From the NCBI GenBank assembly GCA_963775685.1, contig CAVZJV010000014.1, positions 1,792,001-1,856,000 on the forward strand: 64,000 bases of DNA, given 5' to 3'. A program made the position numbers and the translations under genes. The stretch comes from Candidatus Bathyarchaeota archaeon (GTDB taxonomy: Archaea; Thermoproteota; Bathyarchaeia; Bathyarchaeales; Bathycorpusculaceae). The notes below the pieces were generated by a model. It was not told the DNA's origin. It saw only the letters and a program-made list of their open reading frames with translations, and did not search any database. The first letter of the stretch is position 1; every line of letters starts with the position of its first letter. This document shows, piece by piece, positions 1 to 64,000 of this stretch.

Positions 1-1
1 A

Positions 2-483
2 ACTGGCTTATGGTACACACAAACGTATAGAGCAAGTCCTTCCTCAAATCCCGCACCAACGACAACAATGCCAACCGCAACAGCTACTTCCACACCAGCG
101 ATAACAACGCCAACTACAATACCACTAGCCTCCACAGTGACTACAAACCTCAAACTAAAAAGGGTAGACACTACACCCGGCACCGGACACTGGGTATTAC
201 TTATCAACGGCACTGTCACAAACGATAGCCCAAACCCCGCCTACGATGCAGGACTACACGTGTTCTCATCAGCTGACCCAGTCCTCTACATCTATGAAGA
301 AACTATAGAAGTAACCGTACCCGTTGCTTAAGGCACATACAACGCAACAAGCACTTAACACTGTCCACGATACCTCCAAACCAAACCGTTTCAGTAAGCA
401 TTGAAATAATACCTCCCACCGCTTTAGGTGAATGGAGAGTGTTAAATGATACAACCGTGACTCTTGTATGGTCAAACCCGTAG
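2..483 (+). pseudogene. Thr/Pro-rich membrane-anchored surface protein, 5'-truncated by the window edge; nonsense codon plus frameshift
   Basis: Frame open from nt 2 (GLWYTQ..., TPT-rich linker, beta-rich domain) to TAA at 329-331. It continues GTYNATST to a second TAA, then resumes in another frame at 361 as LSTIPPNQTVSVSIEIIPP...VTLVWSNP* (483). Confidence 0.55.
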
Positions 484-774
484 TATGGTCAAATAAGCCT
501 ACATAATTATTCTCAAACCGGTTAGTGCTGTTGACGTTGTGCTAAGGCATCGAAAAACCGCTAACCCATTAAGTTTTTCATAATAACGTAAATTGTCAAA
601 AAATTTGGCTAATATATGACTGATATCGAAACTTGTCGTTTGTTAATCTAAACTTCTTTCGCCTTTTTTGAGGAAGGAAGAAAAACTGGACATGAAAAGT
701 GTACGCCTATGAAGCAAACGGTTTATAGATAAACTCCTAACCTAAAAGAGAAAACAATAAAGTTGGAGGGCGTT

Positions 775-1845
775 TTATTGTACGCCTGCAAATAGCCAGC
801 TCATGTCTGGCCCTTTCCGTTTTTCTGGAACGCGCTCAGCGAGTGCATGGCAAATTAGTGGCAATGCGATGGTTGCGTCGCAGTAGCATACTGCTCGGGT
901 TCCTGTTTGGCTGTTGATTTTGCCCCAGCTAATCGCCTCTTCCAACGTGCAGCCAGATAAGCCGCCCCATTGGGGTGAGTCAGTTGTGATTTGGATGGCG
1001 TATTTGTGTGGGTAGTAGTATTCCTGTAGGCTTTTGCGTAAGCCGCCTTTTCTGCCTGCTACACCTTTGTCTTCAGTCATTGGGCTGACTGAGATGGCAA
1101 TGAGTTGGGTGAGGTCTTTGGGGACGCCGCCGCCGATGTAGACAACACCGACTTCCTTGGTTTTGGTACCGATGCTGACAAACTGGTCGAATTCTTTGAC
1201 GCTGTCGATGTGAACGTTGTGTCCTTGGTTTTTGGCTAAGAGGAAGGTTTCGCCATACGCGCTGTCAACCATGGCTGGGCTGAAGATGGGCACGCCGTTG
1301 GCTGCTGCAACTGCGGAGATAGCGGGAATGTTTTTCTTGCCGAGGTATTTGCCGAGCAGATAGAGGAATTCTGCTGAAGTGTAGTTGTAATCTTGCTTGC
1401 AGGTCATGACAAAGTCGGTGACGACTTCTTCCATTTTGCGGTAGTCGGTTTCTTTGCCGTAAACATCGTAGTATCGGTTGACGTCATCTTGGAGCAGTTG
1501 CTCGTCGTTAACCATGTGGTTGCCTTGATAGTAACCTAAGCCCATGGCATCCACGATGTCTTCGGAGACATTTGCGCCTGTGGAAACCAGCACGTCGATG
1601 AAACGGTTTTCTATAAGCCAGTTGATTATTGTCCATTGTCCCGCGGTGCTCATGGAGCCTGCAAAGCCCATGGCGATAACGGTGTCTTTAGATTTAATCA
1701 TGTTTTCCCAAACATCAACCGCTTCGCCGAGTTTGCGGCCTTGGTAAGCGGTTTTGCTCATTTCTTTTAGGAGTTGTGAAATTGGTTTTTGTTTTGTGAC
1801 TTTGATTGGTTCAAGTTTCTTACTGAAATATGAATCGTTACTCAT
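775..1845 (-). CDS. Deoxyhypusine synthase family protein (DHS/homospermidine synthase-like)
   Basis: Motifs STGAN, IGGGVPK and GGLSGCTLEEAISWGK (catalytic Lys), CDATIALP; start set at ATG 1845 behind GAGGTG. Confidence 0.9.
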   Translation of the reverse strand: MSNDSYFSKKLEPIKVTKQKPISQLLKEMSKTAYQGRKLGEAVDVWENMIKSKDTVIAMGFAGSMSTAGQWTIINWLIENRFIDVLVSTGANVSEDIVDAMGLGYYQGNHMVNDEQLLQDDVNRYYDVYGKETDYRKMEEVVTDFVMTCKQDYNYTSAEFLYLLGKYLGKKNIPAISAVAAANGVPIFSPAMVDSAYGETFLLAKNQGHNVHIDSVKEFDQFVSIGTKTKEVGVVYIGGGVPKDLTQLIAISVSPMTEDKGVAGRKGGLRKSLQEYYYPHKYAIQITTDSPQWGGLSGCTLEEAISWGKINSQTGTRAVCYCDATIALPLICHALAERVPEKRKGPDMSWLFAGVQ

Positions 1846-1931
1846 AGGAGAGTGCACCTCGTTTTACATTATTGGGCTTGTATATGAAATTTGTTATTGC
1901 TATAGAGCCAGACAATTATGGGGATGGAGTA

Positions 1932-2621
1932 TTAGCATTGAATTTTGAGCCATACCTTTCGTTTAACAAAAATAAGCGAAGTAAGCCCTGTGATAAACGT
2001 TGAAACCAACACGATCATGTTAGCTAAGGTAATGGACGATGTGTCTTGATTCATCGCCAGAGCGATTGCGACAAAGAGGTAGAACGAGACTCCACCAGTT
2101 ACTAGTTGCAATCCAGAGATGATTTTTCCGCATTGTCCAGCTTTAGCCTTTAGCCAACAGAGGAAAGAGTCAATTCTTCCATGAACGTCTGGAAGGTCAT
2201 CTAAAACCAAGGCCCCACCGCCCAGCAAGAAAACCCTACCAACGTTAACTGCAACGCTAGTGTCGTTTACGAAAAAGATGTTAAACAAAGACACAGGTGT
2301 GAAGAATATAACATAAGCTCCGGAGAATAGCAAAACTAGAATGCCATAGAAGTAATGGTGGAAAAACAGTCTGCCGGTATGTAGAGAGCGCCCGAGGCCT
2401 GCGCTTGGAAAAATGTTAATCACTGCAGCAACGATTAGTACCCAAAAAAGGCTGGCACTTATAAGATACGGAGAGAATGGCTGCCAATTATGGTAGCGCC
2501 AGTAAAAGCCTGAGAGGATGCCCATTGCGCAGCCAATAGATAGGAGCGCGTTGAAGACCAAAGTAACGCTGAATGTTTTTTTGCAAATCACCCAGCAGTG
2601 CGTAGCTTTTTTACCCGCCAT
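1932..2621 (-). CDS. Hypothetical multi-pass membrane protein with HHxxxG...LxLDD motif
   Basis: About 6 hydrophobic segments; FHHYFYG and GALVLDDL motifs. Confidence 0.75.
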   Translation of the reverse strand: MAGKKATHCWVICKKTFSVTLVFNALLSIGCAMGILSGFYWRYHNWQPFSPYLISASLFWVLIVAAVINIFPSAGLGRSLHTGRLFFHHYFYGILVLLFSGAYVIFFTPVSLFNIFFVNDTSVAVNVGRVFLLGGGALVLDDLPDVHGRIDSFLCWLKAKAGQCGKIISGLQLVTGGVSFYLFVAIALAMNQDTSSITLANMIVLVSTFITGLTSLIFVKRKVWLKIQC

Positions 2622-2839
2622 TCAACTTTCCCTTTTTCTCTTGGAAAAATTATAATGAAATAAAATCAAGGTTGTTTTTGAACGTTACGGAAAACAAACG
2701 CCAAACCCGTTGGTTTTTCTAGTTTGTTATCCCAATTAACCTGAAAGCAGCATTTCACTATTTCCCCTCGAGATACCTACTTCATGTAAGGAGGCGATAG
2801 TTTTCTCCAAGCAACTATCTACGGCTTGTTTGTCAGAAG

Positions 2840-4792
2840 TCACATTTTTTCTGGTGCAACGACACCAATCAAGTTAAGTGCGTTATGCATCACGACTTTT
2901 ATGGCTTGGGTCAAAGCAAGTCTAGCATCGCTAAGCTCCACGGAATCAGCTTTTATCACGGGGTAAGAGTTGTAGAACGTGTTAAATTTGTCCGCAAGCA
3001 CGTTGATGTAGTCAGCTATCATGTTAGGTTTGAGGTACTCTGTGGCTTCGATGAACATGTCGGGAAACCCTGCAAGCGCCAAAATTAGTTCCTTCTCGAG
3101 CTTTTCGGTAAGTAATTCAAAACCGGGGTTTTCTGGTTCACGTGCCGCTTTACGCAGTATGCTACAGGCCCTTGCATGAGTATACTGAACGTAGGGTGCG
3201 CCATTAGTTTCGAAGTTTAGGACGCGTTCCCAAGTGAACACTACTGGTTTGGAATAATCCACGTCTACAAGTGCATAACGCACAGCGCCTAAACCAACGA
3301 AATTGGCGATTTTGCGTTTCTCACCTTCGCTTAGCATTGGTGAACGCTTCGAAACCTCTTCGTAGGCTCGTTGGACCGCTTCGGTTAAAACCTCGTCGAA
3401 TGTGATGTAGTGTCCTCTTCTGCTGCTCATCTTGTAGCCTGGCAACGTAACCAAGTTGTAGGCAAAATGCACCAAATTCTCTGCCTGCTCTCTGTAACCC
3501 ATGGCGTAAAGGGCGATTTTTAGCTGCAACTGTGCCAGCGACTGCTCCATGCCAATTACGTTTATGACTTTATTCGCTTGCTTAAATTTCCAAATTGTGT
3601 ATGCGATGTCGCGTGTGGTGTAGAGTGTTGTCCCGTCTGCGCGTCCTAACGTGAGCGGTGGAACCTCGTTGTTCTGGCTTAAACCCAGCGTTGCCTTCAA
3701 ACCAAGAGTGTCTACGACTTTTTGGGCATCAAACGCTAATACGCCTTCTTCGCTATAGACAAATGGTGAAGCTTTAAGCTTGTAGAGAACCTCAGTAACT
3801 TTTGTGCTCCAGACAAAGTCGCTCTCCCAATCCCACGAATCATAAGTCACAGATACACGTCTCATTGTTTCTCTGAAGCCTTCAAGACAGAGGTCGCTGA
3901 CTTGACGGATGAGCTGTTTTGCGTTGGCTTCTCCGTCTTCATAAGCGCGGTTTAAACGATTGATTTCTTCCTCAGGATTTTCATCTAACCCAATTTGAGC
4001 TGTTAACGCCTCAAAAAGCACAGGATATTTTTCTTTAAGTTCCGCTGCAATAGACATCCACTCGTCGATTTCCTGGTTAGCCTTCACCAAATCAGCTGTA
4101 GATTGGGCAGCAACCGCAGCTTCGCGTGCTCTCTTTTGGCGATTAATCTCGACTAGGCAGCTGGTTACAGTGTAGATTTTGCCAACGAAAAGATCCGCTT
4201 TCTCGGTTGGCTTTGGCTTGCCTAACTTCGCGTAGCCGTAAGCCACAACCGAGGATTGCCTTCCCACATCGTCAATGTAGTAGTGGCGAGAAACCATGTG
4301 TCCTCGGCACTGCAAAATCCGCGCTAAAGCATCGCCAATCATTGGATTTCTGGCTTGCCCTATATGGATGGGATGCAGCGGATTGACGCTGGTATGCTCA
4401 ACAATAATCTTTTTTGGCTCATCTGTCTTGACAAAGCCGTAGTCTGAATCCAACTCTTTAATAGACCCCAAGGTTAACGCGGAGAATTTAGAAAAGTTTA
4501 GGTGGAAGTTTATGTACCCTGCACCTGCAGGCGCAACCTTCTCGATGAGGTTAAAGCCTGATTTGTCCATGGCACCAACAATCTGCTCAGCTAAAACGAG
4601 CGGTTTATGATTAAGTTTTTTTGCCAACTCAAAACAAAGCGACGACGCTAATTGCCCATACTCAATGTTTGGTGTCTTGTTTAGAGAAATGTATGGCTGT
4701 TTTATTTCCGGCAGAGCCTTTCCAAGGGCGTTTGCTAACGAGGTTTGGCATTCCAGTCTGAACTGGTTGAAGGGATTCTGTGAAACCACCAA
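2840..4792 (-). CDS. argS: Arginine--tRNA ligase
   Basis: VEHTSVNP, HIGQARN (HIGH), KMSSRRG, PYVQYTHARACSI and the DALR domain; likely TTG/GTG start at ~4789-4792 behind GGAGA. Confidence 0.97.
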   Translation of the reverse strand: MVVSQNPFNQFRLECQTSLANALGKALPEIKQPYISLNKTPNIEYGQLASSLCFELAKKLNHKPLVLAEQIVGAMDKSGFNLIEKVAPAGAGYINFHLNFSKFSALTLGSIKELDSDYGFVKTDEPKKIIVEHTSVNPLHPIHIGQARNPMIGDALARILQCRGHMVSRHYYIDDVGRQSSVVAYGYAKLGKPKPTEKADLFVGKIYTVTSCLVEINRQKRAREAAVAAQSTADLVKANQEIDEWMSIAAELKEKYPVLFEALTAQIGLDENPEEEINRLNRAYEDGEANAKQLIRQVSDLCLEGFRETMRRVSVTYDSWDWESDFVWSTKVTEVLYKLKASPFVYSEEGVLAFDAQKVVDTLGLKATLGLSQNNEVPPLTLGRADGTTLYTTRDIAYTIWKFKQANKVINVIGMEQSLAQLQLKIALYAMGYREQAENLVHFAYNLVTLPGYKMSSRRGHYITFDEVLTEAVQRAYEEVSKRSPMLSEGEKRKIANFVGLGAVRYALVDVDYSKPVVFTWERVLNFETNGAPYVQYTHARACSILRKAAREPENPGFELLTEKLEKELILALAGFPDMFIEATEYLKPNMIADYINVLADKFNTFYNSYPVIKADSVELSDARLALTQAIKVVMHNALNLIGVVAPEKM

Positions 4793-4882
4793 TTTCTCTC
4801 CTTGTCCATTTTGACGGTACTTTGATCGAGTTATGCTTTTAATGTGTAAGCGCATTTATCTGTGTACTGGATGCATATAGCG

Positions 4883-5731
4883 ATGAAAACAAAAGTCGTC
4901 TATTCAGAAAAATGTTTAGGTTACGGCACCTGGCATATCGAAGGACCTCAAAGAGTAAAAGTTGCCCACGATATTTTGGAAGAGAAAGGTTATGAGTTTG
5001 TGGAGCCCACGCCAGCTGATGACTGGGAACTGCTTGGCGTTCACGACGCTGATTACCTCTTTAACGTGAAAAAAGGCTTAGTCGAAGACTCCGACACACC
5101 TGCCTACGACAGAATCTTCGAGTATGCAAGACTCTCAGCGGGCGGTGCACTTTTAGCCAGTAAAATGAACGGTTTTTCACTTACGCGTCCCCCAGGACAT
5201 CATGCGGGAAAAAATGGTGCTGCATTGGGATCGAGCACACGCGGCTTCTGTTACCTAAACAACATCGCCATTGCCGTTAAAGAGTCTGGGAAAAAAACGT
5301 TAATCCTGGATATTGATGGACACCATGGTAATGGAACGCAAGAGATTTTTCAAGGCGATCAAAAAGTGGCTTATATCTCGCTTCATCAGTCACACAACTA
5401 TCCAGGAACTGGCGATTTAACGGAGGGCAATTGCATAAATTTTGCTTTGCAAGCAAACATTGGTGGCGCGAAGTACTTGGAAACTCTCGACAAGGCTGTG
5501 GGGAGGGTTGATTTAGGCAAGTTCGAGGCAGTTGCGGTTTCGGCGGGTTTCGACACGCATCAGGGTGACTTAGCGTCTTTAGGTTTGGTTGAGCAGGATT
5601 ATTTTAAGATAGGCAAAAGGGTGGCGTTGCTCAAAAAACCGGCGTTCTTTGTTTTGGAAGGGGGTTACGTGGGCGAGAAAGTTGGGATGGATATTGATAG
5701 TTTATTGAGGGGTTATGAAGAAAACTTGTAA
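4883..5731 (+). CDS. Histone deacetylase / acetylpolyamine amidohydrolase family protein
   Basis: RPPGHHA, GFCYLNN, DIDGHHGNGT, SAGFD and LEGGY motifs. Confidence 0.93.
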   Translation: MKTKVVYSEKCLGYGTWHIEGPQRVKVAHDILEEKGYEFVEPTPADDWELLGVHDADYLFNVKKGLVEDSDTPAYDRIFEYARLSAGGALLASKMNGFSLTRPPGHHAGKNGAALGSSTRGFCYLNNIAIAVKESGKKTLILDIDGHHGNGTQEIFQGDQKVAYISLHQSHNYPGTGDLTEGNCINFALQANIGGAKYLETLDKAVGRVDLGKFEAVAVSAGFDTHQGDLASLGLVEQDYFKIGKRVALLKKPAFFVLEGGYVGEKVGMDIDSLLRGYEENL

Positions 5732-5748
5732 TTGAAAAAGGGTTATTA

Positions 5749-6360
5749 TTATGTTTTAGTTGATGTTGCTTTCTTGTTTAGGGCTTGCAGCTTCTCTGTT
5801 ATTCGTTCGGACCGTTTTTCTGCGACACTTAACAGTGGTTTCCAATCTTTGGCCTTGATCTGGGCTGAGAGTTTTTCGGTTTGTGCGCACAGATTTGTTA
5901 GCGCATCATTGAAACGTTTTTCTGCGGCTTCGTCTGATTCTACGAGCTCTAGGGCTTCTTCGGGGCAGGATTCTATGCATTTTGGTTCGCCTTCACAGAG
6001 GTTGCATGCAATGGCTTTTCCTGTGTCTGAGTGGATTGTGATTCCCCCGTGTTCGCAGGCTTGCACACACCAGTCGCAGCCTTTGCATTTGTCGTGATCA
6101 ATAATCAGTAAGCCTGTGCTCTCTGATTGGGAGAGTGCTCGTTCTGGACATGCTTTTACGCATCTTGCGTCTTGGCATCCTCGGCATGTTAAGGCAAAAT
6201 TGAAGACAGGTGCCATTCGGACAACTCTGATTCTGGACCTAAGCGGATTCCATATGCCTTCACCTTTCTCTACAGTGCAAGCATATTCACAGATTCCGCA
6301 GCCGATGCATTTGCTTGGGTCAACTGAAACAAATTTTCTAAGTTGAGTTTTAGCAGACAT
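5749..6360 (-). CDS. Multi-[4Fe-4S] electron-transfer protein (DmsB/CooF-like) with C-terminal helical extension
   Basis: Four Cys clusters: CIGCGICEYAC, CRGCQDARCVKACP, CKGCDWCVQAC, CNLCEGEPKCIESCP. Confidence 0.9.
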   Translation of the reverse strand: MSAKTQLRKFVSVDPSKCIGCGICEYACTVEKGEGIWNPLRSRIRVVRMAPVFNFALTCRGCQDARCVKACPERALSQSESTGLLIIDHDKCKGCDWCVQACEHGGITIHSDTGKAIACNLCEGEPKCIESCPEEALELVESDEAAEKRFNDALTNLCAQTEKLSAQIKAKDWKPLLSVAEKRSERITEKLQALNKKATSTKT

Positions 6361-6545
6361 TGTTACCAAACCCTTTTGGTGTTAAAGTAACATTGCGCAT
6401 CATTGGCTTTTAACCGTTACTTAAAAAAATTGTTAAATCTAAGGAAAAATGAGAATGCAATGAGGTTCACTTCGTAGCTTAGAAAAGTTATTGTCCCTAA
6501 AGGAAGGACCCAAAGGTTGAAAGAGACTTTAGTTTTAAAGAAGAG

Positions 6546-6756
6546 TTATTTTGGAGGAGGAGTTGGATTCCAAGGCATTTCAGAGTGCAGTTTGCCGCCT
6601 GAAGCCCAATTCTCTCGTGGGATTTCAGCAATAATAATTGTTGTTGCTTGACGGGGGATTCCCATGCTTTCGAAGACTTTAGTTATTCCTTCTACCATTT
6701 TTTTTCTTGTTCTCGAAACTAATTCCTGCCCAAACAGTAACTTGTATAACAGGCAC
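6546..6756 (-). pseudogene. 4-oxalocrotonate tautomerase family protein, frameshifted in an A8 run
   Basis: GTG at 6756 gives MPVIQVTVWAGISFENKKK (catalytic Pro-1). One extra A shifts it off the frame encoding MVEGITKVF...IIIAEIPRENWASGG. Confidence 0.8.
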
Positions 6757-6956
6757 ATACATCACCAATAAGGTACTGTTGGCAAGGAAAATTAATTTTT
6801 CTAAAGGACACAAAAAGCAAAAACGCAGCTAAACCTTTTCGGTTATTCTATTTCTTTTCCAGAGCTTCCGCCAAAAGCTCCCAAACAACCACATCTCTCG
6901 GCTTTCAAAAGTTACAGTGCCACTTAAAGCTTCGGCAAATTAATGATGTTATTCGC

Positions 6957-9627
6957 CTACGGGACGATTTGATAGTTCTCTTTTCCGTTTTTGTTCAGTT
7001 TTGGAATGGTTATGGTGAATTTGGCTCCTTTACCTGGTTCACCTTCTTCAATTATGATCCAGTCATAGACATCTATCATCTTCTTGGTAAGGAATAGCCC
7101 AAAGCCTGTGCTACCGCCTGTGCTAAAGCCTTCTTTGAAGAGACGCTGTTTATTCTCTAAAGGTACGCCTACACCGTCATCCTCATAAACTAACTTTAGG
7201 TTATCTTCACCATCCTTTATGAAATGCACTCTTAAAGCGGTGGTTTTTTGCCCGTATTTTCTTGTATTATCGATGAAATTGTAGAATAGCTGTCTTAGAA
7301 ATGAATCCGCCAAAACTGTCAAGCCATGACATTCATTAATTATTTTTGGGAGTGAACCGGAGAAGAGGGCGGTTGCTTCGTTTAGTTTGGCTTCAACGTC
7401 GATGTAAGTTAGGTCTTCAAGTCCCAGTTGCTCGTACATTTTGGCGAAGTCAAAAATTTTCACCGATTCTGCTACCGCCTGCTCCATTTTGCTAAGCCCC
7501 TCAATAATGTCCGCCTGATCTGAATGTTTTTTCTTGATCAAATATGCATAACCAGTAATCGTCGAGAGTTTGTTTCGAACATCATGCCTAGTCAACCCGC
7601 CTACCATACGCAATTTCTCATTCATCAGCTCATTTTTGTCGGCTACTTTCCTTTAATTTCTCCTCATTCTTTTTGCGTTCAGTAATGTCTGCAACTAGTG
7701 CAAGTGTTCCAATGTGGTTGCCAGTGTCATCCTGGATTGATGAAGCTGCAATATTTGTATACATAGGGATGCCGTCTTTTTGAATAAACTCAAACTCGCA
7801 TTGCCCTTGGTTGCCAAGTTGGCATTCATCCAAATGGTGCTTTGCAAGATCTGAGTCGGGGTTCCCCAAAAAAGTAACTAACTTCTTTCCAATCATTTCA
7901 TTTTCACTGTATCCCAACATCTTCGCCATACGAGGATTAACAAAAACAGTGCGACCGTCGTTATCTATTGCCCAAACACCTTCTTGTGCAAGCTCAACCA
8001 ACTGGCGATACTTTGCCTCGCTATCCATCAAAGCGTCATCTACTTTCTTAGCTTCCGTTATGTCTCGATAAATGCTGTGGAGAAATGTTTTCCCTGATAA
8101 TTCTATTCCTTGCACAGTAACTACGACATCTCTGATCTCACCGTTCTTTGTGCGGTGTTTAGTTTCAAATTGGTCTCTGCCTTCTAGCAATACCTTTTCT
8201 ATCATAGCTTTCGTTTCATCTGAAGTCTCATTTGCTATAAAATCGAAGATACGAAGTTTTGCGAACTCTTCTCTGCTGTAGCCTAGTTGTTCATGGGCTG
8301 CTTCATTGAACTCAACAATCGTTGCATTTTCAGCATCAACAACTAGTATTCCAAATGGTGCTCGATCAAACAGTGCGTGATAACGTTTTTCAGCTTCGCG
8401 AATCCTTGTTTCCAAATGTTTTCTTTCGGTAATATCTCGAGCAACATGAATTATGACAATTTTTCCGTCAGGGCTTTTGACAAAACGCGCTGAGACTTCC
8501 ACGATTTGCTCATTATTGTTTTTATCAAAGTGGTTGTGTTCAACCGTAATGTTTTCTTTGGTTTCAAGTACTCTCCGAATTGGGCAGTCGTGTTCTGGAG
8601 GTTTGCAGGGTGTTGATAAGTGATGGGTTGTTTGATAGCAGGTTTTTCCTATTAATTCTTCTTTTCTGAGCTTTATTTGTTTCAATGCCACTTCATTAGC
8701 ACTAATTATCTTATAGTCGTCGGGGTCGATTACTAAAAGGGCATCGTCAAGTGAATCAATTATTCGTTCATCGAATTCTTTCAAATTTGCCAGCTTCACT
8801 TCAGCTTCTTTGCGGTCAGTGATGTCGATACATGTTCCAACCCATTCACGTATTTCTCCATCTTCTTCAAATATCGGGGCGCCGCGAGCCATGAAATTTC
8901 GATAAACGCCGTCACATCTGCGCAGGCGATACTCAACTTCATACTTAGTTTTCGCTGCTACAGCTGCTTGCCATGCCTGCGTGGCATGTTCCAAGTCGTC
9001 AGGGTGAACAGCTTTTGTCCAGCTCCAGCCCTTCACTTCGTCATAAGTCTGACCAGTAAAATTTCTAAAAGACGGTATGTCTTCCAATACTTCGCCATCG
9101 ACATTCGTGGTCCAGCCCAACTCACCCGTTACTTCGATAAAGGATTGATATCGCTTCAAACTTGCATTAACCGCTTGCTCAGCTTTCTTTTGTTCAGTAA
9201 TGTCTTTTGCGGTATGTACACACTGAAAAAGATCTCCTTTTTCGTCAAGAATTGGTGAAGTGGTAATCAGCAAAGGCAGTCCAATGTTGCGATCGTTAAT
9301 TTCTGCTGTGACGGTTTGTTTTGTTTTTAAAGTCTTTCCTGCTGGGCAATTCGGCCAAGGTTCATTGGTTCCATGCACAACGTCATAACAATGTTTGCCA
9401 ATCAACTCTTCTGGTTTTTTCTTTAAGGCATCACAAGTGCTCTTGTTAACTCTAGTAATGATTCTGTTTTTGTCCATGACAAATAGTAAATCTCCAATGC
9501 CATCCAAAATCTTATTGACTTCATTGGACTCCCTGGTTTTTTCTTTCGCTATGTTATTGCATTCGGTTACTTCTACAACTATGCCATTCTGGTTGATGGT
9601 TTGTATTGGCCATGCCCCACAAAGCAA
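6957..9627 (-). pseudogene. Cytoplasmic multi-PAS sensor histidine kinase, split by a +1 frameshift at ~7632
   Basis: 7630-9627 is ~5 PAS/PAC domains ending ESSRQK*. 6957-7625 has the H-box (RHDVRNKL), N-box, DDGVG and G boxes. Removing one A gives ...ESSRQNELMNEKLR. Confidence 0.85.
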
Positions 9628-10026
9628 ACAGTTAATGAGTCAGTTATAAGTCAGTTATGAATTTAAAATACTAAACACAAATATACTCTAAATAGAATTA
9701 GATAAACCAGTGACTTTCCAAGATTTTATTCTCAAATATGAAAATTTGATGTGTAATTTAAATCATTTTTGTAAGAACTCACAATTGAGGCTTGCTCAGT
9801 ATTCTGGGTTCATGACTGCTTTATTATACAATCAATTAAGTAATTTGCTGAGCTTTGTACTGATTTTGTAAACACCCAATCAGGAACACATTACTTTTCA
9901 TTTGACATATTTAGCTTCCAAAGATAGAACTGATGATGTTCATGCTTTAAGGGTTGTTGCTTAAACTTGCATCCTGGAAATCTTTAAAGTTATTATGCGA
10001 GGTTTTTTTGAGGGAGAGAAACTACA

Positions 10027-11102
10027 ATGGATCCGTTAGAACAGACAATCTTTGAAATAGGCTTGATAGCCTCAGCTTTCACATTATCTTTCCTAAGTTT
10101 TAGACTACGAAAAAAGTTTCCAAAAGGAAGTCTTTTCAAGTCACCTTTTACCGTGTTTGGAATTGCTGGTTTATTACTAGGTTTGACTTACTCAGTTGAC
10201 ATAACTTTAGACACGCTTCAATTGCAGGCAGGTACTTTGCCTTTCCTTCTGAATTTCGTTTTCATAGTTACCTTGACTTTTGGAGTTTTTAGACTTTATA
10301 GTCGAGCCCGCGTTGGAGAATTATGAATTGAATAAGACCAAAAAAAGAACTCTCAGACGCTCAGGCGAAACTTATCAAATCGGAAAGGTTGACTGCGATT
10401 GATGAACTTGCGGGCCAGATTGGACATGGTTTACGTAATCCTTTGGCAGGCATCAAAAACGGCATGTACCTTCTTAAAAATAAAAACGAGCGGCTTACGG
10501 AAGAAAAAAGGAATGAGATTTTGGGGGTTATCGAAAACGCAGTAGAGGATTCAAACAGAATCATTACGAGTCTTGTCGATTATTCAAGTGAGCTGATTTT
10601 AGAACCAGAGCAGTGCACTCCTAAGTCGCTTGTGCTGCATGCGTTGTCTAACATTCAGGTTCCAGATCATTTAAACATAATAAATAACGCGACAGACGAC
10701 GTCAAGATGTTTCTTGATGTGCAAAATATGGAAAAAGTTTTCGCAAGCATAATAAAAAACGCTATAGACGCCTCACCAGAAAAAGGAAATATAAAAATAC
10801 AAAGCATGCTAAAGAGGCAGAATATAGAAATATCTTTCACCGACTCCGGAATAGGCATACCTGAAAGCATTTTACCCAGGCTCTTCGCGCCTCTTGTAAC
10901 TACTAAGGCGAAAGGAATGGGCATGAGTTTGGCAATTTGCAAGCGGATTGTAGAGTCACATGACGGAAAAATTAGTGTAGAAAGTACAGTTGGGAAAGGA
11001 ACAACATTCACTATTAACCTCCCAATCAAACTCTCGAAAAGTGAATTCACGCAAATCCAGATGTTTACTGGAATTGAAATGAGGCAGGCGCCGTTCGTTT
11101 AG
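10027..11102 (+). pseudogene. Membrane-anchored histidine kinase (3 TM + HisKA + HATPase), broken by two frameshifts near 10310 and 10340
   Basis: 3-TM ORF, then LENYELNKTKK in a second frame, then ELSDAQAKLIKSERL..GHGLRNPL in a third frame; DSGIG, GMGMSL and GKGTTF boxes; H-box degenerate (HG instead of HD/HE). Confidence 0.75.
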
Positions 11103-11366
11103 TCACTGGTATAAGCTGTAACGGCTGTCAATCCGGCTCAGTCTTGCGTCAAACAAACTTTGGCAAAATCACTTTCGTGCGGTCATATCCAAGTTTGCCT
11201 TTCAAGCTTGTGGTTTGAACCAGTTACGGTTCAGATCCCGCCCAACTTACTCCTTGGAAAGCAATCGTGCCCTTAGTTTTGGAAGCATTGAATAATAAAA
11301 AGCGATATTCTGGAATTATTTGTCTGAATAATCAATAATAAAGTCTTATTTCGCAAAAGGACCTAA

Positions 11367-11652
11367 GCGTGGGATGTGGGATTTGAACTCATATGAAGAC
11401 CCGAAGCCTGAAAAGTTCAGGCAAGAAAAACCACCATCTTAAACTTGCAAACTTATTTTCAACAATGAAAAAATTGGTTGATCTTCTTTGGTTTAGTCCG
11501 TGAACTGAAAACTCTGGCCGCATTATTTTTACCGGTAAATTCACACTTGGGTTCTATCCACAACACCAACACATCCCTAATATCCTTAAATTGGAGTCTA
11601 CTCACAAAATAAAGCTCATAATAAGCCTGAATGTTTGGTGCGGAGGGTGGGA
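11367..11652 (-). repeat. Att-like module copy A (tRNA fragment / palindrome / tRNA-Leu 3' end)
   Basis: GCGTGGGATGTGGGATTTGAACTCA (11367-11391); TTTACCGGTAAA (11528-11539); CTGAATGTTTGGTGCGGAGGGTGGGA (11627-11652), 25/26 identical to 18633-18658. Confidence 0.85.
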
Positions 11653-11664
11653 CATCAACCTTAT

Positions 11665-11676
11665 TTTACCGGTAAA
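11665..11676. promoter_or_regulatory. Perfect palindrome TTTACCGGTAAA (third copy; candidate recombinase/accessory-factor site)
   Basis: Identical 12-mers at 11528, 11665 and 18534, all next to tRNA-3'-end repeats. Confidence 0.55.
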
Positions 11677-11844
11677 AAACATCTAAATGCAATAGTAAAT
11701 GTTCCTAATAATTATCTGGGTATTTTCGGGCATAATTAGGAATTATGTTGGTCGCCATTGTGTTGATAGTTTTTTACTTAAGAAATACAAGCGAGTTAGT
11801 ATACTTCATAACAAGTCTTAAGTAGCTGAAAGTTGTTCGCTAAT

Positions 11845-11988
11845 TTACTTTTGTTTAGATGTATCTCGTCTACTTGCATTAGCACCCTTAGGGCTAAGAA
11901 TGAAACAGCCGAAACATTCTTTACAGTAACCTGTTTTGTTATGGTAGGAAATTTTTCGTTCGCATTTGCCTTTGCAGTATTTTGGCAC
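11845..11988 (-). CDS. Small Cys-rich (Zn-finger-like) protein, 47 aa, not in the ORF track
   Basis: GGAGG RBS then GTG: MPKYCKGKCERKISYHNKTGYCKECFGCFILSPKG...; start overlaps the TAG of the upstream remnant by 1 nt. Confidence 0.6.
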   Translation of the reverse strand: MPKYCKGKCERKISYHNKTGYCKECFGCFILSPKGANASRRDTSKQK

Positions 11989-12239
11989 TATAAACCTCCA
12001 GATTTCAGTTTAGGTATGTACTGTATAATTACGCTTAGGCGTCGTTTGCAGTTGCTCTTGGTGAGTTCTAAGTTTATTCTTGTGTCTTCATTTCCAGCTG
12101 TGCCATGCCCAACTCGCTTCACACGCCAGTTACCCAAGTTGCCTCGGACAAGCTGAGGATTCGAAGTAACAAGATAGAATGGCAGGTTGATTTGGGAAGT
12201 ATAGAGCTCAGCAACGAAGTTGAGTAGCCGTTTGCCTAG
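11988..12239 (-). pseudogene. 5'-truncated GNAT-like acetyltransferase fragment of mobile-element type
   Basis: 83-codon start-less frame LGKRLLNFVAELYTSQINLPFYLVTSNPQL..., resembling the tail of the GNAT QGxGxGKRLL motif A. Confidence 0.55.
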
Positions 12240-12329
12240 GATTCAAGAGTTCGAGAATACGAGATAGATTTTGACGATTCCCTCATTGAAGCATTTTCTT
12301 TGAAGGGAAAAAATGAGGTCACTAACTCA

Positions 12330-13316
12330 TCAATCTAGTGACGATTGTGGGTTAGTGTGCACTGATGTTGGTTGATAGCTAATGCCAATAGTTGCGAAAG
12401 AGCTGCCGGTGCCTGAGCCATAGTTTGGGCATTGATGTCCTCCAGTTGGTACTACGATCATTGTGTATAAACTGGAATGTCCTGCGGCTGTTAGGGCTGT
12501 TTGGTACTCGATTGTTTGAGAGAGTGGTACAACGAAGTCAGCGCCACCTACCAGACTAATGATTGGAACTTTGATGTTAGTGTTGTCGACTGGGGATAGG
12601 TTTGCGTATACCTTTGGGTTAGTGTCTGGCGTTCCGTGAGATTCTTGTTCGATATCCGCTGTGGCTATAGTACAGAAGTCCTTGAATCCTTGAACGACTG
12701 AGTCAGGAACTGTTGTAGGCCAACCTAGCAACGTTCTAATTTGGCTGAGGCTGCTGGCGGCTGTCACTGCACCTGCCTTGTATATTAGCGCTAAATCTTT
12801 GGGACCACAAATGTCTAAGACTCCGCTGAAGAGATGTGGGTACTTGTCTGCTAGGAGCAATGCAATTTCGCCGCCCATAGACCCTCCGAAAATGAAGATG
12901 TGACCTTTGACGTGGTAGTGCGCGACAACGAATTCAGTTAGCTGATGAGTTGCAGTCATGCCTTCTTTTACACAGTATCCTTGGGCTCCGTAGTCTGATG
13001 CTGCATAAGCGTATCCTTGGGCGATGAATGGTTCGGCAAGAGCATCAAATTGGAATTGAAGATTAGATTCACGAGTAAATGAGTATGCGTGACATCCAAT
13101 TATTAGCATACCATTCCAGTTATCGGGTAGTCGTATTACATAGTTTGCATTATTTAGGGTTCCAGTTATCTGAGTATAGTCTACGCCATAGGCAGTGCCG
13201 CGAGTAGTTGTTGTGGTTGATTTGCATGCCATTGCCGGGTTAATAGAAATAAGTGTAATAGTGACGATAAGCAAAATTGGAACGATCATTTTTGCAAGTT
13301 TGTTCGTTTCTTTCAC
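12330..13316 (-). CDS. Secreted alpha/beta hydrolase; probable C-terminal frameshift after the catalytic His
   Basis: Signal peptide; GGSMGG nucleophile elbow; GGADFVVP (Asp); GGH. The alternate frame after His gives an amphipathic helix NAQTMAQAPAALSQLLALA. Confidence 0.8.
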   Translation of the reverse strand: MKETNKLAKMIVPILLIVTITLISINPAMACKSTTTTTRGTAYGVDYTQITGTLNNANYVIRLPDNWNGMLIIGCHAYSFTRESNLQFQFDALAEPFIAQGYAYAASDYGAQGYCVKEGMTATHQLTEFVVAHYHVKGHIFIFGGSMGGEIALLLADKYPHLFSGVLDICGPKDLALIYKAGAVTAASSLSQIRTLLGWPTTVPDSVVQGFKDFCTIATADIEQESHGTPDTNPKVYANLSPVDNTNIKVPIISLVGGADFVVPLSQTIEYQTALTAAGHSSLYTMIVVPTGGHQCPNYGSGTGSSFATIGISYQPTSVHTNPQSSLD

Positions 13317-13499
13317 CTCCGTTTCTGATATCCTTTAAGTTCAAAAAAATAGATAACTTTTTTTTATATGGAATATGGCTTGAAAAATCTTGCAAATGGC
13401 ATCCAAGGTTTGATTCAAGGTTTTTTTTAAGTTTAGAATTATATTAGCAAGTAAAAAGCTAAAATAAACTAAAAGTTAGGCTTGATGGTTAATAAGGGG

Positions 13500-16400
13500 T
13501 TAAAGAAGCGTTATTGATTTTTTCTTGCTTCGGATTTGGTTATCAACGTGCTTCTTTATTGTGTCTTTTTCATAGCTTAACCTGAGGCGCATAATTTTTC
13601 CTCCTCGACCTCTTTCTCCTGTGAAGAACCTTACCTCGACCAGCCCTCGGCGTTCCAGTTCAACTATCGCTCGACCTCTATGGTTCTTAAAACCGTAGAG
13701 ACTTGATTGAGGTATCTTCTGGTTGGTACCGATTTCAACGAGTGATCTCCATCCCGCTTTCTCTGCTGCTAATCTGCGTTGCATATAATCTTTGATGAAC
13801 TCCTTAGTTAGGTAGTTGAACACTTTTTCCGCAACTTCGGAGGTAAATTGAAAGTACCCTTCTCTTGGTTCTTGATTAATGATTTTAGCAGTAGATTCCT
13901 CTTTTAAATTATAAAGATTAGATTCTTTAGGTTCCCCTTCTTTGTTGGAGGTCTGAACAGTAATGGTGATTGGCGTTTCGCACATTTTGGTGTTCCCTTG
14001 TTCGTCTTTGTACTTAACAATAGAAGTGATTGTATATTGTCCGGTTTTTTTGGCCTGCATCGCAAAGTCGACTGTGATTACGCTGAATGGTTGAAGCTCA
14101 GTTTCTTGCAGCAATAATGATGTTGCTTTATTTACTTTTGAGGTATGTGATTGTTTGAGCACTTCAATCTCTGAAGGCACAATACTACACATTTCTACTG
14201 AAAAAGCGCCCCTTGAGACATTGATTATGTCCAACCTGCCGAGGAATGTTTCACCCGTAATGACTTTTATGGGTGTTATAAAATATGCCTTGACATTTGG
14301 CTTGGCAAACTTTTGGTCCCATTCTGAATTTGTTTGTTTTATTTTTTCTCTAATTGTGTTTGCGCTACTTTTATCGCCGCTTTTTTCTAGCACCCATGCG
14401 TAATCGGATAGTAGGAGATTGAGCAATTGTGGATTCGAGAATTTCCTGTGAAATATGGTGATGTATTTTTCAAGTTGTTCTGAGGCTGGTTTGAATTTGC
14501 CTAGTCCAGCAAGCAAAACGGCTTGAGATAGGGCGTAGTAGAATATCAATATTGTCTCGCGGTTGGTTTCTGTTGGTGTGAATATTGTTTTTAGTTTGGC
14601 GTCATATTCCAATGCTGTGGCTGTTTTTCCCAGTTTTACGAATTGTTTTACCATATTCGAGTATACCATTGCGAGGAATACGGGTGAGTTGGCTTTGTTG
14701 GAGTATTCGATGGCTGTGAAGTTTTTTTCTGTCGCGCCTTTTAAATCACCTGTTGCGCTGAGTAGCAGGGATAAAAAGCAATTTGCCTTTGCCAGCATTA
14801 TATGATTGCCCATCCTTGTTTCTTGCTCGATTGTGGTGACTTTTTCGAGCATTTTTTGTGCTTCAGGGTAGAGTCCGCAATAGATGAATACTTTTCCAGC
14901 CTGATTGTAGGCTTCCATAATTGAGCGTAAATCGCCTAATCCATTGTATATTGCGAGTGAGCGCAAACAGTAGGCTATTGCTTTTTCCATCTCGCCTTGT
15001 CCTGAGGCGAAATCGGCGACTACGAACAATAGCCATGCTGTGTCGGAAAGGGCGTATTCTTCTTCAAAGATTCTTAGGGATTCTTCGCATAGTTTTATCG
15101 CTTCTGGGATTTGGCCATATAAGTTTGTCTCCACGACTCCTTTGTAGTGAAGGATTCGGGCTTTTTCAATTTGGTTTAGGTTTTCTTCGTTTTCTTCCTT
15201 CTTTATCAGGTTATCAATTTCGTGAGTGTCGCCTTGGAAAAAGGCGGCGCGCATGGCTTTGATTAAGGCTTGCTGGCGAATAGGTCGGTTGCTGATTTCA
15301 GCTAAGGTCTTGTATGTTTTTATTGCATCTTTGAAAGCATTATTTGCGTAGAAGGCCTCACCCAGTCCTTCTAAGACTTTCGTTCTTGTTTCTAAGTTCT
15401 CTGGCGTATCGTTGATTGTTTGGAGGGCCCAGGTAAAAAGCTGTATGGCTTCAGTGTTGCTGTATCTTGCTAAGGCATCTTTGCCTGCCAGGATGCTAAA
15501 TTCTATTGCTTTTGGGTTATTTCCGGCTTGAGTGTAATGGAAGGCTATGTTGATTTACGGAGAAACCCGAATCTTGTTTGTTTTCCATTTGTTGCCCGAT
15601 TCTTTGGTGATAGGCTATTTTAAGTGGCTTGGAGATTTCTTGGTAGAGAACTTCCCTTGACATAGCATGATCAAAAGTGAAGACGTTATCTTCTACTCGC
15701 AATAGAAACGTGGTATGGAACATTTTATTTAGGGTTTCAAGAACGATCAAGCTGTCAATTGAGAGGACAGAGGCAATTAGGTTGCCGTCAAATTTGTCGC
15801 CTATGACTGCAGCTACGTCAAGGATTCTTCTTTCTTCAGGTTTTAAGGGTTCTAGTCTTCGGAGGATTATTTCTCTAACTCTGTAAGGAATTCCAATCTT
15901 GTTTTTTAGCTGCCAGATTTTTCGTTTTCTGACGAGACCGCCGTTTTCTGATAGCATGCGAATGTACTCTACAACAAATAGGGGATTGCCCTGGCTTTCG
16001 TCTGATATTTCCTGTATTAAGGATGGATCAAGGGAGCCTCTGAGCATGCTTTTGGCAATCTTTCCTATGCTTGTTCTATTTAGATTCGCTAGTTTGATTT
16101 CTTTGAACAACGCTTCTCGACCCATTAGATGCAACGTACTGGCAAGTGGTCGGGAGCCTTCTCCGCTAGTTAATTCTTCGTTTCTGAATGTTCCTACTAT
16201 CATTATTCGCTCTGAGCCCAAGGCTCGGGACATATAGTGAAAAAGGGCTAAGGATGCGGTGTCTGCCCAATGTAGGTCTTCTAGGTATCAAAACCAACGG
16301 TTTTGATGCGGACAGGAAAAGTAGTTCTCTTGTGACTGTTAGGAAAGTTCGGTCTTTCCAAAGGAGCGTTGGTTCATAGGTTGGTTCGTCGTTTTGTTCT

Positions 16401-16750
16401 GGGGAACGTTCGGTTAGGTAAGAGGCCATTTTTGATACGGTATAAGAAAGGTTTCCGTTAGCTGCGTTTTCTTGATCGGGGGATAGGTAGGAGTTGAAAG
16501 CTTCTACGAATGGGAAATAGGGAACATTGCTGCTGCTTAGGCACCAGCCTAAAAGAATGCTGACATTTTTATCCTGGGCTATGTTGAGGAATTCATTGAC
16601 CAATCTTGTTTTGCCTCTTCCAGCCACGCCTGAAACCAGGACAGTCGATCCTTTTCCTTCAAGCATGGAATCTAAGTGCTTTTGTAAATCATCCAATTCG
16701 GTTTTTCTGCCAACAAAGATTGGCTCACCCAACACGAGGGGTTTTTGCAT
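13500..16750 (-). pseudogene. STAND-like AAA ATPase-TPR-Ig-like-wHTH regulator (~1080 aa), split by two frameshifts (~16285, ~15555)
   Basis: FVGRKTEL, Walker A GVAGRGKT, Walker B restored as LVLILEDLHWAD, GNPLF, TPR helices and C-terminal ELERRGLVEVRFFTGERGRGG. The frame 15254-15550 is open (IAFHYTQAG...). Confidence 0.85.
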
Positions 16751-16889
16751 TGGTTCCCGCTCTAAGGGATTTCTTATCTCGTTGATCCTTAATTGTTTTT
16801 TTGGTTTGTGACAATGGACTGCCATAAGTTAGTATTAGGAAAATCTTAAAAACAATCTTGATTCATACTTCTTGAATTGTGAAGTAGTT

Positions 16890-18122
16890 TTGCAAAAACC
16901 TATTGCGAAGGATTCTGGAAAGCTCTTTGTTCCTGCGCTTATTATTTCGTTTTTTGCAGTAACCCTTTCTGTTCCCATGCTTTCGTTATTGACTGTTGAT
17001 ATATCTCAGACCTTTTTTGGAAATACTGGGGCCATTGCAGTAGGTCAGGTTGCTCAGGTGAGCACTATCAATAGGTTGTTTGAAGTGTTATTCGCGTTAG
17101 CTATGGGTGCCCTTACTATTCGTTTTAAAAGTAAACCCCTCTTGCTTATGGGCGTAATATTTCTGTTCGTATCTGCAATCGGTAGTTTTTTTGCGCCCGA
17201 CATTTTTTGGCTACAGTTTTTCTATGCAATAGAGGGAGGGGGAAGTGTCATTGTTGCAATAATGGCGTTTACATTGATTGGAGACTGGTTATCCTCAAAG
17301 GAAAAACCAAAAGCTGTTAGCTACCTCAATGCGACGGGTTTTGCAGCAATCCTGATTGCGTCTCCGGCAATAAGTGTGATTACTAACATCGGTGGATGGA
17401 GACTAAATTACGTCTGGTTGGTCTTGCCACTTTCCTTAGCTGGCTTAGCGCTCGCATACATAGGGATTCCTTCGAGGCAAGTTGCTTTAGTAGGACCAAA
17501 ACCTAAGCAGTCTTATTATGAAGGTTACAAAGAGGTCCTTAGGAATAAATCAGCGGGCTCTTGTTTAATTGCGGGTTTGTGCGGTACCGCAGGTAATCTT
17601 TCAGTTTTTAGTATAGCATATTATAGGCAACAATTCTTAAGTAATAGCTCTGTTATAGATCAGGTTAATTTTAGTACCGTTATTCTAATGGTTGCAGCGT
17701 CATTATTCATTGTTGCAACGATAGTTATGGGGCGTCTCCTGAGCAAAATACGCGCTGTTACCGCAACGGTGATTGGTATTGTTGGAAATGGGGTATTTAC
17801 GGCGTTGTTCTTCTCAATGCAGGATTTATCCTTAGCAATTATAATGCATATGCTCCAGATTTGGTTTTTTGCCATGGCGGTGACCCCTTGGAGCCTTTTA
17901 GCGCTCGATCAAGTTCCAGCTTTTAGAGGGACCATGATGTCGCTAAGATCTATTGTTCTAAGTATAGGTTCGGCTATTGCTACTGGTGTAGGCGGTTTAG
18001 CACTTATTTTTCTAAACTCATATGAAATCCTCGGGATTATCTTAGGCGTAATAATTCTTCTGGGTAGTCCACTCATTTACTTTTTCACTAAGGACCCAAC
18101 TAAATCAATAACCAATAGATAG
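16890..18122 (+). CDS. MFS transporter
   Basis: About 12 TM segments, GGWR motif, FRGTMMSL; likely TTG start at 16890. Confidence 0.9.
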   Translation: MQKPIAKDSGKLFVPALIISFFAVTLSVPMLSLLTVDISQTFFGNTGAIAVGQVAQVSTINRLFEVLFALAMGALTIRFKSKPLLLMGVIFLFVSAIGSFFAPDIFWLQFFYAIEGGGSVIVAIMAFTLIGDWLSSKEKPKAVSYLNATGFAAILIASPAISVITNIGGWRLNYVWLVLPLSLAGLALAYIGIPSRQVALVGPKPKQSYYEGYKEVLRNKSAGSCLIAGLCGTAGNLSVFSIAYYRQQFLSNSSVIDQVNFSTVILMVAASLFIVATIVMGRLLSKIRAVTATVIGIVGNGVFTALFFSMQDLSLAIIMHMLQIWFFAMAVTPWSLLALDQVPAFRGTMMSLRSIVLSIGSAIATGVGGLALIFLNSYEILGIILGVIILLGSPLIYFFTKDPTKSITNR

Positions 18123-18383
18123 CGGTAAATTACTCCAGTAATTATTACTAATATTAGCCTAAAATTGACAAAAAAAGTCAAATGGAAATTGAAGTGCTGG
18201 ACAACCTTGAACTCCTCGGTTCATTTCGCTAAGAACACTGACCTCACATGTTGCTCTAAGTCTATTGCACAATTAATTCACTTGGAATTTAAACACTAGA
18301 CCTTAGGCGGTAAGCCTTAATTTCATATAGTAAATTGAGCTTAATTATTAAAAATAGGTTAAGAAATAGGCTGAATTTGGAAA

Positions 18384-18658
18384 TGGCGCGGGATGTGGGA
18401 CTTGAACCCACGCGAGAACTGAGATGAAGGAGTATGAAGAGATTTCTTGGTTCATCCAAATTGCTTTTTACGATAAAAAAAATGCACTTTATATCAGATT
18501 TCTTCATGGACGAAAGAGCGTGGACAAGTGATTTTTACCGGTAAATTCATTTGAGATTTTTTTCCCAGCAAACGCCTATGCATAAATCGCCACAATTTAG
18601 GTTTATTTTATGGAATTAGTCTCTAAAAGAGTCTGAATTTTTGGTGCGGAGGGTGGGA
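18384..18658 (-). repeat. Att-like module copy B adjoining the intact tRNA
   Basis: TGGCGCGGGATGTGGGACTTGAACCCACG (18384-18412), TTTACCGGTAAA (18534-18545), then the tRNA 3' end. Confidence 0.85.
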
Positions 18659-18729
18659 TTTGAACCCACGAACCCCTGCGGGATAGGAGCCTCAGTCCTA
18701 CGCCTTTGGCCATGCTGGGCGACCTCCGC
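18642..18729 (-). tRNA. tRNA-Leu(GAG), CCA encoded, long variable arm, no intron
   Basis: GCGGAGG acceptor pairs with CCTCCGC-A-CCA; anticodon arm TAGGA-CTGAGGC-TCCTA; T arm GTGGGTTCAAATCCCAC; 88 nt. Confidence 0.97.
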
Positions 18730-18888
18730 TTGTGTTGCGGAAATATAAGCAGGGCTCATTTAAAGGCTTTACTTTTGTGTTTAAGCGGAACTGTTTTAGG
18801 GATATTATGTTATAGTGTTTTGTGTGGTTGGGCAAGGTTTATACCACGCCAACTTATAGCGCTGTTATATATAGAATAGGTGTTAGAA

Positions 18889-19818
18889 ATGAAAATCAAT
18901 AAAAACATCCTTGAAACAATCGGAAAAACACCCCTAGTCCAAATAAACAAACTAACTAAAGGCGCCAACGCCACCGTAGTTGCCAAACTCGAAGCTCGAA
19001 ACCCAGGCGGAAGCGTCAAAGACCGCATCTGCCTAAGCATGGTAGAAGAAGCAGAAAAACAATTCTTAAAGCCCGGCGCAACCCTTATCGAGCCCACAAG
19101 CGGCAACACAGGCATAGGCTTAGCAATGGTTGCGGCATTTAAAGGCTACAAACTCATTTTAACCATGCCTGAAACCATGAGCGTCGAACGCCGCAACCTG
19201 CTAAAAGCATACGGGGCACAACTCGTGTTGACCCCTGGACCTGAAGGCATGGGTGGAGCAATCAAAAAAGCTGAAGAGCTCCTCGCAGCTACACCCAACA
19301 GCTTTATGCCCCAACAATTCAAAAACCTTGCAAACCCCAAAGTACACAAAGAAACTACTGGTCCAGAAATCTGGGAAGATACAGACGGCAAAGTTGACAT
19401 CTTAGTCGCAGGTGTAGGCACTGGCGGAACCATAACAGGCATCGCCCAGTTCATTAAACCTCAAAAGCCAGAATTCCAAACAGTAGCCGTTGAACCCGCA
19501 ACCTCGCCGGTACTGAGCGGTGGCCAGAAAGGTCCCCACAAGATTCAGGGTATCGGAGCAGGCTTCAAACCAGACGTTTTAAAGATGGAGTTGGTTGATG
19601 AGGTTTTCAAGGTAACAGATGACCAAGCGCTGCAGACGGCAAGGCAACTTGCCCAAAAAGAAGGCTTGTTAGTAGGCATATCCTCAGGAGCCGCAGCTTA
19701 TGCCGCTATAGAAATCGCGAAACGCAAAGAGAACAAAGGCAAACTTTTAGTAGTTATCCTTCCAGACACGGGAGAACGCTACCTGAGTACGGTTCTGTTC
19801 CAGGAACCAACAGCATAA
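18889..19818 (+). CDS. cysK: Cysteine synthase A (O-acetylserine sulfhydrylase)
   Basis: NPGGSVKDR (PLP Lys), [34 protein letters not shown]. Confidence 0.97.
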
Positions 19819-19887
19819 CGTATAATCTGCACTCAAAAGAGCTTTTCTTATATTCCCCCATTCAACATAATGAGTTAAGGGAAAAAC

Positions 19888-20946
19888 ATGTCTACAAACC
19901 CAAACCAACCTAAAGACTGCAAAGAATGTAAAGAAAAGAACCGGGAACTCGATTGCTGGAACCCTGACCGCATGCTCGAAACTCTGTTACGTAACAGTGA
20001 TAATGTGGAGCAGGATTGGGTTGAAAAGGGTTTACCCAAACTTGTAGACGACCTAATGGGTAGCTACAAGCGGTTTGGCGGCATGGATCACCTTGAAGGA
20101 CGCGATCTGCCATCCAAAAAAGTCGTCATTGAAGTCTTGGAAGACTTATTCACAATTCTCTTCCCGGGCTATTTGGGCGACTCTGAAATTACCAAAGCTA
20201 ACGTCAAATATCATCTTGGAACGAAACTAACTTCAGTTAATACACGACTCACCGATGAGGTTGAAAAAAGCCTCAAGTACATCTGCCGTAAAATCAGCGA
20301 GTGCCCCCAGGACGTATGCCTAAAACGAGCGCATGTTGTGGTCAAGGAGTTGCTGGAGAAACTACCAGAAATCCGCTCGATGTTAAGCGGCGACATCCAA
20401 GCAGCCTACAGCGGCGACCCAGCAGCAGTCAGCACCGAAGAAGTAATACTCAGCTACCCCTGCGTTCTGGCAATAGCAACCTACAGAATGGCTCACGAAC
20501 TCTACCTAAGCGGAGTACCTCTGATCCCACGCATAATGAGTGAGCACATGCACTCCCTTACAGGCATCGACATCCACCCTGGAGCGAAAATCGGCAAAAA
20601 CTTCTTCATCGATCACGGAACTGGCGTTGTCATTGGCGAAACCGCGGAAATTGGCGACAACGTCAAACTATACCAAGGTGTAACATTAGGCGCACTTAGT
20701 TTTCCAAAGGACGAGAAAGGAAACATCATCAAAGGCAGAAAACGCCATCCAACCATTGGGAACAACGTAGTCATCTACTCAGGCGCAACATTGCTTGGAG
20801 CAGAAACAGTAATCGGTGACAATGTCGTCATAGGTGGAAACGTCTGGATAACTAGCCCCGTAGCTTCGGGAACAAAAATCACCATAGCAACACCAGAGCA
20901 AAAGTACAAGATGGAAAACCACCACACCGAAAAACCCAAGACCTAA
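19888..20946 (+). CDS. cysE: Serine O-acetyltransferase (long EpsC-like form)
   Basis: [34 protein letters not shown]. Confidence 0.95.
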
Positions 20947-22136
20947 CCTATTTGATATTGGTCTACCAGCATGTATATTCGTCCTTCTTGAGTACAAATA
21001 TAGAGCTCATTTTGCGCATCTGTGCCGAAAGATGTTATGTTTAGATTGGTTTTCAAAAGCTCCTTGTTTACAATGTTGCTTCTATCTTGAATTCCAAGTG
21101 CCCAAATGCGCCCCGACACGTAATCTCCATAGATGTAAGAGCCGATCAATTCCGTCAGCTTTGTCCCATGGTAAACATAGCCTCCGATGGTTGCATTACC
21201 CTGGTCGCGTCCATACTCCCAAATCGGCAACTCCAACCCCGACTCGTTACCGCCTCCATAAGGCAAGGTTCCTTCCATTATGTTCCATCCATAGTTCTTG
21301 CCCCCTGACACAACATCGATTTCCTCCTTCCGGTCTTGGCCAACATCGCCTGCCCAGAGGTCACCCGTGATTGAGTCGAAGCTGAAGCGCCAAGGATTTC
21401 GGAAACCATACGCGTAAATCTCTTCTTTGTAACCAGCAGTGTTACTAACAAAGGGATTGTCAGCAGGAATTTCATAGTTACTATTTTCCGAAGGATGCGA
21501 AACGTCAATGCGCAAGATTTTGCCCTGAAGAACGGAACGGTTCTGAGCATTACCATTCAAGTCACCATAGGGAGTTCCGTCACCCAAAGAGATGTAGAGG
21601 CAACCGTCTGGTCCAAAAGCCAATTGCCCACCAGCATGACTCTCATAGAGTTGTGGGATTTCCATCAAGATTTTTTGGCTATTTGTGTCAGCTACGTCTG
21701 AGTTATTCAGCTTGACAGACCACTGAGCAATGATGGTTTCCAACGGATTATCCACCAAATAATCAACGTAAAAATGTCCGTTCCCAGCGAAGTTGGGATC
21801 AAAAGCCAAACCCAAAAAAGCGCCCAAATGCACCCGATCACTTATATTAAGAAAAACGTTCACTTCAGAAACGTTTCTGTTCTTCTCAAAAAAATAGATC
21901 ACCCCCATCTGTCCAACTACAAAAAACCTGTTTGTTCCATCTTCCGGATTGTAAATTCCCACAGGGTGATCTAAAACAAGATTTGGGAATACAACCTCAA
22001 CCTTGTATTGGATGGGGATCTGGTGTGAAGACTGATTTATCATATTACAAACAAGCCCGCTTCCTAAGAGAGATATTATCAGAATTGCTGATGCAATTAG
22101 CCATTTGTGTTTCAAAAAGAATCCTCCTCGCATCAT
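20943..22136 (-). CDS. Membrane-anchored PQQ-dependent sugar dehydrogenase (GSDH beta-propeller)
   Basis: [40 protein letters not shown]; N-terminal TM. Confidence 0.9.
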
Positions 22137-22274
22137 TAACTTTTATGCGCTTGGATACTTATTGAATAGTCAATCGAAGAATTTATTCTTAATCTAAAAC
22201 TATTAATGGCTGAGGGTCTACTCAAATTATATAAACAGTATGTAGCTATCAAATGGGGGTATTGGGTACGGCAC

Positions 22275-22730
22275 TTATGGGTAGAGTAGGCGGAAGTTTT
22301 CTTTCACAGTTGTTAAAACTACGTGGGTGTTTGTGCGTTCGATATAGGGAAGAGAGAGCAATTTTTTGGTGAAGGTGCCCAAGTCTTCTCGGCTTTTGAA
22401 TTTGGCAACTATTATGGCGTCGGTAAGGCCTGTTACGTCATAGACTCCGCATACGTTGGGGATTTTGGCAATTTCACTCTCTGTTTCTACGAGTCTGCCT
22501 TTGGAGACGGTAATTTCGGTAACTACTGTTAGTTGGTAGCCGAGTTTTTCGTGGTCTAAAATGACAGAATACCCTTTGATTAGTCCTTCTTCTTCCATTT
22601 TTTTGATTCGGGATAGTACAGTACCAACTGAGACGCCGACGTTTTTAGCGATTTGTCTACTGGAGAACCTTGCGTCCTCTAGGAGCCCTTTGAGGATTTT
22701 TACGTCAGTTTCATTCAATTCCATAACCAT
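22275..22730 (-). CDS. Lrp/AsnC family transcriptional regulator
   Basis: HTH SSRQIAKNVGVSVGTVLSRIKKM plus RAM domain (YDVTG). Confidence 0.95.
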   Translation of the reverse strand: MVMELNETDVKILKGLLEDARFSSRQIAKNVGVSVGTVLSRIKKMEEEGLIKGYSVILDHEKLGYQLTVVTEITVSKGRLVETESEIAKIPNVCGVYDVTGLTDAIIVAKFKSREDLGTFTKKLLSLPYIERTNTHVVLTTVKENFRLLYP

Positions 22731-22932
22731 TCACCTGCACGTTTTTTCAGCCAAACTGGCTTTTTCGGGACATCTTTCTGATAATCAGATGATTAAGCTA
22801 ATAAAAGTTTAGTATTCCGTTGAACCAATGAATACCGGACAGATTTGCCAGAAATAAAAAAGATTTTGTTACCAGAAAAAAGACAGTAATGTTAAATTAG
22901 ACGCTAAACCCCAATAGTTCTGAGCCACTCCT

Positions 22933-24483
22933 ATGCAAACGAAATACGACACCATCCTAGTCTTGGATTTTGGCGGTCAATACTGCCACCTAATCGGCAG
23001 AAGAATCAGAGAACACGGCGTCTACTCAGAAATTGTGCCTCATGACATTTCTCCCGAAGAATTGGCGGCTTTAAACGAGAAATTCAATGTTAAAGGACTG
23101 ATATTTTCAGGCGGACCATCAAGTGTCTACGAACCAAACGCACCAAGGCTTCACCCGCGTATTTTAGAGGTAAATCTACCAATTTTGGGCTTATGTTATG
23201 GGCACCAGCTATTAGCTCAGATAACGGGCAGCAAAGTTGAACCAGCTTCTTGCAAAGAGTACGGCATCGCGCAGGTAACAATCGACAAGCCAGTGGGCAT
23301 ATTGGAAGGTTTAGGAGAGAAAGAACAAGTTTGGATGAGCCACGGCGACACAGTCTTTGCTCCCCCATCAGAGTTCGAAGCCTTAGCACACACAGAAAAC
23401 TGCCCCGTCGCCGCGTTCCGACATAAAATCAAACCCATCTACGGTCTGCAGTGGCACCCAGAAGTCATCCACACCGAAAAGGGTATGCGCATGCTGGAAA
23501 ACTTCATCTTCCAAGTCTGCAAATGCCAAACCAACTGGCAAATGGAAGACCTCATCGGAAAAATGATCAAGGAACTCCAAACTGAAACCCAAGGAGCCAG
23601 AGCCATTATCGGTTTAAGCGGAGGCATAGATTCCAGCGTCGCCACGGCAATTGCAGCAAAAGCTCTTGGCGAAAAGTTGACAGCGGTTTACGTGGACCAT
23701 GGCTTTATGAGGGAGGGCGAAACAGAACAAATCCGCGAAGCTTTCCAAAAATTTCCCATCCGCTTCATCGTGGCCAATGCCCAGGAACGGTTTATGGCAA
23801 AACTAAAAGGCGTTACAGAGCCTGAGACCAAAAGGAAGATAATGGGTGAAGAATTCATCAGGGTCTTTGAGGAAATCGCCAACGAATCGAACGCAGAATA
23901 TCTAATCCAAGGCACGATATACCCAGACAGAATTGAATCAGGATTCCGCAAAAACTCGGACAAAATCAAAAGTCACCACAACGTTGCAGGGTTACCCGAG
24001 AAGATAAAGTTCAAGAAAATCCTTGAGCCCCTCCGCGATCTTTACAAAGACGAAGTCCGCAAAGTCGCAAGAATGTTAGATCTACCCAAAGAAATCGTTA
24101 ACCGTCAACCATTCCCGGGACCAGGCTTAGCTGTTCGGATAATCGGGCCATTAACGGATGAAAAGGTTACAATTGCAAAGAGAGCCGACAAGATTGTCCG
24201 GGAAGAGATTGAAAAGAATGGCCTATCGGAAAATCTTTGGCAGTACTTTGCGGTGGTAACGGACACGAAAGCCACCGGCGTTAAGGGTGATGCCCGCGCA
24301 TATGGTTACGTGGTTGCAGTTCGAGCGATGGAGAGTCGTGAAGCCATGACTGCGAGTTTTGCCAAGATACCCTATTTGGTCCTTGAAAAGATTTCCACGA
24401 GAATAACAAATGAAATTTCACAGGTTACCCGAGTGGTCTACGACGTTACCCACAAGCCACCCGCAACCATCGAGTGGGAATAG
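22933..24483 (+). CDS. guaA: GMP synthase (fused GATase + ATPPase)
   Basis: DFGGQY, GLCYGHQ, QWHPEV, SGGIDS, KSHHNV, PFPGPGL, KPPATIEWE. Confidence 0.97.
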   Translation: MQTKYDTILVLDFGGQYCHLIGRRIREHGVYSEIVPHDISPEELAALNEKFNVKGLIFSGGPSSVYEPNAPRLHPRILEVNLPILGLCYGHQLLAQITGSKVEPASCKEYGIAQVTIDKPVGILEGLGEKEQVWMSHGDTVFAPPSEFEALAHTENCPVAAFRHKIKPIYGLQWHPEVIHTEKGMRMLENFIFQVCKCQTNWQMEDLIGKMIKELQTETQGARAIIGLSGGIDSSVATAIAAKALGEKLTAVYVDHGFMREGETEQIREAFQKFPIRFIVANAQERFMAKLKGVTEPETKRKIMGEEFIRVFEEIANESNAEYLIQGTIYPDRIESGFRKNSDKIKSHHNVAGLPEKIKFKKILEPLRDLYKDEVRKVARMLDLPKEIVNRQPFPGPGLAVRIIGPLTDEKVTIAKRADKIVREEIEKNGLSENLWQYFAVVTDTKATGVKGDARAYGYVVAVRAMESREAMTASFAKIPYLVLEKISTRITNEISQVTRVVYDVTHKPPATIEWE

Positions 24484-24702
24484 ATCCTATTTTTGCTCAC
24501 CAGTTTTTACAAATTAATGGACTTAAAAACCAGCCAAATACAATTTGGCTCCTCTTGTAGAATACATTGTAGAGTTTTCTAACAGACTCAAATACGACCA
24601 AATATCTTGGGGTTATTTTGAGATATATGAACCATCAGTTCAGATTTTAACGCCGTAACGGTTTAAATAAAAAAGCCAGTATTACAATACAACATAATCA
24701 AG

Positions 24703-25776
24703 GTGACTGCTCTGAAAGCGTTAATTTTAGCAGGCGGCTTTGCCACAAGACTTCGACCCCTAAGTTGCTCTAGACCCAAAACTCTTTTCCCAATAGTCAA
24801 CAAACCTCTGCTTCAGTGGACTTTTGAACGGTTAGCTAATATCGGGGTGGACGAAGCTATCCTAGCAGTCAACGCACTTACCCAATTCTACATTCGTCAA
24901 CATAAACCGTCAAAATGCGGCTTGAGAGTGCACTTTTCTGTTGACCCACCAAAGACTCCCCTGGGAACAGGTGGACCCCTTAAGAAAGCTGAGAAGCTAA
25001 TCGGACATGACGAGCCGTTTATCATGTTAAATGGCGACATCTATGCCGATATTAATTATGGAGAACTGCTTGAAACCCATAGAAAAACTGGCGCATTAGC
25101 CACTATTGCGCTCTGCAAAGTCGACGATCCATGCAGTTTTGGCGTAGCAGATCTTCAAGGAAACCTTATCAAGCGGTTCGTAGAGAAACCATCTAAGGGA
25201 CATGCACCAAGCAACCTAATAAACGCTGGAGCCTACATTCTTAGCCCAGAAGTTTTTGGGTACATTCCTGAAGGCAAAGCGGTTTCTTTGGAACGAGAGG
25301 TTTTTCCCAAGTTGGCAGATGAGGGCAAGTTGTGTGGGTACTGCATCAATGGCTTATGGATAGATATTGGCAAGCCCCAAGAGTATTTGAAGGCAAACAA
25401 GATAGTCCTCGACGCCATTTCAAAAAACGTTAAACAAGAGAAGCCAGCAACCTTCGTTTTGAAGGACCCCGTTGCCTTGGATGAAGGCGTCTCTATCGGG
25501 AAAAAATCAGTCATCGGTCCATACGCAATTATAGGCAAAAACGTCAAGGTCGGTGCAAACGTTCAAATCTCCAATTCAGTCATCTTTGCAGAAGCCCACA
25601 TAGCCGACGGCTCAATCCTAAACGGAGCAATTGTCGGCGAAGGAGCAAAAATAGGCAAGGGCGTTACGCTTCCTAAGGGCTGTGTTGTAGGCGATCTCGC
25701 TAAGGTTAAAGACAACGTGCACGTGAATGATGGCACAGTAATTTGTCCAGCAAAGGAAGTCACTGAAACATTTTAA
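24703..25776 (+). CDS. NDP-sugar pyrophosphorylase (mannose-1-phosphate guanylyltransferase-like) with LbH domain
   Basis: LAGGFATRLRP, LGTGG, FVEKP, WIDIG and hexapeptide repeats. Confidence 0.92.
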   Translation: MTALKALILAGGFATRLRPLSCSRPKTLFPIVNKPLLQWTFERLANIGVDEAILAVNALTQFYIRQHKPSKCGLRVHFSVDPPKTPLGTGGPLKKAEKLIGHDEPFIMLNGDIYADINYGELLETHRKTGALATIALCKVDDPCSFGVADLQGNLIKRFVEKPSKGHAPSNLINAGAYILSPEVFGYIPEGKAVSLEREVFPKLADEGKLCGYCINGLWIDIGKPQEYLKANKIVLDAISKNVKQEKPATFVLKDPVALDEGVSIGKKSVIGPYAIIGKNVKVGANVQISNSVIFAEAHIADGSILNGAIVGEGAKIGKGVTLPKGCVVGDLAKVKDNVHVNDGTVICPAKEVTETF

Positions 25777-25818
25777 AACCTAGACTTGTTTGTTAACTAA
25801 GTACTGAGTTGAATTTAT

Positions 25819-27189
25819 ATGAGTACCAGAAAGCTTTTTGGAACAAACGGAATCAGAGGCATAGTCAACGTAGAATTGACGCCTGAAATGGTCATCAAAG
25901 TTGGAGCTTGTATTGGAACTTTTTTTGGCAAAAACAAAAAAGTACTTTTAGGGTACGACGCTCGAACCAGCGGACCTATGTTCGCAGGAGCAGTCATCTC
26001 TGGCTTAAATGCCGCGGGTTGCAACGTGTATTTCGCCGGCATGGCGTCGACACCAGCAATTCAATTCGCCACAAAAAACCACAAGATGGACGGTGGCGTA
26101 ATAATTTCAGCATCCCACAACCCACCAGAATACAATGGTATTAAAGTGATTTGGAACGACGGCATCGAAACCTCACATGAACAGGAAACTGAGATAGAGA
26201 ACATTTACTTTGACAACAAAATTGTTTATGCCAAATGGGACCAGTTAGGTGAGAAACATGAGTTGCCCGACATCAACGAGGAGTACAAAGACGCCATCAA
26301 AAAACATGTCGACCAAGCTAAAATAGCTGCTAAACATTTCCATGTTTTGGTTGACGCCGCCAATAGCGTGGGAGGGATCGCTCTGCCCCCACTGTTAAGG
26401 GAACTGGGCTGCAAAGTCACAACCCTAAATGCCAACATAGATGGAACCTTCCCCGGCAGACTGCCCGAACCTAGACCAGAAAGTCTAGGCGATTTATCTG
26501 CAACCGTGAAAGCCGTGGGCGCAGATATGGGCATTGCTTTTGACGGGGACGCAGACCGCTCCATATTTACTGATAGCAACGGCACGATTTACTGGGGCGA
26601 CAAAACCTTTGCTGTCGTGATAAAGCAGTATCTGCTGAAGAACCCGGGAGCAAAAATCGTAACGCCAGTTAGTTCATCGACCTTAATCAAAGATACAGTT
26701 GAAGCCTACAAGGGCGAGTTGATTTGGACCAAAGTCGGCAGCGTAACCGTTTCGCAGACCATGAAAATGGAAAACGCCAATTTAGGCGGAGAGGAAAACG
26801 GCGGAATCTTCTATCGCCCGCACCAAGCCGTCCGCGACGGCGCCATGACAACAGCATTGCTGCTCAACATTATGGCAGATACGGGAAAGTCTCTTGCTGA
26901 ACTTGTCGCTGAAGAACCGCAGTACTTTATTGAGAAAGGCAAAATTGAATGTTCCGACGACAAAAAAGCAGTTCTGCAACAGAAAATTTATGAACAAGTC
27001 AAAGACGAAAACGTATCCACTATCGATGGAGTGAAAATCTGGTTTAGTGACAGAAGCGCAATTCTGATTCGTCCAAGTGGTACCGAGCCGGTTTTCCGTT
27101 TGTACGCTGAAGCCAAAAACCAAGCAAAAGCATTACAGCTAGTCGAAGACTACAGCGCAAGGCTTAAGAAAATCCTCCAAACCTTATAG
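25819..27189 (+). CDS. glmM: Phosphoglucosamine mutase / phosphomannomutase
   Basis: FGTNGIRG, SASHNP, DGDADR, GEENG, RPSGTEP. Confidence 0.9.
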   Translation: MSTRKLFGTNGIRGIVNVELTPEMVIKVGACIGTFFGKNKKVLLGYDARTSGPMFAGAVISGLNAAGCNVYFAGMASTPAIQFATKNHKMDGGVIISASHNPPEYNGIKVIWNDGIETSHEQETEIENIYFDNKIVYAKWDQLGEKHELPDINEEYKDAIKKHVDQAKIAAKHFHVLVDAANSVGGIALPPLLRELGCKVTTLNANIDGTFPGRLPEPRPESLGDLSATVKAVGADMGIAFDGDADRSIFTDSNGTIYWGDKTFAVVIKQYLLKNPGAKIVTPVSSSTLIKDTVEAYKGELIWTKVGSVTVSQTMKMENANLGGEENGGIFYRPHQAVRDGAMTTALLLNIMADTGKSLAELVAEEPQYFIEKGKIECSDDKKAVLQQKIYEQVKDENVSTIDGVKIWFSDRSAILIRPSGTEPVFRLYAEAKNQAKALQLVEDYSARLKKILQTL

Positions 27190-27206
27190 CACCCCAAACT
27201 TTATGG

Positions 27207-28547
27207 ATGAAAAAGCCAATGCCTCCAGTTCTAAACCTGAAACCCGAAGAGATTGATACCGACGAAAAACGCTCAAAATTCGTTGTTAGCGTTATAGGTT
27301 GTGGGCACAAGGGAATCTTTTACGGTAACGCTTTTGCGGAAGCGGGGTTTAGAGTTATCTGCACAGACGCGGATCCGTCAGTTATTAAGAAAGTTTCGAA
27401 GGGAAAAACAGGCAGTTCGAAATCGAACCTTGAAGCTAAACTAAAAGGATACATCAATTCAGGGCAGATAAGCGTTAGTTCTGAACGTAAAAAAGCCGTT
27501 TCTCAAAGCGACATAGTCCTGATGGCTATTGGGGCAAAAGTTGACGCACAGAAAAAAGCTGATTATTCGCAGATAATAAGTGCATGTAAACAGGTTGGTT
27601 CAGGTCTCCAAAGGGGAGCGTTGGTGATTTACTGTGGTGTGACAGGCATTGGCTTTATTGATGGCGCGGTGAAGGAGACATTGGAGAACACTTCCGGGCT
27701 TAAGGTTGGGACGGATTTTGGTTTAGCTTACAGCCCAATCCTTACAGTAGAAGCCTCAGTTACCAATGTGGAGTTAAAGGTTGCAGCCGCCGAACAAACA
27801 AGCCTATCTGCCGCTTCAACCATCCTGAAAACAATAACAAGAGAAGTAAAGGAAATCAACGACATAAAGCTGGCAGAAACGGCAGCCCTTTTTGCTGGAG
27901 CAAAGCAGGATGCAAACAGGGCACTAGCCAACGAACTTGCGGTTTTCTGTGAAGAAGCAAGAACTGACTACTTTAAAGTCTTAAAGTTGCTTGAGCTTAA
28001 CGACCCAAGTTTTATGCCGTCGATAGTAGAAGAAGAAAACCGAAATGAAGCGTACTTGCTGCTTGACAGCGCTGAAAACTTGAATGCCAAACTTAGGCTT
28101 CCATCTTTGGCCAGACAGATAAACGAGGATATGGTTAAGCATGCGGTTAATTTAACGCAGGATGCTCTACGAAGTGGCGGCAAACCTTTGCGGCGGGCAA
28201 GGGTTGCAGTTTTGGGCTCTACCGATCCTGCGTCGGCATCAGGTGTTTTTGTTAAGATGATTGAGCAGAAAGGCGCCAAACCTACCCTCTTCGACCCCAC
28301 TTCGAAGTTGACATCTCAGGAATGGCGTGTTGTGAAGGCCAGCCTAAATGAGGCAATTGAAGGCACAGACTGCATCGTAATCTTAGTGGGGCAGGAACAA
28401 ATCAAAAATCTGAACCTAAAGAAGTTTAAGCCTTTGATGAAAACGCCATGTATAATCGTTGATTTAACAGGTGTTTTTGAACCCAAAAAAGTTGAGGCAG
28501 AAGGTTTCTTATACTTTGGCTTGGGAAGAGGTACTGATAAAAATTGA
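27207..28547 (+). CDS. Degenerate UDP-glucose/GDP-mannose (nucleotide-sugar) dehydrogenase family protein
   Basis: Family scaffold (LENTSGLKVGTDFGLAYSP, ALANEL, ARQINEDM), but catalytic motifs are absent. Confidence 0.8.
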   Translation: MKKPMPPVLNLKPEEIDTDEKRSKFVVSVIGCGHKGIFYGNAFAEAGFRVICTDADPSVIKKVSKGKTGSSKSNLEAKLKGYINSGQISVSSERKKAVSQSDIVLMAIGAKVDAQKKADYSQIISACKQVGSGLQRGALVIYCGVTGIGFIDGAVKETLENTSGLKVGTDFGLAYSPILTVEASVTNVELKVAAAEQTSLSAASTILKTITREVKEINDIKLAETAALFAGAKQDANRALANELAVFCEEARTDYFKVLKLLELNDPSFMPSIVEEENRNEAYLLLDSAENLNAKLRLPSLARQINEDMVKHAVNLTQDALRSGGKPLRRARVAVLGSTDPASASGVFVKMIEQKGAKPTLFDPTSKLTSQEWRVVKASLNEAIEGTDCIVILVGQEQIKNLNLKKFKPLMKTPCIIVDLTGVFEPKKVEAEGFLYFGLGRGTDKN

Positions 28548-29494
28548 AGAAACTTGGCGTTGCAGTAATTGGAACTGGACAGTGGGGAAAAAACCACGCA
28601 AGAGTCTACAAAGAGCTCCCCTCAACTGAACTGGTCGCGATATGCGATGTTAACGCTGAAAGAGCGAAAGCGATGGCGGCGCAGCACGGAGTAAAAGCGT
28701 ATTCTGATAGCGCAGAAATGCTTAAGGACAAAAGCATAGAGGCTGTGAACGTTTGCACTTGGTCAACCATTCTGGCGCAAGAAGCCATGAAGGCATTAAA
28801 TGCTGGGAAACATGTTTTGGTTGAAAAACCCATGGCAACAACTCCCCAGCAGGCAGAGGAGCTGGTCAAAACCGCAAAGGAGAATGGGTTGCATCTGACT
28901 GTGGGTTTTCTTATGAGGTTCATTCCTGGGTTACAGATGATTCGCAAATCTGTTGAGGATAAAAAAATTGGCGAACTGGTCTGCGCCACTGCTAAACGCG
29001 TTTCGCAATGGCCTGAACGTATCGGCGATGTTGGCGTCGTTAAAGACACCGCCATCCACGATATCGATGTTATGCGGTTTATTTCTAACGCCGACCCAAT
29101 TTCGGTTTACGCCAAGATGGGCAGCATGAGAATTCAAAAATTTGAAGACTACGCACACATAATGCTCACCTACAAGGACGGAAAAAGTGCTTTTATTGAA
29201 TCCAACTGGCTTACTCCCTACAAGACCCGCACCTTAACCGCAACGGGCAGCGATGCAATCATGCGACTCGACTACATTACACAGGACCTATGGATTGAAC
29301 AGCAAACACAAACTGTACAACCGCGTTATCCCTTCCAAGAACCCTTAAAAGCTGAGTTGCAACACTTTGTCGACTGCATTGTAGAAAAGAAAAAGCCAAT
29401 TGTGACAGGCGAAGATGGTATCAGAGCCCTAACGGTCGCTAAAGCAGCTATTGAATCTTCAGCTAAAAACAGAGCGATAGAACTAAAAAACTAA
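28544..29494 (+). CDS. Gfo/Idh/MocA oxidoreductase (UDP-GlcNAc(A) 3-dehydrogenase-like)
   Basis: GTGQWG, HVLVEKP, DTAIHDID. Confidence 0.92.
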   Translation: MKKLGVAVIGTGQWGKNHARVYKELPSTELVAICDVNAERAKAMAAQHGVKAYSDSAEMLKDKSIEAVNVCTWSTILAQEAMKALNAGKHVLVEKPMATTPQQAEELVKTAKENGLHLTVGFLMRFIPGLQMIRKSVEDKKIGELVCATAKRVSQWPERIGDVGVVKDTAIHDIDVMRFISNADPISVYAKMGSMRIQKFEDYAHIMLTYKDGKSAFIESNWLTPYKTRTLTATGSDAIMRLDYITQDLWIEQQTQTVQPRYPFQEPLKAELQHFVDCIVEKKKPIVTGEDGIRALTVAKAAIESSAKNRAIELKN

Positions 29495-29499
29495 AAAAA

Positions 29500-29769
29500 T
29501 TATTTTAGGTTGAACGGCTTACCTTCAGAAACAGTTTTTTGGGGCGCTTTTGCCTTCCATTTCTTTAAGAACGGTAAATCATCTGCTTCTTTGCGCAATT
29601 CATCAGGAAGCATTTCGGGAATTTCATCGCGGATAGGGTACCACCTTTGGCATTTGGGACAGACGATTAAGCCTTCTGTGATTTCGTCTTTTTCTTCGAA
29701 GACATAAAGTTCAAGTGGATGATACTTGTCAATTGGGCAAGCGAGGATTTCCATTAATTTTCTTTTCAT
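29500..29769 (-). CDS. trm112: Trm112 methyltransferase activator
   Basis: LMEILACP...EGLIVCPKCQRWYPIRDEIPEML. Confidence 0.9.
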   Translation of the reverse strand: MKRKLMEILACPIDKYHPLELYVFEEKDEITEGLIVCPKCQRWYPIRDEIPEMLPDELRKEADDLPFLKKWKAKAPQKTVSEGKPFNLK

Positions 29770-29807
29770 GCAGTTTCCACGGAATAGAATAGGGCGTAGT
29801 TAAGTTA

Positions 29808-30668
29808 TTAAAACTTGCTCGGCAAAGCGGTTACCTGTATGTCCAAGACGGTTTGGTACCAGTTTGGCCCCGTAGGACGCATCACACGCGAGTTAACAAA
29901 CTCGTAACAGACGCCTAAGCACTCGAGTTTTTGGGCAACCTCCAACTTTGTTTTCTGCACTGGATCTTCTTTTCCTGGCGCATGTTGGAAGTCGTAGTAG
30001 TGGATCCAGCCGCCTGTTTTTTTGAGCCCCAACAGTGCAAACGGCAAATATTGTAAGGCTTTTTCTGGAAGGGGCATCAGAACGCGATCAGCAACGCCTT
30101 GCAGGTGAGTTCGAATGATGTCTTTTGAGTCGCCTAGCAACGAAACAACCTGCCCGCTGACACAGTTGATTTTAACATTTTCTTCCATACATTCAACAGC
30201 AGCGGGGTTAACGTCAATAGAGTAGACTTTGCTTTGGCTTTGGATTTTAGCTATCAGAATGCTAAAACATCCCACGCCGGCAAACATGTTAACAACAACC
30301 TCGCTGGGCAAAACGAGCTGCGCGATACGTTTGTGTTCATGAGAGAGTCTGGGCGAGAAATAACATTTCTCAACATCAATCCTGAAGGCGCATCCTGACT
30401 CTTTGTGGGTGGTGGTTGTTTTATTTTCTCCCGCTAAATGCCGTAGTTCTCTTACTCTGAAATCGCCTTCTATGCGGGTAACGGGGGTAAGGACAGATTT
30501 TATGTTCTTATGGATAGTCATAATCTGTTTTGCTATGAATTCAGGGTTTTGGACTTTGTTGTGTTTGATGATGGCTATGTCGCCTACAATGTCGAAAGAA
30601 TTGTAGACTTTACGTAACTGTTCCTCCGGAAGAACCTCGGAAAGCTTGTCTCGGAGCCGTTTTCTCAA
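29808..30668 (-). CDS. Trm5/Taw2 (Met-10+) family tRNA methyltransferase
   Basis: FDIVGDIAI, YFSPRL, MFAGVG, DVNP, DRVLMPLP. Confidence 0.92.
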   Translation of the reverse strand: MRKRLRDKLSEVLPEEQLRKVYNSFDIVGDIAIIKHNKVQNPEFIAKQIMTIHKNIKSVLTPVTRIEGDFRVRELRHLAGENKTTTTHKESGCAFRIDVEKCYFSPRLSHEHKRIAQLVLPSEVVVNMFAGVGCFSILIAKIQSQSKVYSIDVNPAAVECMEENVKINCVSGQVVSLLGDSKDIIRTHLQGVADRVLMPLPEKALQYLPFALLGLKKTGGWIHYYDFQHAPGKEDPVQKTKLEVAQKLECLGVCYEFVNSRVMRPTGPNWYQTVLDIQVTALPSKF

Positions 30669-30745
30669 CTGACCATCCTCATTGTTGGCAAGTATTGGAA
30701 ATGTTTAAAAGTAAAATGCTTTTCTTTGTAGGACAGGCGCTTTCA

Positions 30746-30907
30746 ATGGAAAAATCTGGAATTGTTTATGAATGCATGAGATGCGGCTCAAGAGTACCAT
30801 CTGAAGAATTAGAGTTACGTGGTGGAGAAACCAAATGCATCATCTGTGGCTACAGGATTCTAAAGAAAGTTAAGCCGCCAGTAGTTAAACGAGTTAAATC
30901 GAAATAA
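30746..30907 (+). CDS. rpoP: RNA polymerase subunit Rpo12 (P)
   Basis: YECMRCG...KCIICGYRILKK. Confidence 0.92.
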   Translation: MEKSGIVYECMRCGSRVPSEELELRGGETKCIICGYRILKKVKPPVVKRVKSK

Positions 30908-30962
30908 TAAAGGAAAAACTCGTGTGTTTACACGAGCAATTTGCTTCTTCATTCGTGATTTT

Positions 30963-31274
30963 TTAGAAGAAGTCTTGGTCTCCGAGTTTACGCAGTGCCT
31001 TTCCTTTAAGTTTGATTGATTCTTCCGGGAATTCGTCATCGATTTCTTTTTCAACAGTTTTGCGTTTGACAGTTTCCCCGCAGATTCCGCCGGGCAGCAT
31101 ACGCCTTTTCATACACATTGAGTAGGTGCATTTTGCTACGTTGCATTGTTCCTCGGTTTCTCTGCACCAAACGGAGTCTCGCCGATAGAACACAGAATTT
31201 TTTGCGCACTTAAAGGCTTGACATGCTGGAGAACAAGGTTTTGATTGAGCCAACAGATACACCTCAATTGTCAA
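30963..31274 (-). CDS. Conserved hypothetical Cys-rich protein
   Basis: 8 Cys in ~60 aa followed by a charged tail. Confidence 0.7.
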   Translation of the reverse strand: MTIEVYLLAQSKPCSPACQAFKCAKNSVFYRRDSVWCRETEEQCNVAKCTYSMCMKRRMLPGGICGETVKRKTVEKEIDDEFPEESIKLKGKALRKLGDQDFF

Positions 31275-31358
31275 TTCAAAATGTTGTGTTTTGTAGGTAT
31301 TTAGTTTCTTATTGTGATTTGGAGACGATATAAACTTTTTTCTTGTAAAGGGGAAAAT

Positions 31359-33440
31359 TTAGGTTGCAGATGTAGGTTTAGCTCTTCTGCGCCTGAAGAC
31401 TTCCACTAAAACCAAAGCAATCACAGCTGCCAAAATTATCAGAACCGTAATGAGTAAGCTTGCCGGTATCAACAGCGACCCCAGAGCAACGTATTTGTCG
31501 ATTTTTATTTGCAACGCAGTGGGTTGGTTAACGGTTACTGTTACTGCTTGGTACGTATCTTGCACGCCTGATGCCTGCGCGATTATCTGCATGTTGCCTC
31601 CAACTATATCGTTGAATGTGGCTTTCCCGTTGCCTTGAGTTAAAACAGATATTGTTTGTGGCCCGTTTATAGTAACGTTAACGTTTGAGATTGGCGAGCC
31701 GAAGAAGTCAACAACAGCCACAGAGAGTTGTATGCCAAAGAGGGTACAATGGATTTGTTGGTTACTGCTGCTGAAAACCTGCACGTTTGTTTCATTGATT
31801 AAGGTGTTGTCTTTGAAGACTCTGGCGCGGTACATTCCGAAGGTTGATTGTGTGGTTGCTGCACCATTGCTGTCGGTTGTGGCAGAATAGAATAAGCCAT
31901 TTGATAGCTCTACAAGTTCGATTCTTGCGCCTGCAATGGCTTCTTGGTTATACCCAACCACATTAAGCGTTACAGTTTCGCTTGGGGCAATAATGAAAAC
32001 TTGCGCGGTTGCGGTGGTTGGAAGGTTGCTCACAGTGTTGTTGCCTGCGTTAAAGATTTCGCCGTAAACTGAAGCGTCAATGGTATAGCTTGCTGACGGC
32101 AAAGTTGATTTGAGCGTGTAGCTTCCAGTGGAGTCAGTCTGGCCAGACGCTGTGCCAGTTTTTGATCCGCTGCCACTTTGGTATTGATAGTTTATGTTAA
32201 GGGTCACAAAAGGCATTACAACGCCGTTTGTGTTTTTAACAGTGAATTTTATGTTGGTTAGCTGGCAGCTTATGCTAAAGGTTGCATCTCCGCTGACGGT
32301 TATGTTTGTTTCTCCTACGTTAACGCCGTTCCATAGGGCAGTTATGATGTTGGTGCCCCTTTCAAGTTTAAAGTTTGCAACCCCGTTTGAGTCGCTTGCT
32401 GCATTGTAAACTGCGCCGGAAGTTGCATCAGTAGCTTGAAGTGAGACGTCAGTGACAATTTCACCGGCTAAGTTGGTTGTTTGAATTTTTATAGCGTACC
32501 CGATTACGGTAAAGGTTTGGGAGTCAGTCACCGATTTTGAATTAGTTGAAGCATCTAGCTTTATCGTGTAGTTGCCGACTTCAGCAACTGAGGAAACCAC
32601 GTAGGTTGTACTGACGACGCCCTCAGATGAAGCGGTTACGGAGGCAGTATCAAGGGTTGAGCCAGATTTAGCGTTTGTTATTGTTAAAGTTGCAGCTGTA
32701 TTTGGTTGGTAACCTGTCGCTCGCACAGTTATTGTTTCACCTCTGTGATAGGTGGTTTTATCGATAAAGTTAACTGTGAATGTTGTTTGTGCTAGAGATG
32801 TGGATTGATTAAAGTAGGCAGTGTAAGTTCCAGCGTAGTCGGTTAGTGAACCTGTAGGTGAGAAGGTGCTGTCGGGAAAAGTTACCTGTGCACTTGCCGT
32901 TCCCTTATCGTTAGGTGTTCCTAAACTAACTGTCTTTGCATAAGTTGAGCCAAGAGGACTTGGGAGTACAACAGCGACGTTGGCATTGTACGAGGTACCT
33001 GTTTGAGCACCCGTAACACTGACAGTCAAAGCTAAACTGTTTCCTTCTTGCAAGGAAGCAGGAACAGGAGTTATCGAATAGCCTGTTGTTACTGTAAATG
33101 TCTGGGTGGAGTTGACGTTGATGGCGACGTCCCTCAGTAATAGCGCATAAGCGCCGTTTGGAAGCTCGGGAACCGTGAAGTTTGAATCAACAAAGTAACC
33201 CTCAGATATGCCGCTGTCCACTACGACTTTTCCAAGAAGAACTTGGTATGAACCGTTAGAGGTGTAAATTGTTCCAGCAATGTTTACTTTGGTACCTACC
33301 GGCCCAGTTGCTTCAGTGGGGGTTATCTGAAGGATGTTTACTCCGAGATTGGTGTTCTGTGCATAAACCTCAAGAGGATTAACAACTGCAGCAAACGCAA
33401 TGAGGAATAGGATGGAACCTGTAACAATTTTCTTATTCAC
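31359..33440 (-). CDS. Large Thr/Ser-rich cell-surface glycoprotein with Ig/carboxypeptidase-regulatory-like repeats and C-terminal TM anchor
   Basis: Signal peptide, repeated TDxxG.A.F motifs, many NxS/T sequons, C-terminal TM followed by RRRR. Confidence 0.85.
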   Translation of the reverse strand: MNKKIVTGSILFLIAFAAVVNPLEVYAQNTNLGVNILQITPTEATGPVGTKVNIAGTIYTSNGSYQVLLGKVVVDSGISEGYFVDSNFTVPELPNGAYALLLRDVAINVNSTQTFTVTTGYSITPVPASLQEGNSLALTVSVTGAQTGTSYNANVAVVLPSPLGSTYAKTVSLGTPNDKGTASAQVTFPDSTFSPTGSLTDYAGTYTAYFNQSTSLAQTTFTVNFIDKTTYHRGETITVRATGYQPNTAATLTITNAKSGSTLDTASVTASSEGVVSTTYVVSSVAEVGNYTIKLDASTNSKSVTDSQTFTVIGYAIKIQTTNLAGEIVTDVSLQATDATSGAVYNAASDSNGVANFKLERGTNIITALWNGVNVGETNITVSGDATFSISCQLTNIKFTVKNTNGVVMPFVTLNINYQYQSGSGSKTGTASGQTDSTGSYTLKSTLPSASYTIDASVYGEIFNAGNNTVSNLPTTATAQVFIIAPSETVTLNVVGYNQEAIAGARIELVELSNGLFYSATTDSNGAATTQSTFGMYRARVFKDNTLINETNVQVFSSSNQQIHCTLFGIQLSVAVVDFFGSPISNVNVTINGPQTISVLTQGNGKATFNDIVGGNMQIIAQASGVQDTYQAVTVTVNQPTALQIKIDKYVALGSLLIPASLLITVLIILAAVIALVLVEVFRRRRAKPTSAT

Positions 33441-33644
33441 AAACTCTACGCTCCCAAATAGATAGCCATCATCGTTGATTGCTCATGATTTAACTAAGAG
33501 ATGATTTTAAACTTTACCTTTCAAACGCCCAACCTAGCATCGGAACAATAAAACAGCTAAACAGATAATCCATATAGAAATCCGCCTGTTAGGATATGAT
33601 TTTTAAAAGACGCTTTTTTCTATGTACAGAAACCGGTGTAAGTC

Positions 33645-34607
33645 TTGGAAAACAACTCTGCCTCTCCCCTCTTAGGCGCTCTAAAAAAACAAAAATACCA
33701 TTTAATAGGAAGCCACTCAGCGGTGAAAAGGTGCAAATGGCTCTACGAATCCATAATAAACGGCAGAGCATGCTACAAACAAAAGTTCTACGGCGTCCAA
33801 TCTCACAGATGCATCCAGATGACCCCGTCCCTCTACTCTTGCACACATCAATGCCTTTTTTGTTGGAGGGCGCAGAGCGGAGATTTGGAAGTCACCTGGG
33901 ACGAGATGAAGAATCCAGCGAAAGACACGCCCGAAGAGATTGTTGAGGGCTGTTTTGAGGCACAGAAAAAAATCTTGAGCGGGTATAAAGGTAACGAGAA
34001 TGCGGATTGGCGCAAATTCCAAGAAGCACAACGACCCAAGCAAGTTGCTATAAGCTTAACTGGTGAACCAACACTCTACGACTTTTTGGGCGAACTCATT
34101 CGTACCTTCCACCAAAAAGGCCTAACCACGTTCTTGGTTTCAAACGGCACTATGCCTTCCAAACTCTCAACGCTAACCCAGGAACCCACCCAACTCTACA
34201 TCTCAATGTGTGCACCCAACGAGCAGGTCTACAAACAGGTATGTCGCCCCCTATTCCCTGGCGCATGGACAAAGCTAAACGAAACACTAAGTCTGCTGCA
34301 AAGTTTCCGATGCCCAACAGTAGTCCGCATGACCCTGGTTAAAAACCTCAACATGAGGTTAATAGAACAATATGCAAAACTCGTTGAAAAAGCCAACCCC
34401 ACATACATTGAGGCAAAAGCATACATGCATATAGGATTCTCTAACTTGCGTTTGGGCTTTGAACGAATGCCCCAGCACGGAGAAGTCAAAGAGTTTGCAG
34501 CGCAGTTAGCCGAAAAAACAGGGTACAAAGTCATCAACGAGGCGCCCGAGAGCCGAGTGGTTCTGTTGAGCCGCTTGGAGAAACCAATTCAGGTTGGAAC
34601 CAACTAG
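33645..34607 (+). CDS. taw1: 4-demethylwyosine synthase (radical SAM)
   Basis: HSAVKRCKW, CYKQKFYG, CTHQCLFCWR, SLTGEP. Confidence 0.95.
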   Translation: MENNSASPLLGALKKQKYHLIGSHSAVKRCKWLYESIINGRACYKQKFYGVQSHRCIQMTPSLYSCTHQCLFCWRAQSGDLEVTWDEMKNPAKDTPEEIVEGCFEAQKKILSGYKGNENADWRKFQEAQRPKQVAISLTGEPTLYDFLGELIRTFHQKGLTTFLVSNGTMPSKLSTLTQEPTQLYISMCAPNEQVYKQVCRPLFPGAWTKLNETLSLLQSFRCPTVVRMTLVKNLNMRLIEQYAKLVEKANPTYIEAKAYMHIGFSNLRLGFERMPQHGEVKEFAAQLAEKTGYKVINEAPESRVVLLSRLEKPIQVGTN

Positions 34608-34987
34608 CGGTTTCTAGCTAACGACATTTAAACCTGCCACAGAACTTACCTGCCTCCTTCCCAGATAGATTCACTGTAATGCGGCGAATATTAGGCTCAA
34701 GTTGGATAATTTAAATACGAAATGTCTGCCCTTGTTAAATCAAGCAGTTACTAACCATAATAAGCGAATGAAGAAGGCTATTTTCGAAGAAAAGATAACA
34801 AATATTTGGTCTATACCAAAAGTTTAGCCGATGTCAAAGCACGTTTCCGTTTAAAATGGAGAAGATACGATTTTTGCTAAAGGGACCTTCGCTTTGGGCG
34901 ATAGTAAGTTGCCGGTTGAGAAGGGGCAGGCTCTCAGCAGCCATAAGAGGTAAGAAATTGAAATAAACAACCAAACCAATCCTTCTT

Positions 34988-35662
34988 TTGGGTGCAGTTT
35001 TGTCCACTTTAGAAGAAACTATCCAACAAGTAAAATCTGAGCTTATAGCAAAAAATCAAATTCGTGAAGAAACCCATGAAAGCATGCGCAAAGCCACAAG
35101 TCTCTCCAAACAAGCAATTCTTCTCATCCACCAAAAAAGATTCGGCGACGCCAAGAAAATGGTTACATATGCCAAAGAGAAAATTTTAAGCCTCCAAGCC
35201 CAAGCTAAACAATACCCTGAAATCATTTACGGCGGTATGCTTAGCGCGGCTAACCAAGAGTATTCTGAAGCAAACATTTTTTTAGTATTAGTCAAAGAAG
35301 AGCGTTTTGTGACGCCAGCGGAAATTGATGTGCCCTCCGTAGATTATATCCTTGGTTTAGCTGACGTCATAGGTGAATACAGACGTTTGGCGCTAGATAA
35401 CTTGCGGGAAGGCGAGGTTGAGAAAGGCGAAAAGTGCCTCGAAATCATGGACCAGATCTTCATTCAGCTACTTGCACTCGATGAAGCATATATGCTTGTT
35501 CCAGGGCTCAGACACAAATCTGATATTGCGAGAAGAATCATCGAGTCCACCCGTGGCGACATTACGTTGGAAGTTCGCAGAAAGGCGCTTGAAGATGAAC
35601 TTAAGCGCTTCGAACCATCAAAACGGGTAGCCAAAAGTAAGCCCAAAAAGAGCAAACCATAG
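34988..35662 (+). CDS. Translin/TRAX family nuclease (start possibly TTG ~35000)
   Basis: QEYSEA and YILGLADVIGEYRR motifs. Confidence 0.9.
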   Translation: MGAVLSTLEETIQQVKSELIAKNQIREETHESMRKATSLSKQAILLIHQKRFGDAKKMVTYAKEKILSLQAQAKQYPEIIYGGMLSAANQEYSEANIFLVLVKEERFVTPAEIDVPSVDYILGLADVIGEYRRLALDNLREGEVEKGEKCLEIMDQIFIQLLALDEAYMLVPGLRHKSDIARRIIESTRGDITLEVRRKALEDELKRFEPSKRVAKSKPKKSKP

Positions 35663-35795
35663 ATTGCTCAAGTTAATTGAGAATTTTTCAGTGAAAAAAC
35701 CCCACAACATAGCAACCAAACAGAAAAACCGTCTTGCCAAAGAAAGCAAAGTAAATATCTGAACAAGCCGTAAACTATCGTTTGAGCGTGAAGGC

Positions 35796-36128
35796 ATGAC
35801 CGAAGAAATAACGTTTGCTGACTTTGAAAAAATTGACCTGCGCATAGGAAAAATAGTTGAAGCAACCCAAGTTGCAGAATCGAAAAAATTGATTAAAATC
35901 TCGGTTGATTTTGGCTCCGAGAAACGGCAAGCAGTTGCAGGGTTGCTCAAATACTATAAGCCTGAGGAGTTGCTTGGCAAAAAATGCGTTTTCCTTTTAA
36001 ACCTACAGCGGCGCATGCTGGCAGGCATCGAATCGCAATGCATGATTTTAGCCGCCGAAGACGCGGCGGGCATCGTGTCGGTATTGCAACCTGATAAGGA
36101 CCTTGAGGAAGGCAGCAAAATCGGTTAA
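35796..36128 (+). CDS. Stand-alone tRNA-binding OB domain (MetRS beta subunit/Trbp111-like)
   Basis: DFEKIDLRIGKI, NLQRRMLAGIESQCMIL. Confidence 0.9.
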   Translation: MTEEITFADFEKIDLRIGKIVEATQVAESKKLIKISVDFGSEKRQAVAGLLKYYKPEELLGKKCVFLLNLQRRMLAGIESQCMILAAEDAAGIVSVLQPDKDLEEGSKIG

Positions 36129-36219
36129 TCCTGCTCCAGATTACGCTGTTATTGCTAGGGAAAGATAAAATAGTAATTAGAGCAAGTTTACTGTATAATT
36201 TGTTGTAGAAGGTCCACTT

Positions 36220-37227
36220 ATGTCCGTTAATGAAGAATCACTTATGTGGGTTGAGAAGTATCGCCCCAAAACCCTTGACGACGTGATAGGCTTAAAAAAC
36301 ATCGTAGATAACCTCAAAGCGTTCATGAAAAACCCCAAAACAATGCCCCACCTCATGCTAGCAGGAATTCCTGGCACAGGCAAAACCACCATAGCTCTTG
36401 CCATAGCTCACGAACTGTACAGTGCAAACTGGAGAAACTTCACGCTCGAGCTCAACGCCTCCGACGAGAGAGGCATCGACACAGTACGTGACCGAATTAA
36501 AGATTTCTCGCGTTACAGCCGCTCAAGCTTTGGTGAAATACCCTTCTCACTTATTATCCTAGACGAATGCGACCAGATGACTGGCCCTGCGCAGACAGCG
36601 CTAAGGCGCATCATGGAGACCAGCAGCCGCACATCCAGATTCATATTGATATGTAACCAATCCAGCAAAATAATCGAACCCATCCAAAGCCGATGCGCAA
36701 TATTCCGCTTCTCACGACTTGACAAGCAAGCCATGAAAGCCCATCTCGAGTATATAGCTAAGAACGAAAAAGTTAACTTGTTGCCTGAAGCTGCTGAGAG
36801 AATCGTAGATTACTCGGAAGGTGACCTGCGGCACGCCATAAACGCTCTGCAAACAGCTTCAGCCTACAAGGAAGGATGCATAGATGAAAAGACCGTAGCG
36901 TTGGTTATCGGCGAAGCGAGTCCCATGCAGGTACAGAAAATGGTTCGCAAAGCGCTCTACGGCGACTTCATCGAAGCCCGAAAAACAATGTATGAAATCA
37001 TGGGATCCTTCGGTTTCTCAGGCAACGAAATTATCCGCCAAGTGCAACGAGAAATCTTCAAGATGTCCGACCTCACGCCCGAGCAAAAAGCAGATATCTC
37101 AAGCGTCATTGGCGAATACGACTACCGCCTAACACAGGGCGCCAATAGCGACATCCAACTAAGTGCACTTCTTGCGCAGTTAGCCAAGTTTGGGAAAGGT
37201 ATAGAGGAAAAATATGCTGCGAAATGA
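36220..37227 (+). CDS. rfcS: Replication factor C small subunit
   Basis: WVEKYRP, GIPGTGKT, ELNASDERG, DECD, IQSRC. Confidence 0.97.
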   Translation: MSVNEESLMWVEKYRPKTLDDVIGLKNIVDNLKAFMKNPKTMPHLMLAGIPGTGKTTIALAIAHELYSANWRNFTLELNASDERGIDTVRDRIKDFSRYSRSSFGEIPFSLIILDECDQMTGPAQTALRRIMETSSRTSRFILICNQSSKIIEPIQSRCAIFRFSRLDKQAMKAHLEYIAKNEKVNLLPEAAERIVDYSEGDLRHAINALQTASAYKEGCIDEKTVALVIGEASPMQVQKMVRKALYGDFIEARKTMYEIMGSFGFSGNEIIRQVQREIFKMSDLTPEQKADISSVIGEYDYRLTQGANSDIQLSALLAQLAKFGKGIEEKYAAK

Positions 37228-38452
37228 CCTGCTCTGGGTTGAAAAGTACCGCCCAAAAAAAATAGAAGACATCGCCGGCAACGAAGAAGCCAAATCACTC
37301 TTTGTGGAGTGGCTAAATAATAAGCGGCACACCAAGAAAGCAGTGTTACTTTATGGTCCCCCTGGCGTGGGAAAAACAGCGCTTGTTAACGCCGCTGCAA
37401 ATGAATTCAGATATTCAATTATTGAGATGAACGCCAGCGACACCCGCTCAGAGAAAGCAATTAACGCTGTAGCTAAACCTGCCTCTTCCTATCGGGCTTT
37501 AGACAACTTTTCGGGTGCACCCAAAGGCAGCGGAAACCTGCTGTTTCTGGACGAAGTAGACGGCATCGCGGGCAACGAGGACCGCGGAGGCGTAGGAGCA
37601 ATCATAAAGATTGTTGAGGCGTCGCTTGTGCCTGTCGTCATGGCTGCAAACGACCCTGACATAGATAAGTTGCGACCGCTCAAAAAGGTGTGTTTACTTG
37701 TACGTTTCCAGCAAGTCCGCATACCACTAATCATCGCTCTTTTACAGAAAATCTGCAGGGTTGAACGTGTGAAAGCAGAATTTGAAGCACTGGATAGAAT
37801 CGCACAAAACAGCCGAGGCGACGTGCGTTCTGCAATAAACGACCTGCAGAGTCTTAGCGAAGAAAACCATTCCCTAACCTTGCAGGACACAGTAATGCTG
37901 AGTTCCAGAAACAAAGACATCAGCATGGATGAAACGCTGCGTAGGTACTTCTCGGCACAATCAATCGCTGAAGCCTCAAGCTTGCTTAGCTACTCAAGCG
38001 TGGACTATGACGACTTTTTGCTCTCGGTCAGTGACAACTTGCCCCGCCGATACAGCGACCCAAAGGAACTGGCCGCAGCTTACGACTATGTTTCCCAAGC
38101 CGACATGTACCGTGGCAGGATCGGAACAGAAAACTGGCACCTGCTAAAATACTTCTTCAACGAGTTAGCCCATGCAGCCGCTGTTAACCCTCAATCATAC
38201 AAACAATTCGAATTTATCGCGCCGCCGATTCGCATTATCACTCTGTTTTGGACCAAAGGCAAAAGAACTATGCTGAACACTATCTGCGGAAAAATCGGTG
38301 CCCAATGCCACGTATCTCACGAAACCGCCAAACACGACTTTGTCCCCTATATCAAGAAGATACTGCAAAATCAAAAATCCAGCGCCCTTATCGCTTGGTT
38401 CAAGTTTACGCCTGAAGAAGTGGATTTCCTAATCAAAATGGGCAGGTACTAA
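37214..38452 (+). CDS. rfcL: Replication factor C large subunit
   Basis: WVEKYRP, GPPGVGKT, EMNASD, DEVDG. Confidence 0.95.
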   Translation: MLRNDLLWVEKYRPKKIEDIAGNEEAKSLFVEWLNNKRHTKKAVLLYGPPGVGKTALVNAAANEFRYSIIEMNASDTRSEKAINAVAKPASSYRALDNFSGAPKGSGNLLFLDEVDGIAGNEDRGGVGAIIKIVEASLVPVVMAANDPDIDKLRPLKKVCLLVRFQQVRIPLIIALLQKICRVERVKAEFEALDRIAQNSRGDVRSAINDLQSLSEENHSLTLQDTVMLSSRNKDISMDETLRRYFSAQSIAEASSLLSYSSVDYDDFLLSVSDNLPRRYSDPKELAAAYDYVSQADMYRGRIGTENWHLLKYFFNELAHAAAVNPQSYKQFEFIAPPIRIITLFWTKGKRTMLNTICGKIGAQCHVSHETAKHDFVPYIKKILQNQKSSALIAWFKFTPEEVDFLIKMGRY

Positions 38453-38455
38453 AGT

Positions 38456-38794
38456 ATGGTTTTGGTTCTAAACAAGAAAGCCTTCAAGCTTCCGCGGCTG
38501 GAGAAAGAAAAGTTCGTTTCGCTGATGCGTCTGGGGCTGGATTATAATCGCGACCAAGGCACATTCGCGATTAAGAGTTGCAATAACATCGAAAAAATCA
38601 TGGAGGCAGTTGGCGCTATTCTGGGTAGCGAAGTTGTTTTTCTCCAAAGTTGCACCCATTGCGGCAAAGACTTCCCATGTGCAAACTGTAACTATTATGA
38701 GGTTTGTACGACTAAGAATTTACCGTTCAGCTGTGTCTGCCCTCAGTGCCTAAGAGACAGAAAACAGTTTGAAGAGTATGTTTCTAAATTTTAA
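38456..38794 (+). CDS. Hypothetical Cys-rich (Zn-binding) protein
   Basis: CTHC..CANC..C..CVCPQC; 3 nt downstream of rfcL. Confidence 0.8.
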   Translation: MVLVLNKKAFKLPRLEKEKFVSLMRLGLDYNRDQGTFAIKSCNNIEKIMEAVGAILGSEVVFLQSCTHCGKDFPCANCNYYEVCTTKNLPFSCVCPQCLRDRKQFEEYVSKF

Positions 38795-39302
38795 TTAGCA
38801 CTTTTTGGCGGGTTTGAGTTTTCTTGTTGGCACCTCACTTTAGGTGATTACTGATGAGTACTTGCTATTTGCAAATAGACTAATTCTTGAAAATTTGCTA
38901 TTTAGCCTCCCCAATTGATCGCTTAATAACCATACTGGAAGCATTGAGCAGTGGTGGATTGGCGCATAAGTTAATAACAGACGAACAAACGTTGTATTTT
39001 TCCATATCAAAAAGATTAGAATTATTATATACCTATTGTAAAATGAAGTGATTCCTATAAATGTGCAGAGAAAAAGATTCAAAGTAAATAATTCTGTTAT
39101 CTACAACATTTTTTTGCTTTATGTGATGATGTGGTTCAGTGCTAAAAACAACCTGGTTTCTGCATAGCCATAATAGTACATGTTAAGAAAGCAGACATTG
39201 GCTTCGGTATACGAAAACATCAACCAAACCCACACAAAAACAGGCAAAGGCAAATCTTATCTAGCCATTCCCACTTAACAGAAACCACAGAAGGTTCGTT
39301 TT

Positions 39303-40553
39303 ATGGCAGAAGAACATACAGCATTAAGCGTTGCCCTAACCCAACTCAAATTAGCATCAAAAAAATTATGTCTCGACTATGGTATGCAAAAAATGCTCAG
39401 TCAACCCAAACGCTCCATCTCTGTAAGCATAGACGTCCGCATGGACAATGGCTCAGTTGGCGTTTTCAACGGTGTTCGTGTTCAGCATTGGGATGCGCGT
39501 GGACCATTTAAGGGAGGAATCCGCTTCTACCCAAGTATAACACTTAACGAAGTGACCGCCCTCGCGATGTTGATGACGTGGAAATGCGCAATCGCTGATA
39601 TTCCGTTTGGGGGGGCAAAGGGCGGGGTTTGTGTGGATAGCAAAAAGCTCAGCCAGCATGAACTGGAACGCTTAACAAGACGGTATGTAAGCTTAATTTT
39701 TGAGTATCTTGGTCCACAACGTGATATCCCAGCACCCGATATGTACACCGACGCCCAAACCATGGCGTGGATAATGGATACTTATAGCCAACTCAAAGGC
39801 TACCGAATACCTGAAAGCGCAACGGGCAAACCAGTCGAGATTGGCGGTTCATGGGGTAGAACAGAAGCTACTGGACGAGGTGTTATCCACTGCGTCAAGC
39901 AAGCATCTGAAAATAACGGCTTAAAACTTAAAAATGCCTCTGTGGTGATCCAGGGCTTTGGCAATGTTGGTTACCATGCTGCGGTTGCGGCAAGGGAAAT
40001 CGGCTGCAAAGTCGTGGCAGTAAGTGACTCTACGGGCGGAATCTATTGCCCTGAGGGCTTAAACCCAGAAGATGTTTTGGCACACAAAGAAAAAACAAGA
40101 ACAGTGCAAAATTTTAAATCCGTCAAAAACCTGAGCAACGAAGAACTCATCCAACTGCCATGCGACATACTCATTCCCGCAGCAATAGCAAACCAAATCA
40201 CACAAAAAAACGCCGACAAAATCCGCGCAAAAATGGTTGCTGAAGCAGCAAACGGACCAACCACACCCGAAGCCGACAAAATCCTCTACGAAAAAGAAAT
40301 CTGCATTATCCCAGATATTCTTGCTAACAGCGGCGGCGTAACAGTGAGCTATTTTGAATGGGTGCAGAACCTGACGCGGGAGCAGTGGCCTCTGGAAACA
40401 GTCAACAATAAGCTTGAAGCGAAAATGACCAAGGCATTCAACGATGTTGAAACTATTGTGATTAAAGAAGAGAGCGACATGCGCACTGGAGCTCTTATGC
40501 TGGGTGTGGGAAGAGTAGCGGACGCGATAAAAACACTTGGGCTTTGGCCATAA
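39303..40553 (+). CDS. gdhA: Glutamate dehydrogenase (Glu/Leu/Phe/Val family)
   Basis: GPFKGGIRF, GGAKGG, DIPAPD, QGFGNVG, EAANGP, SYFEWVQN. Confidence 0.96.
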   Translation: MAEEHTALSVALTQLKLASKKLCLDYGMQKMLSQPKRSISVSIDVRMDNGSVGVFNGVRVQHWDARGPFKGGIRFYPSITLNEVTALAMLMTWKCAIADIPFGGAKGGVCVDSKKLSQHELERLTRRYVSLIFEYLGPQRDIPAPDMYTDAQTMAWIMDTYSQLKGYRIPESATGKPVEIGGSWGRTEATGRGVIHCVKQASENNGLKLKNASVVIQGFGNVGYHAAVAAREIGCKVVAVSDSTGGIYCPEGLNPEDVLAHKEKTRTVQNFKSVKNLSNEELIQLPCDILIPAAIANQITQKNADKIRAKMVAEAANGPTTPEADKILYEKEICIIPDILANSGGVTVSYFEWVQNLTREQWPLETVNNKLEAKMTKAFNDVETIVIKEESDMRTGALMLGVGRVADAIKTLGLWP

Positions 40554-40904
40554 CCAGAAATATTTTCGCTGGACAGCCAATTCACAGTCATTGAATAAAA
40601 CCATAGAATAGCAATTGGTTAACGGCATTGCTGAACTACACGTGGGCTCAATGTTCCTGATTCTTAATAACAAACTTTTTCCACTAATTGGATTATTTAG
40701 CGGATTCCGAACCATTAATAAGGAAAATTATAACTAAAAAAGCGGTTAGCTGCTTGTTTAATCTATATACCAGTCCGACTGAAATTTATCCAACTCAGAA
40801 AAAACCAACGCGTTAAATTTTACATTCTTGTTAGAAGATATGCGGTATAAGAATTTTGCATTCAAAATCATAGAAAGAAACAAACACCACAAGCAAAAAA
40901 CACC

Positions 40905-41573
40905 TTGAAGCCTATTCTGAACAGTTTAGTAATTCTAGTGCAAACCCTTAAAACTTCATTCGTATATTTCTTGAATCCCGAAAGAGCAAACTGTGTTAAG
41001 AGGGAATTGGGATTGGCAGCCGCGAAAATATTCACCTTGGACTTTTGCTACGAAAACTCTATGGTTAAAATCGTAGCGAACCGCAACTGCCCAGAAGTCA
41101 AGCTTGTTGGACTCACCGTTGGACCCTTCGACGAAGGCAATGAATATGAAATTTACTTTTGGGTAGCCAAAGAGCTTGCCACAGCAGGAATGGTACATTT
41201 CAGGGAAGACGACATCCTTGACGCCACGAAGCTCTTTAAGGTACAGTGGAAGGAAGGTGTACAGATTCCAGGACAAATCTCTGAGTTGCCAGGAGACTTC
41301 TACCCTAAACTACGCAGATTCGTCGCTGAACTAAAAGACCAAGCCCAAAAACAATCCGAGAAATACCAAGAATATGATCGCGCAAAACAGTTGGCACGCG
41401 ACATCGTGAACTCACGACTAAAAAAGGTAGTTGCAATATCTGCTGCTCCAGCCCAAAGCGACCAAGTGCTAAAAAAATTCACCAGCGAAGAAAAACTCGT
41501 TTACGAGCAACTAGTCGAAATCCTTTCTGAGTGGAAAACAAAGATCTTGGAAAATACTGGAGAAAGACGGTAG
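40905..41573 (+). CDS. GINS23 (Psf2/Psf3-like) subunit; true start probably ~41013-41037
   Basis: N-terminal B-domain (VGPF..G..YEI.FWVAKEL), ELPGDFY, EEKLVY; immediately upstream of mcm. Confidence 0.8.
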   Translation: MKPILNSLVILVQTLKTSFVYFLNPERANCVKRELGLAAAKIFTLDFCYENSMVKIVANRNCPEVKLVGLTVGPFDEGNEYEIYFWVAKELATAGMVHFREDDILDATKLFKVQWKEGVQIPGQISELPGDFYPKLRRFVAELKDQAQKQSEKYQEYDRAKQLARDIVNSRLKKVVAISAAPAQSDQVLKKFTSEEKLVYEQLVEILSEWKTKILENTGERR

Positions 41574-43607
41574 ATGTCTAAGCTTGAAACTATTGATCCG
41601 CAGCAGCGTTTCCAAGAATTCTTCAAAAAAGAAAAGTATCGACAAAGAATCGCCCAGTTAGCCATCTCAGGAAAAGGCTCATTAATCATCGATTTTGAAG
41701 AACTCTATGGCTTCGACCAGGCACTTGCAGAGCATCTTCTATGTAAGCCTGAAGAGTACCTGCAACACGCTGGTAAAGGAGCATACGAACAGCTCAGAAT
41801 CGAAGATGCCGAATACGCAGAGAAAACCGAGAAAGTCATCGTCAGAATCGTAAAGCTTCTAGGAAAAGAAGTACTTAGAAAACTCGGCTCAAGACAGATG
41901 AGCAAGCTAATTATGGTGGAAGGCATCGTTGTCAGAGCCACACCAGTTCGCCCGATGGTCCAGATTGCAGCATTCAAATGCAAACGCTGCGGCACCATGA
42001 ACCAAGTAGAGCAAACGGGGCAGTTTTTGAAGGCCCCAGCGGTTTGCGTTGCTCCTGATTGTGGTAGAGATGGACCATTCGAGTTCAGTCAAGAAGATTC
42101 CACTTTTATAGATTCACAGGACCTGCGGTTGCAGGAAAAACCCGAAGACCTCCCTCCAGGACAGCTGCCACGAGTTTTAGCGGTGAAACTTGTCGGCGAC
42201 GAAATCGTGGACGTTGCAAGACCAGGAGACCATGTTTCCATAGTCGGCATTGTACGTGCATTTGCGCCTTCGTTGATGGGTATGGGGAAACTTCGAACCT
42301 TCATCCTGCAATTAGATGCGAACTCCATAGAGGTCCTTGGCAAAGAACCAGAGACTTCCCCGCCAACACCTGAAGAAGAAGCAAAAATTATCCAGCTATC
42401 CAAAGACCCTGCCGTTCACCGCAAAATAATGACCTCTATCGCACCCTCAATCTTCGGTCTTGAGCACATCAAAGAAGCTATTATGTACCTGCTGTTTGGC
42501 GGAGTTTCCAAGACTCTTCCAGACGTAAACGTGAGAGGCGAAATGAACGCGCTGCTCATCGGTGACCCAGGAACCGCAAAATCACAGTTGCTTCAGTATG
42601 TTGCAAGAATCGCGCCAAGAGGTCTATACACTTCAGGCAGAGGAACCACTGCCGCAGGTTTAACCGCAGCAGTCGTCCGAGAGAAAGGTGGAAGCATGAG
42701 CCTTGAAGCTGGTGCACTGGTTCTTGCCGACAAAGGCATCGCATGCATCGACGAAATGGACAAAATGCGTCCCGAAGACCGAGTGGCCATTCATGAAGCC
42801 ATGGAACAGCACACTGTGTCAGTAGCAAAAGGCGGAATAGTAGCGACATTAAACGCGAGAACAGCAGTTCTTGCAGCAGCAAATCCTTCATTAGGCAGGT
42901 ATGAACCAAACCGAACAGTAGCCGAAAACATTTCTCTGCCAGTAACCATCTTGTCACGTTTTGACTTAATCTTTGTCCTCCGAGACGTACCAAACAAGGA
43001 ATCTGACAGTAAAATGTCTAGGCATATACTTGAGATTCATAGAAGAGGAGTCAGCCCCGTTGAAGCACAGGTCGATGCGGAGCTTTTGCGGAAATACGTA
43101 AGTTTTGCCAAGAGCGTCCATCCGGAACTAAGCTTGGAAGCGTTAAACCGCCTAAGTGACTTCTACTTAGCTATGCGTTCCGCAAGCGAAACCGAAGGCT
43201 CACCTGTAGCTATTACTGCACGACAATTGGAGTCACTGGTTCGCGTCGCTGAGGCAAGAGCACGGGTTGCACTACGCAGCGAAGTCTCAGCAGAAGATGC
43301 GGAGGCTGCCATAGCGATTATGAAGCGATCGCTTGAGGAAGTTGGAATCGACATGTCAAGCTATAAAGTTGACATTGACTTAATTATGACTGGCAGACCC
43401 AAGAGCATCCGAGACAGACTACACGTAGTGTTGTCAACGCTTATGGACATGGAGAAGATAACAGGCATTGTAGAGAAAGACGCATTGGTTAATGAGTTGG
43501 AGACCCAGCACAAGATTCCGAGAGGCGAAGTTGAACGTATGATTGGGCAACTACTACGGGAAGGAACGATTTATGAGCCGCGCGAAGGATGCCTAAAGAA
43601 AACATAA
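41574..43607 (+). CDS. mcm: Replicative helicase MCM (no intein)
   Basis: C4 Zn motif, GDPGTAKSQ, IDEMDKM, SRFD, ARQLE, C-terminal wHTH. Confidence 0.98.
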   Translation: MSKLETIDPQQRFQEFFKKEKYRQRIAQLAISGKGSLIIDFEELYGFDQALAEHLLCKPEEYLQHAGKGAYEQLRIEDAEYAEKTEKVIVRIVKLLGKEVLRKLGSRQMSKLIMVEGIVVRATPVRPMVQIAAFKCKRCGTMNQVEQTGQFLKAPAVCVAPDCGRDGPFEFSQEDSTFIDSQDLRLQEKPEDLPPGQLPRVLAVKLVGDEIVDVARPGDHVSIVGIVRAFAPSLMGMGKLRTFILQLDANSIEVLGKEPETSPPTPEEEAKIIQLSKDPAVHRKIMTSIAPSIFGLEHIKEAIMYLLFGGVSKTLPDVNVRGEMNALLIGDPGTAKSQLLQYVARIAPRGLYTSGRGTTAAGLTAAVVREKGGSMSLEAGALVLADKGIACIDEMDKMRPEDRVAIHEAMEQHTVSVAKGGIVATLNARTAVLAAANPSLGRYEPNRTVAENISLPVTILSRFDLIFVLRDVPNKESDSKMSRHILEIHRRGVSPVEAQVDAELLRKYVSFAKSVHPELSLEALNRLSDFYLAMRSASETEGSPVAITARQLESLVRVAEARARVALRSEVSAEDAEAAIAIMKRSLEEVGIDMSSYKVDIDLIMTGRPKSIRDRLHVVLSTLMDMEKITGIVEKDALVNELETQHKIPRGEVERMIGQLLREGTIYEPREGCLKKT

Positions 43608-43620
43608 GGGAGGATGAGAC

Positions 43621-44709
43621 TTGAAGCCGGTCGTTGTGGTCGCAGGAACTAGACCTGAAATAATCAAGATGGCTCCGATAATTCGAGCACTAAACAAAGC
43701 CAAACTACCAAACATCTTTGTCCTTTGCGGTCAACACTACGATTACAACATGTCTCAACAATTTATCGAAAACCTCGAGCTGGAAATGCCTGACTACGCG
43801 TTGAAAATTGAGGCTTCTTCACCCGGGGCGCAGACTGCTGAGATAATGATGAAGATTGACAAGGTACTTGAGAAATATGAGCCATCCACAGTTTTGGTTG
43901 AAGGCGACACAAACACTGTTCTAGCAGGGGCACTTGCTGCAAATAAACGAACTATCCCTATAGGTCATGTGGAAGCCGGGCTCAGGAGCTTTGACCTTCG
44001 GATGTCCGAAGAACACAACCGCCGCTTAACTGACCACATCTCAGATTACTTATTTGCCCCCACAGAACGCGCAAAAGCCAACCTTCTGAAAGAGAACGTT
44101 TGGGGCAAAATTTACGTCACTGGAAACACAGTCATAGACGCAGTAATCCAGCACTTACCCATCGCTGAAAAGAAATCTACAGTAATGGAACAAATTCCTT
44201 TCGAAGAATTTGTTTTGGCAACGGCGCATCGAGCTGAAAATGTTGATGACTTGGCGTTTCTTCAGTCATTTGTGGAGGTTTTCTCGAATTCGCCCCTTCC
44301 CATTGTTTACCCTATGCATCCCCGAACAAGAAAACGTCTACAAGAAAACAATATGCTTTCACAAATAGAAAAAATGAATAGCGTGTTGATTTTGCCTCCG
44401 TTGGGTTACTTGGATTTCTTGATTTTGATGAAGAACTGCCGCTTAATAATCACTGATTCCGGCGGCATACAGGAGGAAGCAACTGCGCCCGGCATCGGAA
44501 AGAGGGTGTTGGTGATTCGGTTGTCTACAGAAAGGCAAGAAGCAGTTGAAGCGGGTTTTGCCAGGTTGGTTGGAACCGACAAAAACAAAATTTTACAGGC
44601 ATTAAACCAAGCAGTTGAAGCAAAAGAGAATTTGCCTTCAGTTTCACCTTTCGGAGATGGCACAGCAGCCATAAAAACTGTGGATATAATAAAGCAAGAT
44701 TTTGTTTAA
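43621..44709 (+). CDS. wecB: UDP-N-acetylglucosamine 2-epimerase (non-hydrolysing)
   Basis: GTRPEIIK, GQHYD, GDT, HVEAGLRS, TDSGGIQEEA. Confidence 0.96.
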   Translation: MKPVVVVAGTRPEIIKMAPIIRALNKAKLPNIFVLCGQHYDYNMSQQFIENLELEMPDYALKIEASSPGAQTAEIMMKIDKVLEKYEPSTVLVEGDTNTVLAGALAANKRTIPIGHVEAGLRSFDLRMSEEHNRRLTDHISDYLFAPTERAKANLLKENVWGKIYVTGNTVIDAVIQHLPIAEKKSTVMEQIPFEEFVLATAHRAENVDDLAFLQSFVEVFSNSPLPIVYPMHPRTRKRLQENNMLSQIEKMNSVLILPPLGYLDFLILMKNCRLIITDSGGIQEEATAPGIGKRVLVIRLSTERQEAVEAGFARLVGTDKNKILQALNQAVEAKENLPSVSPFGDGTAAIKTVDIIKQDFV

Positions 44710-45476
44710 GAGATGTAGGTTGTTTTCTTGTCGTCTTGTTTTCTGGTTTCTTCGGCTTGCACAGCACGTTTTTCTTCTATTTGTTGCAGGCGCGTAACCA
44801 TTGTTTCGGCTTTAGCAATTTCTTCGTTTAATCCCGCTAGGTCCAATTCAAAGTTAAACGTTGACTTTAACACTTCCAAAACACTTTTAGCTGCCAGTGG
44901 ATCAGGCAAATAACCACGTGTTTCACCCAGCAAACATAGAGCGTCAATTTTTTTGAATTTCGCCAACCCAAGGATTAATCCTGCAGTACCAACAATTGGG
45001 CTTCCTGAAGCGCTTAATGTTGCTCCGGCTTGGATTGCCGCGTTTAGGACAGCTTGGCTGGTTGCAGCTATGTAAACTTTGGGTTTTTCTGTGGATTCCA
45101 TGCGGTAACCTCCGATGGTTGCGATAGTCTTAACGCCATATTTTTCGCTAAAGTCCAGCATTCTGTCAGCGATCTCGTATTGTCCTTCTATGGTTTGGCT
45201 TTGGCTATCACCAGTGAAGAGGATGATGTCGTTTCCTTTTGGGTTTTGGTAATAGTAGAATGCCCCGCGGAGCAAGCGCACATTACCTTTTTTGTTAACT
45301 AAAACAAAGTAGGGGAAGTGCGGTGAGTAGAGATAGGCGATTTTTTTGGCTTTTAGCTGTTTGATTAGATATCGCAAAGCAATTTTGCCAACCAAGCCTA
45401 AACCTGGAAGACCTTCAATGAGGATGGGACTGTTAGGGTGGATTTCGGCGAATTCTTTGATGTATGTTTCTTTCAT
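44706..45476 (-). CDS. PAC2 family proteasome assembly chaperone
   Basis: EGLPGLGLVG, LLGETRGY.PDP. Confidence 0.92.
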   Translation of the reverse strand: MKETYIKEFAEIHPNSPILIEGLPGLGLVGKIALRYLIKQLKAKKIAYLYSPHFPYFVLVNKKGNVRLLRGAFYYYQNPKGNDIILFTGDSQSQTIEGQYEIADRMLDFSEKYGVKTIATIGGYRMESTEKPKVYIAATSQAVLNAAIQAGATLSASGSPIVGTAGLILGLAKFKKIDALCLLGETRGYLPDPLAAKSVLEVLKSTFNFELDLAGLNEEIAKAETMVTRLQQIEEKRAVQAEETRKQDDKKTTYIS

Positions 45477-45643
45477 TCTGTTTGAGCGCTCCTTTTCATA
45501 GCCATTCGGTACTTCAGGTATTTATCGTCTGGGGAGAATTTAGGCGGATGAGGAATTCTCACTGCACCACCACAGTAGGGACAACTAGTTTTGTTCAATG
45601 TATATTTTTCGCAGTTTACGCATTTGCGCAATTGCCAAACCAA
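45473..45643 (-). CDS. nop10: H/ACA RNP protein Nop10 (56 aa, not in the ORF track)
   Basis: TTG start; RKCVNCEKYTL...CPYCGG...PHPPKFSPDDKY.KYR; ATGA overlap with PAC2. Confidence 0.93.
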   Translation of the reverse strand: MVWQLRKCVNCEKYTLNKTSCPYCGGAVRIPHPPKFSPDDKYLKYRMAMKRSAQTE

Positions 45644-45698
45644 TCATTTATCCCTTCTAAAACTGCCAAGTCGCCGCTTCCAGCTTGCGCTTAGTCAT
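45644..45698 (-). pseudogene. Putative deletion scar of translation initiation factor aIF2-alpha
   Basis: 55 bp at the canonical aIF2a position encode MTKRKLE, GDL and GSFRRDK* in different frames. Confidence 0.55.
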
Positions 45699-45713
45699 AT
45701 GGGAAGTCATCTT

Positions 45714-45911
45714 TTACTCTAGAACTGCTTGGACGTCACCATTGATTCTTGCTCTTCCACCAGAGGGTTCAGCTAAGGTTTCTCCGCATACATTGCAGAC
45801 TATCTTGTTAACTGCGTTGCTGAAGATAAGTTGTTCATTGCCACACTTTAGGCATTTAACCCTGAGGAAGACACTTTTGGGCTTTGGAATAAGTTTGTTC
45901 CAATTAGACAT
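45714..45911 (-). CDS. rps27e: 30S ribosomal protein S27e
   Basis: PKSVFLRVKCLKCGNEQ..F, CNVCG..LAEPSGG. Confidence 0.96.
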   Translation of the reverse strand: MSNWNKLIPKPKSVFLRVKCLKCGNEQLIFSNAVNKIVCNVCGETLAEPSGGRARINGDVQAVLE

Positions 45912-45930
45912 ATTTTTCTTCTCCTTAATG

Positions 45931-46206
45931 TTATATTATGGCTAGTTTTCTAAGGCGGATACCATCTTTGTGACGCATGTAATTACAAACTCTACATTTT
46001 AAGCGCAAAGTTTGTTTTTTGGTTGTTTTGGCGAATTCGTGTTGCAATGGATATTTTTGTCCGCCATACCCCTCTTTTTCACGTTCATGGTGTCTTTCGC
46101 CTCTGGCAAGTGCTCGCCGTTTACCTGCCTTGTAGAGGGTTACACTGTGAATCTGATGAACTTTACATTTTGGACAGTAAGTCTTTACTTCTTTGGGAAC
46201 GTTCAC
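45931..46206 (-). CDS. rpl44e: 50S ribosomal protein L44e (eL42)
   Basis: TYCPKC, GYGGQ, KTTKK..LRLKCRVC. Confidence 0.96.
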   Translation of the reverse strand: MNVPKEVKTYCPKCKVHQIHSVTLYKAGKRRALARGERHHEREKEGYGGQKYPLQHEFAKTTKKQTLRLKCRVCNYMRHKDGIRLRKLAII

Positions 46207-46624
46207 GGTTTCAACCAGCTTTGCATAAAAGAAACATACACATTCTTATACTTTATGACTTTTAAAGCAAAAACCCCTAGCTTTCAATGAAAGGCTTTGT
46301 TTTTTCTTTAATATTAGCAGTGGCAGAAATCTTCCTAACAACAACAACCAACAGCTCGTTCCACAAATTGCTTTCCGTAAACTATCCTTAAATGGGTTGT
46401 AGGCTGGCTGAGCCAAGCTGCTAAAGCTGCAAGAAAAGTACAGGCTGTAAGCTCAAGTTTCATTTCAGGGGGCATAAGCATATTTTTATTGTCCAGAATC
46501 GTTATCGTATGGCTCTGCAGGGTGACGATAGCCTATTGTTAGGTCCTTTGGGTTTCGGTAACTAAATTTATTAACTCAAAGTGCAATGTTTAGCTATACA
46601 ACTCAATGCATGAGGAAGAGGTAT

Positions 46625-47380
46625 ATGTTCAAGCTTAAAGTGTCTGACGCTAAACTCTTAAGAGATATGGCAACTGCCATCTCAATTCTAGTTGACGAGG
46701 CAACCTTCAAAATTGACGCTGAAGGCTTAAAACTCCGTGCCATGGACCCGTCACGTGTTGCCATGATTGATTTTGAATGGCCAAAATCTATATTCCAAGA
46801 ATTCGTGTGCGCTGAGCCAACGAAAATCTGCCTGAATATAAGCGAGTTGCTAAAACTCCTGAAGCGAGCAGGAAAAGAGGAAGCAGTCGAACTCTCCCTT
46901 GATGATAAAACAGGCAAATTACTAGTCGCAATAACTGGAAAATATAGCAGAAACTTTACTATGCCAACGCTTGAAGCCTCTGAAGAAGAAGTCCCAACAC
47001 CAAAAATCACATTCAACGTCAAAGCCAAAACCACAACTCAGGGTTTAAGCCAAGCAATCGAAGACGCCCAACTCGTAAGTGATCACGTAAAAATAGAGGC
47101 TGAACCAGAAAAAATGACGTTGAGCGCTTCAGGTGACTTGATGGGCGCAACCATCATACTCCAAAAAGGCAATGACGCCTTACTCGACTTAGAAGTTAAA
47201 GAGAACGCTAAAGCAACCTTTAGCCTAAGCTACCTATCAGAAATCATAAAAGCAGCTTCAGCAACTTCAGACATCGCAACCCTTGAATTCTCATCCGACA
47301 TGCCCGTTAGAATAGACTTCCAGCAGACAAAAGAGGGAAAGTTAACCTTCTTCTTGGCGCCAAGAATCGAAACAGAATAA
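46625..47380 (+). CDS. pcn: DNA sliding clamp PCNA
   Basis: AMDPSRVAM, FSLSYL, FFLAPRIE. Confidence 0.97.
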   Translation: MFKLKVSDAKLLRDMATAISILVDEATFKIDAEGLKLRAMDPSRVAMIDFEWPKSIFQEFVCAEPTKICLNISELLKLLKRAGKEEAVELSLDDKTGKLLVAITGKYSRNFTMPTLEASEEEVPTPKITFNVKAKTTTQGLSQAIEDAQLVSDHVKIEAEPEKMTLSASGDLMGATIILQKGNDALLDLEVKENAKATFSLSYLSEIIKAASATSDIATLEFSSDMPVRIDFQQTKEGKLTFFLAPRIETE

Positions 47381-47393
47381 TGAGACGTACACC

Positions 47394-48419
47394 TTGCAGA
47401 TGGAATCGGCACTATCTTCTGAGGATTTTGCCAAATACCCATTTCTAAAGCAAGCATCGAAACAGATAGAAGAACTGCAGTTTACAATAGGGACCTTATC
47501 TTCAGAAAAACCAGTTTTTGATCGCGCCCAAAACCGAATAGAAAAGGCAATCTTGGAAGTTAACACTGGAGAGGCAGTAAGGGACGGAAGGACAGAAATT
47601 TCTTCTTTTGCAGCCGCAATTATTCTGGTTATTGCAACAAAAAATTCGTGGATAAAAAAAAGGTACGCATTGTCTGTGGCAAAAACAGCGCACGCAAAGT
47701 TCCTTTGTGAGAGCAAAGCAAAAATCATGGCTATCGCCCAAGACTTTGATTGGGATATTGGCCAAGGTATCGTGGGCAAAGATTTTCGTGTAGGCTATAA
47801 TATCTACTTGAAAAATGCAGCTCATATGCATGGTTCTGAGTGGAAGCTTATTAACCAAATTATGGATAAGGGCATGGTTTATCTGAACAAAGACAAAGCA
47901 GTTCGACTGCTTCAGGAAGAAGTAAAGAACCGCGTGGAAAAAAGGCTCAATGTTCCAGAACTCAAAAACCTGCCCCAAGAGATAACTTGTAAAGCTGAAG
48001 GTTTAGCGAAATTGGCGCAGGAAATTATGGGACAAGAAATCGAGGAACTCCCTAAAGTTGTTGTCAAAGCAGCTTTTCCCCCATGTATAAACGCCCTCTA
48101 CGCGGATGCAGCCCAAGCCCATCATCTTTCACATATCGGACGTTTCACCCTAACATCTTTTCTAGTAAACATTGGGATAACTCCTGAGGGACTTAATGAG
48201 ATGTTTAAAACTTTCTCAGACTACAACGAACGCTTAACCCGTTACCAAATCGAGCACATTGCTGGAGAACGCGGGTCGGGAACAAAATACACTTGCCCTC
48301 AATGCTCAGTGCTCCAAACGCATGGTGTATGCAAGAACCGCGATAATTTGTGCCATTGGATTTATCACCCGCTACAGTACTATAAAAGAAAGCAAAAGAC
48401 GATGACAAAGGCGAAATGA
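47394..48419 (+). CDS. priL: DNA primase large subunit
   Basis: AKYPFL, FPPCI, HIGRF, YQIEHIAG, C..L...G.C, HPLQYY. Confidence 0.95.
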   Translation: MQMESALSSEDFAKYPFLKQASKQIEELQFTIGTLSSEKPVFDRAQNRIEKAILEVNTGEAVRDGRTEISSFAAAIILVIATKNSWIKKRYALSVAKTAHAKFLCESKAKIMAIAQDFDWDIGQGIVGKDFRVGYNIYLKNAAHMHGSEWKLINQIMDKGMVYLNKDKAVRLLQEEVKNRVEKRLNVPELKNLPQEITCKAEGLAKLAQEIMGQEIEELPKVVVKAAFPPCINALYADAAQAHHLSHIGRFTLTSFLVNIGITPEGLNEMFKTFSDYNERLTRYQIEHIAGERGSGTKYTCPQCSVLQTHGVCKNRDNLCHWIYHPLQYYKRKQKTMTKAK

Positions 48420-48457
48420 TTTGTTAACATTTATTAGTTCACTAAACTCTTGTAAGG

Positions 48458-49216
48458 ATGGCAAAATTTTTTATGGCAAATCAGTCAATTGGTAACTCCA
48501 TGACAGACTCTGAGGTTGGCGTGATTCTCCCTACTTATGGAGAAGCCGAAAACATCGCAAAACTAATAGACGACATCGAAGACTTGAAGATAGATGCATC
48601 GATTTTGGTCATCGATGATTCAAGCCCAGACGGAACCGCCGAAATCGTAAAGCAAAAACAGAGCCAATACCCAAACATCGTGCTTTATGTAAGACCAAAA
48701 AAAACGGGTTTGGGCACAGCTATAACTGACGGCTTCAAAATATTCTTAACAGCTGAAAAACCGCCAAAATACGTCTTCACAATGGATGCTGATTACTCCC
48801 ATAACCCAAAAGACATCCCCCAACTTTTATCAACTATGATTGATTGTAATTGCGGAATAGTAATCGGTAGCAGATACGTTAGGGGAGGCAAAATAGCAGG
48901 GTGGCCCTTTACTCGAAAAGTAATCAGCAAAACAGCCAACCTAATTGCTAGGGCATCGCTTGGCTTAAAACTGAAGGATTGCACAAGCGGATATCGCTGT
49001 TATTCAACAAAATTCCTCAAAGAAACCATTGGGAACCTACATAGCCATACATATGAAATTCAGATTGAAACTGTCAGACAAGCATCCCTGAGAAATTTCA
49101 ACGTTAAAGAAACACCCATCCTTTTTGTTAACAGAAAACGTGGGAAATCCAAGTTATCATGGACTGAAATCAAAAGCTACTTATCTTATACTATGAAGGC
49201 CGTTTGGCGTTCATAG
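48458..49216 (+). CDS. Polyprenol-phosphate glycosyltransferase (DPM1-like, GT2)
   Basis: ILPTY, IDDSSPDGT, MDADYSH, GSRY, DCTSGYR, R..GKSKL. Confidence 0.92.
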   Translation: MAKFFMANQSIGNSMTDSEVGVILPTYGEAENIAKLIDDIEDLKIDASILVIDDSSPDGTAEIVKQKQSQYPNIVLYVRPKKTGLGTAITDGFKIFLTAEKPPKYVFTMDADYSHNPKDIPQLLSTMIDCNCGIVIGSRYVRGGKIAGWPFTRKVISKTANLIARASLGLKLKDCTSGYRCYSTKFLKETIGNLHSHTYEIQIETVRQASLRNFNVKETPILFVNRKRGKSKLSWTEIKSYLSYTMKAVWRS

Positions 49217-49286
49217 CCACTTATGTCATTAACGCTTCTTTGTTTGGGCAGAATTAAATACGGGTCGAGTCTATTTTCACTTATAT

Positions 49287-50966
49287 ATGAACAGGTTAAT
49301 GAAGAGGCTTGGATGGGCTAAAAGTCTTCTCTTAGTAGCTATTGTGTTCCTAGTGCTAAGCATAGTTCTATCGACTATAAGTTTGTACCCAGCGACTACA
49401 GATATCAATAAAAAAAGTACGCTCATCGACGATTCCTTTAGGCTAAGTCAAAAAGAAGTTTATAGGCAGGGCTTAGGCGCTTTCCGCGGCGGAGAAAAAA
49501 TCTCAGTCATCGTTGTTTGCCCAACTACTTTTGTGAAAAATTTTTCCATTGTAACCTCCAACACTACAATTTATTCCAACCCCACAAACCAAAACATCAC
49601 CTACTCGTTTACTGCAGGCAAGAACTATTATGAAGTACTCTTCTATTCGAACTCGCCAAATGCAAACTGGATCTATTTTCAAGCAACAGTTGAGAAACCA
49701 CAAGTTATCTATCCATTCTCTGAACTTAACACTTCAGCAAAAATCATTTTCCTAATAAGCGCAGGGTCAGCACTTTTTCTGATTTTCAAATTGGCATTGC
49801 CCAGAATCACAGAAAAAATAGAGTTATCCCCTTACCCACAAAATATCAACAAAAAATTCCGCGATCGCCTGATAGCTCTTCTCTTGTTATCACTTGTTAT
49901 ATGGATGGTCACTATAGCAATAAATTCTAATCCGCTTGCAACATTCAATAACTGGTACACCGACCATGTCAGAGACAATTACGTTTCAAGCCTATTTCTT
50001 AAAGATGGCTTATCGGTGTTTAACCAGCCTTTAGGAACACTTGCAAGCCAAGACAATTCATATTATATGTTTGTAACTTGGCCTGAAATGCCGCATCTTT
50101 ATCCGCTTGGTAGCATTTTGGTGTTTTTGCCCTTTGGCGCCCTTTTGCAGAGCGGTTTTGACCCAGTTCTAATTTACAAGATAGAAATTACCCTCTTCCT
50201 TGCTGTCGCCCATATTTGCCTTTATTTTTTCCTCAAGGTTTTTTTGAAAAAAAAATCACGTTTACTTTGGAAAATAGCTGGATTCTACATCATTTATGTG
50301 TCGCTGGTGCTTTATGCTGCCGGGGGCATGTTTGATTCAATTGCATTTGTCTTTGCCTTGATGGCGGTGATGATGTTTTTGAGTGAACGTTATGACTACT
50401 TTTTTTTGCTTATTGGAGGCTCTGTTTTTTTCAAGTATCAAGCAGCCCTTTTCCTGTTGCCCCTCATCATCGTTGGTTTACTGAAAGTTATAGAAAAAAA
50501 GAACCTCGGAAGTTTTGTTAGAAAAAAAGAAGTTATTTTTGGTGTTTTGTTGCTGGGGATTAGTGGTTTCACAGCTTATTTGAGTGCGCCTTTTCTGATG
50601 CAAACTAGGCCTGAGTTGGTTATGAACGCGATCAACGCTTTTGCGCCCCACTCTCAAATTAACTGGAATTATCAAACCGCAGGTGTTGTGTTAACGCTCT
50701 CAGTCACATTGGTTTATGCAGCGTATATGCTTAACAAAAATAGTTTCCTTTCGTTGTCAGCAATTTTTTTGCTTCTCCCCAGTTTTATGCTGCCATACTT
50801 TCAATACTGGTATGTACCTTATATTTTTGTGTATGCGTTGATTCCTCAAAACAGAAAAGAGGTAGAGATTACCATCCTCTGGTTGATCTTTATGATTGTG
50901 ATGCTTTGTTTTAGCGGTAATCCCCTGCAGATTTTTAGTGCCCTCGGAAATCTACTCAAAATTTAG
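49287..50966 (+). CDS. Multi-pass membrane protein, possibly GT-C fold (GT87-like) glycosyltransferase
   Basis: More than 10 TM segments, extracellular N-domain, loop with TDH...PHLYPLG, GMFD and KYQ motifs; adjacent to a DPM1-like gene. Confidence 0.6.
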   Translation: MNRLMKRLGWAKSLLLVAIVFLVLSIVLSTISLYPATTDINKKSTLIDDSFRLSQKEVYRQGLGAFRGGEKISVIVVCPTTFVKNFSIVTSNTTIYSNPTNQNITYSFTAGKNYYEVLFYSNSPNANWIYFQATVEKPQVIYPFSELNTSAKIIFLISAGSALFLIFKLALPRITEKIELSPYPQNINKKFRDRLIALLLLSLVIWMVTIAINSNPLATFNNWYTDHVRDNYVSSLFLKDGLSVFNQPLGTLASQDNSYYMFVTWPEMPHLYPLGSILVFLPFGALLQSGFDPVLIYKIEITLFLAVAHICLYFFLKVFLKKKSRLLWKIAGFYIIYVSLVLYAAGGMFDSIAFVFALMAVMMFLSERYDYFFLLIGGSVFFKYQAALFLLPLIIVGLLKVIEKKNLGSFVRKKEVIFGVLLLGISGFTAYLSAPFLMQTRPELVMNAINAFAPHSQINWNYQTAGVVLTLSVTLVYAAYMLNKNSFLSLSAIFLLLPSFMLPYFQYWYVPYIFVYALIPQNRKEVEITILWLIFMIVMLCFSGNPLQIFSALGNLLKI

Positions 50967-51042
50967 CCTGATAACAAGTGGATTTTTATCGGTATAGGTT
51001 AAATTTAAGGTACTGGTATCTACTGTATCAAGAGGGTTGGGT

Positions 51043-52269
51043 ATGGAGGCCTCTCGAGAATTCGTTTACCAAAAATTCGCCGAATACTACAAAGACCCCT
51101 CTACAAGGGTTCCTTCGCCTCCTCTGCCTGATCAACGGGAATTCGGCTACCTCATGTTCAAGGAACGGTTCATGGTGCGACACTTGCGGTTCAGTGCCAT
51201 CAGTAACCTAAGGGCTGTGATTGCTGAAACGGTCCCCTCCGACGTCTATCACAGTTGCGCCTATTATGAAAACCCCGACTACGACATGGACAAAAAAGGC
51301 TGGATAGGCTCTGACCTAGTCTTTGATATAGACGCCGACCACATTCCAACTACATGCAATAAAATCCATGATGAATTTAGATGTGTAAAATGTGGTTTTG
51401 AAGGCAGAGGAATCACTCCGGAAGTTTGCCCTTGTTGTGAAGCAACAAAGTTTGAAACCAAAATTTGGGCTTGTGATTTGTGCATTCAATCCGCCCGCGA
51501 CGAAACCGCCAAGCTTTTAGAAATGTTGGAGAACGATTTTGGTTTTTCCCAAGATGAGTTGCATGTCTATTTTTCGGGGCATCGAGGCTACCATGTACAC
51601 GTAGAAACAGAATCTGTACGGTCGCTTGATGCGTTGGCCCGCAAAGAAATCGTTGATTACGTCACGGGACTAGGCCTCAGTATCCTTGACAAAGAAGCAA
51701 GAGAGAAACGGGGAAAACGCGGGGGTGCTAAAAAGTTTAGTTTACATAACTTCGGCTGGAATCGGAGACTAAAACTCGGTATGCTGGATTTCCTTTTAAA
51801 CGCCACCAAAGAAGATCTCAGAGCTGTTGGCTTAAAAAACAAGGCGCTCCTGGACAACAAGAACGCCATTATTAAACGCGCCATCAACGACGGTCGATGG
51901 GAAAGCATAAACGGCGTAAGCATTCAAACATGGCTAAAACTCGCCGAGTACATACGTGAAATCAAATCCTCAAAAATCGACACAGTCGTCACTACCGACA
52001 TTCACCGCCTAATCCGCATGAACGGCACCTTGCATGGCAAAACGGGACTCAAAAAAGTCAAATTCCCAGCAGAAAACCTTCAAGATTTTGACCCCTTCAC
52101 GGGAGCGGTAGCTTTTAAAAAGGGTACAGCTAAAGTGTTGGTGTTTGATGCGCCAGAGTTTAGATTGAGTGGGAAAACGTTGGGTCCATATAAGAACCAG
52201 ATTGTTGAGTTGCCAATTGCGGCGGCGGTTATGCTTATCTGTAAGAGAAGAGCTGAGGTGGCAAAGTAA
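51043..52269 (+). CDS. priS: DNA primase small (catalytic) subunit with Zn-ribbon insertion
   Basis: REFG, DLVFDID, FSGHRGYH, IDTVVT.DIHRLIR..GTLHGKTG. Confidence 0.95.
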   Translation: MEASREFVYQKFAEYYKDPSTRVPSPPLPDQREFGYLMFKERFMVRHLRFSAISNLRAVIAETVPSDVYHSCAYYENPDYDMDKKGWIGSDLVFDIDADHIPTTCNKIHDEFRCVKCGFEGRGITPEVCPCCEATKFETKIWACDLCIQSARDETAKLLEMLENDFGFSQDELHVYFSGHRGYHVHVETESVRSLDALARKEIVDYVTGLGLSILDKEAREKRGKRGGAKKFSLHNFGWNRRLKLGMLDFLLNATKEDLRAVGLKNKALLDNKNAIIKRAINDGRWESINGVSIQTWLKLAEYIREIKSSKIDTVVTTDIHRLIRMNGTLHGKTGLKKVKFPAENLQDFDPFTGAVAFKKGTAKVLVFDAPEFRLSGKTLGPYKNQIVELPIAAAVMLICKRRAEVAK

Positions 52270-52859
52270 TGTACAATCAACTTTATGCAGCTTGGCAAAG
52301 AGAAATCAACGACCCCACACTTGGAGCATTACCTCAGGAGTTCTACAGCAAAATTGCCGAGTATATGCATCGCATAAAAGAAGAGGACAAAGTGCTGGAT
52401 AAGAAATCTATCAAGATGAACCTGCTTATTCATGAATCCGCTAACGTTGAGCGGATGCTAGAGCAACTGCTTGAGTTCAGGTACCGAAAGCTCATCAAAA
52501 CCGTCACCAAAAACAAGAAGTTGCCAATTGAACTGTTGACTGTCGAAGAAGCCAAAATATGTGAGACCTTCGCAGACTTCGCAAAAACCTACCAACAGTT
52601 CGCCTACGACTTAATGAATGGCCAGATCACCCAGATTGTGGAGTCAGATAAAGCCCCAATAAAAGTTATTGTCAAAACCGAAACATTCTCAGTACCAAAA
52701 AGGTCGACAATTCGGTTCCTAAAGGGTATACCAGCCATCATGGGTGCAGACATGAAATCCTACGGGCCATTCCTTGCAGAGGATGTTGCCTCGCTGCCGC
52801 CTCAGAACGCGCAGATTTTGGTTAAGCAGGGTTTAGCCGTTCTGGTTGACGTCTCCTGA
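52269..52859 (+). CDS. GINS51 (Psf1/Sld5-like) subunit
   Basis: LPQEFY, RYRKL, C-terminal B-domain (GADMKSYGPFLAEDVASLP); priS-gins synteny. Confidence 0.85.
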   Translation: MYNQLYAAWQREINDPTLGALPQEFYSKIAEYMHRIKEEDKVLDKKSIKMNLLIHESANVERMLEQLLEFRYRKLIKTVTKNKKLPIELLTVEEAKICETFADFAKTYQQFAYDLMNGQITQIVESDKAPIKVIVKTETFSVPKRSTIRFLKGIPAIMGADMKSYGPFLAEDVASLPPQNAQILVKQGLAVLVDVS

Positions 52860-53835
52860 TTTTTTTCCATAATCCTTGGCTTATAAGCAGAATCAAAGGA
52901 TATGAAATTATCCATGCCATCGCGTACAGCGGTCCAAGGTAGAAGTGAAAATCTTGCACAGGTTTTGAGTCTACACCAAACTGCATGCCGAGCGAGAAAA
53001 TGGTTGCTATCCGTAGAACATTAATAAAGTAAGTAATGCCTGCGCCAAACGCAAAGAAGCCCACTTTAGCTTTCCAAGAAATATTCATGCGCTTCAAGAA
53101 CAACAAAGCCACCGCCGTAAATATAAGCAGACTCTCTATGCCAGCGCAAGGCCACGCTATCGTAAATTGTGCTGTTCCCAACGGACCGGCAACATGAAGA
53201 AGCGGCATCCCAGTTGCAACATCTGTTCCAAGCGTGGCTACATTACCCATCAAACCTAAAACGCGCGCGGCAAGACCAGCGGTCGTTGGAACTAACAACT
53301 GGAAAGGCGTAAACTGCCCATAAGGAAAAACATTATCGATGGTATAGAGAACCCCAACTAGCCCCAAAAATAGAGCAGGCAAAGCAAAACAAGTCAGCCC
53401 CTTCTTTCCAAAGGAGAGGAAAACAGTGAAACAAAAGAGAAGAGAAAAGATAAGGTATTCGATAGCAAGCGGCATAGACTCTGAAAAGGCAATTCCACTG
53501 TGAAGCGCCCAACTTACAACGACAGCATTCAATCCAAAAAAACTCTCAGATACAACGTACAGTGTAGGAAGCAACAAAATCGAAGTAAACCCAAGTAGTC
53601 TTAGCTTGTTCTGTTTGTTTATTTTTAGCTTGATTGTTTCCCAACTTAGAATAAATTCTAACGCCACCAACCAGATGAAGAACAACTGAAAAGTTCGCCC
53701 TTTCCACATTAACTCGAATGAACTCGGATTCAAAAAATACAATAAAGCTAAAGGAACCACAAAGGTGATGAGCGGCAAAAGTTTAAGGATTATGCTTGAG
53801 CGTTCTTTGTTTGGCGAAACTGAATTGCTCATCAT
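52822..53835 (-). CDS. Exosortase/archaeosortase family protein (thaumarchaeosortase-like)
   Basis: Multi-TM; IAWPCAG (Cys), NVLRI (Arg), FH (His); WKGR motif. Confidence 0.85.
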   Translation of the reverse strand: MMSNSVSPNKERSSIILKLLPLITFVVPLALLYFLNPSSFELMWKGRTFQLFFIWLVALEFILSWETIKLKINKQNKLRLLGFTSILLLPTLYVVSESFFGLNAVVVSWALHSGIAFSESMPLAIEYLIFSLLFCFTVFLSFGKKGLTCFALPALFLGLVGVLYTIDNVFPYGQFTPFQLLVPTTAGLAARVLGLMGNVATLGTDVATGMPLLHVAGPLGTAQFTIAWPCAGIESLLIFTAVALLFLKRMNISWKAKVGFFAFGAGITYFINVLRIATIFSLGMQFGVDSKPVQDFHFYLGPLYAMAWIISYPLILLISQGLWKKIRRRQPERLNPA

Positions 53836-53941
53836 GTTTTACACAGCTTAACCATAGTTTGTCAAATTAAAAAGCGATATGCCTCGCTATAATAAAACGG
53901 CGTTTAACGGGCGAGAGCAAAAACAAGAGAAAATATAGCGT

Positions 53942-54295
53942 TTAGCTATATTCTCGGTATGTGTAATTGCATTTGGTGCAACGGAGAAACTGAGTTGAGG
54001 ACTCGTCTGCTCCTCGCGTTTGTACCTGCCAAACGTACGCCGTGTTGTTACCGCATCTTGGACACTCAATGCGTACCGTCGGCAACGTGCTCAATTTCTG
54101 CTCCTCTTTACCGATGACTGCGACAAACTGTTGAGGATTATGTTGGATGACTTTGGCCATTTTAGGCTCGATTTTTTTATCCGCCTCAGGCTTTTTGTAA
54201 CCACATTTAGGGCAAGCAAGAACCAAAGTTGCATCTTTACCGCTCTTAGATTTCTTTGGCTCTAGGCGAGAACCGCATTTAGGGCAGAATTCCAT
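53942..54295 (-). CDS. tfs: Transcription factor S
   Basis: MEFCPKCG and QTRGADE..T.F..CTKC. Confidence 0.95.
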   Translation of the reverse strand: MEFCPKCGSRLEPKKSKSGKDATLVLACPKCGYKKPEADKKIEPKMAKVIQHNPQQFVAVIGKEEQKLSTLPTVRIECPRCGNNTAYVWQVQTRGADESSTQFLRCTKCNYTYREYS

Positions 54296-54367
54296 AGTCA
54301 ACTACTCCAAACGTTTTGGGATTTCCTTAGCTTGGTACCTTTTAAACTTTTTCTAAATTAGTCTTAG

Positions 54368-54958
54368 TCAAGGGCTAATTCCCGAAGCAATCAGGTGGGC
54401 AACACGCAACGGCTCAGGTAAACTGCTTCGTGTCGAAGTTAACGTTATGATTTTTTGAGCGTCGGCAAGTGAAATTCCAGCCAACTCCAAATAGATTTTG
54501 GACCCCTTGTTGGTTATCTCATGAATTTTTCCAGCCTCAATAACTACTCTCCAACGTTCCTCACTGCGTGGTAAGTTTTTGAGCGCTTCATGAATCTTAT
54601 TCAAATCGGGCTTCTCACTAGTTAACGCTAAAACAGGAAGACCTGTTTCAGCATTCAAGCTTTTAATGTCAACTAAGTTGAACCCTGCAAAAGTAATTCC
54701 ATTTAACATCAACAAACGCAGTTGCCTACGGTGAGGAGAATAGTTAATCATTGAAACAAACTTCTCGGTAGCATCTAAACCGTCAATGGCAACATGGGTA
54801 TGCATAACTCCATCAAGGGAGTAGCCACCTCGGAAAACAACACCTACAACAATGACACTGCCTTCTGTATGTGGAGTAAATTTTCCATCATCAATTCCAA
54901 GGACCCTGATTTCGGGTTTTATTACACGAAACATTCTAGGTTTGCTCAAACCCTTCAT
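54368..54958 (-). CDS. DUF99 family (endonuclease V-like) protein
   Basis: LGIDDG, DGLDAT, GITFAGFN, PEPLRVAHLIA. Confidence 0.9.
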   Translation of the reverse strand: MKGLSKPRMFRVIKPEIRVLGIDDGKFTPHTEGSVIVVGVVFRGGYSLDGVMHTHVAIDGLDATEKFVSMINYSPHRRQLRLLMLNGITFAGFNLVDIKSLNAETGLPVLALTSEKPDLNKIHEALKNLPRSEERWRVVIEAGKIHEITNKGSKIYLELAGISLADAQKIITLTSTRSSLPEPLRVAHLIASGISP

Positions 54959-55074
54959 CCCCTAAACCTAAATAAAGAAAGTTTTTCAAATAAGAAGCAG
55001 TGGTAAAAATATCAAAATAGGATAAAAGTCTAAAGCATGTCAAGAACTAAAGAAAAATCCTAATATAAAAAAAT

Positions 55075-55356
55075 TTAGGCTTTAAGGACGCGGTTTAATT
55101 CTTTGCCGAAAGCGTCATTTGCCTCGCGAACTTTTTGTGTAGCTTCGATTAGGGCATCTTCGGGCCGGTTGTTGCCTTTCATTCTGATGTAGATGATTGG
55201 GCTTGAAGCTAAAGGATGCGGAACATCATAGCCCGCAAATTCCACTTTTTTATCTTCCAGCAGTCTCTTGGCTAAAAGGTTACAGAGCCCATGGCTTGAG
55301 CCCTCTATTTCTATCTTTAGCTCATTTTCTGATTTCTTTAACACTTTAACATTCAT
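55075..55356 (-). CDS. rpoL: RNA polymerase subunit Rpo11 (L)
   Basis: IEGSSHGLCNLL, FAGYDVPHPL. Confidence 0.93.
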   Translation of the reverse strand: MNVKVLKKSENELKIEIEGSSHGLCNLLAKRLLEDKKVEFAGYDVPHPLASSPIIYIRMKGNNRPEDALIEATQKVREANDAFGKELNRVLKA

Positions 55357-55371
55357 GCAGTTTCCGCCTTA

Positions 55372-55953
55372 TTAGATTTGTTCTTTGCCGTAATCTGGAG
55401 ATATTTTGCGTGTTTCTATGTTGCCATCTTTTGGGCATTTCAGGTCGTACCCATTCTGCTCAAGCAAGGTGCCGCATCGCGAACAAAAACCATACAGAAC
55501 CCCTAAGCCCTTGTCGTTGGTTGATAGATGGTAAACTTGATTCTTTTCGCTGATAACTTTTGCTCTGATAATATCGCCTGGCTTACACACGTCACTAATT
55601 TGATCAACATATCTGTCGGAAACATCTGAAACATGTAGAATCCCTCCGAAGTTGCCAGTAAGTTTTTTATTTCCAATCCTGAAAATTCGGACCAACACGT
55701 TATCCGATTGCGCGTTTCCAATTTGCCCAATGACAACTGTCGAAACTTTGGGCACAACTACGCCTTGAACCACTGGGTAAACAGAAACTTTTCTATTCTG
55801 TAAATCAACCAGTGAACGTCCAATAATCTTTGAGTATATAACGCCGTCCTTAACGAAAGTTCCCGAGTCGGGAATGAATTCTTCAATAACGCCCAAGCGT
55901 TCGCCAGGCAATACTAAATGACCGCTTTTTTCTTCTGCAGATTTTAGACTCAT
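55372..55953 (-). CDS. csl4: Exosome RNA-binding protein Csl4
   Basis: VLPGERLG.IEEF.P, S1 domain (PGDIIRAKV), Zn ribbon CSRCG...CP....ETRK. Confidence 0.94.
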   Translation of the reverse strand: MSLKSAEEKSGHLVLPGERLGVIEEFIPDSGTFVKDGVIYSKIIGRSLVDLQNRKVSVYPVVQGVVVPKVSTVVIGQIGNAQSDNVLVRIFRIGNKKLTGNFGGILHVSDVSDRYVDQISDVCKPGDIIRAKVISEKNQVYHLSTNDKGLGVLYGFCSRCGTLLEQNGYDLKCPKDGNIETRKISPDYGKEQI

Positions 55954-56077
55954 GATGGTTCCCTTTGCTTTAAAGTAAGCTTGATTTTGATAAATGCATA
56001 TGCTTAGTTTCCATTCTGCTCAATAAACCTTTTGATTAATAAATAAAAAACGTTTTTCTGACAGCCTAGAACTTTCT

Positions 56078-56794
56078 TTAGGCACGGTTCTTCTTAATTA
56101 CATACAAGTCGATGACAAAGTCATGTTTTAGTTTTGTGTGGAACTCAAACATACGCGGAATAGTCATTAACATAGCATAAACCTCCTTAACTACCCCACC
56201 GTGCTTCTCTACAAAACGTTGCAGAAAAGGAGAAGGCTTAACCCGCAAAAATCCTCCGTTAGCTTTGAGTTGTCCAATCAAGCGTTGATCAACTTCAGGA
56301 TGATTATGGAGCGAATAGATAGAGAAGGCAACTTCAAGCGCCTTTGCCAAGAACAATCGGTCAGCTTCACGCGTCTGCACCCCAAATGGCGGATTCATCA
56401 AAACAGTATCAAAACACCCTATAACCGAGCCAACGTCAGAATTAACCCATTGAACACAATCTGCAAAACCTACTTTAAGCGAATTGTCGTAGGCAGTTTT
56501 AATTGCTAATTGATCAAGATCGACACCTACCACTTCCTTAGCACCAAGAAAACAAGCCCCTAAAGAGAGCCTTCCCGTGCCACAGCCCAAATCCAAGACA
56601 GATTTTTCAACAATATCGCCGTTTGGGTAGGCAGCAATGTAGAGCATATTGGCGGCTATCTGCTCGGAGAGGGTGTACTGTTCAAGATGTACCTTTGGCA
56701 AGGGCTGGACTTTAACCGTTGAGAGGAACCGCTCAAGGTCTAGTTTTCGAATAAGCCGTTTTTGATTAAACTCTCCCATGAAACCTCGCCGCAA
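56078..56794 (-). CDS. METTL5-family N6-adenine methyltransferase (start uncertain)
   Basis: LEQYT, DLGCGTG, MNPPFG, FEFH. Confidence 0.92.
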   Translation of the reverse strand: MRRGFMGEFNQKRLIRKLDLERFLSTVKVQPLPKVHLEQYTLSEQIAANMLYIAAYPNGDIVEKSVLDLGCGTGRLSLGACFLGAKEVVGVDLDQLAIKTAYDNSLKVGFADCVQWVNSDVGSVIGCFDTVLMNPPFGVQTREADRLFLAKALEVAFSIYSLHNHPEVDQRLIGQLKANGGFLRVKPSPFLQRFVEKHGGVVKEVYAMLMTIPRMFEFHTKLKHDFVIDLYVIKKNRA

Positions 56795-57741
56795 ACAACC
56801 ATAAACTCGTTAACGGTTAAGATTGGTTTTTGAAACTTTCCCGGTGCATCAAGCGATATGCGTGGACAAGCTGTATTTACGTAGGCATCTATGCTGGGAA
56901 ACTCTAGTAGTGTTTCAGGCGTAATTTCTCTGCCAGCCAACAGAAACGCTACCCAACCGCTCTTTTCCGCCAAAAATTTAACCTTAAGTGCACTATCTAG
57001 GTGTTTTTGCCCTGGCTTTAACCCAATGAGAACACCAAAAGATTTAGCGTCCTTAGCCTCTTGGATACTTGCGAACCGTTGTTTTAAGATTCGTTGGGCT
57101 TGGTCGTTGACTTGGAAGGCTCGGTTGTCGTAAGGATCAGCGATAATTGTTGGTTTATCCGTGCTTAAAGCAATACCTAATGCATGGAACATGCCGCCAC
57201 CCACAAACAGGAAAGCCTCAACCTCATCAGCGATGAATGTTGCGTTGCTGTAGTTGCAACCAGTAACTTGCCCAGCATACCCCATCTGACCTGCGTCACC
57301 TATTATTACCATTTTTCCAGCTAATCTCAGGAGTTCTTTTGCATCATGGATTGATTGTAAATGCTGGACAGAGGTTGTTAACCCAATTTTTTGAAACCCT
57401 TGCAAAAGGGGAATAGCTTGAAGAACAGCGGCATCAATGGTCACAGTTGCCCTGCATTCGACATAAATTGAGGGAACACAAGTCTGATTGACCATTTTAG
57501 CGTGACCAAAATGCACAATCAAATCCACGCCTAAACCCTCCGCTTCTGAATCAGCGATGTCACAAGCGCCATAACATGGGTCAGAAGAAATTATCGGCAA
57601 CGCACCAGCCGCCTCAACGATCTCAGCAATTTTGGTGACTTGGGGTTTCAATCCTTGAGGCATTTGCAGCAGAACACGCTTGGCACACAGTCTGCCAATT
57701 TCTTGCTTGATTGTTTCCTCTTCAAAATCAAAATCCAACAT
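56740..57741 (-). CDS. dph2: Diphthamide biosynthesis enzyme Dph2
   Basis: LQMPQGL, CYGACD, HFGH, GQVTGC, NTACPRI. Confidence 0.95.
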   Translation of the reverse strand: MLDFDFEEETIKQEIGRLCAKRVLLQMPQGLKPQVTKIAEIVEAAGALPIISSDPCYGACDIADSEAEGLGVDLIVHFGHAKMVNQTCVPSIYVECRATVTIDAAVLQAIPLLQGFQKIGLTTSVQHLQSIHDAKELLRLAGKMVIIGDAGQMGYAGQVTGCNYSNATFIADEVEAFLFVGGGMFHALGIALSTDKPTIIADPYDNRAFQVNDQAQRILKQRFASIQEAKDAKSFGVLIGLKPGQKHLDSALKVKFLAEKSGWVAFLLAGREITPETLLEFPSIDAYVNTACPRISLDAPGKFQKPILTVNEFMVVCGEVSWESLIKNGLFEN

Positions 57742-57792
57742 ATTCTGTCCACTAACAAAACAAACTAAAACAAAGAGAAAGCACAAAAGTGC

Positions 57793-60219
57793 TTAGGGGG
57801 ACCATTCCCAGTCTTGGGTTGGCTTTTTGAGGGGTTGCCCGCGGGCTAAAGCAGCTTGTTCGGCTAAGCGTTCAAGGATGATTTTTTGTTCTACGCTGGC
57901 AACATGTTTGCGTGTTGTGACAACGGCGTCGTTATTGACTGATATGCTATCGATTCCAACTCGGACGAGGAATTCCGCGAAATCCGGCAAATTAGATGGC
58001 CCTTCACCGCAGATGCTAACGGTGCAGCCGTTTTCGTGGGCGGCTTTTATGAGGTGGGCTATAATGCGTTTGACTGCTGGGTCACGCTCGTCAAAGTACC
58101 CCATTTGACCCAAACGTTCAGAGTCGCGGTCAATCATAAGGACACCTTGGGTCATGTCGTTTGATCCGATACTGAGACCATCAACGAGTTTGCTGAATTC
58201 GTCGGCCATAATTCCTATTGAGGGTGTCTCTGCCATGAACCAGATTTTAAAGTCTTTGTTGCGTTCCAAGCCCTCATCTTTCATGATCTGGAGAACCGCT
58301 TTGGCTTCCCAGAGTGTGCGGACCATCGGCAACATGACGTAGACGTTTTTAAGAGCCCATTCGGTGCGACATTTCTTGATAGCTTGACATTCCAGTCGGA
58401 AAGCTTTATCGTACCATTTGCTGATGTAGCGGCTGCAGCCTCTCCAACCCAACATGGGGTTTTCTTCGATGATTTCGTATTTGTCACCGCCTTTTAATCC
58501 GCGGTATTCGTTTGTCTTGAAGTCGCTTAAGCGTACCACGACGGGTTTAGGCTGGATTGCTCTTGCCACGGTTGCGATGCCATCGGCAAGTTTATCGACG
58601 AACAATTGACTTTGACCTGCATCAACAAAGGCCATTGGATGTTGTCCGATGGCGCTGGCTAAGATGAATTCGGTACGCATCAAGCCTATGCCTTCAAAAG
58701 GCAAGTTCTTATATTGTTCGATCATCTCGGGGGTACCAAGGTTCATATAGATCTTTGTGGCGGTGACGGGAGCTGCGTCTGCGATTTGCATGACTACGCC
58801 GCCGTTGTTTGATGAGGCTGGTTGAACTGCTTGAGCCATTATGCCCTCGTAGATAACGCCGTTTCTAGAATCCACGGTGTACTCTCGACCTGTCTTCATT
58901 ATTTGTGTACCATTTTCAGTGCCTACAACGCAGGGGATGTTAAGTTCTCGACTTACAATGGCGGCGTGAGAGGTGATTCCGCCTTTATCTGTAACTATTG
59001 CGCTTGCCATTTTCATGAATGGAACAAAGTCAGGGTCAGTCATGCCTGTAACAAGGATATCTCCTTTGTTCATGTCGCGATTGGCGTCGTCAAGGTTTAA
59101 GACCACTTTGGCTTTGCCTACACCGTAACCTCTTCTGCCCGCGGAGATGCCTCGAACTACAACTTTTAGGTCTTGTGCTCTGTTTTCTTCCATCTTGGAT
59201 TCTTCCGTTGTTTTTGATCCGAAAACGGTTTCTGGACGCGCCTGAACCAGCATCATGTTTTCAGGAAAAGATAGGTCTTGGTCGATTGCCCATTCAATAT
59301 CCATGGGTTTACCATAATGCTTCTCGATGCGTTTGGCTAGTTCGGCAAGCTTGTTGATTTCTTTGTCGCTTATGCAAACCGTCTTTTGTTCGGCTTCCGG
59401 GATATCTAAGTGAATGGTTTTTCCTGTTTTAGGGTCGCGTATATATTTGACGGTTTTTCTAGCTATGCGTCGGTCTTTTATTATCATTGAGTTTTTGTCC
59501 ACGACGAAGTCGTCGGGGTTAACGGCACCTGAGACTACAGTTTCACCTAGGCCGAAGTTGCCTTCGATTACTATTTCGTCTCGGTTGCCAGTGACTGGGT
59601 TAATCGTGAACATGACTCCTGCGGCTCGGGAGTTAACCATTTTCTGCACACCGACGCTGATGAAAACTTTCTCATGTGGGAAGCCTTTCTCATTTCGGTA
59701 AAAGATAGCTCGGGGCGTAAAGAGGCTGCTCCAACATTTGACGACTTTTTCTATGAGGTCGTCTGCTCCTTTAACGTTAAGATATGTTTCCTGTTGACCT
59801 GCAAACGATGCGTCTGGCAGATCTTCAGCGGTCGCGCTTGACCTTACAGCAACAAAAGTGTCTTTTAATTCGAAGCGTTTATTCAAATTCGCGTAAGCAT
59901 TTCTAATTGCGGTTTCGATGTCTTTAGGCATCAGAGTTTTTTCGATGAGTTCGCGGATTTTTTTAGACGCTGCATCGTATTGTTTGGGGTCGTTGGGGTT
60001 TGTGACTGTTTCTATTATAATTTGGTAAATTTGCTCAGCAATTTTTTTTTCAACAATAAATCTTTCATAGGAATATGCGGTGACGGCAAAACCAAAAGGA
60101 ACCGGCAGCGCCGCATGAATCATTTCACCAAGGCTGGCGTTCTTACCGCCAACAATGGATACGTCAGTATTTCTTAAAATATCAAACCATAAAACCAGTT
60201 CTTTCTCTTTGACGCTCAA
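57793..60219 (-). CDS. ppsA: Phosphoenolpyruvate synthase
   Basis: GGKNASLGE, VRSSATAED, SFAGQQET, GGITSHAAI, ENPMLGWRG, SIGSND. Confidence 0.97.
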   Translation of the reverse strand: MSVKEKELVLWFDILRNTDVSIVGGKNASLGEMIHAALPVPFGFAVTAYSYERFIVEKKIAEQIYQIIIETVTNPNDPKQYDAASKKIRELIEKTLMPKDIETAIRNAYANLNKRFELKDTFVAVRSSATAEDLPDASFAGQQETYLNVKGADDLIEKVVKCWSSLFTPRAIFYRNEKGFPHEKVFISVGVQKMVNSRAAGVMFTINPVTGNRDEIVIEGNFGLGETVVSGAVNPDDFVVDKNSMIIKDRRIARKTVKYIRDPKTGKTIHLDIPEAEQKTVCISDKEINKLAELAKRIEKHYGKPMDIEWAIDQDLSFPENMMLVQARPETVFGSKTTEESKMEENRAQDLKVVVRGISAGRRGYGVGKAKVVLNLDDANRDMNKGDILVTGMTDPDFVPFMKMASAIVTDKGGITSHAAIVSRELNIPCVVGTENGTQIMKTGREYTVDSRNGVIYEGIMAQAVQPASSNNGGVVMQIADAAPVTATKIYMNLGTPEMIEQYKNLPFEGIGLMRTEFILASAIGQHPMAFVDAGQSQLFVDKLADGIATVARAIQPKPVVVRLSDFKTNEYRGLKGGDKYEIIEENPMLGWRGCSRYISKWYDKAFRLECQAIKKCRTEWALKNVYVMLPMVRTLWEAKAVLQIMKDEGLERNKDFKIWFMAETPSIGIMADEFSKLVDGLSIGSNDMTQGVLMIDRDSERLGQMGYFDERDPAVKRIIAHLIKAAHENGCTVSICGEGPSNLPDFAEFLVRVGIDSISVNNDAVVTTRKHVASVEQKIILERLAEQAALARGQPLKKPTQDWEWSP

Positions 60220-60758
60220 ATCGTCTCCGACTCCGGTTCAGCCATTTCGGCCATGATGGGAGAAGTTTTGATTTTAGAGATAACTATTTTGCAGGGTATG
60301 GGAAGTTTTGCGCTTCCTCGTTTGAGAGATTCTTTGGCTATTGCCTCTTGACCAGCTTTCACTTTGACTGTTATGAGGGGTTGACCTACCTCTACTTTTG
60401 CGGCTGTGCCGATTGCTGTCCCGAAAGAACGTCTCATTCCCTGTTGCAGTCGGTCTGCGTGGGCGCCGAAAATCATCTTGTTTTCCCTTAGGATGATGTG
60501 TGGGTATGGATGAACAACCATAAGGTAATCGTTTATGAGTTTATCCATTAAGATACGATTGGTTGCTACACGTGCTGCTTCTAGGGCACTGTGGCGTATC
60601 TGGGCTCGTTCCTGACCGATAAGTTGACCTTGGATTTCAAAGGTTCCCTTGGTATCGCCCATAGTAAACTTTACGATTTTTGGTGGTGGAAAACCTCTAG
60701 CGTATTTCTTCCGCGTATAGGGTCTATTTTTTACGTGCCTGTAGTTTCGTGCTTGCAT
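60216..60758 (-). CDS. rpl10e: 50S ribosomal protein L10e (uL16)
   Basis: ALEAAR, YPHIILRENK, ADRLQQGMRRSFG, KLP. Confidence 0.96.
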   Translation of the reverse strand: MQARNYRHVKNRPYTRKKYARGFPPPKIVKFTMGDTKGTFEIQGQLIGQERAQIRHSALEAARVATNRILMDKLINDYLMVVHPYPHIILRENKMIFGAHADRLQQGMRRSFGTAIGTAAKVEVGQPLITVKVKAGQEAIAKESLKRGSAKLPIPCKIVISKIKTSPIMAEMAEPESETI

Positions 60759-60927
60759 GCAGCATCCCTTTTGTAAGGGATTTGCGCCCAGCAATATTTA
60801 AACGATTTGTAAATATGCCGCGATACTTCCGTGAATTTTGACGCTTCGAGTATTTTACTTAGAATATCGAATTTCAAGCGTTGGCTATCATCAACTTATA
60901 TAGTCAGATTTACTTTCTGATCCCCAA

Positions 60928-62217
60928 ATGCCAACATACCTGTTTATTTCAGGAAAAAACGGGACGCTCTCATTAGCGGAGCTAACCGCATACCTCCAAG
61001 CTAGAAAAAACAAGTTTGAAGTGAAGTATTTCTCGAGGGAATTCTTCGCCTTAGATCTGGAGAAAAGCATTGACGCTTCAGCGATGGCTGATTTAGGTGG
61101 AACCTTAAAAATCGGCGAACCCAAAACCACTCTGCCAACCGAACTTATCAAAGAAGCGTTTATCAAGAAAAACAAGCAAGTTCAAAAACAAATCGCCGAA
61201 ACTGTAGCCTCAAGTGGCATCCCCGCAGGCATGAAGCAGAAAAAGATACTGTTCGGAGTTAGCGTATACTTCACAGATAACTCATTTTCCCAAATGTCTG
61301 GTCGAATGCAACGGTTTGTGGGCAGCGCCATAAAAGACGAGTTGGCAGCTTTAGGAAAAAAAGCGAATTTTATGGGCTACTCGACAGAGCGAAAACAAGC
61401 CCAACTTAGTAATGTGGAAGTGTTAAAGAAGAATTTGGTGGAAAGCCAAGCGGAAGTATTATTCTGCATTGGCAAGACAGAAACATGGATTGCCACAACA
61501 GTGGCAGTGCATAATCCTTTTGAGTTCCAGAAAAGAGACGTTGAAAAACCCAATCAAAGGGTGATCTTTGCCATGCCGCCGCGGCTAGCCCGAATGATGG
61601 TTAACCTATCATCGTGCACACAAGGAAAAACCTTGCTTGACCCGTTCTGCGGCGTCGGCACCATTCTGCAGGAAGCACTTCTAGAGAAGGCAGCGGTAGT
61701 TGGCATGGACGTTAATCCTTGGTGTGTTAAAGCGTCTGAGGAAAACCTTGAGTGGCTAACCCGAGAGTATGAGCTTGGAGATGCGGATTTTAGGGTTCTA
61801 CAGGGGAATGTCGACAAGATGGTTGAGAAGGTGGGGTTAGAATCGGTTGATTGCATAGTTTCTGAACCTGATTTGGGTCCAGCACTCCGAGAGGTCCCGA
61901 CTGGCCCTTACGCGCAAAAAATCATTGAAAAATTGGAACCACTGTTCTTTGGGTTCATCGAAGAAGCTTATTTAGCACTAAAACCAGACGGTCGGTTAGT
62001 GCTGGTTACGCCCTACATCAAAACACGCTCAAATGAAGCAGTCACGATGCCCATCAGCGACAAACTGGAAAGCGTTGGTTTCAAACGGGTCTATGCTTTC
62101 TCAGGGGACATGTTCTCTGAAAAACTGGACGTTGGGCGACTGGTGCATTCTTCATCACTAATCGAGACGGATGAACGCCATAAAATCGGCAGAGAAATCC
62201 ACATCCTCGAGAAATAA
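60928..62217 (+). CDS. Trm11/TrmG10-like RNA methyltransferase
   Basis: MPPRLARMMVNL, LLDPFCGVGTIL.E, IVSEP. Confidence 0.8.
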   Translation: MPTYLFISGKNGTLSLAELTAYLQARKNKFEVKYFSREFFALDLEKSIDASAMADLGGTLKIGEPKTTLPTELIKEAFIKKNKQVQKQIAETVASSGIPAGMKQKKILFGVSVYFTDNSFSQMSGRMQRFVGSAIKDELAALGKKANFMGYSTERKQAQLSNVEVLKKNLVESQAEVLFCIGKTETWIATTVAVHNPFEFQKRDVEKPNQRVIFAMPPRLARMMVNLSSCTQGKTLLDPFCGVGTILQEALLEKAAVVGMDVNPWCVKASEENLEWLTREYELGDADFRVLQGNVDKMVEKVGLESVDCIVSEPDLGPALREVPTGPYAQKIIEKLEPLFFGFIEEAYLALKPDGRLVLVTPYIKTRSNEAVTMPISDKLESVGFKRVYAFSGDMFSEKLDVGRLVHSSSLIETDERHKIGREIHILEK

Positions 62218-62254
62218 GCGGTTTGTCGTCAGAAACAATTTATTAATTTGATAC

Positions 62255-62776
62255 GTGAAATATGTTTCTAAAACCGTTGAGGCAGAAACATTGAGCACTA
62301 TTCCAAGGCCAAATTGGGACAGGTACTTCTTAGATATGTGTGAAGCCGTAGCGAGGCGTGCAACTTGTAACCGGGGAAGAAGCGGCTGCGTCATTGTCAA
62401 GGACAAACGAATTATGACTACAGGCTACGTTGGTGCTCCAGCTGGGTTACCCCACTGTGACGAAGCAGGACATGACCTACGCAAAGTATTCAACGTGAAC
62501 GGAGAAGTCACCCAACACTGCGTGCGGACTCTCCATGCCGAACAAAACGCCATTATTCAAGCGGCGAGGTTTGGTATTCCACTTGAGGGTGCTACGCTTT
62601 TCAGCAAAATGACCCCATGCCGCACCTGTGCAATGATTATAATTAACGCTGGAATCAAACGGGTGGTCTGCGAGAAACGGTACCACGCTGACGCTGACAC
62701 TATTGAGATGTTTAAGCAAGCGGGCATAGAGCTTTGCATTATGAATCCTGAATTCGAAAAATACGACAAACAATAA
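62255..62776 (+). CDS. dCMP deaminase family protein
   Basis: RPNWD.YF, RATC.R, HAEQNA, PC..C. Confidence 0.93.
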   Translation: MKYVSKTVEAETLSTIPRPNWDRYFLDMCEAVARRATCNRGRSGCVIVKDKRIMTTGYVGAPAGLPHCDEAGHDLRKVFNVNGEVTQHCVRTLHAEQNAIIQAARFGIPLEGATLFSKMTPCRTCAMIIINAGIKRVVCEKRYHADADTIEMFKQAGIELCIMNPEFEKYDKQ

Positions 62777-63053
62777 CAATTCACACTCCCTACGCTTATT
62801 TTTTCAAATTTAGCCCAAACCCCAATCCAGCATATTTGGACCCCTAATGGAAACTCATTTCAGAACCCTATTGTGGGTGGATTAGTATTGCCGATTTCAA
62901 TTGCCAAAATCATGATAAAACCAAAAATCACTAAGGCAGAGTAGGTCCCATTGGCAGATTCTCGAACTAAAAAATGTTGAATTTTTGCTTTGAGGACAAC
63001 AAAGCCCCTTAATCCAAAGAAAAGAAGAAAAGGATATTCTCTGAAAAAAGCCA

Positions 63054-63392
63054 CTATTTTCTTGCTGGAACCACAAACCATTTAACATTATCAAACCCGT
63101 ATTTTGTTACTAGCGGGTCGATAAAATTTGGGGATAAGTCGTCGTCGATTTCTGAGAAAGCCACGGTATCGCCGATTCGGTAAACGATGCATATGATTGT
63201 GACGTCTTTTAGGGCAGCGTATTTGCCCTTAATTTCCCAGTAGCCGGGCTCATCACGTCCAGGCTCAATAATCCAAGAGTACTTGTCTTCAGGATGCTGT
63301 CCCTGCATAAAGTTGAAGGCGCAAACAACGTCTCCGACAGCTTTTGGGGCATCATTCGTTTTAACATAGAACCAAAGAGTCATAACTAACAC
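63054..63392 (-). CDS. Hypothetical protein
   Basis: 112-aa ORF with protein-like composition, co-oriented with the upstream HemK gene. Confidence 0.65.
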   Translation of the reverse strand: MLVMTLWFYVKTNDAPKAVGDVVCAFNFMQGQHPEDKYSWIIEPGRDEPGYWEIKGKYAALKDVTIICIVYRIGDTVAFSEIDDDLSPNFIDPLVTKYGFDNVKWFVVPARK

Positions 63393-63435
63393 CGAGTACT
63401 ATCAGGTGGTTTCTGCCTTTAAATTGTTTCTTCTA

Positions 63436-63999
63436 CTAGTCAGCCTTAGCTTCTATCAGGGTTAAAGTTTCAAAGAAGGGCAGTTTATGCTCAGCTTTCA
63501 CCCGCGCCTTTAGACCCTGTTGCCTGAATTTTTGAAGCGTCTCTTCAACGCCAGTAAGCGTTGACTGCATCAACAGAACCCTGCCATTAGGCTTTAGATA
63601 GGCTGACGCTTGCGAAATGAAGTGGTCAACCACTTCCCGCCCATTGGAGCCTCCTGCCCAAGCGCGCCCAATCCAAGAAGCAACTTCACCCACTTCTGAG
63701 GGCAAGTAAGGTGCATTAAACAGGATTAAGTCAAAGCCGATGTTTGGGTTTAGGGCTTCAAACAAGCTTGCTTGAATAAAATTTATTTTGCCCCGCATAT
63801 CGTTTATTATGGAGTTTTCTTTTGCACAACAAAGAGCAAAAGGGTTTAAATCAACCGCGACAACACTGACGGCTTTTTTCGCCGACAAAATTGCAAGCAT
63901 TCCACACCCGGTACCCACATCCAAAACCAGTTCATCATCTTTGACGTCGAGGTTTTCGGCAAAAAGATAAGTGTCTTCAGCAGGCTCGTAAACATCATC
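63436..63999 (-). CDS. HemK2/MTQ2 (PrmC-like) release-factor glutamine methyltransferase, 5' end beyond the window
   Basis: VYEPAEDT, DVGTGCG, FNAPYLP, AWAGG..GREV. Confidence 0.93.
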   Translation of the reverse strand, partial: DDVYEPAEDTYLFAENLDVKDDELVLDVGTGCGMLAILSAKKAVSVVAVDLNPFALCCAKENSIINDMRGKINFIQASLFEALNPNIGFDLILFNAPYLPSEVGEVASWIGRAWAGGSNGREVVDHFISQASAYLKPNGRVLLMQSTLTGVEETLQKFRQQGLKARVKAEHKLPFFETLTLIEAKAD

Positions 64000-64000
64000 A

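Follow-up and report, generated by a model that had tools for sequence, protein, structure and literature searches.

An eroded aIF2-alpha gene between rps27e and nop10 in a Bathyarchaeia operon, a diverged second copy, and a possible role of the relic in translational coupling

What becomes of a translation initiation factor when its place in a conserved operon is nearly empty, and why would a fragment of its gene stay behind? These questions are raised by a gene cluster in a 64,000-nt stretch of DNA from a Bathyarchaeia genome (the window, to which coordinates refer unless another locus is named). Berthon et al. (2008; PMC2643942) gave the name LSIN to the cluster L44E-S27E-aIF-2 alpha-Nop10, often found beside the genes for PCNA, primase and Gins, and described lineages with only LS or with split clusters; in the available portion of the main text of that paper neither an in-place relic nor a second aIF2-alpha copy is mentioned. 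The cluster in the window is like the LSIN cluster in its genes, their order and their orientation, and is flanked by MCM (41574-43607), PCNA (46586-47380) and PriL, the primase large subunit (47394-48419), which fits the replication-translation supercluster of Berthon et al. It is unlike the LSIN cluster in that the I gene is cut to 55 nt, so that L, S and N are present and ordered on one strand and I is a relic.

All genes of the cluster lie on the minus strand. The first is rpl44e (L44e; 45931..46206; Pfam PF00935, E 1.1e-25), followed by rps27e (S27e; 45714..45911; PF01667, E 5.1e-20), both called from open reading frame and Pfam match. Between rps27e and nop10 there are only 70 nt (45713..45644), as an earlier note on this DNA had reported together with the letters concerned. 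The first 15 nt of this spacer (45699..45713) separate the rps27e stop from the old aIF2-alpha start, a spacing that is 12-17 nt in all 43 relics examined below, and the remaining 55 nt (45644..45698) match both gene ends of operon-type aIF2-alpha. Then follow nop10 (45473..45643; PF04135, E 2e-23), which begins with TTG, and a PAC2-family gene (44706..45476; PF09754, E 4e-45) that overlaps the nop10 stop by 4 nt (ATGA).

Within the relic three pieces can be recognised. ATGACTAAGCGCAAGCTGGAA at 45698..45678 corresponds to the old codons 1-7; after the dinucleotide GC comes GGCGACTTGG at 45675..45666, the old Gly-Asp-Leu piece; and GGCAGTTTTAGAAGGGATAAATGA at 45667..45644 comprises the old last seven codons and the stop, whose TGA touches the TTG of nop10. 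The abutting stop had been seen in the earlier note, which did not say that each of the three pieces is in a reading frame of its own. The frame opened by the relic ATG closes after 13 codons at a TAG (45659..45657), 13 nt before nop10, and the stop abutting nop10 therefore now belongs to another frame than the ATG. What is left today is a mini-ORF of 13 codons that starts with ATG and ends with TAG (45657..45698, minus strand) and is putatively translated.

The 55 nt are the remains of the operon's original aIF2-alpha gene. Aligned with 37 intact operon aIF2-alpha genes of the same genus, an alignment to relatives that the earlier note had proposed, the relic reached a best gapped score of 27, whereas shuffled versions had a mean of 8.1 (sd 2.2, maximum 15) and none of 300 reached 27; against the genome's own second aIF2-alpha copy the score was 15. 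The ends of the operon copies have the consensus MAERKPEWPE.GDLV... and ...GQGTFRREK*, with which the end motifs given in the note agree. The relic sits between rps27e and nop10, resembles both ends of the gene beyond chance and has intermediates in relatives, as a pseudogene remnant of the operon aIF2-alpha would; as a gene it falls short, since 55 nt in three frames stand in place of an open frame of ~260 aa with the PF00575 and PF07541 domains. A known RNA family or a stable structure in the spacer was considered and rejected: an Rfam search of the spacer gave no family match, and its predicted RNA fold is nothing unusual (z -0.53).

A 720-nt in-frame internal deletion took nearly the whole gene in the line leading to this genome, and smaller deletions then broke the frame. 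The deletions map to reference positions 16-25 and 42-762. The junction of the 720-nt deletion is common to at least six other genomes (G057, G061, G093, G086, G078 and G060), and the relic in the window has lost a further 11 nt, mapped as a 10-nt and a 1-nt loss (55 nt, compared with 66 nt in G057). In the kin nearest to the window the old ATG has become ATA (G060 and G078), with a separate frameshift in G060; as the old start is gone in the closest kin, constraint may be relaxed exactly in this small clade. That most of the gene had been deleted in place, as the note proposed, is borne out by this shared junction and by a graded series in congeners from ~800 down to 44 nt.

This series emerged from a survey of 81 sampled genomes of the same genus, in all of which the operon was located and the interval between rps27e and nop10 read. 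The operon aIF2-alpha is intact in 37 genomes, with an interval of ~800 nt, and in 43 only relics remain, 44-285 nt long when counted from the old ATG. In one genome (G069) there is a full-length operon copy ridden with stops, which was left out of the relic counts. Both the operon copy and a second aIF2-alpha copy were found in 21 of the 81 genomes, the operon copy only in 16, and a relic or pseudogene together with a second copy in 41. Three genomes, all 52-65% complete, have a relic with no second copy found, and no genome of more than 65% completeness among the 81 lacked both copies. A search with the second copy gave matches in 79 of the 81, the two unmatched genomes being 52% and 58% complete. 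The state of the operon copy changed at least five times on the tree of second copies and at least seven times on a weakly resolved tree of four proteins. Beyond the genus aIF2-alpha is in the operon at 6/6 loci of the other families of the order and in 4/5 other genera of the family. In G069 and G081 (operon loci L092 and L104) many stops occur in the aIF2-alpha region and in the neighbouring PAC2; as PAC2 of G069 is riddled with stops too, the quality of that assembly is in doubt, and in the two genomes the stops are due to true decay of the entire operon copy or else to a consensus of poor quality. A relic of ~160 nt between rps27e and nop10 was also seen in G123, a member of genus g21 (L237:2184-2345), with a second copy and the 125-aa gene described below on another contig; the displacement has in this sense crossed the genus border.

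The organism is not without the factor. A scan of the 3.06-Mb assembly (96.9% complete) with Pfam PF07541 gave one match (94.8 bits), on the same contig as the relic and ~354 kb away. It is an intact frame of 262 aa (L001:1399-2187, minus strand) with S1 (PF00575) and EIF_2_alpha (PF07541) domains, and it matches a solved archaeal aIF2-alpha with an E value of 7e-60. aIF2-beta and aIF2-gamma are represented by one gene each. The earlier note, which had proposed both this profile search and a check for the beta and gamma subunits, had left a choice between a lineage that initiates translation without aIF2-alpha and one in which the gene had been relocated. The former is excluded by the intact copy and by the presence of beta and gamma. 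The latter holds in so far as an intact copy lies elsewhere, and fails as a simple relocation, since that copy belongs to a diverged lineage, 59-70% identical to the operon copies, which coexists with them in 21/81 genomes. Upstream of the second copy in the genome of the window and in G077 there is a TIR-domain gene, which at L002:8655-9785 (minus strand) encodes a protein of 376 aa with a CAP12/Pycsar-type TIR domain (E 1.7e-5, just over the Pfam cut-off).

Second copies of congeners are 71-93% identical to that of the genome under study, while operon copies show the 59-70% identity to it already given and PAC2 proteins are 73-95% identical to that of the window. In both types of aIF2-alpha dN/dS is 0.03-0.13; the second type is under strong purifying selection, and types that stand alone in a genome have somewhat lower values, a difference that is suggestive only. 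At no more than six alignment positions do the two types differ while each is at least 90% conserved in itself. Among them is residue 49, which is Arg in 62/62 second copies and Trp in 49/49 operon copies across the order; it lies in a loop that we take to correspond to the Ser51 phosphorylation loop of eukaryotic eIF2-alpha, which presumably has Arg at the matching place. None of 138 genomes of the order outside the genus had two PF07541 matches. One congener (G060, contigs C8 and C9) carries two nearly identical second copies, 92-93% identical to that of the genome under study; contamination of this MAG is 6%, and the pair probably reflects mixed strains, not another duplication.

The origin of the second copy was examined in a careful site-heterogeneous tree of 48 aIF2-alpha sequences and 262 columns, to which four other genera of the family had been added. 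The second copies form a clade (support 100/100) whose sister group is made up of the operon genes of G206 and G209, both from the neighbouring genus g21 (100/94); two further g21 operon genes join this group (96/92), whereas the genus of the window has an operon clade of its own (88/87). AU tests rejected a grouping of the second copy with the operon copies of its own genus (p 0.0023) and a single group of every operon copy from the two genera (p 0.013). These results are to be read with the caveats that they concern one gene, with long branches on both partners, and that the groups for the AU tests were named after the tree had been seen. A careful tree of the four neighbouring operon proteins recovered g21 as monophyletic and sister to g18 plus the genus of the window. 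As the second copy groups with operon genes of the neighbouring genus and not with those of its own, it was probably acquired by transfer, as a xenolog of the g21-type operon gene. The second copies of g21 itself (G123 and G212) nest within those of the window's genus, and transfers may therefore have gone both ways.

Two topologies obtained earlier did not survive. A duplication inside the genus as the source of the second copy appeared in a quick tree with distant outgroups only and fell once closer genera were added. In a quick tree of four proteins the clade with intact operons lay inside the relic clade with weak support, and the two separated in the careful tree; the quick topology was used in counting only for the minimum number of state changes.

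In xenologous or paralogous gene displacement the native form of an essential-type gene is first accompanied and then replaced by a diverged second copy. The case described here is like this in that both aIF2-alpha copies coexist and reciprocal losses follow across species, and in that the replacing copy branches with the genes of another lineage, in a tree of a single gene with long branches. It is unlike it in that the gene displaced belongs to a tightly coupled operon and therefore leaves a shaped relic when lost, and in that the donor was seemingly a sister genus. A partial parallel comes from Haloferax volcanii, for which, in the part of the source available, two partly redundant aIF2-beta paralogs are described and deletion of aIF2-alpha is said to be viable at a severe cost in growth (PMC8576121, citing Gabel et al. 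2013). There too two paralogs of one aIF2 subunit partly replace each other; the duplicated subunit in the Bathyarchaeia is alpha, and every genome above the 65% completeness mark retains at least one copy.

The second copy has a neighbour. An ORF of 100-125 aa, outside the window and 3 nt downstream of the second aIF2-alpha (L001:1018-1395, minus strand, contig C14), is conserved after it in 46/64 loci examined and was not found in five genomes without a second copy. The family has 24 invariant positions, among them a GKGT motif. For the 125-aa protein there was no Pfam match, no Atlas hit and no Foldseek match at E <= 0.001; the AF2 model had a pLDDT of 70. Two identities were tried and rejected: that of a protein-kinase N-lobe, for which the best VIA-align Z was 6.2 and under the tool's noise mark of ~8, and that of a ribose-1,5-bisphosphate isomerase, an enzyme of the eIF2B-related family, for which the best hit of a PDB profile search (E 0.022, domain i-Evalue 0.55) was too weak to name. 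The protein may be a partner of the acquired aIF2-alpha. In G046 (L137:1423-1728 and 2501-3289), from a clade keeping both types, the second copy is without the 125-aa neighbour and lies in a locus differing from that of the window's genome, where an aIF1A gene (PF01176, E 4e-22) precedes it by ~770 nt and a treble-clef zinc-finger gene comes after it.

The question of why a fragment of the old gene has stayed was approached through the reading frames of the relics. The old ATG is kept in 39/43 relics, and in 33/43 the old ATG reads in frame to the old stop, which lies 0 nt (30 relics), -1 nt (2) or +2 nt (1) from the nop10 start. Seven relics, that of the window included, end at a TAG 12-13 nt upstream of nop10, and three run 28 nt into it. 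Frame 0 is open across the relic in 36 of the 43, frame +1 in five and frame +2 in none. Genome counts such as 33/43 overstate independence because relics share ancestry, and deletion events and relic architectures were therefore counted as well. Among clean single deletions those of 738, 720, 681, 660, 648, 627 and 501 nt are multiples of three and one of 569 nt is not (7/8 clean large deletions, P 0.0026), and 19/27 distinct architectures, sorted manually, are in frame (P 9e-5). Six or seven of the eight out-of-frame architectures occur in single genomes (G000, G060, G063, G064, G081, G083, G093), with two of the single-genome frameshifts in homopolymers, where they could be sequencing errors; one out-of-frame form is common to three species (G004, G019 and G047).

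Two separate clades (G053; G077/G079) have converged on an open frame of 14-15 codons or 45-48 nt, and such minimal relics keep ~18 nt of the 5' end and ~21 nt of the 3' end. Across 139 substitution events in relic families of equal length there was no new stop (neutral P 0.0027) and no change in length, a result favoured by the choice of families, which were picked after they had been seen to be open. The dN/dS of relics is ~0.3-1.3, compared with ~0.03 for nop10; together with the open frame this makes it seem that the frame is kept while the peptide drifts. The earlier note's proposal that operon coupling was retained is in keeping with the 33 relics that read in frame to a stop at nop10 and does not carry over to the window itself, where the frame is broken and stops 13 nt short.

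The start of nop10 offers little of its own to attract ribosomes. TTG is the start codon in 36/43 relic genomes and in 25/37 with an intact operon gene, ATG in five and one respectively. No Shine-Dalgarno sequence was found before nop10, where pairing computed with the 16S tail ...GGAUCACCUCCU gave a median duplex of -4.1 kcal/mol, against -3.8 for shuffles; a modest match to the anti-Shine-Dalgarno was found upstream of the old ATG (-5.2 to -6.6, shuffles -3.8). Two short segments are 80-99% conserved in relics, namely ~12 nt of TTTTAGAAGGGA just before nop10 (45644-45667 in the window) and a GATGA-type motif after the rps27e stop. A Shine-Dalgarno function as the cause of the conserved TTTTAGAAGGGA was rejected, the duplex energy being that of shuffles. 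RNA-library contigs of relatives join nop10 to relics, which is at most a sign of co-transcription and a weak hint.

Translational coupling by termination-reinitiation at overlapping or abutting gene pairs was reportedly described by Huber and colleagues in 2019. The relics resemble such pairs in several respects: the downstream gene has no strong initiation signals of its own (TTG, no Shine-Dalgarno), the relic stop lies at 0 or -1 nt from it in 32/43 relics and nop10 and PAC2 share an ATGA. They differ from them in that the upstream 'gene' is a vestige without a product of its own and the coupling is deduced from an evolutionary pattern. A later study of Haloferax volcanii and Escherichia coli, in the part of it available, found that termination-reinitiation coupling collapses at a spacing of ~20 nt, that two E. 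coli pairs kept 60% and <20% at +14 nt and that the last 15 nt of the upstream gene are enough for coupling (Huber et al. 2023; PMC10666635). The window, at +13 nt, also departs from the abutting arrangement, its distance being close to that at which the published pairs reinitiated at <20% to 60%.

The explanation that we regard as probable, with some reserve, is that the eroded native gene was displaced by the second copy and that an in-frame relic was kept as a coupler to nop10. The second copy, probably a xenolog from a neighbouring genus, would have entered the genus early and coexisted with the native copy, which it made dispensable; the native copy would then have been lost at least five times, and the second copy would now supply the alpha subunit of aIF2. 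From the weak TTG of nop10, its lack of a Shine-Dalgarno sequence and its abutment on the old stop we infer a dependence on ribosomes arriving from the upstream frame. Ribosomes finishing that frame would start nop10 by termination-reinitiation and go on to PAC2 by way of the ATGA overlap. A deletion would have been tolerated if it left a short translated frame between the old ATG and the old stop, and purged otherwise, in what would be nature's equivalent of 'non-polar in-frame deletions'. The pattern of retained frames suggests that the relic may have been kept as a translated mini-ORF handing ribosomes to nop10. In the window the frame would since have slipped, and with a mini-ORF ending 13 nt upstream the coupling would be weakened, not necessarily lost. 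A wider proposal, in which the relics are selected 'coupler' mini-ORFs and, jointly, the displacing aIF2-alpha with its 125-aa partner and the change from Trp to Arg hints at a distinct aIF2 isoform, is put forward tentatively, as we lean slightly away from holding both parts together.

An artefact of assembly, in which the organism has the full gene and the assembler dropped it, might be suggested by the public runs, which hold at best a 0.10 share of the window's sequence. The 720-nt junction is, however, found in the six other independently assembled genomes, relics occur in 43/81 congeners, and an unrelated soil metagenome yielded a contig of 140 nt that spans nop10, relic and rps27e of a near relative and has two extra bases, so that an artefact is excluded for practical purposes; the single PF07541 match in the genome also speaks against it. 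A more serious rival is plain neutral decay, whereby the relic would be a pseudogene remnant without a role that survives since deletions into rps27e or nop10 are lethal, the frame pattern being the product of ancestry and chance. The frameshifted relic of the window and its closest kin without the ATG fit this account, as do the almost neutral dN/dS of relics, their relation by descent and the 10/43 that are out of frame. It does not readily accommodate the in-frame excess among clean deletions and architectures, the arrival of two separate clades at the same minimal 45-48-nt open frame, the 139 substitution events without a stop or a length change within families, or the near confinement of out-of-frame architectures to one genome each, with only the form of G004, G019 and G047 shared. 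We consider neutral decay unlikely on this evidence, while granting it real weight.

It might also be that the kept ends are RNA or DNA signals, such as a ribosome-binding or stability element of nop10 or an internal promoter, and that translation of the relic is irrelevant. Such a reading draws on the two conserved segments at the junctions and on the modest anti-Shine-Dalgarno match upstream of the old ATG, yet it leaves unaccounted for the retention of frame and the avoidance of stops in the variable middle, and neither pairing of a Shine-Dalgarno kind before nop10 nor an Rfam match nor an unusual fold came to its aid; it appears improbable. Less probable by far is a functional micropeptide that joins N- and C-terminal portions of aIF2-alpha. 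Most relics do have an open frame, with conserved peptide ends (MAERKP..., ...FRREK), but its length varies between 14 and 94 codons, there is no constraint on the middle, the conserved ends fall where the nucleotides themselves are constrained by two gene junctions, and in the window the peptide is frameshifted.

Among open-access papers and preprints no report was found of gene relics kept as coupling frames, nor of two aIF2-alpha types in Bathyarchaeia. A cluster that ranks among the best conserved in archaea is here seen losing a gene stepwise within one genus of uncultured soil and peat Bathyarchaeia, and two long-lived types of aIF2-alpha in one lineage are documented with reciprocal loss. 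For annotation it follows that, when a universal gene seems 'missing', the rest of the genome should be searched first, and that short 'intergenic' stretches in coupled operons may be vestiges that are translated. The relics, by their shape, would offer evidence from evolution, with no recourse to laboratory reporters, that it matters for translation to reach the start of nop10 in a lineage beyond the reach of genetics. If displacement by the second copy with retention of the relic as a coupler is the true history, the genus would be a natural titration series for archaeal termination-reinitiation, with couplers of 14-94 codons and distances of -28, -1, 0 and +13 nt.
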